From the NCBI GenBank assembly GCA_964035545.1, contig OZ037768.1:8712741-8776740 (forward strand): 64,000 nt of DNA, in the 5' to 3' direction. Shown here in pieces: positions 1 to 64,000 of the stretch (position 1 is its first letter; each line of letters begins with the position of its first letter). This stretch comes from Bugula neritina. Its lineage: Eukaryota; Animalia; Bryozoa. The position numbers and the translations under genes are program-made. The notes under the pieces were generated by a model. That model was not told the origin of the DNA and searched no databases. It saw only the letters and a list, made by a program, of their open reading frames with translations.

Positions 1-1
1 C

Positions 2-3000
2 GAGGGTGGCACGCTTGTGGGGGTCCGCGACGTGCGGCAGGATGAGGTCCCGGAACTCCGGAAATGTGGCCTGATCCACGGTGAACACGTGACCTGGGTG
101 GCAGCGCGAGATGCGCTGGTGGCGCAGCACATAATCCCGCTGGTAGGAGTATTCGCCGCAAGGGCAGAATACGTTGATGAAATGTTGTGGGGCGTGAACA
201 CGCAACCGCCGGGAGGAGGAGAATTTCCTCCGACATTGCCGGCAGATGCGGTTGCCCGCTGCCCCGCATGCTTCACTAATCTTCTGATTAGTGTCGCGAG
301 AGACCCAGGACTGGCGGGCGACCAGTGCCTGGGGTAGAGCCAAGGTGGGGGTGTCACCGTCTTCAGCTCGAGTAGAGGAGGGCACACCGCATAGTATTCC
401 CTGTTCCTCCCCGGCGGCTAATTGTAGCTCAACTGGGTTGGCGACAGGGTCACTATTCATGGTGGATAGCACCTCAGTCCGGTCTGTGGCGACCCGCGGG
501 CTGCAAGGAGCCGTCACGGGGGCTGGTGGAGGGGGGGAGTCGACTCGACTGACCTCCACCTCATCACACTCCATTGCAGTGTCTACAATAGACAGCAGAG
601 GCCGAGTAAGGCCGGTCTCGCCGTCGCCGAAATTCGGCATCGCCTTATAGGGTACTTTGTGGGTGGTAGGGAGCCGAGGTGAGTCATGGAGAGTGACTGA
701 CCCTATGTCCTGGTCTAATAAAAACTCATTTAGAGAGTCTTCTCCAAAACTCACATCGACTTCCTCCGTTAATAAATTAGATTCTAACAAATCTAAACTA
801 GCCCAATTAATTACAGTTGAGTCAGACTCCGGTACGGGAGGCTCTGACTCTAATGAAATACCTGTGTTTGTAGTGTTGTTACCGGGAAGAGTAATACCCA
901 TATCCAATTCGTGATTAATTCGATTACAAGTTTCAGCTTTAAAATTGCGTGTTACTAGTGGGTTAGTAGTAGTGCAAATGGCCGAGCCTCGTGTTTCAAT
1001 ATTTTTACCTGCTACGCGATCGTGGGGAATTCCCATCGAGTTTTGAAGGGACAACTCAGACAATCGCGTGCCCTCCGAATTTCGGTTTGCAACTGTTCCT
1101 TTTTGTAGTGATTCTCCAGGAGGTTGGAAGAATTTACTAACTAAGGAGGAGTAATGGCCCTGGACAGATGGATTCCCACTTGGGGGGGGCAACCCTAGGT
1201 GTCCTATGTGATAGTCTGCCAGATATCTGGGTGGTTTCCTCGCTCGCTGGCTCCTTTCCAGCGGTGTGGGTGCTGGTGGTGCCAGTTGCTCCTCAGTTGC
1301 CACCGTAGGGGGGTCCCCGCCTTCACCCGTAATACGGGTGGGGGTGTCCTCCCCCCAGAGGGGTGGTGGCTCTGGGGCGTGTTGCTGCTGCTGCTCCTGC
1401 CTCTGTTGTTGTTCCAACTGTTCTCGTAGGGCAGCCTGCTCCTGCTCTGCCTCCCTTCGGATGACAATTTCCACCTCCCGGGGCCGGGTGGCTCTCCCCC
1501 GCTGGTTAGGCTGGCGGTTGGGCTCCAGGAGGGGTGGAGCCTGACCCACCGCGTCTGGGCTGGCATGGTATGGTTTCAGGCGCTGTTCGCTCTGGACTGA
1601 GACCTGTCCAGAGCGCTCCACACGGTATGTGTGGTTGGCCAGCACCTCCACCACGCAGTAGGGACCCACGAACTTGGGCTGAAGTTTAGCCGACTGTCCG
1701 CGTCGCCTACGATAGCTCACCATCCAGACCCAGTCTCCCACCTGATACAATGGGGGCTCTTCTGAGTCCTCTGTGCGGATCTGCCACTGCTGGGCCCGCA
1801 GTGCATCATGGGCTTTACCCATGATCTCTGTCAGTCTTTCGACGTACTCATGTACCGGCGATTCGGGGGCGGGAACGTGGTATGTCAGGTGTTCCGGAAC
1901 CCGCGTTTCCCGGCCTAGCATCAGGAAGTTTGGGGTCTCCTGTGTGGTGGAGTGTGGTGTGCTGCGGTAAGCCCGCATGATTTGTGGCAGCACCACGTCC
2001 CATTCTTCCTGACCTCGACCAAGGAGCAGGCTCCTGAGGGCGTCACCCAACATCCTGTTGTTCCGCTCGACGACTCCGTTCCCTTGTGGGTGATATGGGG
2101 TGGTCCGACTCTGGTTCACCCCCCATATCCGGCAGAGGTCTCCCATGAGCTGGGACTGGAACTGGGCGCCCTGGTCCGTATGTATCTGCTCGGGCAAACC
2201 GAGGTAACAGAACACATGTTGGTCCAGGGTCCGGGCCACCGTGGGGGCAGTTGCGTCTGGGATAGCCAGAGCATCCGCCCACCGGGTAAAGTGGTCCGTG
2301 AGCACCAGTATCCAGGTGTTCCCTCTGGCGGATAACGGCATAGGCCCGACAAGGTCTACCGCCACTACTTGCCACGGTCGACCAGCGTACAGCCGGCGTC
2401 GACCAGTGGTTTCCGTGGGGCGGCCATGCTTGCTAGCTTGGCAGACCTCGCATTGCCGTACCCGCAGTCGTACGTCCCGAGTCATTCCGGGCCAATACCA
2501 ACGCAGCCGCAGACACCTGATGACCCGACTGACTCCAGAATGAGCCTGCTTATGGGTGTCCCAGATCAGTTCCCGTCGGAGGGCGCGTGGACAGACGACG
2601 CGGTCCCTCTCCTGCTGACGGTTGTCTGCTGCTAACGTTATCATCAGGAGGCCATCAGGACTGACCTTGAGGGCATCCCAGCGACGACAGAGGAGTTGGA
2701 ACTCAACGTCTCCCTGCCGCTGCTGTTCCTCGCTAGGTCGTCGGCCCTCCTTCTTGGCCCGGAAAATGTCCGCTACCGGGCCGGGTAGCGTCTCCTGGAG
2801 TCGGCACAGCTCCTTGACATTCTGGTACAGAGTGGGGTTGGCGTGAAGCGCCTGGACGTCGTCTGAGTGGGTTTCGGTCCGAAGATGGCCGTGCTCCCAC
2901 CGATAGACGGCGCCCTCCCCTAACTCTGTTTCCACGTCAAGGCGAGCGGGTCCCCCGTCCCGTTTTTCAATGTGCAGGCATTGCTTACAGTCCTCTACCG

Positions 3001-5614
3001 GCCGGCGGCTCATGCCGTCGGCGTTTCCGTGCTTCCGGCCAGCACGGTGTTCTATCCGGTAAGAGAACTCGGCAAGAATCTCTAGCCAACGAGCTACCTG
3101 GCTCGAGGGCTCCGCACGTTTACACAGCCATATCAGTGATGCATGGTCTGTTCGCAAACGGAACGTTCTCCCATACAGATATGGCCGAAAGTGCTTGACC
3201 GCCTTGACTACTGCTAGGAGTTCCTTCCTAGTGGTGCAGTAGTTCTTCTCGGCGGCCGCGAGAGTCTTGCTGTAGTAAGCCACGACCACCTCACTTCCAC
3301 CCTGGACTTGAGACAGGACAGCTCCCACGCTGTGGTCACTGGCGTCGGTGTCCAGGATGTACTCCTTGGCTGGATCAGGATACGCCAGAATTGGCGCCTC
3401 CATTAGCCGTTGCTTGAGGTGGTCGAATGCCTGCTGCTCCTCCTGCGTCCACTGCCACCGGACCCCTTTTGCGGTCAGCCGATTTAACGGCTGAGCCACT
3501 CCTGCGAAGCCAGGTATGTACTGCCGGTAGTACCCTACTAGGCCCAAGAATGCGCGCAACTCAGGGAGGTCACGGGGGACAGTCCACTGCTTCACAGCCT
3601 GTACCTTCTCTGGGTCGGTAGCGACCCCATCACGGCCCACCACATGGCCCAGGTACGTGACTTCCGGCTGCAAGAGTGCACACTTGGAGGGCTTCAGCTT
3701 GAGTCCAGCTGCCCGGAGGCGGTCAAAGACCTCCCGCAGACGACTGACATGAGTCGAAAAGTCTGGCGAGATGACAATGACGTCGTCCAGATAGATGAGG
3801 AGGGTCTTCCAGTGTAATCCACTGAGGACCTGCTCCATGAGCCGTTGGAAAGTTGCCGGGGCGGACGTTAGTCCAAATGGCAGTACTTTCCACTTCCAGA
3901 GCCCGTCGCGAGTAATGAATGCTGCTTTGTCCTGGGCATCAGGACTGAGAGGCACTTGCCAGTACCCGCTAAGCAGATCCAAAGTACTGAAGTACTTGCT
4001 ACCCGCGAGGGCATCCAGAGACTCATCTATCCGTGGGAGAGGGTAGGCGTCTTGGATGGTAACGCTGTTGAGTCTGCGGTAGTCCACACAGAACCTCCAG
4101 CTACCATCTTTCTTCTTGACCAGGACTACTGGAGAGCTCCACGCACCGTGGGCAGGCTCAATCAGATCCCGGTCGAGAAGATCCTGTACCTGTCGGCTCA
4201 CCTCCTTCTCCTTCTCCGGGCCTAGACGCCGGGTAGGCTGCCTGATGGGAGTGGTGCCGGCTGCCAGGGGTATCTCGTGGGAGATGACCTTGGTCAGCCC
4301 CATGTCTCTATCTCCACGACTGAAGACATCACTGTACTCCGCAAGTAGTTGAGCCAGTACTTGGCGTTCAGTACTACTTGTACAGTTTCCACACGCCCCA
4401 TCATACAGGTCAGCCATATGCTCCGGGACTGCTCCTCGTCTGGTGTGAGGGGGGTTCCCCTGGGTGTCGGCCACTGTCTCCAGTGCCGGACCCACATCCG
4501 CTTCCTGGATGGAGTGGTACTTCCCCACCAGCGCTCCAGCCGATAATCGGACAGGTTCCGTGAAGGGGTTGATGCACTGCACGAGGAGCTCCTGCCGACA
4601 ATCTAGCCGATTCAGGCTGTTTGCTAGTCGGATCGCTCCGTGCGTTCCCTCAACCACCCCCAGGCCGGCGATCCCCTTGCAGTTGACTCTGCAGCGAAGA
4701 GTCGCCTGGGATCTTCCCGGAACCGTGCAGTCCCGCACTACCTGGACTCCGCCCACCAAGGGCCTTCCGAACTTGTCGACGCAGACAAGCTCCTTCCCAG
4801 CCATCACCACCACTGACTTCTGGAAATCCATGTGACACTGGTGTTTCTCCAGAAACGGCATTCCCAGGATGGCGTCCTCCTTCAGCTGGCTGACTATGAA
4901 CGTCTCGTGAATTGCTTGATCACGGACGCGTCCAGGTAGTGAAATGACGCCGTAGAAAGGAATGCATGATCCGTCCGCCAACGTACCATGCGCACCTTCA
5001 TACGGCTCGAGGCTCGCCCGCTCTCGTGCACCAAGAGTGTCAAAGAGACGCCTACTCAGCAGGTTGGTAGTGCACCCAGTATCCAGTAGGAATGTGGCAG
5101 CTTTACCCGAAATCTTTCCGGGCAGAAAGTAGCTGCTTCCATACGGCTGGGCGCTCCTGGAGCGGTCAGTCTCTGGGGGAGACACAACTTGGGTCCGCAC
5201 AGCGGGCCTCCTCTTTGTCTTAGAGACAACGGGGGTTTTCTGAGGTCGGGAGGGTAGCTTGGGGTACTCTTGCGAGTAAGCTGAATCCTCCTCCACAACC
5301 TCCTCGGGCAACCCCGCGAACCGGTTCTGGAGTGGCCAGGCCGGAGGATCGGGTAGACCTTGCGGTCTCCGAGATCTCCGAGGTGCCTGCCATCCTGCTT
5401 CTTCTAGCTGCATCCGGGTCTCGAGTGACACGGCCGGAGGATCGGGTAGACCTTGCGGTCTCCGAGGTCTCCGTGGCCTCTGCCACTCGGTATCGGCAGA
5501 CCCTGTGGAGGTCTCTTCTTCTCCTCTTCGAGTCCTATCCCGGATGGGATTGGCGTGAGGCCCACGGTTGGCGGAAGTTACCGTGAGCCTTGGGTGTTTA
5601 AAGGCCCTTGGCCT
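2..5614 (-). CDS. pol: Pol polyprotein (protease, RT, RNase H, integrase) with a long C-terminal zinc-finger extension; open past the window edge; probably expressed by -1 frameshift from gag
   Basis: Hand translation finds no stop between the TAG at 5617-5615 and position 2 (1871 codons). Motifs: FLLDTGC (5083-5075), WRFCVDYRRLN, LPFGLTSAPATFQR, YLDD (3793-3782), ILDTDAS, TDHASL, NADGMSR, HHCC (H..H..CEVC), VDLVGP / HTDQG / NGVVER (DDE), GPY (1666-1658), RSQRARKPPRYLADY (1255-1211). Confidence 0.93.
5339..5473. repeat. Two 42-bp direct repeats (5339-5380 and 5432-5473, one mismatch, 93-bp offset) upstream of the protease
   Basis: ggccggaggatcgggtagaccttgcggtctccgag(a/g)tctccg occurs twice; it is in frame and encodes RR(P/S)RRPQGLPDPPA twice in pol. 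Confidence 0.9.
5558..5602 (-). promoter_or_regulatory. -1 programmed ribosomal frameshift signal: U_UUA_AAC slippery heptamer plus 11-bp hairpin
   Basis: Minus strand reads CCT TTA AAC in the gag frame (heptamer 5602-5596). After a 5-nt spacer, AGGCUCACGGU (5590-5580) pairs with ACCGUGGGCCU (5568-5558; one G-U). Pol is in the -1 frame and overlaps the gag end. Confidence 0.88.
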
Positions 5615-6483
5615 CTAGGGCAGTGCCTCCTCACATGCCCTTGCACCCCGCACCCCCAACAGGTTAGTAGAGATGGGCGGACAGGGTTGTCCCGTGAACG
5701 GGGAGCCCGCCTATCCGCCTGTTCGCTCTGCAACTTCGTCACTGTAGCCTGCAGGCCTTTCATCATGTCCATTAACATGGTGAGCTGCGTCTGCTCGAGT
5801 GATTTAGTTGCTGCGGCCGCTACTTGGGGTTTAGCAGGCAGGGCGGTCTCCTCATCGACCACCTGGCGGGCGGCGAATCTTGGTCCTTGAAGCTCTTCTA
5901 CCTGGAAATAGGCTTTACCCGTTTCCAGAGCTTCGTCCAGGCTGCCCACCTTGCCAGCCATCCAATAGCGTTGGAGGTCAGGATGATTTATACTCCGGAA
6001 AAACGCGTTGTACACCAGGCGCTGTCTTTCCGTTCCGGTAGCCTGGCTGAAAGCAGCCTGGGCCAAGCGTTCCACCACGTTGGCGTGGTCCTCCAATGAT
6101 GTCCTCCTGTCCCTTCTCAGGGCCTGTAGGCGGTCAGACGCCTCCTCTGACGTCATGCCAAACCTGGCCCTTAGGGCACGTAAGATGTGTGCTTCATCGG
6201 GCCCCAGAGCGAAACTCTTGGCCCGGCCTGTCAAACAGGCCCGGAGTTGGAGGACGCGCACCGGCACTGGCCATTCAGCGATGGTGGCCACGTCCTGGAA
6301 CTCCCGGATGAATTGCTCCACATCCCCATCACCTCCAAAAGTTGGGGGACTGAGGCGGTACCTGTCACCAGGTGGCGCCTGCCCTGTCCCCTGCAACTTT
6401 CGGAGGGCTGTCACCAAAGCCTCCACAGTGAGGGTTGGTGTCGCGGCTGCTCCAGGGGTTGCCTCCTCACCCCCTGGAGCCAT
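5578..6483 (-). CDS. gag: Gag protein, 301 aa, with C-terminal CCHC zinc knuckle
   Basis: ORF track; PPTFGGDGDVEQFIREF / LRACLTGRA capsid-like region; CWGCGVQGHVRRHC = CX2CX4HX4C; starts just downstream of the PBS. Confidence 0.95.
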   Translation of the reverse strand: MAPGGEEATPGAAATPTLTVEALVTALRKLQGTGQAPPGDRYRLSPPTFGGDGDVEQFIREFQDVATIAEWPVPVRVLQLRACLTGRAKSFALGPDEAHILRALRARFGMTSEEASDRLQALRRDRRTSLEDHANVVERLAQAAFSQATGTERQRLVYNAFFRSINHPDLQRYWMAGKVGSLDEALETGKAYFQVEELQGPRFAARQVVDEETALPAKPQVAAAATKSLEQTQLTMLMDMMKGLQATVTKLQSEQADRRAPRSRDNPVRPSLLTCWGCGVQGHVRRHCPRGQGPLNTQGSR

Positions 6484-6510
6484 CTTGTTCTTCTTACACT
6501 AGTATTCAGA

Positions 6511-6528
6511 ATCCCACTGCTGCCACCA
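6511..6528 (-). promoter_or_regulatory. Primer-binding site, complementary to a tRNA-Leu-type 3' end
   Basis: Minus strand TGGTGGCAGCAGTGGGAT begins 1 nt after the LTR-terminal CA; plus strand ATCCCACTGCTGCCACCA resembles the 3' 18 nt of metazoan tRNA-Leu including CCA (from memory). Confidence 0.85.
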
Positions 6529-6529
6529 A

Positions 6530-6878
6530 TGTGATAAACTTGTGGGTTGAATGTAACTTAGTGCAGAACAAGATAGGTTGAAGTAGTAGAGTTCCAAATG
6601 TTTATTATAGTATAAAAATAATGTCAACTTGTCTAGGCGAGCTCCAGTAGTAGACTGGCTTAACACCGTAACTCGCCTGCTTTTATATACAGCGAACAAA
6701 AGAACATAAAACAAAGAATCTTTTGTGTGTGTGGCCCGAAGTTCGGTAGCTCCGAAATTCGGCAGGCCCGAAGATCGGGGGAACCGATCTTCGGTCAAGC
6801 CGAAACTCGGAACTCCGAATTTCGGACCCCAATTAACATTATTGAACAAAAGAACAAACCAAGGCATAATCTATCACA
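6530..6878 (-). repeat. 5' LTR, 349 bp
   Basis: Terminal inverted repeats TGTGATA...TATCACA; abuts the PBS; minus-strand TATATAAAA at 6689-6681 and AATAAA at 6606-6601. The partner LTR and TSD cannot be checked in this window. Confidence 0.88.
6736..6825. repeat. Array of six CCGA-N3-TCGG palindromes in the LTR U3
   Basis: Copies start at 6736, 6752, 6768, 6784, 6800 and 6815 (period 16,16,16,16,15); arms are invariant while centres and spacers differ. Confidence 0.95.
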
Positions 6879-7664
6879 ATATGAATCCAAGGTTTTGTCT
6901 AAGACCAGCGGCAGCAGAAAAGGCAGCTTACTTCAGCAAGAGACAAATACAGAGTGAACTTTTAGTCATTTTGATTGTTGAACAATTTGCAAGACGCAAC
7001 GTATCTTTTAACTTTCAAATACTTCCATTGTTGACATTATGCTATATATTATATGCTATATATGCTCTATGTATGTGTGTGTGTGTGTGCAAATGTGCAT
7101 TTCAGCAAGAAACTTAGTTTTGAATAAGGTCGTTGATATTGGAGAATAAGTCAATTAATAGCTATGATGAACTACTTGAGATTGGCAATCATATCTGTCC
7201 ATAGATTACATATATATTAATGACTCGTATTCTGCATACAAGAATTTTTTCAACTTGACAAGCAAAGCGGAATAAATGTTCTGCAGTTTATATCTGTTCT
7301 ATAGTATCCATACAATATTATGTCTATAGGTATGGTGCACTATAGTAGATCACACCTTTTATTGTATCTTTATTTTACATATATCTTTTTTATTTTGCTT
7401 ACTCATTAGAAGATTACTCTTTTGTTTGAAAAATAAAATAGCAACAACATTTGATTAATAGGAGATGCAAGACTAAAAAGGACTAAAATAAAAATATCTT
7501 TGTAAGCAAATAATGCACATATAACTAACAAATTTTTATTAAAATTTAGTACAAAGTACAAATGACAAAATTAACAAAATATTAGTAAAGTTTTAAAAAG
7601 CAACGAAAGAATTTCCAGTATTAAACAAAATCGCAAGCACCATACATATATTAATCACATCAAA

Positions 7665-9810
7665 TCACGCATTTAAGGAATAAAATAGAGTAGGCGTGGG
7701 CGAGCGATCAGTAGCAACAGCTGGTGAGGCTCTCATATTACTTGGAGTTAACTTCCCACCATTTCTTTGCCACAATTCTATACCTCTTCTAACAATCTCA
7801 TCTGCCGTATCGGTTTTGATCTAAAAGACATCATTGTAGTGTGGGAATCACCGCACACTTCTAAAACTCTTACTTTGAAGAATCCAATTTATTTTAAATT
7901 AGAAAGTTTTTTTTCTATAATAGGGATATCTACCTGAGTGAATATTTCAAGGATCTTAGAAGTTGTTTTCATGACTAGAATTGGTCTTCTGTTTATAATA
8001 ATTGTAAAGACTGCAATATAAACTAAAATCATGGTGGATCCTGACATCACTTTGTCCCAGACTCTGTAAAGATAAAGAATATCTTCAGATTCTAGTCAAC
8101 ATATCACTAAAATTATGAGCAGCACAACGCTAAGCTGTAATTCAATTTCAAATATCAATATTAAAAGAAACATAACATATAACTGAGAAAAAACCATCGT
8201 ATATTTATTATTTGCAAAGTCACTGACCATGATAAAATTAGGTCTCACAGCTATAAATATCGGTTTGGGTTTTAAGCTCAAGATTCAACCTGTTTAAATT
8301 TTGAGCACACAACTCTTTCTACTACTGCTGCCTTCAACACCAAAGTTAGCCAACAGCTTTTTACATCTACTTTTAGATGCTGCGTTTGTGGCAAAATATT
8401 ATCAAAAGCAATATGGAAATGTCTTTTGAAAACTAACAAACCTCACAAAAGTAGTTTCGGGAAGAACATCAGCAAAACAGTTGGAAAACCATTTGCTATA
8501 CGGAATGTTGTGATAGGCTTCAACTTTCACCAAATGCTCACAAAGTTTTCCATCCTCATAATCTAGTTGTAGATATGCCCTGTCAACCTGCAGACATTAT
8601 TACATAATACTACTGACTCATTCAGATGCTAAAAATTTCATTAAGTTAAAAAACTGAGTGTGATGAGACACTACAAACTAACCAAACTGGAGATATCAGG
8701 CTGCACACGCTGTCGTATGAAATCCGTAAAATTCCGAGACAACCAATATGTATCACATGGAATAAAATCCATTCTGTGTACGGCAGTGATGACGTCATAA
8801 AATATTTTTGCCTCGTCATGTATAAACAGGCTTTCAGCGCTGAAAGAAAACACCCTGTTTTCAATCAAGTACATTGCAACATATATGTTAAGGCTGTCAG
8901 TTGCATTGTCCATGGAAGACAAGCGCAGTAGCTTAACAACATGCTCTAACTTCTGAAAATGCTCAAGCCTCTGCTCTGCCACATATTTCACAGTTGATTG
9001 GTAAATGGGTGAAATTTCTAAAACAGAATATTTGCAATATTGAAATTAAACAATCACCTTAATAAGCAAGAATAGGTTTGTTTTATTTGTTACTATTCAT
9101 CACTTTCATAATAAGTTTTAAAGAAATTTATAAATTTAAAATATAAAATTAAATAAATTTTTACATATTTTGACTTCCTTAAAATTAGACACAAAAATAC
9201 AGTAGTAAGCGTGAATAAGTTTAACCAAGAACGTAACCCATGTAACTAAGAAACAATCTCCTGCTTATACTACAATGTATATTTAATCACAACTTATCCA
9301 TAAACATAATGCCATTAGAAAAATAACTATATACATAAAAGATATTATGCATGAAAATTGCAATGATTTCTAAATATAGAATAAACAAGGAGTAGAGCTA
9401 TTGATTCAACAAATTGATAGAATGCCAAAGTGACATGATAGAAGAAAATAACTTTCATTTTAAAATTAACTTGCAATTGCATACTTACAACTTTGACTTT
9501 ACAAAACTTAAAATTATCCAAATAGACAAAAGTTAAATCACTTAAATGTAAACACAACATGATCAACATCAACATGAACAGTCAAACCCAAAAACATACC
9601 TAATAATATTTTCCACAGCTCGCATCTAAATTCACTAGGTAAGTGCAAATATTGGCAATACTGCCTTAGCTTTTTTAAATCAAGAGGCGTAGCACTCAAC
9701 AGTTTTTTGAGATTTTTCTTCTCATCTACTGCAGATGTAGAACCAAGCTTATGATAGTAGTTAGATCTAAAGTTTTGACTAGAGTCAGTATGACTACTAG
9801 TACTAGACAT
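7665..9810 (-). CDS. TBC1D7: TBC1 domain family member 7, 5 coding exons, ~325 aa
   Basis: Exons 9810-9600, 9017-8683, 8587-8442, 8063-7934, 7820-7665; all GT-AG and phase-consistent. Motifs QNFRSNYYHKLG..VDEKK, LWKILL, WFSNCFADVLP, RVWDKVMSGS, IELWQRNGG. Confidence 0.92.
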
Positions 9811-10530
9811 AGTTTAAAACCTATTATCGATTTTAACTGTTTAATAACAACGCATAAAAATTACAAGCAATTTTAATCAACAATCACATTAAGATCAATT
9901 TGTTGAACTTCATTGTCATTGTGATTGTGACTCACATCAAGTTCAACTAGCCCGATTTATTCAGTGGGATTTATTTATGAAAACAAATGAGTTAGTAGGA
10001 CTCGTTTATTACAACCTGTGATTACATGTAATAACAATATACTGCCAATGGATAGTGATACCACGTGTCCTATTAACTCTTTTACACACCCCTTCTGCTC
10101 TAAGGCTAATATAGAGTAGTTAGAAGACTGCTTGACGTAGCACAAGGTTTGAGGTTATTGAGTGCCGTACGTTAAGCTCTCAAGTTTAGGGTTGGGTATT
10201 TGGAGTTCAGACAATATTGAATAAAGCACTCAGTGGCCCCGAACTTTGTTTTGCATCTAGTGATTTTTAGCAGTGGGTAGGGAAGTGCGAAATTACAATA
10301 ATAATTATAATAATTTAGTTTTTTTTCTATATTATATAAACTATTATATAGTCACTATCCCCGTGAAAATAAAATTTGAAAATGATTGTGAAAGTGTTAT
10401 CATTTTCGTTGTTCAATATAAATATGGATATTTATATTGAATACGATATTAAATTTAATATTCATATTCATATTGATATTTGAAATTCATATTCATAATT
10501 CTGAATTCATATTGATATTGTAATTGCAGC

Positions 10531-10800
10531 TTGCTATTACTATTACTATTAGAGTATTACTACTACTAGTACTATTACTATTAGTATTCGTGTGGTGTGC
10601 TCTAGTTCTATGACTACGTCTACAGTACTAGTACTAGTACTAGTAGAACTAGAACTAGTACAGTACTTGTAGTAAAATAAGAATACTTATTTATTTATTA
10701 TTAGTTATTACTATTACTATTAGTATTAGTAATAGTATTACTATACTTAAAGTTAATCTTATAGTTATTACAGTTACTTTTGGTTATTACTTATCACTAT
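10531..10800. repeat. Degenerate (TATTAC/TACTAG)n low-complexity tract
   Basis: Visible directly, e.g. gctattactattactattag and agtactagtactagtactagt. Confidence 0.8.
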
Positions 10801-11612
10801 CAGTATTGCCGTTTATAACTATAACGTTAATGATGATGAAAATTAGTAAGATAAGATATGTATTATTATTTAATTATGATGTTGAATATGGCATTTAATT
10901 GTTTACAAATATGGTCCTATGCTTATTTTAAATTTATTAATATTTTGGTATTTATTTTTATTTTCATATTTGTATAGTTTTCACTGTCATATTCTTAACA
11001 TTAAATTTAATGTTCTAGTTAAGGTTGAGGATGTTTATGTTGGATTTTATTACTCAACTTCTGGTTAAGTAAAATAGAAGTTAAAATTGCTAGTTTAACT
11101 TCGATGCAGAGTTTAGGCTTAAGGCTAAGCTAAGCTTATTAAAATTTAAATTTATCAACGGCAGGCTTAAATCAGCACCAACTAAGTCAAATTTAAGAGT
11201 TGGTCTCTTTTAAATATAGTTCAAACAATAATGTTGAATCAAGTTTAAGTTGACTTAAGCAATGACTTAAATTTTCTTGATCAAATAAATTTGTTGTTGC
11301 AGTTTTGGCTATAGATATTTTATTATGAAATAACTTTGCATCTTCTGTGTTTAGAGCCATGGTATGCGCCGTAGAATAAACACTTTGACAAGCATTTTGA
11401 TATAAAATAAAGAGTCAAAGTTATACATTTAATGTAAACTTAACTTTATAATAATACAAAATGTTAAGAATCTTGAGATTATTATAAACTGAAAAATAGA
11501 ATTATGTTTCTAAATTATGAAAAACTTAGTCGGGTGATGAAAACTGCCAAGCTGAGTTAATAATGTTTGAATTTTTAAATCAAATTCTTAAAAGACATTT
11601 TGCTTGCAGATC

Positions 11613-14600
11613 ATGTCATTGCGAGTGTTAAATGAGGAAGTGCCTGCTAATGGCAACAATGCATTGAGCTCATCTAAAAAACTTAATGCTAAAGAAAGTT
11701 TGGAATTATCTAGAGTAATGCAAAAATTAATAAAAAGGTAAGTCAGTTGCAATATTGCCTGCTTGGCTTAAATTTATGCAATTTAAAGATATGCTTTGAT
11801 AAAAATACAGTGCTCCTTCCATATCTCATTAAGCTGCGGCCCCGAAACCTCAATTCTTGAATTAGTAGAATACCTTGGATCCGTGAAATTTGTTCGTTTT
11901 TCCTGTACACACATACATAAGCCCTAAAATAAGGGTCCAAGTGCTTATCGTGACCTGTGGAATTTTGTGAGAAATGGATCTGTTAGTTATGGGAGGAGCA
12001 CTGTATTAACTAAATGATAAAGGCGAGGTCTAGGGTACTTCATTATGTGCTGGTGAGAGGATAAATCCCAAACGTTCATTCGCATACATGCATATACAGC
12101 AGCCAGCTAAGCAATTTTGGTGCTTATTCTTAAAAATAGGCAATTAAATTACATGCCTTACTTACAAATAAATAGAGGTGATACAAGGCATCTGCAAGTG
12201 ACTTGAAGCCAAGTTAGCAATTTAGTAGTCGATGAGTGGGCAGTTAGTATCGGATGAATCTGTCAATACTAAATTATTCATATTTGTACTTGTATCAATG
12301 ACATTCATCTATTTACATATACATAATATTGTAATATAATCTTCTTTTTCACCTTTTTATCACTGTTTGTTAATGTGTTTGCGTTATTTACTTTGTATTA
12401 CTCACCTTGTATTATTTAGAGTGAAAGGTGAGTTTGCCATGGGAGAGTTTATTGACTACAGTTCACTGAGATCTAGTGAACTTTTCAATGAGTTCCAAAC
12501 AGCAGCATCTCAACTTTCACTCATAGACTTGGATAGTTTCAACGACTCTCAGAGTAAAGCTTTTTTCATCAGTAAGTTTCATTTCGTTTTGTATTTTTTA
12601 TTAGCGAGCAGTTTTTATTCTGGCAATACTTTTACTTATTTACTTATTTACTTACTTACTTACTTACTTTACTTATTTACTTTTACTTATCTATAAATAA
12701 GTATTTTAAGCTTACTGTACTGACCCCATTGGACATATCAAGTAAGATGATTTTGTTCCAAGTTGAAAAGCCATTTTACTTCATCAAGCAGTGGTTCATC
12801 TACTCTGTATTCTTAGTAATGTATATCGTTCTATGATATTATACTTATCTAGATGTATACAACACTCTGACATTGCACGGAGTGCTTTCTGTTGACCCGC
12901 TTCCAGATTCGGTTCTTAAAGTTAAAAAATTTTGGAACACGACTTGCTACAGAATTGGTGAACATGTTTACTCCCTTGATGATATTGAACATGGCATTTT
13001 ACGAGGTATTTGTTAGTATTTTATGTTTATACTCATATTTCCTAATATATAAATTATGGAAATTATTATATGATAACTATTATGTTATTTATTTTCTTAT
13101 GTTACTAATTGTCTTAATAGCGGTTTATAGTACAAAATGTTATACATATAATAGAGATATGGAATTTGATAATATAGTTCCCTCCTCTTATTGTTCTATT
13201 ATATATTTTGAAAGATCCGTTCTCTAAGTGTTTGCCAGCATTTTCATGTTATGATAGAGATAGTATTTGTTTATATAGGCATATTTTGATATATTTTCTC
13301 ACTAACATAATTTGAATCATATTACACATGCAATTATTTTTTAAATGAGTGTTTCTTTAATTTTAAATTCAAATCTGATAAATTTTCACAGCTAATAACT
13401 CACATCCCTCGAGTAAAAAAGCATGCTTTGAAGAAGATGACCCGAGATTGAAATACGCTGCTAAGAAGGTGGACCCAAGAATTCATTTTGCCCTAAACTG
13501 TGGTGCTAAGGTCACTTATTTATTTTGTTATACCAAGTTTCTAGTGCCAAGAACTGTCGAATTAGCTACTATTATTGTTGGAAATCTATATCGCAATTTA
13601 CAAAAAATACAAATGGCATTGGTTCTAAGCCTCGCTGTTTTGCAGTCAAGATAATCAGTGTAAAGCGTTTTTTAAAACACTGTTTTAAAGGCAAGTTTCA
13701 ACAATATTACTTATTTGCAATAATTAGCCATGTTCATGAAATCAGGGTGTACTGCTGATGAAAGGGAAGCCCAGGTTTTGCAGGCTTCACATAACCTATT
13801 AATAAGTTACATATGTTGGCTATTTCTCAGGAAAATCCTTATGCATTGATTTCACTTCTCCTAGTACCTTAGCTATCATATATTCAGTATTAAAAAAATA
13901 ATCTTTTCTTCATAATCCATGTATGACAGCGTTGAATAGTAAAATCTGAAGTATTTTTTATTGTTTGGACACTTACACACACAACAAATTAATAACCACC
14001 AAGTAATGTAATGATCTGTTATACTTAATGTAGGAGTTTAAAGAATATTTTCTAAGCTTTTGACCTGAATTTGTAATTAATTTTATAAATTATATATCAG
14101 ATTTTCTTGGATTTGAATTTGCGTGTAAATAATGCCACTTTCTAGGTTTTTGGCTCTGGCGGTGTAATGAAATTATCTAGCTTCTGTTTCTGCTTATGTT
14201 AACTCAAAGGTTTTTCTATACAGTCATGTCCGGCTATATCCGCATACAGCGAGGAAAATCTTGAGCAAGCTCTAGAGAATGCCGCTACAAACTTCTGCAG
14301 ACAAGAGATCATTGTGCTGCCCAAGAATGAAGAAGTTTATCTGTCTAGACTCTTCGAGTGGTATGAAAGGGACTTTGGTGCTAATGATGTTGCTGCAGTT
14401 CAGTGAGTTTTAGATATTGTGTTTCCGTACTTGTGTGTGTTGTAACCTGTAGACTATTCACCGCACATGTTCACATGGCTGTCAGATGTTAATTAGTGTT
14501 TTATTTTAGCTTTAAATGCAGGCCTGAGACTCTTGGCCAGCTGTTACGTTACTTTTATAGCATGATATGTGGCTCAAGAGATTTGTACTGGTATACATGT

Positions 14601-15128
14601 GTCATCCTTGATTATGCAAATGCTAATCAACTGTTTGTATAGTTAGTTAGGTTCAGATTTTGCACCTGCTGATAAATCATCATGAACATATAAATAGTCT
14701 CATTATTGACTCGCACCATAAAAATGTTATTTGTTGATGAATTACCTGGCTGACGGGTCAGACTATAAAATATAAATACTATGATGGAAACTTTTGTATT
14801 GGAAAACTAAAAGTATTGTTTTACACAAAGAATACTTTTGCCTAAGTTATATTATTATTAAATTGTATATTATATTTCACTGAAAAATATATTTGGCATT
14901 AGGGTTTGTTTTAGCAGCAAATGATATTTTAAAACATGTTTTGTGATTATCATACTTTCATGGTTTCCAGTACATAGTATTGTTGTTGGTGACAGGTGGA
15001 CCTTACCATACCTGGAGGATGAGAAACGTGCTCAGTTGTCTGCCCTTTTGAACAGCATATTATCTGTGGGCTCAGGAAAGATTCTGTATAATGAATATGA
15101 TTGGAGTTTAAATTCTACATTTCGCTAG
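11613..15128 (+). CDS. DUF547-domain protein, 6 coding exons, ~286 aa
   Basis: Exons 11613-11737, 12420-12571, 12853-13005, 13392-13510, 14224-14402, 14996-15128 are phase-consistent. DUF547 motifs AFFINVYN, SLDDIEHGILR, DPRIHFALNCGAKSCP, LSRLFEWYERDF, YDWSLN. The start codon is tentative. Confidence 0.88.
11808..12003. mobile_element. 196-bp non-autonomous Tc1/mariner(pogo)-type MITE in an intron of the DUF547 gene
   Basis: TIRs CAGTGCTCCTTCCATA ... TATGGGAGGAGCACTG (one mismatch) flanked by TA on both sides (11806-11807, 12004-12005). Confidence 0.82.
12629..12690. repeat. (TACT/TATT)n intronic microsatellite
   Basis: tttacttatttacttatttacttacttacttacttac... Confidence 0.8.
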
Positions 15129-18100
15129 TCAATCAATTTATTGTTATAAGTGCTTAAATTTACAGATTGCAAGTAAGCAACAGTGTGTTGTAAATCACGA
15201 CTGCACTTTATAGATGAGGCGCACATGGTATTTTCTTAATTTATTTATTTTCTTGTTGCTATAGAAGAGAGCAGTCTGTTATTTCTAAGTTGAGCATTTA
15301 TTATCAGGGTATTTTTTAATGGGTTCGCAACATCTCAAAGTCAATTCACTAAGAAGCAATGTTATAGAAACTATGAATGGGCATTAAACTAGTAACTGAA
15401 TATAATATTGAGTAGTTACTTTTTCATAGAGCTGTTTTTATCTGTTTATTGGGAGAAAGAAATGTGCTATAACTTTGTTTTGTACACGGTTTTGTTATAC
15501 TATGGTCAGCCTCTTTGAAACTCAATTTCAACTTATTTAGTGAATATACTATAAGTAATGTGAGCCGAGACTAGCTCAACTCTGCCCACCTTTAGTATCA
15601 TGTTCAAATTAAAAAAAATAATTTTAGTGTTTGATTTTGTATGAGTTTTATCGAATTGTGAGGTGCAAATGCTGGTTAAATTTTTGTGATTTATATAATT
15701 GTTATTTTATAGCGTTTTGTCAACGATTACTACAATCTTACTTTGTTTTCATGTTAGCTAAATTGTCTTCTCTTGCCATTTTATGCATAATTTTATAAGT
15801 TTTTAAATTTAGATGAATCGTTTATATTTAGTTTTATCTCTTACATACTTCTATACCAACAGTTCTACTAAATAATTTTTGTGGGCTATATTAAACTTTA
15901 TTTGTGCTTTAGAGTAAAGCTATGATCTTTGACACTATAATCTATATTTTAGAACAATATTGGTAAATTTATTCTTTAAAAATTTTTCTTTTTCTCTAAT
16001 AGATAACCTATATAATATAATGTAATCTTTTCTCTAATAGATGTTTTAATGTAACTAGTTTTAAAAGTTTGCCTAAGATGTATGGTTTATAACAGCAATA
16101 TTCTAATTTTGTGATTTTTTTCAATAAATCATGTCGATGAAAATTCTGACATGTGTATATTATGGTGTTGGTATACAACATATGTATGTCTTAAAAGTGG
16201 TTTGAAGAGACAATAATGATGGAACTATTGAAGTTAGCTAACCACACCAACGGTCAATAATTATTACAGCAGTGAAGGGAAACAACTCCATACTGTCAAT
16301 TCTGACGGGGAAACTGATTCACATGCCAGAAAATTGTTAACCTTGGCACTATTTTTATGTTCTGGAGAAAATTTTCAGAATTAAAAGTTTAAGACGGCAG
16401 TATCACTTCTAATAAATTCAATATCTAAATAGAATTAGCTTCACCTTCATCATTCAACTAAAATGCGGAGATTATATGTCAATTTACTCAAATTTATTAA
16501 ATTTAACTCTGCGCAAATAGTTTACGTAGAAATGAGGTGCTAAAAAGATTTCACGTGTGTTGATGTTGAAATAAATCAAACTTCAGGACGTTGCTTTATT
16601 CCAATACTCAATTGAGATTACATATCACACACACAGGAAGCCCATAAGTGCTGCATTTATATAAATAGTACCATTGAAATGTTGAATATAGCATTAGAAT
16701 ACTAGTTTAGAGTATGACTATGAGTTATACTCATATTGTTGTACAGGTGTTACAGGTGATTTCTTTAGAACTGCTCAATGCTCCACTTACAGTTGGAATA
16801 AATATGCTTGTAATATGCACTTAAATCATATTTGATGTCATTCAGCAGCTGTAGTCTAGTGGTTATAGTGCATGGGTTAAATTGCTGAGTCATAACAAGA
16901 AGGGCATCTAATTGCAATACTTTGTTACTACAAGAAAAAACTCGAAAATAATGTAGCCAGACCTTACCATTACTGTCAGGGGTTTCCACAAAGCTTTAAA
17001 TAATTGAAGTTTATTGGGCTATCCAAGATATCATTATTAAAATTTATATTTATATAGTATAATATTTTCACTCAATAATTTGTAAGTCCAGTTTATTTTA
17101 TTCACACATGTAGCTTCGTTTAAAAAATTAATTTTGTGCATTAATACATTTGGGCAATATCTTAATGTATTTAGAAACAACAAAAAACAGCTAAGATAAA
17201 ATTTTAATTCATGAATCAAGAGCATGCAAATCTTTGCAAAACATGTTTGCATGCAATTAATATGATCTGCACAACTTACTCTTTGTTCTTTCACTTACTT
17301 GAAAATTTTCTATTGTGAAATTACTGCTTGCCACATTTGATATTTTGCAAATATTTCTTTATACATCACAGAGGATGTAAAATCTTATAATGAAATATAA
17401 TTTTGACTATATAATCCTATCAACATTTCATTATTCAGATTTTGTTGCCTGAGCACAACCAGCCTGTAAAGTTAGTTTTCATAAATGAAGTTACTTCCAA
17501 ATAAACAGTTAAATATTTTCTGTATATTGATGATGAAGGATTCATAATAAAATATACTGATAGTATGGGCAATCATAATGGTTTTATTGACATTTTTGAC
17601 AACGTCCTCTGTCATATCCAGGGTAAACAGTATGCATATGAATGAAATGAATATACATGTGGCACTGTTGGTGCAGTTTTTGGCTACATTGCGGCTTGTT
17701 CAAACTTAGCAAGGAATATAAATGCTTTCTACATTAATGTTATTAGTTGTGATGGAAATAAGTTATGTTAATAGTGGTTGCTTAGCGACTATATCGTCGT
17801 CAATGATTCCATTAAATGTATCAATCAATTTCCGATAGACAACCGACCGCTATCTAGGCTATATTGTGTGGTTTCGTTTTAATGCATGCAAATTCCCTGG
17901 AACTAATTTGCTCTGCAAGGGCGTACCGCGTAGAAGTTGAAACGGACCAGGCATTGTAACAGTATTTTCTTTAATTATAATTAGTATTTAATCGGTTAAT
18001 TTTGTATCCAAGTGATTAAAATTTTGGGTTTAATATATTTAACTGTTATTCTTCAATTTGTCATGTTGTTTTCTTTTGTGATAGTTTACTTTTTCTGTGG

Positions 18101-20159
18101 TACTTTAGTTTTTTCTTAAAAATACTATAGCATGTTCATGTTGATGCTATAAGTATAACTATAAGTATAAGTATATAATATTATTATTATAGTATATTGA
18201 TATAATTAAAATATGTTGTTGATGATTACTAAAATAAATACTAAAATAGTGTTTATAATGGATATGAATATCAATAGTTTAACGCCTACTCCTAGTTCCA
18301 GTCTTTGAATGATGAATCTCCATGAAGTTTAACTTTAAGTGGTTGATGATTGCTATTATAATTATGATTATCATTATGATTATTATTATGGTTATGTTAC
18401 ATTGTAATGTAAATTATTTACCTGCTGATTTGTTAAAATTAGTATTCACAATTACTGGCAATAGTCATCATCATAGTAAATGTAAGCCATAAGAATCATT
18501 ACAATCATAGTGATGATCATAATGATAAAGGAAATTATTGTAATATCTAATGTTCAATTTTTCTTCCACATTATGATTATGGTTTATTGCTAGCCTATGC
18601 TCATAATGATGATAAACACCTTAAGTTTATATTATAGACCAGTAACTGTGATACTAAATAGCAATTACTACCTAATAAAATATAGGTAAATTTTATTAAC
18701 TTCATCTCTCAGCTTGATGATTTTAACAAACTTTATCTAATAAGACTGTCTGGGATTGCTGATACCTATGCAAGAGTATTGGGGAATTTGCATTGTATTT
18801 TTAATGTGATATACATTGGTGCTATTTTAAGATATTGAAAATTTTTATAATTAATTTTGGTTACAAGAGAACTAGAAAAATCTAGTAGCTCGAAAAATAC
18901 AAGAATCTTATTTCTTGAGCAAAGAATTTAAGTGAAGTATTTACCAAACAATCATATTAATTTCTTATCTAGCTTTGTCCTGAATTTAGGTCAACTTGTG
19001 TATTTTAAAAAATGGTTGTTTGACACTGTAGAACTATATGCCAACTATATGCTGTTGTAATATGTAGCAGTGACTCTAACAGTTTGTGCTTTATGGGTTA
19101 TTTTATGGGCTCCTATTGTAAAGTTCTGGGAAATGCATTTATTTCAGTATTGCATTTCAACATTAACATCACATTACAATCATTGATCTAAGTTAAATAG
19201 GATTTCTAGATTATGTGTCATGACCTTGGTGCCCAGTAAATGCTTTTGCTCCACTTTCAAGTATGCACAAAAGTTATGAGAGGACTTAGTAAATATGAAT
19301 CCAAGATCTGTGGTAGATTAGTTAGGGTTTCAGAGAGTAAATAGAGCACATGTATGCAGCTGTGTAGTTATTTATGTGCATATACCCTTGCACATGTCAC
19401 ATTCTAAAAGCATTTGATAAAATGATAGAAATCATTTATTTTAATGCTAGTATCTCAGCAGAGGGAGTCTTGTACCATCTCTGAAATATAACTAGCCAGT
19501 TTATATATTCTATAAATCATCTTTTATGAATAAAATATCTTTAGATAATATGCTTATTCTCTATAGCTGTTTCAAAAATTACAAAAAAGACCTTGTTTAG
19601 CAAAGTCGTTTCCATTCTTCCCTTGAAGAAGTTTAAAAATATTAGTTATAATATTTTTGAAAAATTAATATTTTATCTCAAATATGTTGTATATATTTAT
19701 AACAATTATAAACTATAAGTTGTATTTCTTGTTCTTGCTGGTGCAAACTATTATCTATAAATAACTAAGTAGTGCTCTTTGATTGTATAAACATTTCATC
19801 CAATATTTAAATATGCAAGTTCTTTTAGCTCTTCTAATCAGAAATCAGTGCTGCTCTTCTATTAAGTTTATAATTACATAAGCCTATATAGCTACGCTAC
19901 ATATAAACTTATAAGTATATCTATTATCCGGTTTATGCATTGGTTTGTTTAATGGTATTATTTTCGAAAAGGGATTGCTTGTCTGAGTTTTAAAGACATG
20001 AAAGACATGTATGTATTTTACTATTGCCATATTTATTCTCTGATGTGGACCAGTTTCTATAGCTTTCTGTTATTCATTAAAATAAGCTGTTCTTTTATGA
20101 ACTGTCGCATAAAATTCTTATAGGGCATAATTGAAGAGATTTTATTGCATAAAATATAA

Positions 20160-22876
20160 ATGGCGTCAAATAGCGGTGTTGGAGATGGTGCTCAAGTAGA
20201 TTTCCAAATGGAAGAAAGGAATCGGGTAGGAAATCTTTATTCACAGTTTAAATCTATGCATGAAAATTATGCTTCAAATCAACAATATTTAGTTGGCTTG
20301 CTGTATTTCTTTAATTATAAATTTTCAGTCATTTAGTTTAAATATTTGAGCAATACCCATATTATTTAAACTTCTCCTATTAGTTATTGGTTTGATTAAA
20401 TTTTTAATAATTTAGTTGAGTTTACTCTTGCTCTTACATGTTAACAAACAAATAATATTTTTAGCAAGCATTAGAAAATGATTTTTTATATTGTGTTTTC
20501 ATCTTGACACAAAACCTGACATGCAGTTTTAACAATTATAACTTTAGAGCAAACAAGTGCAAGCTCAATTACTGTATTTTGTTGTAGGAAGCCGGCCAGT
20601 CATCGAATAGCTTTGAAGACTCGAATGAGCTGCCGAATAAAATCGAACAGCAACTCAGATGCTGGAAAATTTTTGCTATTGTTTTTATTGTTTTATCAGC
20701 TTTATTGTTATTGGCTGTTTTATTAGTTGTCTTTATCAAAACACCGCTGCAAAGTCAAGGACTCTTTTCGGGTTTAACCCCTCAGGAAGCTGACCAAATT
20801 ATAAAGTTTATGTTGAATCAAAAAGAACTTAAACTGAAACGGTCATTTAAAGCACAACTTGATGACAATTATATTTACTCAATTGATGATGAGCTTCCTC
20901 CCAAATCAGAGGTGCTGCAATGGCTAGATGGCAGTAATCAGACAACCCCAGAACGTAGAGCAAGAGTGCTTCTTTTTATGGGAGAAACTCAAACTATTGA
21001 GGAATACATAGTATCACCAGTTCCCAATCCTCAAATCAAAACAAAACGACCCAATGAAAAGCTTACTTGGAAAGCACGGCCTCTTTGTGAAGTGGTAGAG
21101 CTTCAGATATTAAGGACATTTATTATTGATCAACTTGAAACGATATCGGATATATATTTTGACAGTTTTTCTAATGGGTGCACCCAAATTTCAGATTGCT
21201 TTTATATGAATACTGCCCCGAGAGCTGTCATTGGCTCGCCAGATCGCTTTATTTTAGTATGGCTTTTTATTGACCCTTCTATAATAAGTGACTACTATCT
21301 TTATTCTCTTCCCTTTTACTTAATAATAAAAACTCCTGCCAAAAGCGTTAATTTTGAGATTGAAGAGATTTATTACAACGGAATAAAATTTGATTCTCTA
21401 AACCAATTAAAAAATGAATATTCAGTAAATCAGAGTATTCGCTATCAAGTTCCTGACTGGCGTAGTCAAAGCAATAGTTATGGTTCTCCCGAAAGAATTT
21501 TCTTAGAAGACACTATTGATCAACATCGGAGACCACCTTTACAGGTTCAGCCTGACTGCTCTAGAGTTGAAGTTACTGGTTCAGCTGTGAAATGGCTGGG
21601 TTGGTCCTTTAATATCCACTCTCATATTTTGTCAGGTGTGCAATTGTTTGATGTTCGATATAAAAGTGAAAAAATTGCCTATGAACTAAGCATGCAAGAC
21701 ACGTTTGTTTTATATTCGGGTGGACCACCAGATGATTATTTCAAAAACTTTTTTGATAATGGCTATAGCATTGGGAGACTTACCACACCACTTGTTAGAG
21801 GAGTTGATTGCCCTATTGATGCTTTTTATATAAATAGCAATACCTACCAAGCTGGTAGTGACTATGCTACTTATCACACAGATTCAATATGTGTGTTTGA
21901 ACATAGAAATTCTGTGCCACTGCACAGACATTATTCCTCTTTATTCGGAAATTTTCGATACGGGTTTAGCATGCCTGACTCTGTACTCATTGTTCGACAA
22001 ATCATTACCGTTTGGAACTATGATTATATTTTCGACTATGTATTTCACCAAAGTGGCTTGATAGAACTAAAAGTTTCATCCACTGGCTATGTAGCTGTTA
22101 CTAATTATCTTGATGGCTCTACTATCAAACATGGTTACATAATTAATGATCACTGGATGGCTACTGCTAATTTACATCAACATATATTTAATTTCAAACT
22201 GGACCTTGATATTAAGGGAACAAAAAACAACTTTAAAACTATAAACTTGAAATCAGAAGAGTTTCCAGCAAATAACTTTTCTGGAGGCAACCCTTGGCCA
22301 CAAATGGTAATGGAAGAGTTTCTGGTTAAGAATGAGCATGATGCTGCTATCCGCTACAGTTTTGACAAACCAAAGTTCTATGTAGTGTATGATAACACAC
22401 TTAATCGATCTGGATATAGGATTCTTTCTAATCATTTTCATAATACTGCTTTGCCAGACTCTTCACCATTGCTTATGGGTGGGGCATCGTGGGTTAAATA
22501 TCAACTTGCAGTCACCAAATTTAAAGAAAGCGAAAGAACCACCATTTCTGAATTTGTTCAAGGAGATCCATTCAATCCAGCAGTAAAATTTGATGATTTC
22601 ATTGCTGACAATGACACATTGGAAAGTGAAGATCTTGTTGCCTGGGTTACTGTTGGGTTACACCATATACCAACGTATGAAGATCTTCCAGTTACTACTA
22701 CTCCTGGGAAAACATTATCAGTAATTTTGGCTCCTTTTAATTTCTTCGAGAAAGATCCTGCAATACATTCCAGAGATGCTGCTGTGTTTTTTCACGAACT
22801 CACAAATATTACTGATAGCTACCTGCATCTCGATAACACTTGCACAGTTCCTAATGAAAAGCCTTCGGTTTATTAA
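20160..22876 (+). CDS. Copper-containing (TPQ) amine oxidase, AOC1/AOC3-like, type II membrane; copy 1, ~784 aa
   Basis: Exon 20160-20225 (22 codons) plus exon 20588-22876. N-terminal TM helix; FFDNGY (catalytic Asp), TVWNYDY (TPQ consensus N-Y-D), HQH and GLHHIP copper ligands. Confidence 0.93.
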
Positions 22877-23487
22877 TTATCTTATGTGATGTAACTGCAT
22901 ATAATAAAAGGAAAGGGAAGATTTAATAACATTTTTCAAAATAACTTTTTAGGTAGCTCTATTTACTGCTGGCATCTTAATGTTTATTTACTTTCTTTCA
23001 TGTTGAAGTAAAATTAGTTACTATCTATAATCGCTGACCTTTTTGATAATTTTAAGATTTTTTTAAAATACTTTCATGTTTATGTATTGCCATTTTACAT
23101 AGGTTTTAGTTAATCGAGTTTTACAGTATGGGAGCTGTTGTTTACCATATTGTTCTAATTCTAATTCCATAATATTTATACTAAAATGTCCTGTAAATTA
23201 TTCAATAATAAAGATAAAAGCTTTATATACACACTTTTGGCTTTGATAAATTTGTTTCGAGCTCTTGCCAAACAGCACACTTGATATCATTGTATCCAAG
23301 TTATTTGAAAATGACAAAATTATATGAGTTTTATTCCTAATAATAAATCTAAGAAAGTGCAAGCCTCCTGTGGTTAGCATACAACTCTATACCTTTTTGC
23401 AATTTAAAATAACCAATCTAACAAATATGAAATGAGGTTATAACCAAAATTGAATAAAAACTCTTGCTGGTATAATTTATGCAATAC

Positions 23488-23936
23488 TGTAATGGCCATG
23501 GCATACATCATGCTACCCCCTCCCATTATCGCAACATGGACCATAGTCTACTCAACTAACTGTACTGCAAGTACACTAGCTAGCTACACATTTCTATTTT
23601 TAACTATGACACTACACATGCAATGCAAGGCTACACTCTTCAGATTCCTGCTAGGCAAAAGGGCGGCCTTTGCTGCAGTGCCAATCAGGATTAAGCTCCC
23701 TTATATAAGCAGGACAGTTCATGTGCCCAGTGACGTTTTAGCTAGTATTACTACTCATGCATGGTTCTTATGTTTTACTACTGTTTTATCTGATATTTTT
23801 TCTCAAATGCCACATCTGTAAATATAGATTATCATTCTCGAAATACTCACAGTCCTCTCTCTTGATAAATACATAGAGTTATGTTCTAGCTTCTCATACA
23901 CGCACATACCCACACACAGTAGTTAATAAAACTACA
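23488..23936 (+). mobile_element. Possible degraded solo LTR
   Basis: Starts TGTAATGG, has TATATAAG near 23702 and AATAAA at 23925, ends ...CTACA; the TSD is imperfect. Confidence 0.3.
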
Positions 23937-26900
23937 ATAAGTATGTATCTATAAAATAGTTGTTCAACATATTTTTGTATCTAAATGTTCCATGTTGGGA
24001 AGGGAATTTGTTAAATATTGGCAAAACTATGCATGGACATTCAAATTCAGCATATGTCTATTGAAAATTTCCAGTTTTTTGTGACTAAACTATGCTATTG
24101 CAGAAACTGCTCTATTTTTTGCACTTTAACCACCTTCTCATTAATCTATGTCTTATCAACATAGATCTGATATTAGTCAGTACTCATCCAACCATCTTGC
24201 CTCAGTATGTGATTATCTATCTTTTAAATGACCTTTGGCTCAACGCTCTATGTGAGCTCATTCATGTTATCACATACAATTATTTTATATATGTGACTGC
24301 TGGAAAATGATAAAGCTGGTCACTATGAACTTCTATGTATTCTTCACGCATAAAAAAATGCTCATGCAAGTTTATGTAAAGGGTTTTTGTTTAAATGAGG
24401 CACAGGAGCAATTATGACTGGATGCTCTTCCTAACATCACCGATGGCCTTCGTTCAGGCTGAAACCCGTGACCTCTAACCCCTAGGGCTGCTCCCTATGA
24501 ATGCTTAAAGCATGTCTAATAATAAAACAACTGTCTCCTGACTCGTTCATTGACAAACCTAGGCTACTCATTATGTGTTCATTGAGCTCACATGGTAGTC
24601 CATTACTGAATATACTTTGGCTGGTGTACTGCTATAAAAGTATCAATTTCTTGAATAAGAAATGTTTCATCTCTTTGTGCAACCAGAACCACCAAAGTGA
24701 ACTTCACTTATTTGATCTGTCTCATATTCATCAAACTGCATGATTTACTGAGTACAACAGTTGCTTTTTGTCAAAATTGCATTCCGTAGTGAATATTGTA
24801 TATATAATCACACTGCTTTAGCATGCTAGCCTGGGAGTTTTATATAATATATTTACATAGTGTGTGGACTTATACCTTATAAATACAGCACTTGAAATCA
24901 AATACATATTTGCTGTAAATGACACAGCAATCTGATTTCTAGAAAATGTTTTTATTGTTTCAAGTAGTACATTATATGTAAGGTTTCTAATCAAGACTCC
25001 ATTTATTATCAACTGTGCTGCAAGCCACGTTGGTGCATTTATCTACTGTAATCTGGCGTTGGTTAAAATTTTAACATGACTCATAGAAAGAGCATTCCTC
25101 AAAACTTGTTATCTATAAATCATAAAACCAGTTATAAGGAAAAATATTTTATAGCGGCTGATCAAACTTGTGTGTTTATGAATTTATCTATTCTAAAAGT
25201 GCAACAACCTATGAAGTAGGCCTATTACAAAAATCATTACACTTCAATCACTAAAGAGCCAGTATAAGTGTATTCTTAGAACAGGATTAGCCTTATTTTG
25301 TTACTAATACTTGAGGCCTGTATAGTCGTCTTTTCTATTGCTTAGACAGTTATGCAGATGTTCATTTCGTTTCCTTGGCTGTTTTGCTGACATCAGCGTA
25401 ATTTCTTTTCATTGAATTAATACTTGCTGTTGCTAGTCAACCCAACCTAATTCTTTGAATTAATTGCTGTAGATTCTAGAGCCACTACTTTTGTTACCAA
25501 CACAATGGCCACTGAAGATTATGGCTTACTCTACCATTACTCTTAACATTGAGTGTTCATGGAAAAGCTGGTAAGTATTTACAAGTGATTGGAAGTTTAT
25601 GTTTATGTACATTGTTTCTGCTGCTCTGTTTCAATATTTAGTTGTTGGTATATAAGATTGTGTAAATACATGAAGTGCATCTCACTGTACATGGAGGACG
25701 TTAGAAGATGCTGTAACTTGTAAGATACTATAAAACTGTAATACTGCTGAGTTTTATAGGTATACTCTACTATTAATTTTCACTTGGGAATCAAACTACA
25801 ATTAAAATTTATATTTACATTTCGAAACTCTAAAACCTAATTGCAAGATGAAGTTTGGCAGAGCAAGCGTTAGCAAAATATGGAATACTGTCCAAACTCA
25901 TAATCATACTGCCGCCTTAGTTTTCCAATATGAAACTCAAGTCATATTTATTTTCTCATTAAAAGTTAAGGAGCCAAGCCAGTATAGAATTTACCCGGAA
26001 GCCTAGCTGTATGACACTGTTATGTTTTTGTTGCTATTTTTAGGGTGGTTGGCAGCAACTGCTAGTGCTAACCTTTAAATGAACTGGCATATGTATATGT
26101 ATATAATTTTGTAAAAGCAACTGCTATTCTCCAGTAGTTTGAGGTCCAAGTACATATTAGATAGCCTATGGTGATAAATTCTCTACTAAAGTTTAACACA
26201 GGCTACTTGTCCATACTATTAAGGTTTATTGCATAATATATATTAGACTAACAAATGCCCTACTACCTAGTTACATTATTATTAGCAATAAATGTATTCA
26301 TCTGTATGTTCGTATGGTTCTATAATATCATATACCTAGTTATGAAAATGATAATGCTATTATAATATTATAATCATTCATACACGAGTAAATACAATGG
26401 CTTGTAATATAATATGGGGTATTGTTAAATGTGCAAAGGGGAGTGTAGCCACAGCGCATCTAACTGCAAGATAAGCAGTATAAAAGCATATCACACTATA
26501 TTGAAGCTTGTTTATGCGTAGTAATGTTTATGTCACATTGAAGGCTTTCAACGCTACTATCTCACTGGTAACTTGCAAGCTGTTGCATTGGTGCTAAGCC
26601 CTGTGCCCTAGTTTTTATTTATTGGGGGCCTTTCCCTAATTACCCTGATCATAACGATAAATTTTTTCTTTACCTTCATATGCAGGCATCTGCTAGATAA
26701 CCTGGAGCTTTAAAACCTTTTGTAAATATAGTTATCTAAGTTTAGCTCTCAATGTTTGTTTGATAAGTGCTAGCCATACTCTAATAACCTTATCTCTAGT
26801 TGTTTTGTTCTTCAGTCGTGAAGTGAGACCTAGAGCAGGAGCAGGCACAGAACAGGTAACTTTTTTATTTTCAAGCAGGGCATAAAAAGATCAGTATTTC

Positions 26901-27353
26901 GTTACCCTATCTTGGCTCTGCCTATTAGGCACAAAAGTGAAAATTTATGCTCATGTATGATGTCTAACCTTTAGTTTAGCATATTTCATTTCTTAGACAG
27001 TTGCTCACGCTGCAAGCCTTTGTTGTAACTGCTATTACATCAGCTTAACCTACCTTAGCTATAGAATAAATGTTGACTTAAGTTATTCAAATGAGAGAAG
27101 AATTAGGAGTACTGAATTGCAGCGTGTAGAGTTTCAGGGTACTTATTAAGCACTACCTGTTTAAAAGTTGTGGGTTTTTGTTAACTTCCTTTGCTACCAG
27201 CAATTTTTCATTCACTCAATCTGCTTAAAGGTTTTTCTCAAGTAATTCCACAAATATCTTCAATAGTTTTATTGGGCAGACTTTAGGATGGCTGTAACTT
27301 TATATTGTTGTAATTTCAGAACTTAACTGTCAATAGTCAACAGGTACTCCATC

Positions 27354-30010
27354 ATGTCTTCTGAGAAATATGTGGATGACCCGGGTCAGGAGTCTCATCC
27401 TATGAGTGAGAAAGCTGAGGTTAGTTTCTAAGCTTTTGCTGCTTTTAGTGTTACAGAACTTTTACTTTATATTTTCTCATTTTGGATTTTTTAAACTAAA
27501 CTTTGGATAGTCTTGAGTGGTCTACCACGTATTTATATTATTGAAAAAATGTTTAACAATATGTTTTTCTTTATATAAATGAGAAAATATGACAATTATA
27601 CTTTTAGGGTAGAGAAACGTCAATCTATAGAAATAATGAATCGTCTCAGAAACGAGCCAGACAACTGAGATGTTGGAAGATTACCACCATAATATTCATT
27701 GTAATTTCTATTATATTACTAGTGTCTGTGATTGTCTTGGCCACAGTATTCAAGGGTGGTAGTGCTAGCGTAGCAAATCCTAGCACAGGTGCTGTTAGAG
27801 TAGATCCAAATGCAGATAAAATGAAAAGAGCATGCGCTAGTAGTAGAAAAATTACCGATCAAAAGTTACTGCAAAGTGAAAAACTGTTTGGTGGTATTAC
27901 TCCTGATGAGTCTAGCGCAGTCATTGAGTATATGCTACAGCAAAGCTCATTACGGTTGAAGAGGTCCAATATGTCTAAACTTGATGATAACTATATCTTT
28001 TCAATTGAAGACGTTCTGCCATCTAAATCAGATGTCCTCAAATGGTTGGATGGAACAACTCAACTTGTCCCAGAAAGAAAAGCAAGAGTAGTGCTGTTCA
28101 TGGGAGAAACTCGCACCATTAGAGAGTACTTGGTTTCACCAGTGCCCAATCCCCAACGACATGAAGAGTTGCTTGCTAACAAATTATCCTGGCAAGCTCG
28201 GCCAGTGTGTAATACCGTCGAACACCCCTTGGTGTCAAAGTATATTGTTGAACAACTTGAGGCAATTGCAGATGTTTTTCTACCTAGCTTCGCCAAAGAT
28301 TGTTCAAAAGTAGCAGACTGTGTTTACATGAATGTGGCTCCAAGAGCAGCCATAGATTCTACTGACCGTCATGTCATAGCTTGGTTTTTTATTTCTCCTT
28401 TTAAAATGATCGATTATTATTTGTATGCACTTCCATTTTATATCGTTATTAGAACTCCATCCAACAGCGTCAACTTTGAAATAGCAAAAGTGTATTATAA
28501 TGGTCGTACATTTAATTCACTCGCTGATTTAAAAGATGAGTATCATAAAAACTCTAACATACGTTACAAACATCCTAATCTAGATGCTAAGGGTTTGGGA
28601 TTCGGTTCACCTCAGCGTGTGTTGCTAGACGATACCATTGACCAGAAGCGGAGGCCTCCTGTTCAGTATCATCCGGACGGTCCCAGAATGGCGGTCAGCG
28701 GTTCAGCTGTAGAATGGCTTGGGTGGTCATTTAACATTCACCCTCGTACTGTGACCGGTATACAGCTATTCAATGTTCAGTATAAAAAGGAGAGAATTGC
28801 TTATGAATTAAGTATGCAAGATATTTTGGTTCTTTACTCTGGCGGTGCTCCTGATGATTACTTTAAAAGTTATTTTGATAATGGGTGGAGTATTGGTGCT
28901 GCGAGCACACCACTAGTGAGAGGTGTTGATTGTCCACAAGATGCTGTTTACATGAATAGTAACACTTACAGTGTCGGCGAAGACCAAGGTGTTTCAATAA
29001 ACGACTCAATATGCATATTTGAACATCGAAACTCTATTCCATTACACAGACATTACTCTTCTTCTTTCCTTGATGGCTCATATCGATATGCATTTAGTAT
29101 GCCTGACTCTGTGCTTATTGTTAGACAAATACTTACTCTGTGGAACTACGATTATATTTTTGATTATGAGTTTCATCAAAATGGTGCAATAGAGCTGAAA
29201 GTTTCTTCCACCGGATATGTAGCAGTTACCACTAACTTAGATGGGTCTACTATTAGTCACGGCTATGTCATAAATGATGGCTGGAAAGCTACAGCAAATT
29301 TGCATCAACACATTTTTAATTTCCGTCTTGATCTTGATATTGATGGAATCAACAATAATTTCAAAACAATTGATATTTCAAAGACAACACCAACAAAGCA
29401 TGACTTTTCTGGAGCTAAAACCTGGTCACAGATAATTATGCAGGAATCAGTGATTGACAATGAGCAAGATGCTGCTATTCGTTATGACTTTTCTCGTCCT
29501 AAACTTTATGTTATGTATGATGACAAAACGTCTAAACAGCGTGGATATAGAATTCAGAGCAACAACTTTCATAATCCTGTTTTGTCAGACTCATCACCAT
29601 TGCTGGCAGGCGGAGCTTCATGGACCAAATACCAACTTGCCGTTACCAAGTTTAATGAAAGTGAAACAACCACAGCGTCAGCATTTGTACAAGGTGATCC
29701 ATTTAACCCAGCAATCAATTTTGACGATTTTATAGAAAACAATGACAAGTTAACAAACGAGGATCTTGTTGCGTGGGTTACTGTTGGTTTGCATCACATA
29801 CCAACATATGAAGACTTGCCAGTAACCACTACTCCTGGTAAAACGCTGTCTGTAGTTTTGGCACCATTCAACTACTTTGAACGAGACCCTGCAATACATT
29901 CCAGAGATGCTGCTGTGTTTTGGCATGAAGTGATACAAAAGCCTGATGGTATTCTTTACCGAAATGATACTTGCTTAGTGCCCAATGTCAAGCCTTCAGT
30001 CTACCCATAA
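27354..30010 (+). CDS. Copper-containing (TPQ) amine oxidase, type II membrane; copy 2, ~822 aa
   Basis: Exon 27354-27419 (22 codons) plus exon 27608-30010. TM helix, YFDNGW, TLWNYDY, HQH, GLHHIP; clear paralog of copy 1. Confidence 0.93.
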
Positions 30011-31341
30011 GGTCTTGTCTGTGAATCTACCAAGTCCTCCTGTGTTGTAATATGATTCATGTTATTTCTAAACTGATTTGTAGCCAACTTTTACTAGCCA
30101 ATTTGTTTTCCTTTTTGATTATAGTCACACTGAATGTAAATTAGATAATCAATTATAACATTTCATTAACTTTTTTTATAACCTATATACTATGCATATG
30201 ATTATATTTTTGATTCTGTAATAATTTGATACAATAAAGCTGCTACTTTTAAAATTTTACTGAATGTGTTATGCCCTGAGATCTACATTTCAAGTGTGCA
30301 ATGCATGACCTTTTCTATGTTAGGTCAACTTTTGAATAACACATGCTGCATACTGTGACATAGTCTCTTTCTAGGGTTGAATGTCGGTTACTTAGTCTTG
30401 AACCTGATGGCCTTGCTGCTGTGCAATTAGCCCTTTTTTCTTTGTGGTAAAAGACATGCTTATTACTTTATATTTTAATCATTTTGTTCTATTTGTAATA
30501 ATTACATGCATAATAATAAATTTAAACAAGCAACCAATCACCAGCACTATAAAATCAGGGAACTTGAGTTTTTCTACTGCAGCAAAAATAAAAATACACA
30601 TTTATAGTGAAACATAAATATTCTAAAAGTTAAGCTTCAGATGTCAGGTAAAGGCTGTTGGTGAGAATGGCTTATAGCATAAACACCTTACTCAAGTTTC
30701 TACAAGCAAAGTTTGCTATTCTAAACATAACCCAGGGGTTACAAGCAGATGTAACTCGTTCTTTGCTTGCTTTGCTTTAGTCTGTAGTTGAGGGCAGAAC
30801 AATTATTTAATGTTAGGACAACATGATAAAACTGATAAACAAAGCGCACATAAAAGGTTAGTTTTCCTTCTATTACAAAGCAAAAAATTTTCAACTATGA
30901 CCTCAGTTCAAAATTATCTACAATGGCCTACTTGGCTTACAGCCTTCATGATACTTCCTGTATGATGGGGTTAGCAGCTGTTGATTCTTTTCTTATCTAC
31001 TGCTGCTGGGTATAGCATAACATGCTATCTCACTCTTTGCAGTGGTGGAACAAGCTAATAATCCAACTTCACGTTACTATTTTTTTTCAAATATTTAAAA
31101 CATTGTGTTGGTAAAACTAAAACTTAGATCTACTGGCCAATAATTTAAATCCTTTTACCACAATTTATAATGTTATCTTTAAATTTAAAAAGTTATGCCT
31201 AAATTCTAGAATCAATATAAACTTTTTGTTCTTATAAACTACCCCTAACAATTCACCTCTGTCTTGTTAGGCCTGTTATTAATATTTTATGTAAATATGT
31301 TCAGCAGTTTGACATACTCTGGTGCTGCATAGCTTACAAGC

Positions 31342-33570
31342 ATGGCTTACCAAAAGATCCTAGTTAGTGCTCTAGTCTTTGTAGCACTTGTTTCTTGTAC
31401 CCATGCTGCTTTTGGAAGATGGCCAGGTTAGTGCAATAGATTTTCTAACACGAGAGCAGCATATGGTAGTAACATAATATAGTACAATAAAAGAATCTGA
31501 AAATCTAGTAATTGACATTTTTGTAGAGCTCTTACATATAAATAACAAAGTGAGTTATAGACCAATTTTTTTCAGTGCACTTTCTTTGCACCTCTTTGAC
31601 ATACATATAGCTAGATTCTATAGAATGTAAAAGCTGACCAGAAGGGAGGGGGAGACTAACAAACTTCTATAAGCAGGCCATAGGCTGTAAATAGGTCTAC
31701 GTTATCAAATGGGTGCATCATAGCATTGCGTGTGCAAACTGAGCTTTGGACAATAAGAGTTGAAACAAGTACACCAATGTCTACTAAATTTTCTGAAAAA
31801 GACTTTCATCCTGCATTTGTTAGAGCTGGCGTCATTTACAATGTTGTTGGTGGGCTTACAATGTTGTTGGTGGGCGGCCATCTGGGATTTGTACTGTTTC
31901 TATCTCAGCTACAGGCAAATTATTCTCAACATATTATATCTAACAAATGCTCATATTGGGTCAAGGAACAACTTCATCTATTGCAATTATCTTCTAAAGC
32001 ACATTAGTCACTGAAAAAAGTTGTTTGCACTCATTGTACTGGTACTAAGTTTGATCAAATCTGTATGCTACATGCTACAAATGAGTAAATATAGATTTAT
32101 TGCTGTTTATTTTCCTCAAACTTATCAGTAAATCCAAATGTGATGCAGTCCCCAGTTTCAACTGAGATGGTTTTATATTCAAAAGTCAAGCTGAGCTGTA
32201 TTTCAGCAATTTGACTATCTATACTATTCTTTCTAGCGGCCATTCTTTCAGCATCAAAAACCCACATGACTCTTAATATTCACAAAGTTTTACACTATGT
32301 ACTGAGAGCTCTTGAAAATTTGAACAGGTTTCTTTAGAAATTTTACGAAGTTATATTTTATTTCTGCTTTGTTCAAAATGCTTTCTTTAAATTTAAAGAT
32401 ATAACTATAAAAAATTTAACATATATAAGAGAATCAAACCGTTGATATTAACAATGTTATTTTATATGTCATTTGTTGCGTAAAACTGTTTGCAGTTTCT
32501 TTCTACTCGAACACATTCGATCTAGAATAAATGCTAACATTTATTAAAATACTCATAATAAAAATACATTGTTATCTAAATTAGAAAACAAGCCACAATT
32601 TTTAAAATAATATCACTCTTTAAACTAAAAATATCTTTTAACAAAATTTAATTAGGAACCAAGTGGTGTGGTCTGGGTACAGATGCTGCATCATACAATG
32701 ACCTTGCGAGTGGCAGCTATCTTGAGACAGACAAGTGCTGCCGAGCCCACGATCATTGCCCTCACCTGATTCCACCTTTCAAAAACAAATACGGAGCTTT
32801 CAATTGGAACTTGTTTACCATGTATGTATATGTGCCCATTCTATAAAATTTAAACTTTATTATTAACCTAAGTATTTTTCCTATTTGTATGTTCGTGTGC
32901 TAATTGAAATTTCTGTATCAATATTTTCTGCTATCTGTGCATTGTATTTTGGCCACAACATTAACCTAATTTATAAATCGAATGAGTCATATATGTTTAC
33001 CAGTATTTCTATGCTAAGTTGGTGTCAAGCTTAAAACTCAATTTTATTTTGATACAGAGTTGATCAGTTTGAACCTTGATACTTTCTAAGGTCAAGCAAT
33101 TTTATACGAACTGATTATTCAATAGAACCAAGTTTGCATGAGAAACTTTAAGATAACATGGAAAGTGATTGAATGCATTTTGCTCATTCTAAAATATAAG
33201 TTATCGTTCTTTAGTTTATTTGTCGGATTAAAAGATGAACAGCTCTCTTCATTTTGATAAAAGCACAATAATGTAAATAGAGATATCTCACTTGTCTAAC
33301 CCTCCACTTGTAGATAAACTAATCCTTCGCAGGTAATCAACTATAATATATTATATGTTGTTTTTTATGACCAGGTTCGATTGTCAGTGTGACAGAGCCT
33401 TCTATGAATGCCTACACCAGCAAGCTAGCTCAGATGTGGCAAAGGCAGTTGGAATATTGTATTTCGATAAATTGCAGAAGAAATGTTTTGACTATAAAAA
33501 TGGAACAGCTACTTCTAAAATCTATAAAACGCCTTCATATATAAGTGGGGCTTGGAGCATTCCTTCATAA
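31342..33570 (+). CDS. Secreted phospholipase A2, group III (bee-venom type), 3 exons, ~148 aa
   Basis: Exons 31342-31426, 32656-32821, 33375-33570. Signal peptide MAYQKILVSALVFVALVSCTHA; Ca loop PGTKWCGLG; active site DKCCRAHDHC; CQCDRAFYECL; VGILYF..KCF. Confidence 0.92.
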
Positions 33571-34572
33571 TTCCGATAATATTTTTATACATAATTATTT
33601 ACCAATGCAAATATATTTGCTTATATAAAAGCCACTAATTATATTGTCAATATATTATATTAAAATATGTAACCATGACACCAAATGTGCCTAATATTCA
33701 AGTATCATTTAGCAGCCTTAGCTTCAACTTATGACTCCTAATTCGACAAGAAAAAATTATAACTATTTGCAACTCTTTCACCATTCTGTGAGTTAAACTC
33801 AGCTCAAGCAATACAAGCAATTATTTGTATTAAGAGAATGCAACCTGCAATTTTGTTTCATTGAAGTATAAGCTATACTGGATATACTATCCCCATAACT
33901 TAAATCAGTAAATCTTATCAAGTATAGCTACAAGTATGTAATACCTTGTATTTGAGGTCTTGAAATCATTAGTTAGACTTTAATTAGTAATTACACACAT
34001 AATAAATAGTAAATATGCTTGTATAACCTCATAAAATGTTATTTACAACCTAGTCAAGTTTTTGAGAAACTATGGGGGGGGGGGAGGTTATTACACATCA
34101 AGTAGCTTGCAACCAGTCACATGTTGCAAGGCTTTAACTTCTCTCAGGCTGAAACACCAGCGAGGTGTTGTTTGAGGTAATTCTGGAATAGTAGCCTTTT
34201 GTATAACCATAAGGTCAAGAGGGTTCCTCAGGCAAGTTAACCTCAATAAAGAGCAGTAAATAACTGAAGAAGAGAGGCAGAAGGAGCAAGGAGCTGAGAT
34301 TCTAATGCTAATTCTAGGTTCTACCTAGTACCAGCTTTTTCATTTCTTATACCGAAAAATGTCTCAAACGACTCATATTTGAAAGGCAGCAAGCTGAAAA
34401 TTTCATATTTTTTGGAACTAAAAGTACAAGACATTTTGTGCAGAGTAAGCAGTCCCCCCCCCCCAACAATGGCCGTTCTTCCTGGTAGATTTTCTACCGA
34501 AAGTATTTCAGGTAATTCAGTACATTGCTAGGAGAATACTGGTGCATTATCCTGAAATTATTACATGCATGG

Positions 34573-34946
34573 TGTAATGGTTGGGAGAAATATACCCTTC
34601 AGTGTCCCCTGCTAAACATGACACTATAGATTATGGTGAAACTAACGTCAAGGACAGCAACTCCGCAAACCCTTGCCACATGTCTATGCGGTGCCCTGTT
34701 AGTAACTACGGATGACACCACCTGAACCCTGTGTCATTCAACCAGGATCCACTCTGTATATATAAACAATGCCTTCCGGCGCCCACAGCAGTTTTGGACA
34801 GTAGTAGTGGATAACTAGTTGACTACATGCAACGCTTGATACTTATGTTGTTTTTCTCGTTGTATTTGTGATTGTTTTCGTTGTATGTAATTAACTATAA
34901 TACCGATATTAATAAAACGATCAACTAACTCAGATACTTCTATAAC
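34573..34946 (+). mobile_element. Possible degraded solo LTR
   Basis: Starts TGTAATGG like the 23488 candidate, is GC-richer than its flanks, has TATATAAA near 34760 and AATAAA at 34911. No clean CA end or TSD found. Confidence 0.3.
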
Positions 34947-35770
34947 CTCGCAAGTAGAGATGCAGTAAATACCAGCACACAATAATACCCAAATCAGTAG
35001 TGCACAAAACTACAACAATACACATCCACTATATCTGTGTAGAGTAGCTGGTTTAGGATTTATCTTCTCGTTAGCAAAATGTGGCTCACATCCTCACTAA
35101 TCTTTCTACAAAACTAGCATATATTTGAGGAGAGTGATTTCAAGCTAGGAAGCTCTAGTAACTATAAATTATGAGCCTTGTAAAATGCCAAGCAGCTTGA
35201 ATCTAAAATCTTGGTTAGAGAGCTTGATCATAGAATGTTCATAACAAAATTAGCTTCAACAATGTAAAATATGCACTCAAAGTTAATGCAGTATTTATTT
35301 TGGTAAAACATGCACCAGCTTAATAATATAAAGTTGGCTTGCATTGTATTTTAGATGTATCCTATATGACCTATAAAGACATGAACTACGACAATAGCAG
35401 TAGGTACAATAATCATAATATATACCATGAAATATTTATTGAGATACTTGATAACTTTTTGCACTGGTTTATTTCCTTAAAGTTACTGAAATGTTACATT
35501 TGTGAAGCAACCTTTTAAAATTGCTAAAGAGCAAACCGAAATATAATTTTACAATATTGCTTAATACACTGAACAATACTAGTGCATCATATGGGTATGC
35601 ATTGTACCCTCTAAACCTGGTATCTGATAGCAATGCATGTGACCAAGGAGATGGCTGTTATAACGGCTCTGTTATCGCCATATGGTAGTCCCCATGACAT
35701 GTGGAACTGAATCTGTAAATATGTTACACAGACATTACATCATTTGTTGGTCAATAAAGCAGCTGACAAA

Positions 35771-36609
35771 ATGAGGGTTCTGGCTATCATTGCTTGTGTG
35801 ATTGCTGTCGCTGCGGTAAGATTATCCCATGTTGAGGTGTGACCAGAAAAGCAATGTAAAATTTGTTTGGAATCTTTTTTGACCAGATAAATTTACTGTT
35901 TTTATTTAAAATAGTCATACATGCTGTCAATCCTGATTTTCTGAGTTGCTTAGAAAAACTCTTTTCCTATTCAAAGATGTCTTCAAAATTTGCTTGCAAC
36001 AAATTTTCACAATATTTGGAAAAAGTTTAAATAGTTGAACATGATTTGGGTCACTAAAATATTTTTAGTTTGCCGGAAGTCACAAAACTCCACAGGTATA
36101 TTTCTAACTACCTTTGCAAGATGTTTCTATGTGTTAGAGAGTACATCAAAACATAATATTGTATTGGCAGGCTTACAAATCCTGTAAGACAGACAAGGAT
36201 TGTGGCGAGACAGAGTGCTGCATCAAAAACCCACTCCGCGTTCTCAGATATGGCAGGTGCTACCAACATCAAATAGTTGAGGGTGAGTGAATAAACATTT
36301 TATAATTACGGATGAAAAATAAACCCTGTAAGTAGGCAACACATCTTAACTAATAAAAGTTTTGAACTAATAAGATATGACCTGTAGTCGATGTTTGTGT
36401 TATTCTGTGTAGGTGAGTCATGTGACCCAGCTTATGAAGGGCATTGTGGGTGTGAAGATGGCACAGAATGCATGGCAACAACAATCACACAATTTAACAT
36501 CCCGGTATATCAGTGTCTGAAACCAGTTGAAGGCTCAGGAGAGGGTTCAGGAGAAGGTTCGGGTGATGGTTCAGGAGATGGTTTAGAAGGAGAGATTATT
36601 TTCGGATAA
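35771..36609 (+). CDS. Small secreted 10-Cys colipase/prokineticin(astakine)-fold protein with acidic Ser-Gly tail, 3 exons, ~117 aa
   Basis: Exons 35771-35815, 36171-36282, 36413-36609. Signal MRVLAIIACVIAVAAA; C-x5-C-x4-CC-x12-C-x10-C-x7-CxC-x5-C-x14-C; tail EGSGEGSGEGSGDGSGDG. Confidence 0.85.
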
Positions 36610-37272
36610 ACCTAGCAGATATGTGTCGGATTGTATTGTGCTAAATACATCTAATAAATACATCTGCACACCCAACGACTGTTTGTTGCATAAATACTTC
36701 AATACTTCAACTCATAAAAATGTTTATTAATGAAAATTTATTTAAAAAACTATAACAAATAAAATACAAGCAGCAATATTTTAGAATCAAAACTATTTAT
36801 CATGCCAAAATGATATACAATAAATAGAAAAGAGAAATTCCTTTGCAATACAACCTGGTTGAGATTCAAATATGAGCTTGCAGAGCTATAATAATATAAT
36901 TATTTATACCATATTGTAACCATATACCCTTGGAATAAAACATGACACATTTTATACACAATAAAAATCGATAAAACACAATAATATGATGAAAGGTTTT
37001 CAGAAGATATGTTGATGGTCTGTGGCAGGAGCGTATGATGAGTATGCCTTGTACAATCTAAAATACAGCATAACAACAATATAATTAACTGAAAATTAAT
37101 AGATGGAAGTGTTTTCAAAATTCCAGGTTTGCCACTTTAAACTTAAAACTCAATGGTAATACAATAAAGTACAATATATGAAAGCAGAAGTTTTATCTCA
37201 AACTAATAATTAGAGCTCGGGCTACGGAAAACTAGCATAATTTTGTAGCATTATTTTCTAACACCAACTTAC

Positions 37273-40200
37273 CTAATAATCCTGCAGCTCTGGTATATCT
37301 TTATATAACTCCAGAGAGTCTGGATTTCTGAACGCTGCCAGATGTTTCACAGCTACTCCAGCTATCACATCTCTCACAGCCAGTTCTACCTTCTTCCCGC
37401 TAATCGTATACTGCAAAAAATGCAAATCATTTCTCACATGTGAAATTCAAACACATTACATGCCCCTCCCCTACTCAATACAATGCTACCGAGCAGCGCA
37501 GTGGTGCAAATGCATAATAAACATTGCTAGAAATCAACCTTGAAAGTATAGGATGACAATAACATTAGAAGTGTTCTTTTCACTTTTAATTTTAGAATTT
37601 ATTATGCATAATTTGTGCACTATAACTGAATTTGAAAAATAAATGTGGTCATGGCACTAAAATGACAAACAGATTTAAGGAACTTTAGCGTGATGAAAGA
37701 AAGTCCCAATATTCATATTTACAAGTACTTAAAATAAAATCTGGCAAATTGGCCCTTTGACTGGCAAAATTTTTGAAAATTTGCTGCAAGTTGATTGAGA
37801 ACTCTCACTACAGGTCAGTTGGTTGAGCAAGTTAAGTTGAGTGAAGTCTATAACTTGGTAAAATTTTACAGAAATTCCAGTCAAAATTATTTCAACACAG
37901 CACTGCCTGTCTGAGCCCTAATCTAACAAGTCATTGATTACTTTAACCAAGTTTTAGACAACAATGCCTGCTTAGTACAATAAAGTAATGTATTCTTTGG
38001 TCCAAAGTTGCACTATACTCTGTAAACCATAAGAATAAATATTGAATATTGGAAATGACCTTGCATAATTGAAGTGTTCTTACCAGTCATGATAATGCTA
38101 AGATTGAGGAAAAATCCCTGAGCTGTAATTTGAAGTTACATTTACAATACAAAAAAACTTTACTCACTCAAAGACAAAGCCCCCATCACAACTATTACAC
38201 ACTTGTTTAAAATACTAACTGGGATATCAGCAGTTTGTAGAATAACGGCTGGCACATGTCTGGCTGACAGAAGTTGTCTTATCTCAGTGCGGACTTTCTT
38301 CAGTAGCCGTTCGTCTAATAAAAAGCCGTTATGAAGCTTTAGAAAGAGAATGACTCTCTCTTCTGAGCCTGCTCTGTCACGCTGAGCCACACACACGCTG
38401 TCCTCGATCTCCTGTATACCTTCAACTGCAAAACACTCCATTATTCAATAAATATGCACGAAAAGCTCGCGCGAGCACACACACAGTCACTGTAATTGTG
38501 AAGTAGCAAACAAGACAAGAGCCAAGTCACCATCAAACAGTGTATTAATTTGAAAAGGTAGAGTAGAAGCAGTGGTTATTCACACTTGGTAACATGTAGT
38601 GGTAAGCAGGACTCACAACTTACCAATGCTATAAATCTCTGCACTACCGAATCGAACACCATTAGGATTGAGTACCCCATCACTACAAAATAAACTCTGG
38701 GGATAACCTTAAGCTATTGTGGGAAGTGCCAAACTTTACAAAACTTTTTTAAATAAAACTAAATTGTGAAAATACGCAGCCAAAATTATCTCATATTTAC
38801 TATGTATGATGTGAGTATTTTAAACTAAAGTATGTTGGATACAAAAAAGTAATAGTGACATTTTCTTTAGCTTTGATTAGGAAAATTACTTCGAAACAGT
38901 ATTTAAAAGCAATCAATGAACAGTTATGTAACTGCAATAAAGAATCACAGCTTATAAATAAAAAAGATGTTCTAAATAAAATCATGTTACAAATAATCCA
39001 TGAAAAAAGAAACAAGATGAAGTATTTCCAAGAACTATCACCTTCTTCCAAGCATGAGCATACCACCAGTCTGTTTGTTGATTTGACAGTAATCCCCATG
39101 ACTCCAAACACCTATGTAAACAACAAGGTATATCTAAATAAAAAAAAACATGCATACGCAAATTATGACAAAGCCAGTTTGGTGTAGTGTACATAATACA
39201 TAGACATAGTTTTATACCTGGAAACTTAGAAAAATATGCCTTTCGATATTTGGATCCATCTTCATCATTCCAAAAGAATACAGGCATGGATGGAAATGGC
39301 TTAGTAACAACTAGCTCTCCACTTTGGTCATAAACAGAATTACCTGCACAAATAAAGTGGGCAACACATCATAATTAGACTTAAAATTTATGCTGAAGCA
39401 ATAGTTTAAAAATTCAAGAAAACACAACTCTATATATTGCTCGAATAAGATATGTATATTAGTAATTTGAATACACAAACCTATACATGATTCAAAAGAC
39501 TCAACCATTTAAGTTTGTAATTATGCAGCCTTTTTACTAAAATCTACTAAAAAAATAACTATGTTTTGCAGATGAAAAGTTAACCAACATTATAGAAAAG
39601 GCCCCAAGAATGGTGAGCACCTGAACCAGTATTGGCTCAGACTAGAGAACGTAGATACTTGTAACACCCACCACTTTCATCCCAGCATTCCACCGCACAG
39701 CCAAGGTTTCTGGACTGAATTTCTCCCTTATATACTGGTACAGTCCAGTTCTGTGCAGCAAAACAGCCCACAATGTCTGTCCCACCTGATAACACAGTCA
39801 GCATGGTATATGGCAAACACAGCTGAATACAGAGTTCAACGTCTACTCATATGAATTCTGCATACCATTGCTATGATAAAGGCACTTGTGGGATTCAATG
39901 TTTATAACATTTGATTGCTATTACATAATATTTTGACAGTGTAGTAACTAAACTACAAGCTAGATAGCATATTAACATACAAACTGTCTAGTTACTTGCC
40001 ATGACAGCTGATGAAATGATTGCTAATAAACATGTACATGATAAACACACTCAACGCTCTAACTCATTATGGAGACAAAATAGCGACAGGAATTATAGCA
40101 GAGAGTCATAACAGAGAGTTATAGTAGATAGTACGAGGCGTAGTATGACAGTTCGTACCAGTGATAGAGCCGAGAAGCAGGTCTGACTTGACATATTGAT

Positions 40201-43200
40201 AGACATACTCATAAGCTTCTGGTTTCAGAGGAGATCCGGTAGAGAGAATGGTGTGCAGACTTGTCAGCTTGTGGGTGTTGACTGAAACAGGAAAACAAAC
40301 ATGACATCACTCTATCTTCATAACAAGAGTAATAAAAAGTTCAACAACACAACAATAAATAACAACTCTTTTGTTTCAATTTCTGACGGGAGAAGCCGTA
40401 CTTTCAAAACTTTCCATAAATAAGTGAATGCAGGTATACAGCATAAAACCACTCTTTTTAATAACTTGTAATTTTAGTAGGTTTCAGCATCAGAAAAACC
40501 TTGAATAAAACACTTCAAGACTTTGACCTAATTATATGCAATATTGACTAAATGGTATCAGATGACTGCAAAAATTTGCCCCAAGTTTACAGATATGAGA
40601 AAATAAGTCATACTCGGCTTGATGGCCTTGTCTTCCAGTACTGCCAGCCATTTAGCCCCAGTTCCAAGTATAGTAATATTCAGCCTGTCTATTAGGTCCC
40701 ACAGTATGTTAGCACTGGGTATGAGGGGAGATCCATCATACAGCACACAAGTAGCACCTACAGTTAACATCCCAACCAGCCAGTTCCACATCATCCATCC
40801 AGTCTACAAAACACAAGTCAGAGCAGTGTTGTTGGAATCCAAAAAAGAAGTTACAACTTCATACACCATGATATCAACACAAATATTATAAGTTATGTAT
40901 TATAAGGAGTAGCCGTTGTCTAGGGGTTAGAGCATTTGCCTAGTAAGCACTAAGTCAAGGGTTTGAACACTGACAAAGCCCACGGGGTTTTTTCACAGTG
41001 ACGGCGACTATAAATTTGCATTTGTTTTATTATAAGTTATGTATTCTGTTTATTAAAGATATTTAAACCCTTTTAAACTTATTATCAGAAATGACATAAT
41101 GGCAAACATAATTCAATTCATAATAGATTAGATGTAAATAATGCTAGACACCTTCAATTGATGCAATATACAGTGCATGTATATTACATATATATTTTAT
41201 ATACACAGACTCATGCATGCAAATAACTTTACCAATGTTTGAGTAATTACAGAGGGGCATGAAGGAAGTTAAGCTTTAATTAGCAGTTTACAAATGCTGT
41301 TATTTAAACCATTTAAACACATTCATTACATGCCATCTATGCTTTGAAGATACCGGCACAACAAACCATTAGTCAGTACAGCTACATATATTCAGTTCAC
41401 AAGCAAACATAATAGAGTGACAGCAAGCTTGAAGCAAAGCATTGTACAATGCAAACAGGTATTTCACTAAGTAAATAAGGTGCTTAACAAACAAATCTTG
41501 CATTAGCAATATATCTCTACTCACTGTAGTGTAGTAGAGCATGACATCGGATCTAGTGGAGTTACCTTGCAGAATATGTTCCTCTAAGTGTTTCAACAAC
41601 ACACCCTAGAGATGTAAACAGAGGTAATTGAAGGCTACATAGTATAACATACAGTGTGATTGCATACACAGACTTTAGAGCTACCAAACTCCATTGGTAT
41701 GGATTATAGATTATTATATTGAAATGTAAAAGAAATTGAAATGTAAGTGAATCTAATATCGTACCATATTTCCACAAGCAATCATATGATATTCAAGAGA
41801 GTTTGCAACGTTGCAGAAAAGTTATCATAAAATATTTATATACAAATTAGAGAATTGTAAATTTAGTGACTGATGCATGTAACACGCACGCTAAAGTACA
41901 GTGAACATAATATATCACATGAGAGAATAGAGAATAATTTGCTCATGAACTTACACCCTGCCCATGTACCATGCACTTAGGCACTCCTGTGGTCCCTGAG
42001 GAATACATGATGTAGAGTGGGTGAGAGAAAGGCAGCTGCTCAAATGTTAATGGAGTTACCTTCTCTTTTGGATCAACAGCTGTGAGGTCATCGAGCCAGA
42101 TGCTGTGAGCAATGTAATGAGGACACTTAATTATGATGACAGCTGAGATGTCATAAATATGCCATAAATAAACTGTACTATGTCTAGCAAAACAATGTGT
42201 TTTCTATCAGAAAATTATCAAATATTGTGTACAAATTTATTTGAAATAGTGTAAAAGAAATTCTCACCTTTTTCTGCCATGTCCCGATTGGATGGTGTAA
42301 ATAAATATGTTTAAAATTTTACAAAGTACTACAGAAAGAGTAAAAAGTATTTAGTTTGTAGATTACCTTTTACTGACATTCGATAAGTCTAAAAACTCAT
42401 CTTCAATATATTTAATAACAACAACTTTTTCCAAGTCAGGTAAACCTACAATGGAATGTGACAGACCATGTAAGTACAAAATAGCAGTTGCTGTACTAAT
42501 ATTACACATCCGCATGTATATATATATCAAGTAGATACACAGCTTACATAGTTTATATTACATATTTACATGAAAAGACTAGGATGCAGGGTGACTAACT
42601 ATTGTAAACATAACACTAATAATCTACCAGCATGTGTTGAAACTTACATCTCCATTAGCAACAATTCACAATGGGGTTACACATGTCAGTCAACACAGGT
42701 TAACATAGATTATAGCGTTACAGTGCATGCCTTCATAACATGAAACAAAATATTAAACTGATGTCACACACCTTGGACCACCTGCTGCAGCTTCTCCAAG
42801 TGACTATGCCTCTTCCCATTATACTGTACGGCATTCACGGAGAACAAGACTTTGGGTGAGATCTGAGAGAACCTATCTAGCACACCCTGGAAGAAGGCTG
42901 TTCAGGATTACAACATGCAACACATTGCACTACTCTCCAGTTAACACATCTCTCAATACTAATAGCATAGCAAAACAGTAATAATAGATCAAATCAAGAG
43001 CATATATTTGGCATGTTTAGCAGCTTTTATTGTTTTGTACATTACACCAACTTAATAACATGAATATATAGTCCCTTTAAAAACAGACATGATAGAAAAT
43101 ATAGTCACTGCTTGAAAAGAGATACAAAAATACGTACAGAGACACCAAAGTCAGGCGAGGTAGAGCTCCATATGGCTCCTATACTCGAAGCTGCCAACAT

Positions 43201-44709
43201 TGCCACTATTGCTTCCACACAGTTTGGAATGTAACCTATACACAGCGCAGAGTGCAACTATCAATTGTGGAGTTGATATTACATTATTTAACTATAGTCT
43301 TGTAATTCAATGTAAAGAAGGAATACACAGTTTATAGAGCACTAGCAAGGCATAGTCTCTTACCTACAATACGATCACCAGAGACCACCCCAAGTTTCCT
43401 TAGCTTGTGAGCAAACAGTTCCACCATTTGACGAAGTTGAAAATATGTGACACTGTCCACACGGGAATTACCTTCCCCTGTAACAAAATATTGGCTTATG
43501 GTCACAAATACTTGCCTATCAGAGCACATGTAAGTGACGAACTATATGCAGTATAAAATAAATATGTTACATGAGTATATGAGATGTGCATCAAGTTATA
43601 CAATAAAAATACGTTATAAGCAATACCTACTAGCAACATACAAGGCAATGTGATCATCATTCCAATGCAGCACATTTTCAGCATAGTTGAGCAAAGACCC
43701 AGTGAACCATTTTGGAATGTCTGTGATACTTGCATCCTTTTCTATAACCTAATTACATTAACTGTTGATAATCAAAATAGCAATGAAAAATCTTTAATTA
43801 TGCAGTAAGTTGACAATAATATTGCAATTTTAATACATTTTTACAGGATGCAGCCAACCTTTTCAGATGAAACTAATTCAACATTATTGAAAATAAACTT
43901 TCACTTTATTTGTCTTGTACTACTGCTTTTGAAAAGCTTAATTAATTAAATCTGATATTTAAGTTTTAATATTTAAAATGCTAGTCTCGCATCTGAATAT
44001 ATTTGATTTGTATTAAATTTCTTACAAAGTCATGCAGAAATATAAAAGTACAATTTTCTTAAATATTTATCTGCAAAATTGAAACCACATTTTTGTTGAT
44101 GACTAAAATCTATTTCATTGAGTCATAAAAATTAGTCACATCACCTTGTCGTATAGTTTGGTAGCCCTAACTCCACAAAAGTGCCATACAGCTTCCCAGA
44201 AAGTGTCCACATTCTCTAATGACCATTCATATAAGTCATTATAGGTATCTGAAAAGACAGTAAAATAATAAGTGCCTAAATATTACTCAACAAAAAAAAA
44301 AAAAAAACTGTTTCACTATGAAATAGGAGTTCTGATTTCTGAATGTAGCATAGAAGTTGGCATTTTACTAGTTTCTATCATTTTCTCTTCGATTAAAACA
44401 AACAAAGCAGTTGCATAAAAAATCTAGACTTGAGGCTTATAAATAGAAATCAAAACTTATCAATATAAGGTATCTTTTTACTTGGGTACAAATATGACTA
44501 GTAAGATAAGAAAATAACCTCTGCAGAGGAACGAATACCTAAGATGATTCATCACATGCTCACTTTCCTGAATAAATTCAAAGTGTATGAGACATACCTG
44601 CTCCAAATTCTGGATTGCTACTTTGTAAATATTTAATAAAACTTCCTATCCTTGTTGTTGGAATTGCTTTTGGAATCCACAACGGTTGGTTGTCTACACT
44701 TTGCCGCAT
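37273..44709 (-). CDS. AACS: Acetoacetyl-CoA synthetase, multi-exon
   Basis: Exonic motifs in order: [94 protein letters not shown]; GT-AG junctions where checked. Confidence 0.93.
40902..41027 (+). mobile_element. Short insertion with degenerate tRNA-like A/B boxes (SINE-like), flanked by 18-bp direct repeats, in an AACS intron
   Basis: TATTATAAGTTATGTATT at 40884-40901 and 41028-41045; internal GTCTAGGGGTTAGAGC (D-arm-like) and GGGTTTGAACAC (T-arm/B-box-like). Confidence 0.6.
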
Positions 44710-45547
44710 TCTCCAACTCAATCTTTAATTATAAGTTTTAATCAAAACTATTATAACAGCAACTGTAATAATTTTTGTTACCAAATAGTACTAACGTATA
44801 AATATTTCTAAAAAATCAATGTTAACATAAACCTAAATTAATCATTGATAATGTAATAACTGTAACTAAAATTAATCGTTAATGCAGAGTTTCAAGCTGG
44901 AATTGCAAAATTCAAACCAAAAACGTGATAAAACTAAAACTCAAGGTTAATCTAAATTACACTTGATTTTTTATTAGTTTAAATCATGACAGTAACACTA
45001 ACTCCAGTAATGAGTAATGTAAAACCAATCATACAATATTGAATATTTACTTCAGACCTCAACACCAAAGCAACATCAACAGCTACTAAACAACTTACTA
45101 CTTTAACTTATGCTTATAATCTATGCATAATGGTAATATTTACTGCTCACTTGTGGTTACTTACTCTAAATACCTTCAGCAATTGCAAGTTCCAGTAGTA
45201 AAATTAAATTTATGCTAGACTTAGAATTTGATGCATATTAAGCTTACATTCAAACTAAAAGCAAAAGCTAAAGACTAATTCTAATAGTTAATCTAAGACT
45301 CGGGATAGAATAGGAATACCTATGACTATGAGGTTAAGTCTAACTTCGAGTTGAAGACTTTGAGCAGATCTTTAAATTAGTCAAAGACATGAGTCTATCA
45401 TGATATAGTTAGATCAAATCACAAGAGTCAGACCTAGACTTACTTTTGCTGTTTTAGAGTCAGTGTATCACATAATCTTAATTTTGTAACTTATCATCAA
45501 AACAATCAAGTTAAAACTAAATTGAATTTTTATTTCAATTTAAAACA

Positions 45548-46640
45548 ATTACTGCTACAGCAACTATTACTACTGCTATTATTACTGCTATTACTACTGC
45601 TACTACTACTACTACTGCTACTACTACTGCTACTACTACTGCTACTACAGCTAGTACTACTACTACTACTACTGCTACTACTGCTACTACTACTACAGCT
45701 ACTACTACTAGTACTATCTGTATTAGGACTACTAATACTAATAGTACTTGTACTACTACTAACAGTAATATTACAGCAATGCTATTAGTATTAGTCACTG
45801 ACTATTAGTATTACTAATACTAATAGTGATACTATTAGTAATACTAATAGCTTTAGTATTACTATTAGTATTAGCATATTAAATTTCATATTGATAATAA
45901 TGTTACTTATAGTTATACTTTAGTGATTTACTCATACTGTTAGAATTTGTATTTGTATTAGAGTTTAGACTATTACTAACAGTAACACTAACACAGTAAC
46001 AATATGAATATGAATATTAATAACAATTAAAATCAATTTTTAAATACATTTAGTTTTACACAGCACTGTCAGTAGCACTAACAGTTTAACAGTAACTGTA
46101 AGACAAAGTGTAACAGTAGCACAGCGTTAATTTACTTAAATTTAATGTTAATGTTATAGTTACTGTTATAATATTACTGAAAGTTATCATTATGATTTAG
46201 ATTATGCCTATACTTAAATGCTTGCACTGGACTAATACTAATAGTAATAGTAATACCAATAGAATAGTAATTACTAATACAAATAGTAATAGACTAATAC
46301 CAAATCCAATACTTATACTAATACAGTAATAGTAATACTAATAGTAATAGTAATAATAATACTTAATCATATTCATATTGATATTCTAATTCATAATGAT
46401 AATCTTATAGTTATACTGTAACTGTAAGACTAAGAGTAAGTGTAATACTAATAGTAATAATAATACTAATAGTAATAGTAATACTAATACTAAGTCTAAT
46501 ACTAATAGTAATAGTACTAGTAGTACTAATACTAATAGTAATACTAATACTAATAGTAATACTAATAGAGTAATACTAATAGTAATAGTAATAGTAATAG
46601 TAATAGCATTGCCATTAGGGCATTACTATTAGTATTACTA
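45548..46640. repeat. (TAC/TGC)n microsatellite and degenerate (TAATAG/TAATAC)n tracts upstream of the AACS ATG
   Basis: Visible directly at ~45548-45870 and ~46230-46640; these generate the spurious poly-Leu/poly-Val ORFs. Confidence 0.9.
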
Positions 46641-49014
46641 TTAGGCTCAGCTATACCTATACTACCATAAATCACTCAAGTAGTTCAAGTTTTGATTAAG
46701 GTTTTGTCAATAAACAACAAAAAGAAAGTATAACAAAACCCTGTGGTTATGCTGACTTCTATTACCAGCATTAATTATTAAAATTTTTATTTTGAAATTT
46801 GCAGCATGACAAGAATTAGAAAACATTTTCTGTTTTGTCTGCGTTCCAACAGGCTATTGGGGTATCCCCACAGTATCTCTTCTTACACAAAGGTGATAGA
46901 GGCTAACATACCACGCTGGTGTATTTAAAATCTGCGACGATTGGTCGATGAGAATAAGACCACATTTGCATCCATCGGACCACGATGGTTGGTGTAAGAG
47001 TGAATAACTCTGTGTTTCGCAGCGAATAGCTATTACAAATCAATTACTAATTAATAATAATAGTATTATATTAATATTATACAATCTTGGTGGCAAGCAA
47101 AGATTATTGCATTAAATATTTACATATTATATTCAAAAGTTTATAGTCAGAAAAGCTCAACAGAGTTTAAATAGAATGAGTTTCAAGCTACATGCACACC
47201 TTAAAAACTAGATTCCCAAATTGTATGCCTCTTTGACTCAAAGTGAGGAAACACATCACATTATACAAAAGAAATTTTCAGAAAAATTTCTAGCAAGGAT
47301 ATTAAGGTGTATGTAGTGGAAGACAACTGCTAATAAAATATAAAATTATTATGAAGTTTCATAAAACACTTAAGTAAAACAATATCTTTTTATCAACAAG
47401 TCATATACAGGCATTTGAACGTGTAATAATTGAAAAATATACAATTACTTCTACATAATATTATGTAAGATATCATTAATTAAAGAAGGTTAGCAGCTTC
47501 ATGACTTTTATGTAGCACTCATATATTTAATTTTAGTTTCTTTATTTTAAAGTTACATGGCTCTTTGACAACTTGGAATAAATCTAAGGAAAATTTCTTA
47601 AAATAATAATATGATGATGACTTTAAAGAGTTTTTAAACAAGTTTATTTATTACTTATTGCTCATTTCCCTTTCTATTATAGGAAATTTTATGTGGCAAA
47701 CACTAATCAAATTTATTACATATTGATTATTCACATTTTTTTTATAAAGAAGCATTTTTTACATTGACGCAATTTATTGACATTTAATATCAAAGCTAAC
47801 TGTAATTTTTTTGTCACTATCTAAATAATAATATATAGCAAATACTTATACTTTATATAAATATGCATTAATTAATATACCTGAACTTGTGGAATTGACT
47901 GTTTAAAAAGGCAGATTATTTAAAAAACCATATTAGGCATAATTTTCATTTAATAATTGTAGCATTCTGTTCAATTATTTCAACAGCATGCAGTGCTTTT
48001 CTGATATGATGCAGGTTCTATAGGCCTACTGTAGGAGTTTACTGCATTGCACAACCAAATGTTTCATATATAATATTATCATATGGTTATTCTATATATC
48101 TTGCAGTAATAATCTATAATATTTAATAATACATAATTATGTTTACCTTGAAACAATAATATATTTTATGATATATAATATTATATACCAATTACAATAA
48201 TATGTCTAATCATATAGATTATGCTTTCATTGTTTATGTATTTGCAACACACTTACACTGTGCAAAACTTTAGGACATTGCTAAAAATTAAAATACATAT
48301 TATATATAAGTTATAATAAATATGATGTACATTTTTTATGGCTGCCACTAGTATTCATTTATAATTATGTTACCCATATGAGAGATGGCTTATTGATAAT
48401 ATGGCAAACAACTTTTTATAACTCTAAAAAAATGCATAATATTGTGTTTGGTTTTGCATGATATAAGTGTAGTTACTTTGATGAAGGCTTCTTATTTCTA
48501 TTCAGAGTCAATTTGATAATTGATTAAAGATTTCAGATGTTATCTGTAACGGTAAGCAAGGCTTAGGGCAAATCAGTATGGTACATTTTAAAATCATTGA
48601 TTATTGAAAAGACTTTTACAGACTTTCAAAGGCCACGATGCGTAGTTTATTATACTAATCAGCCATACAGCTATTTATTATAACATTAACTAGAATGTGC
48701 ATAACCAATATTTATTGCCAATTCATTTTTACATTATAAGCTAACCACTCTCAGAAAAATAACTATAACTGAAAAAGTAAAAAAAAGATATAGTAATAGT
48801 GGAGATAGAAAGCATAAATCATAAATAATTAATGAAGTGAAAAGCTTAAATAAATCTTAGTTTATCCTAAGTCAAATACATGTAAATACTCAATCACATA
48901 CAAAATGGGTAAATTTCATTTTGAAAATTAAATTTTGCTATGCAACTATCATATTATATACAATACAATAACATGAACAGCGCTTCAAGTAATAAATAAC
49001 AATAATTTAAACAT

Positions 49015-62171
<13,157 letters not shown>

Positions 62172-64000
62172 CTGATACAAGTAAGTTTAGTTGAAAGGCC
62201 TTTACATACACTTATTATTAGCCATCTCTAATGAGATAATTTCAACTAAGTTTTTATAACATTATAGTAAAGCTGTTACCCGTGTATATCATATATTTTT
62301 CAGGGGATCAAAAATGTTAACAAAATAATGTCAGAATGAACCCCTATGGCACAGAACGAGGTGTCACTGCATACAATTATATCTACGATATGAGCTCACA
62401 AAAATATGACAGTTGTTCTATGGAGCTTAAGGTACTAAAGTAAACAATGGAGACTTTAGTTAAAGGCTGCTATTATAATAGGATTCACGAAAATAAATAT
62501 CAAACTAAATAGACTTGAAATAACATTCGAGATTGCTAGGCTGCGTACAATATCTCAATTAGACAAATGCTTTTATATCTAGTTTCACAACTAACCTAGC
62601 TAGGATTTTTATTTATTATTTTGTTTATTACTGCTTATAGCCAACAAAACTAGCTAACATGTAAATGGTTTTGACTTAACAAGTTGACATTACTAGATAA
62701 AACTAAATTTATGATAATTTTCCTATATATTTATGCTTTCATTAATTTTGGGAAATGCAACATCATGCACACTGGAGTAAAGAATTTGTTATTTAACACC
62801 ATAGGGAATAAGCCGAACAGCTAAAGATAGATACGCTTGTACATAATATTCTCATCAGGATATTATACACACTGCAGCAACTTATTGACTTTAAAATAAC
62901 TTTAAATTTGCTATTATATTAAATATTGACACTGGTACAGTTGATTACAAATATTGATATTTATAACTAGATCACAATAGAGAGACCAAATTTTGTGTAC
63001 CAACAGTAAGCTATGTCTCCAAATCTAGCTCGATCAATTGTAAGTTTATTCGTTAGCAAACAAAGAGGTTGAGGTCAAATTCACGGGTCGTGTTGGATAT
63101 AATAATATGTTAATATTATTTTATGAAACTGATAGTACAGTAATTTCATTTATAGACGTTATTAATTTGTTGGGTAAATATTTGATCATGTGTATAACAA
63201 GCAGAAATAACATTGGAGAATAACAGAATTTTAAATCAAAATTGCAAAACTAAATAATGGAATCATATATTCATATCCGTTGTATAAGTTAACCATGTTG
63301 ACATTAGGCTAAGCATTAATACATATTTTCTACAAGAGATTGGTTATTGTTATGTAACTAATGGCACACATATGCCAATAAATGCACATTTAGTCAGCCC
63401 ACTTGAAGGCTTACAAAACCTATATCTATTAATGGCAGCACCGATAGCAGAATATGAGGATTGCATAGGAAACCAGAATGCTTAGACTTCTTTTTATTAT
63501 TTTTTCTTTACTAATTAGTATTTTCATGCGACAGTAATGTACCATAAACTTAACATTTCTATCCATATTATTATTTCCGCAGCAAAAAGAGCTTAATAAA
63601 AAGACTCTTTTTAAATTTAGAAATAATTCTTTTATTCTGTATTCACATTCTACAAAATATCCAGGACTGTATTGCCTTGTGCAAATAATTTTACTGTGAA
63701 GGTTATTTAGTATTATTTATTACAATTTGAGTGTCAGCTTTTGAGATAGCAGCTAATTCTCTATCAGCTAATCATATTTCATGATCAGCATAATGAAAAT
63801 TTATATTCAACTAATTTGATTATCATTCATACACAGCAGTCTAATATGGATTATAATATTAAATTTTATATTACTATATTATTGCAATCATATAAGGGAT
63901 GGAAGACATCGCATGTCTACAAATTGCAAGAAATTAGTTTCACTAATTGAAGTTTGGCATGAATCAGGCTACTTTGAGAAAGCATAACGGTACAGTCCAT

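Follow-up and report, generated by a model that had tools for sequence, protein, structure and literature searches.

Can a Ty3/Gypsy retrotransposon encode the factor that controls its own transcription? Complex retroviruses characteristically encode DNA-binding transactivators of their own, while Gypsy elements are generally held to rely on host factors. The question arises at one end of the 64-kb stretch of DNA analysed here (the window), where the original prediction joined two features of a single element into a self-transactivation circuit: zinc fingers with an acidic, activator-like segment at the end of Pol, and a multimerised palindrome in U3.

The element is a Ty3/Gypsy retrotransposon that occupies positions 1-6878 on the minus strand, its left side being cut off by the window edge, and has a GC content of 57-59% compared with about 32% in the host DNA. 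From right to left it consists of a 349-bp LTR, a primer binding site that we take to be of the tRNA-Leu type, gag, a UUUAAAC heptamer with a hairpin, and pol (Table 1). The gag and pol frames are both open, and the Pfam domains of pol (protease, RT, RNase H, integrase and an SH3-like domain) follow the Gypsy order. The core of the element is an ordinary Ty3/Gypsy. Judged from its sequence, the heptamer, presumably a slippery site, is likely to form a -1 gag-pol frameshift site together with the hairpin. No chromodomain was found after the integrase among the 11 Pfam families matching with E up to 1, and no env was seen in the part of the element within the window. The pol frame (2-5614, 1871 codons) stays open up to the window edge; this truncation adds to the original prediction, as relatives run on into a coiled coil. 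A basic P-x-x-L-x-D-Y-type motif, similar to one that ends Pol in many relatives, is followed in the window by about 400 further codons. A contig from an RNA run is identical to positions 1-1313 with a depth of 745 against 110 in the flank, which hints at several young copies, though depth is not copy number and the window may itself derive from this run.

The DNA beyond the element includes, on the plus strand, tandem copper amine oxidase genes (20588-22876 and 27608-30010), each a single long frame, which lie about 7.1 kb apart and share blocks that are 70-76% alike. On the minus strand an exon with C2H2 finger pairs (49015-50010) is presumably Spalt/SALL-like. Judged from the genes around the element, the host is an animal. 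Degenerate TAC/TAA/TAG trinucleotide-type repeats are found at 10500-10790 and 45540-46660, the second with long imperfect inverted arms (45780-45880 with 46430-46600).

Table 1. Features of the element, in window positions.
Feature	Position	Strand	Basis and remarks
5' LTR, 349 bp, TG...CA ends	6530..6878	-	Sequence; 3' LTR lies outside the window
U3 array, six CCGA-N3-TCGG palindromes	6736..6825	.	Sequence and shuffles
TATA box TATATAAAA in LTR	6689-6681	-	Sequence
AATAAA in LTR	6606-6601	-	Sequence
Primer binding site	6509..6528	-	Sequence; same word 3' of the LTR in several relatives
Two candidate splice-donor-like words	6466..6497	-	Pattern scan; in the leader (6497) and shortly past the gag ATG (6471)
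gag ORF with zinc knuckle	5578..6483	-	ORF; zf-CCHC weak, E 0.4
UUUAAAC heptamer, hairpin downstream	5596..5602	-	Sequence; fold z -3.2, 1/200 shuffles
pol proper, ending in R-x-R-K-P-P-x-Y-L-x-D-Y-type motif (1240-1211)	1211..5614	-	Pfam
Internal palindrome, between protease and RT	4540..4550	.	Pattern match
Internal palindrome copy A, starts AT-rich stretch	1075..1085	.	Pattern match
Upstream candidate ATG (long form with acidic segment)	899..901	-	Met in 15/15 aligned rows
Donor-like CAG|GTATTT, in phase with acceptor 583	856..864	-	Suggested by sequence
Acidic, hydrophobic segment, activation-domain-like	701..850	-	Composition rule; FLLDQD core conserved in relatives
Internal palindrome copy B, in frame as P-N-F-G	627..637	.	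Pattern match
Splice-acceptor-like site, AG at 584-583; conserved ATG 574-572, 8 nt on	572..600	-	Acceptor score, codon signature
Two-finger module, runs off the window	2..307	-	Leading helix, finger 1, finger 2, closing strand and helices
Finger 1, Cys/His cluster	244-182	-	Sequence
Finger 2, Cys/His cluster, atypical CxC...H type	166-98	-	Sequence

The predicted zinc fingers are present as two Cys/His clusters, but the second is atypical and the pair scores 16 bits against Pfam zf-C2H2_4, below the cut-off of 27; the relative P0163 lies narrowly above it at 27.7. Finger 1 has a weak match to the fingers of SALL (E 0.001). Using the last 133 codons as query, 15 proteins were found at 61-83% identity, and a profile built from 11 of these close relatives detected the module in 269 cluster representatives. 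This profile, which had been built without them, also detected the module in 30 of 120 Pol relatives (E up to 0.0013), and a profile that included them did so in 32. Pol residues 1700-1871, used as a query against long proteins, had given no match, which reflects a limit of sensitivity since the module was later common there. A fold prediction built on 77 sequences was confident over 120 residues, the AlphaFold model of the relative P0001 having pLDDT values above 90 for residues 81-200. Residues 101-158 of this model overlay the DNA-bound finger pairs of ZNF217 and Kaiso, a weak match (Z 3.8, rmsd 2.7 over 51-57 residues). Foldseek against the PDB gave E values above 1, neither the PDB nor the viral sets contained a match at E 0.001, and the matches of a wide VIA fold search were filled by the coiled coil; none of the sequence and fold searches run gave a significant likeness to the whole domain. 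As modelled, and with this weak Z score, the module would be a conserved, folded two-finger unit with its fingers in tandem as in DNA-bound structures. In 8 of the 15 close relatives it is followed by a C-terminal heptad helix, also modelled with pLDDT above 90, while the others end or diverge earlier; this helix is of the dimerisation type and suits a palindrome. The module is apparently a clade-wide two-finger domain, so far uncatalogued, whose members are divergent and number in the hundreds. We found no published description of it or of a Gypsy-encoded DNA-binding transactivator, though supplements and repeat-database reports may describe the domain; the word 'zinc' is absent from the main text, as far as available, of PMC13524379 and PMC8556966.

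The multimerised palindrome was borne out. The 11-letter word CCGANNNTCGG (CCGA-N3-TCGG) occurs nine times in the 64-kb window against 0.08 expected, a count reached by none of 100 shuffles. Six copies, starting at 6736, 6752, 6768, 6784, 6800 and 6815 with a period of 16, 16, 16, 16 and 15, form an array that stands 46 nt upstream of the TATA box and so lies in U3. All nine sites fall within the element, and the 57,122 host bases have none even if one mismatch is allowed. When spacers of 0-11 were scanned in the element, N3 alone was present. The three internal palindromes (627, 1075 and 4540), which the original prediction had not included, compare with 0.12 expected, and none of 2000 shuffles reached three; copies A and B in the tail have the strict CCGAA-N-TTCGG form (0/2000 shuffles). 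In relatives, 24 of 31 aligned rows have P[NK][FI]G at site B, with changes at the spacer positions (N/K, F/I) and the half-sites mostly kept, and site A reads R-N-S in three of the five rows that cover it, the window counted. The P-N-F-G at site B may be a protein motif, because the adjacent P-Y-K is kept more deeply. That this P-Y-K encodes a TATA box was considered and rejected, L030 having a TAC codon there.

Several similar patterns were seen in passing. At the start of pol there is a 72-nt direct repeat (5321-5392 and 5414-5485, 86%), each copy containing a near-palindrome one position off the array word. A 36-nt island at 977-1012 is kept in diverged relatives in four of four RNA runs, with differing flanks; its minus strand starts with CAG-G and it has a one-mismatch palindrome copy at 982. 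The triple-palindrome pattern also picked out 25 loci in viral contigs, which were set aside as unrelated, showing no similarity to gag, pol or the tail. These phage-like contigs carry tandem CCGA-N3-TCGG, mostly with a 15-16 bp period, presumably resembling replication-origin iterons inside initiator genes.

If the fingers read the array, the two would be expected to change together among relatives. Finger-based scans of metagenome and viral contigs gave no locus and an RT-IN scan of viral contigs none; an integrase scan gave three weak matches in viral contigs and, from the best 80 of 192 confirmed metagenome loci and 18 genome loci, the 98 loci compared here (L029-L126). The last 18 of these (L109-L126) are Gypsy-like integrase genes in bacterial metagenome-assembled genomes, probably from host contamination. 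CCGA-N3-TCGG is absent from all 98 of these more distant loci. The expectation that families should have fingers and array together was borne out in part: finger-less L062 (one family) has no palindromic U3 array, but neither have five finger-bearing loci (L036, L037, L053, L061 and L066) whose LTR sequence reaches a TATA-like word. L062 does have an over-represented 5-mer, mostly downstream of the TATA box, so multimers alone prove little.

Of 11 LTR stretches compared, two of them only about 115 nt long, those of the window and of L039 alone are enriched for CCGA; in L039 it occurs 12 times in the LTR stretch against 3.85 expected (0/500), and the locus ranks first of 70 for CCGA enrichment. 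The longer word CCGAC occurs there 67 times against 13.8 expected over 7.8 kb, split 53 to 14 between the strands, in genes and LTR alike. Among the seven type-A loci with LTR data (the layout of the window, see below), only the window and L039 carry R, D and R at positions +1, +2 and +6 of the finger-2 helix, so that these residues go with CCGA enrichment in 2/2 against 0/5 (Fisher p 0.048, chosen post hoc); the two lie on different tree branches. L030, whose finger helices are unlike those of the window yet which belongs to the same 7-row group, has 12 CCAAC words above its TATA box (0/500), including one perfect 5+1+5 palindrome; we take this word to resemble a MYB site. Site B is present in three of the four proteins that have window-like helices and enough upstream sequence, and in none of 36 others, a comparison confounded by kinship. 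When codon shuffling was used to look for words interwoven with the RT-IN coding sequence, 20 intact loci out of 23 gave no more signal than outgroups, L039, L056 and L060 being left out for their broken frames. The co-variation of recognition helices and LTR motif that the prediction called for is only suggestive, L039 and L030 speaking in its favour.

The array could instead be an enhancer for a host factor of the DEAF1/SAND type that reads unmethylated TTCG half-sites, the job of the finger protein being unrelated, a possibility that we consider unlikely. In the part of the report available, DEAF1 binds paired TTCG(G) half-sites with CpGs 6-11 nt apart, a spacing of 7 being bound weakest, and its consensus is a repeated TTCGGG and not a fixed-spacer palindrome (PMC4274154). 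The LTR contains 10 TTCG words with CpG gaps of 6-7 between adjacent palindromes, and the five finger-bearing relatives without an array also fit a host factor. So do words in L066 and in the spacers of L084 and L031 that we take to be CCAAT- and AP-1-like. The CpG gap within each palindrome is 5, however, outside the range tested for DEAF1 in the available part of PMC4274154, and the array has a fixed spacer. A host factor would also leave the L039 pattern and the activator-like ORFs unexplained.

The array may also be viewed as RNA. As a whole it folds into one hairpin of about 100 nt (-68.6 kcal/mol, z -9.6), and a Rev/Rex/CERV-like finger protein that binds this U3 hairpin, or the internal copies, could export or protect unspliced genomic RNA. 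There is precedent for such a factor in a Gypsy element, the CERV of Cer1, in the portion of the paper available (PMC10309623). Few permutations of the array's parts fold as well, 33, 11 and 4 of 1000 in the comparisons made, and the internal palindromes fall in the predicted intron. Much of the hairpin follows from having six palindromes in a row, which fold whatever their order (permuted mean -60.7); since the real order nevertheless beats 967 of 1000 permutations, 33 folding as well, the array may have arisen by inverted duplication or been selected for its structure. Against this reading, the internal copies show no folding (z -0.6 and 0.0), the TATA box follows the array directly, and acidic activator-like segments would be unexpected in an export factor. 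We regard an RNA role as decidedly unlikely.

The fingers had been described as the end of Pol. The tail is indeed in frame with pol, but comparison of the loci and of codon patterns suggests that it is probably not a Pol domain and is instead an accessory gene with an mRNA of its own, either spliced or started internally. Integrase and fingers are separated by a stop in 8 of the 16 finger-bearing loci (the window counted, some being decayed copies), and fusion to Pol is therefore dispensable; L035, L037, L048 and L063 have one common split layout with an AT-rich spacer. On a quick integrase tree of 135 rows the fused and short-Pol forms are interleaved, though short proteins may be truncated. 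In L030, L033 and L061 a purine tract and LTR-like DNA come close behind the finger ORF, a region before which the window ends.

The fused frame itself contains the splice-acceptor-like site, whose AG is within the top 0.5% of RT-IN AG sites by a home-made acceptor score. Its codon signature (YAG) is kept in 27 of 30 rows though both codons vary widely. Among 85 variable column pairs only one other exceeded 0.57, the pair at 884 (13 of 14 rows), where the window itself is not readable as an acceptor. The ATG just beyond is Met in 24 of 31 rows, and acceptor-plus-ATG junctions of a similar kind are visible in L034, L036, L053 and L061. The full conservation of the ATG at 901 is biased because gene callers start proteins at Met. 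The RNA runs yielded no splice joint in 31 contigs over 1-1450, all of them less than 95% alike and with thin cover of the tail, and contigs cannot prove its absence. We infer splicing, rather than observe it, because the acceptor score is home-made and these contigs have no joint. The accessory, transcription-factor-like coding region is real and clade-wide.

Fingers that remain on the integrase could tether integration or organise the LTR ends, like the chromodomains of chromoviruses, and the module is in frame with integrase both in the window and in the 30 Pol relatives. The stops ahead of the module, the interleaving of fused and short forms and the conserved acceptor signature inside the fused frame argue against this reading, which we hold to be very improbable.

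The acidic, activator-like segment was picked out by what we take to be the composition rule for acidic activation domains, which marks windows in 9 of 16 finger ORFs and in none of 16 RT-IN controls. This part of the original prediction holds as to composition, but the best acceptor would exclude the segment. As that acceptor lies downstream of it, the simplest product has no acidic segment, and a product that keeps it must start at 901, be a fusion to Pol or use another junction. By its sequence the donor-like word at 862 could define an intron ending at acceptor 583, which would excise the segment; since the two are in phase, one transcript could, as speculation, yield both forms. In L034, L037 and L048 the best acceptor precedes an acidic stretch. 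Two layouts are found. In type A, that of the window, an acidic stretch is followed by the fingers and a coiled coil. In type B, whose members group as a single branch on the quick 135-row tree (SH-aLRT 98%), the fingers come first and are followed by a long acidic tail. The modules of both types are homologous (hhalign probability 96%).

Type-B accessory ORFs lie 3' of integrase in L038, L047, L049, L052, L066 and L084. Their acidic tails end in aromatic and leucine-rich patches, and several of the loci have CCAAT-like words in the spacer ahead of the ORF. Two Pol relatives with PF00692, presumably a dUTPase, P0102 and P0125, group with type-B elements.

That the finger protein binds its site but solely represses, braking copy number, or shields the CpG-rich array from silencing would be consistent with a best acceptor giving a finger and coiled-coil protein without the acidic segment and with the undepleted CpG of the LTR (observed/expected 1.08 against 0.39 in host DNA), but is the least probable of these alternatives, the acidic segment being conserved and in frame here and lying downstream of the best acceptor in L034, L037 and L048.

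The reading that we prefer is a self-regulator akin to foamy virus Tas, an accessory finger protein, predicted to dimerise, that would bind the palindrome copies of the LTR and of the element's interior and thereby regulate the element's transcription; we judge the case for and against it to be evenly balanced. In this mechanism the two-finger product would be made separately from Pol, from a spliced or internally started mRNA, as the acceptor signature and the split ORFs of relatives suggest. The C-terminal helix of relatives, which lies outside the window, would allow it to dimerise, and the likeness in fold would point to DNA binding. Its match to the palindrome, both in U3 and next to the stretch that encodes it, would rest on the weak co-variation. 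Once bound it would regulate, and probably activate, transcription of the element. Most speculatively, a long form from the ATG at 901 that keeps the acidic segment would activate, and a short form made through acceptor 583 without it could dampen, giving an on/off loop. A broader reading, possible but doubtful, is that a clade of animal Ty3/Gypsy elements has 'complex' regulation independent of retroviruses, with family-specific finger transcription factors that co-evolve with private LTR words (CCGAA here, CCGAC in L039 and CCAAC in L030) and with spliced activator and brake forms. If true, nature would have supplied in this clade a whole collection of proteins matched to their sites, the transactivator strategy would have arisen outside retroviruses, and an element could set its own window of expression. 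Should the circuit not exist, the module would still be an apparently uncatalogued domain found in two transcription-factor-like layouts.

Among known systems, the chromoviruses are simple Ty3/Gypsy elements with C-terminal add-ons to integrase. The element resembles them in having an additional domain in frame after integrase, but it has no chromodomain and its add-on is separable from Pol and transcription-factor-like. With the tandem C2H2 pairs of ZNF217 and Kaiso/ZBTB33 the module has the weak overlay noted above, and with SALL the weak match of finger 1; it differs in the CxC-type finger 2, in an extra helix before and a strand and helices after the fingers, and in scores below the Pfam cut-offs. 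The CERV of Cer1 in C. elegans is, in the available part of PMC10309623, made from a spliced mRNA; it has a potential leucine zipper and cysteine finger, and is needed for export and not for transcription. It differs in this RNA role, in being confined to nematodes and in its other predicted domains, and the same part of that paper mentions no palindrome array in the Cer1 LTR (PMC10309623). The module showed no significant match to predicted viral structures. The Tas (Bel1) of foamy viruses, as far as the available text of PMC9143442 describes it, is an activator that comes from a spliced mRNA and whose DNA targets are found in the LTR and at an internal site. Here the setting is a Ty3/Gypsy element in which no env was seen, the two-finger module is often in frame with Pol, and binding is a prediction. 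The likeness lies in a probable accessory gene 3' of the core genes, and in internal palindromes that echo the layout of an LTR and an internal site.
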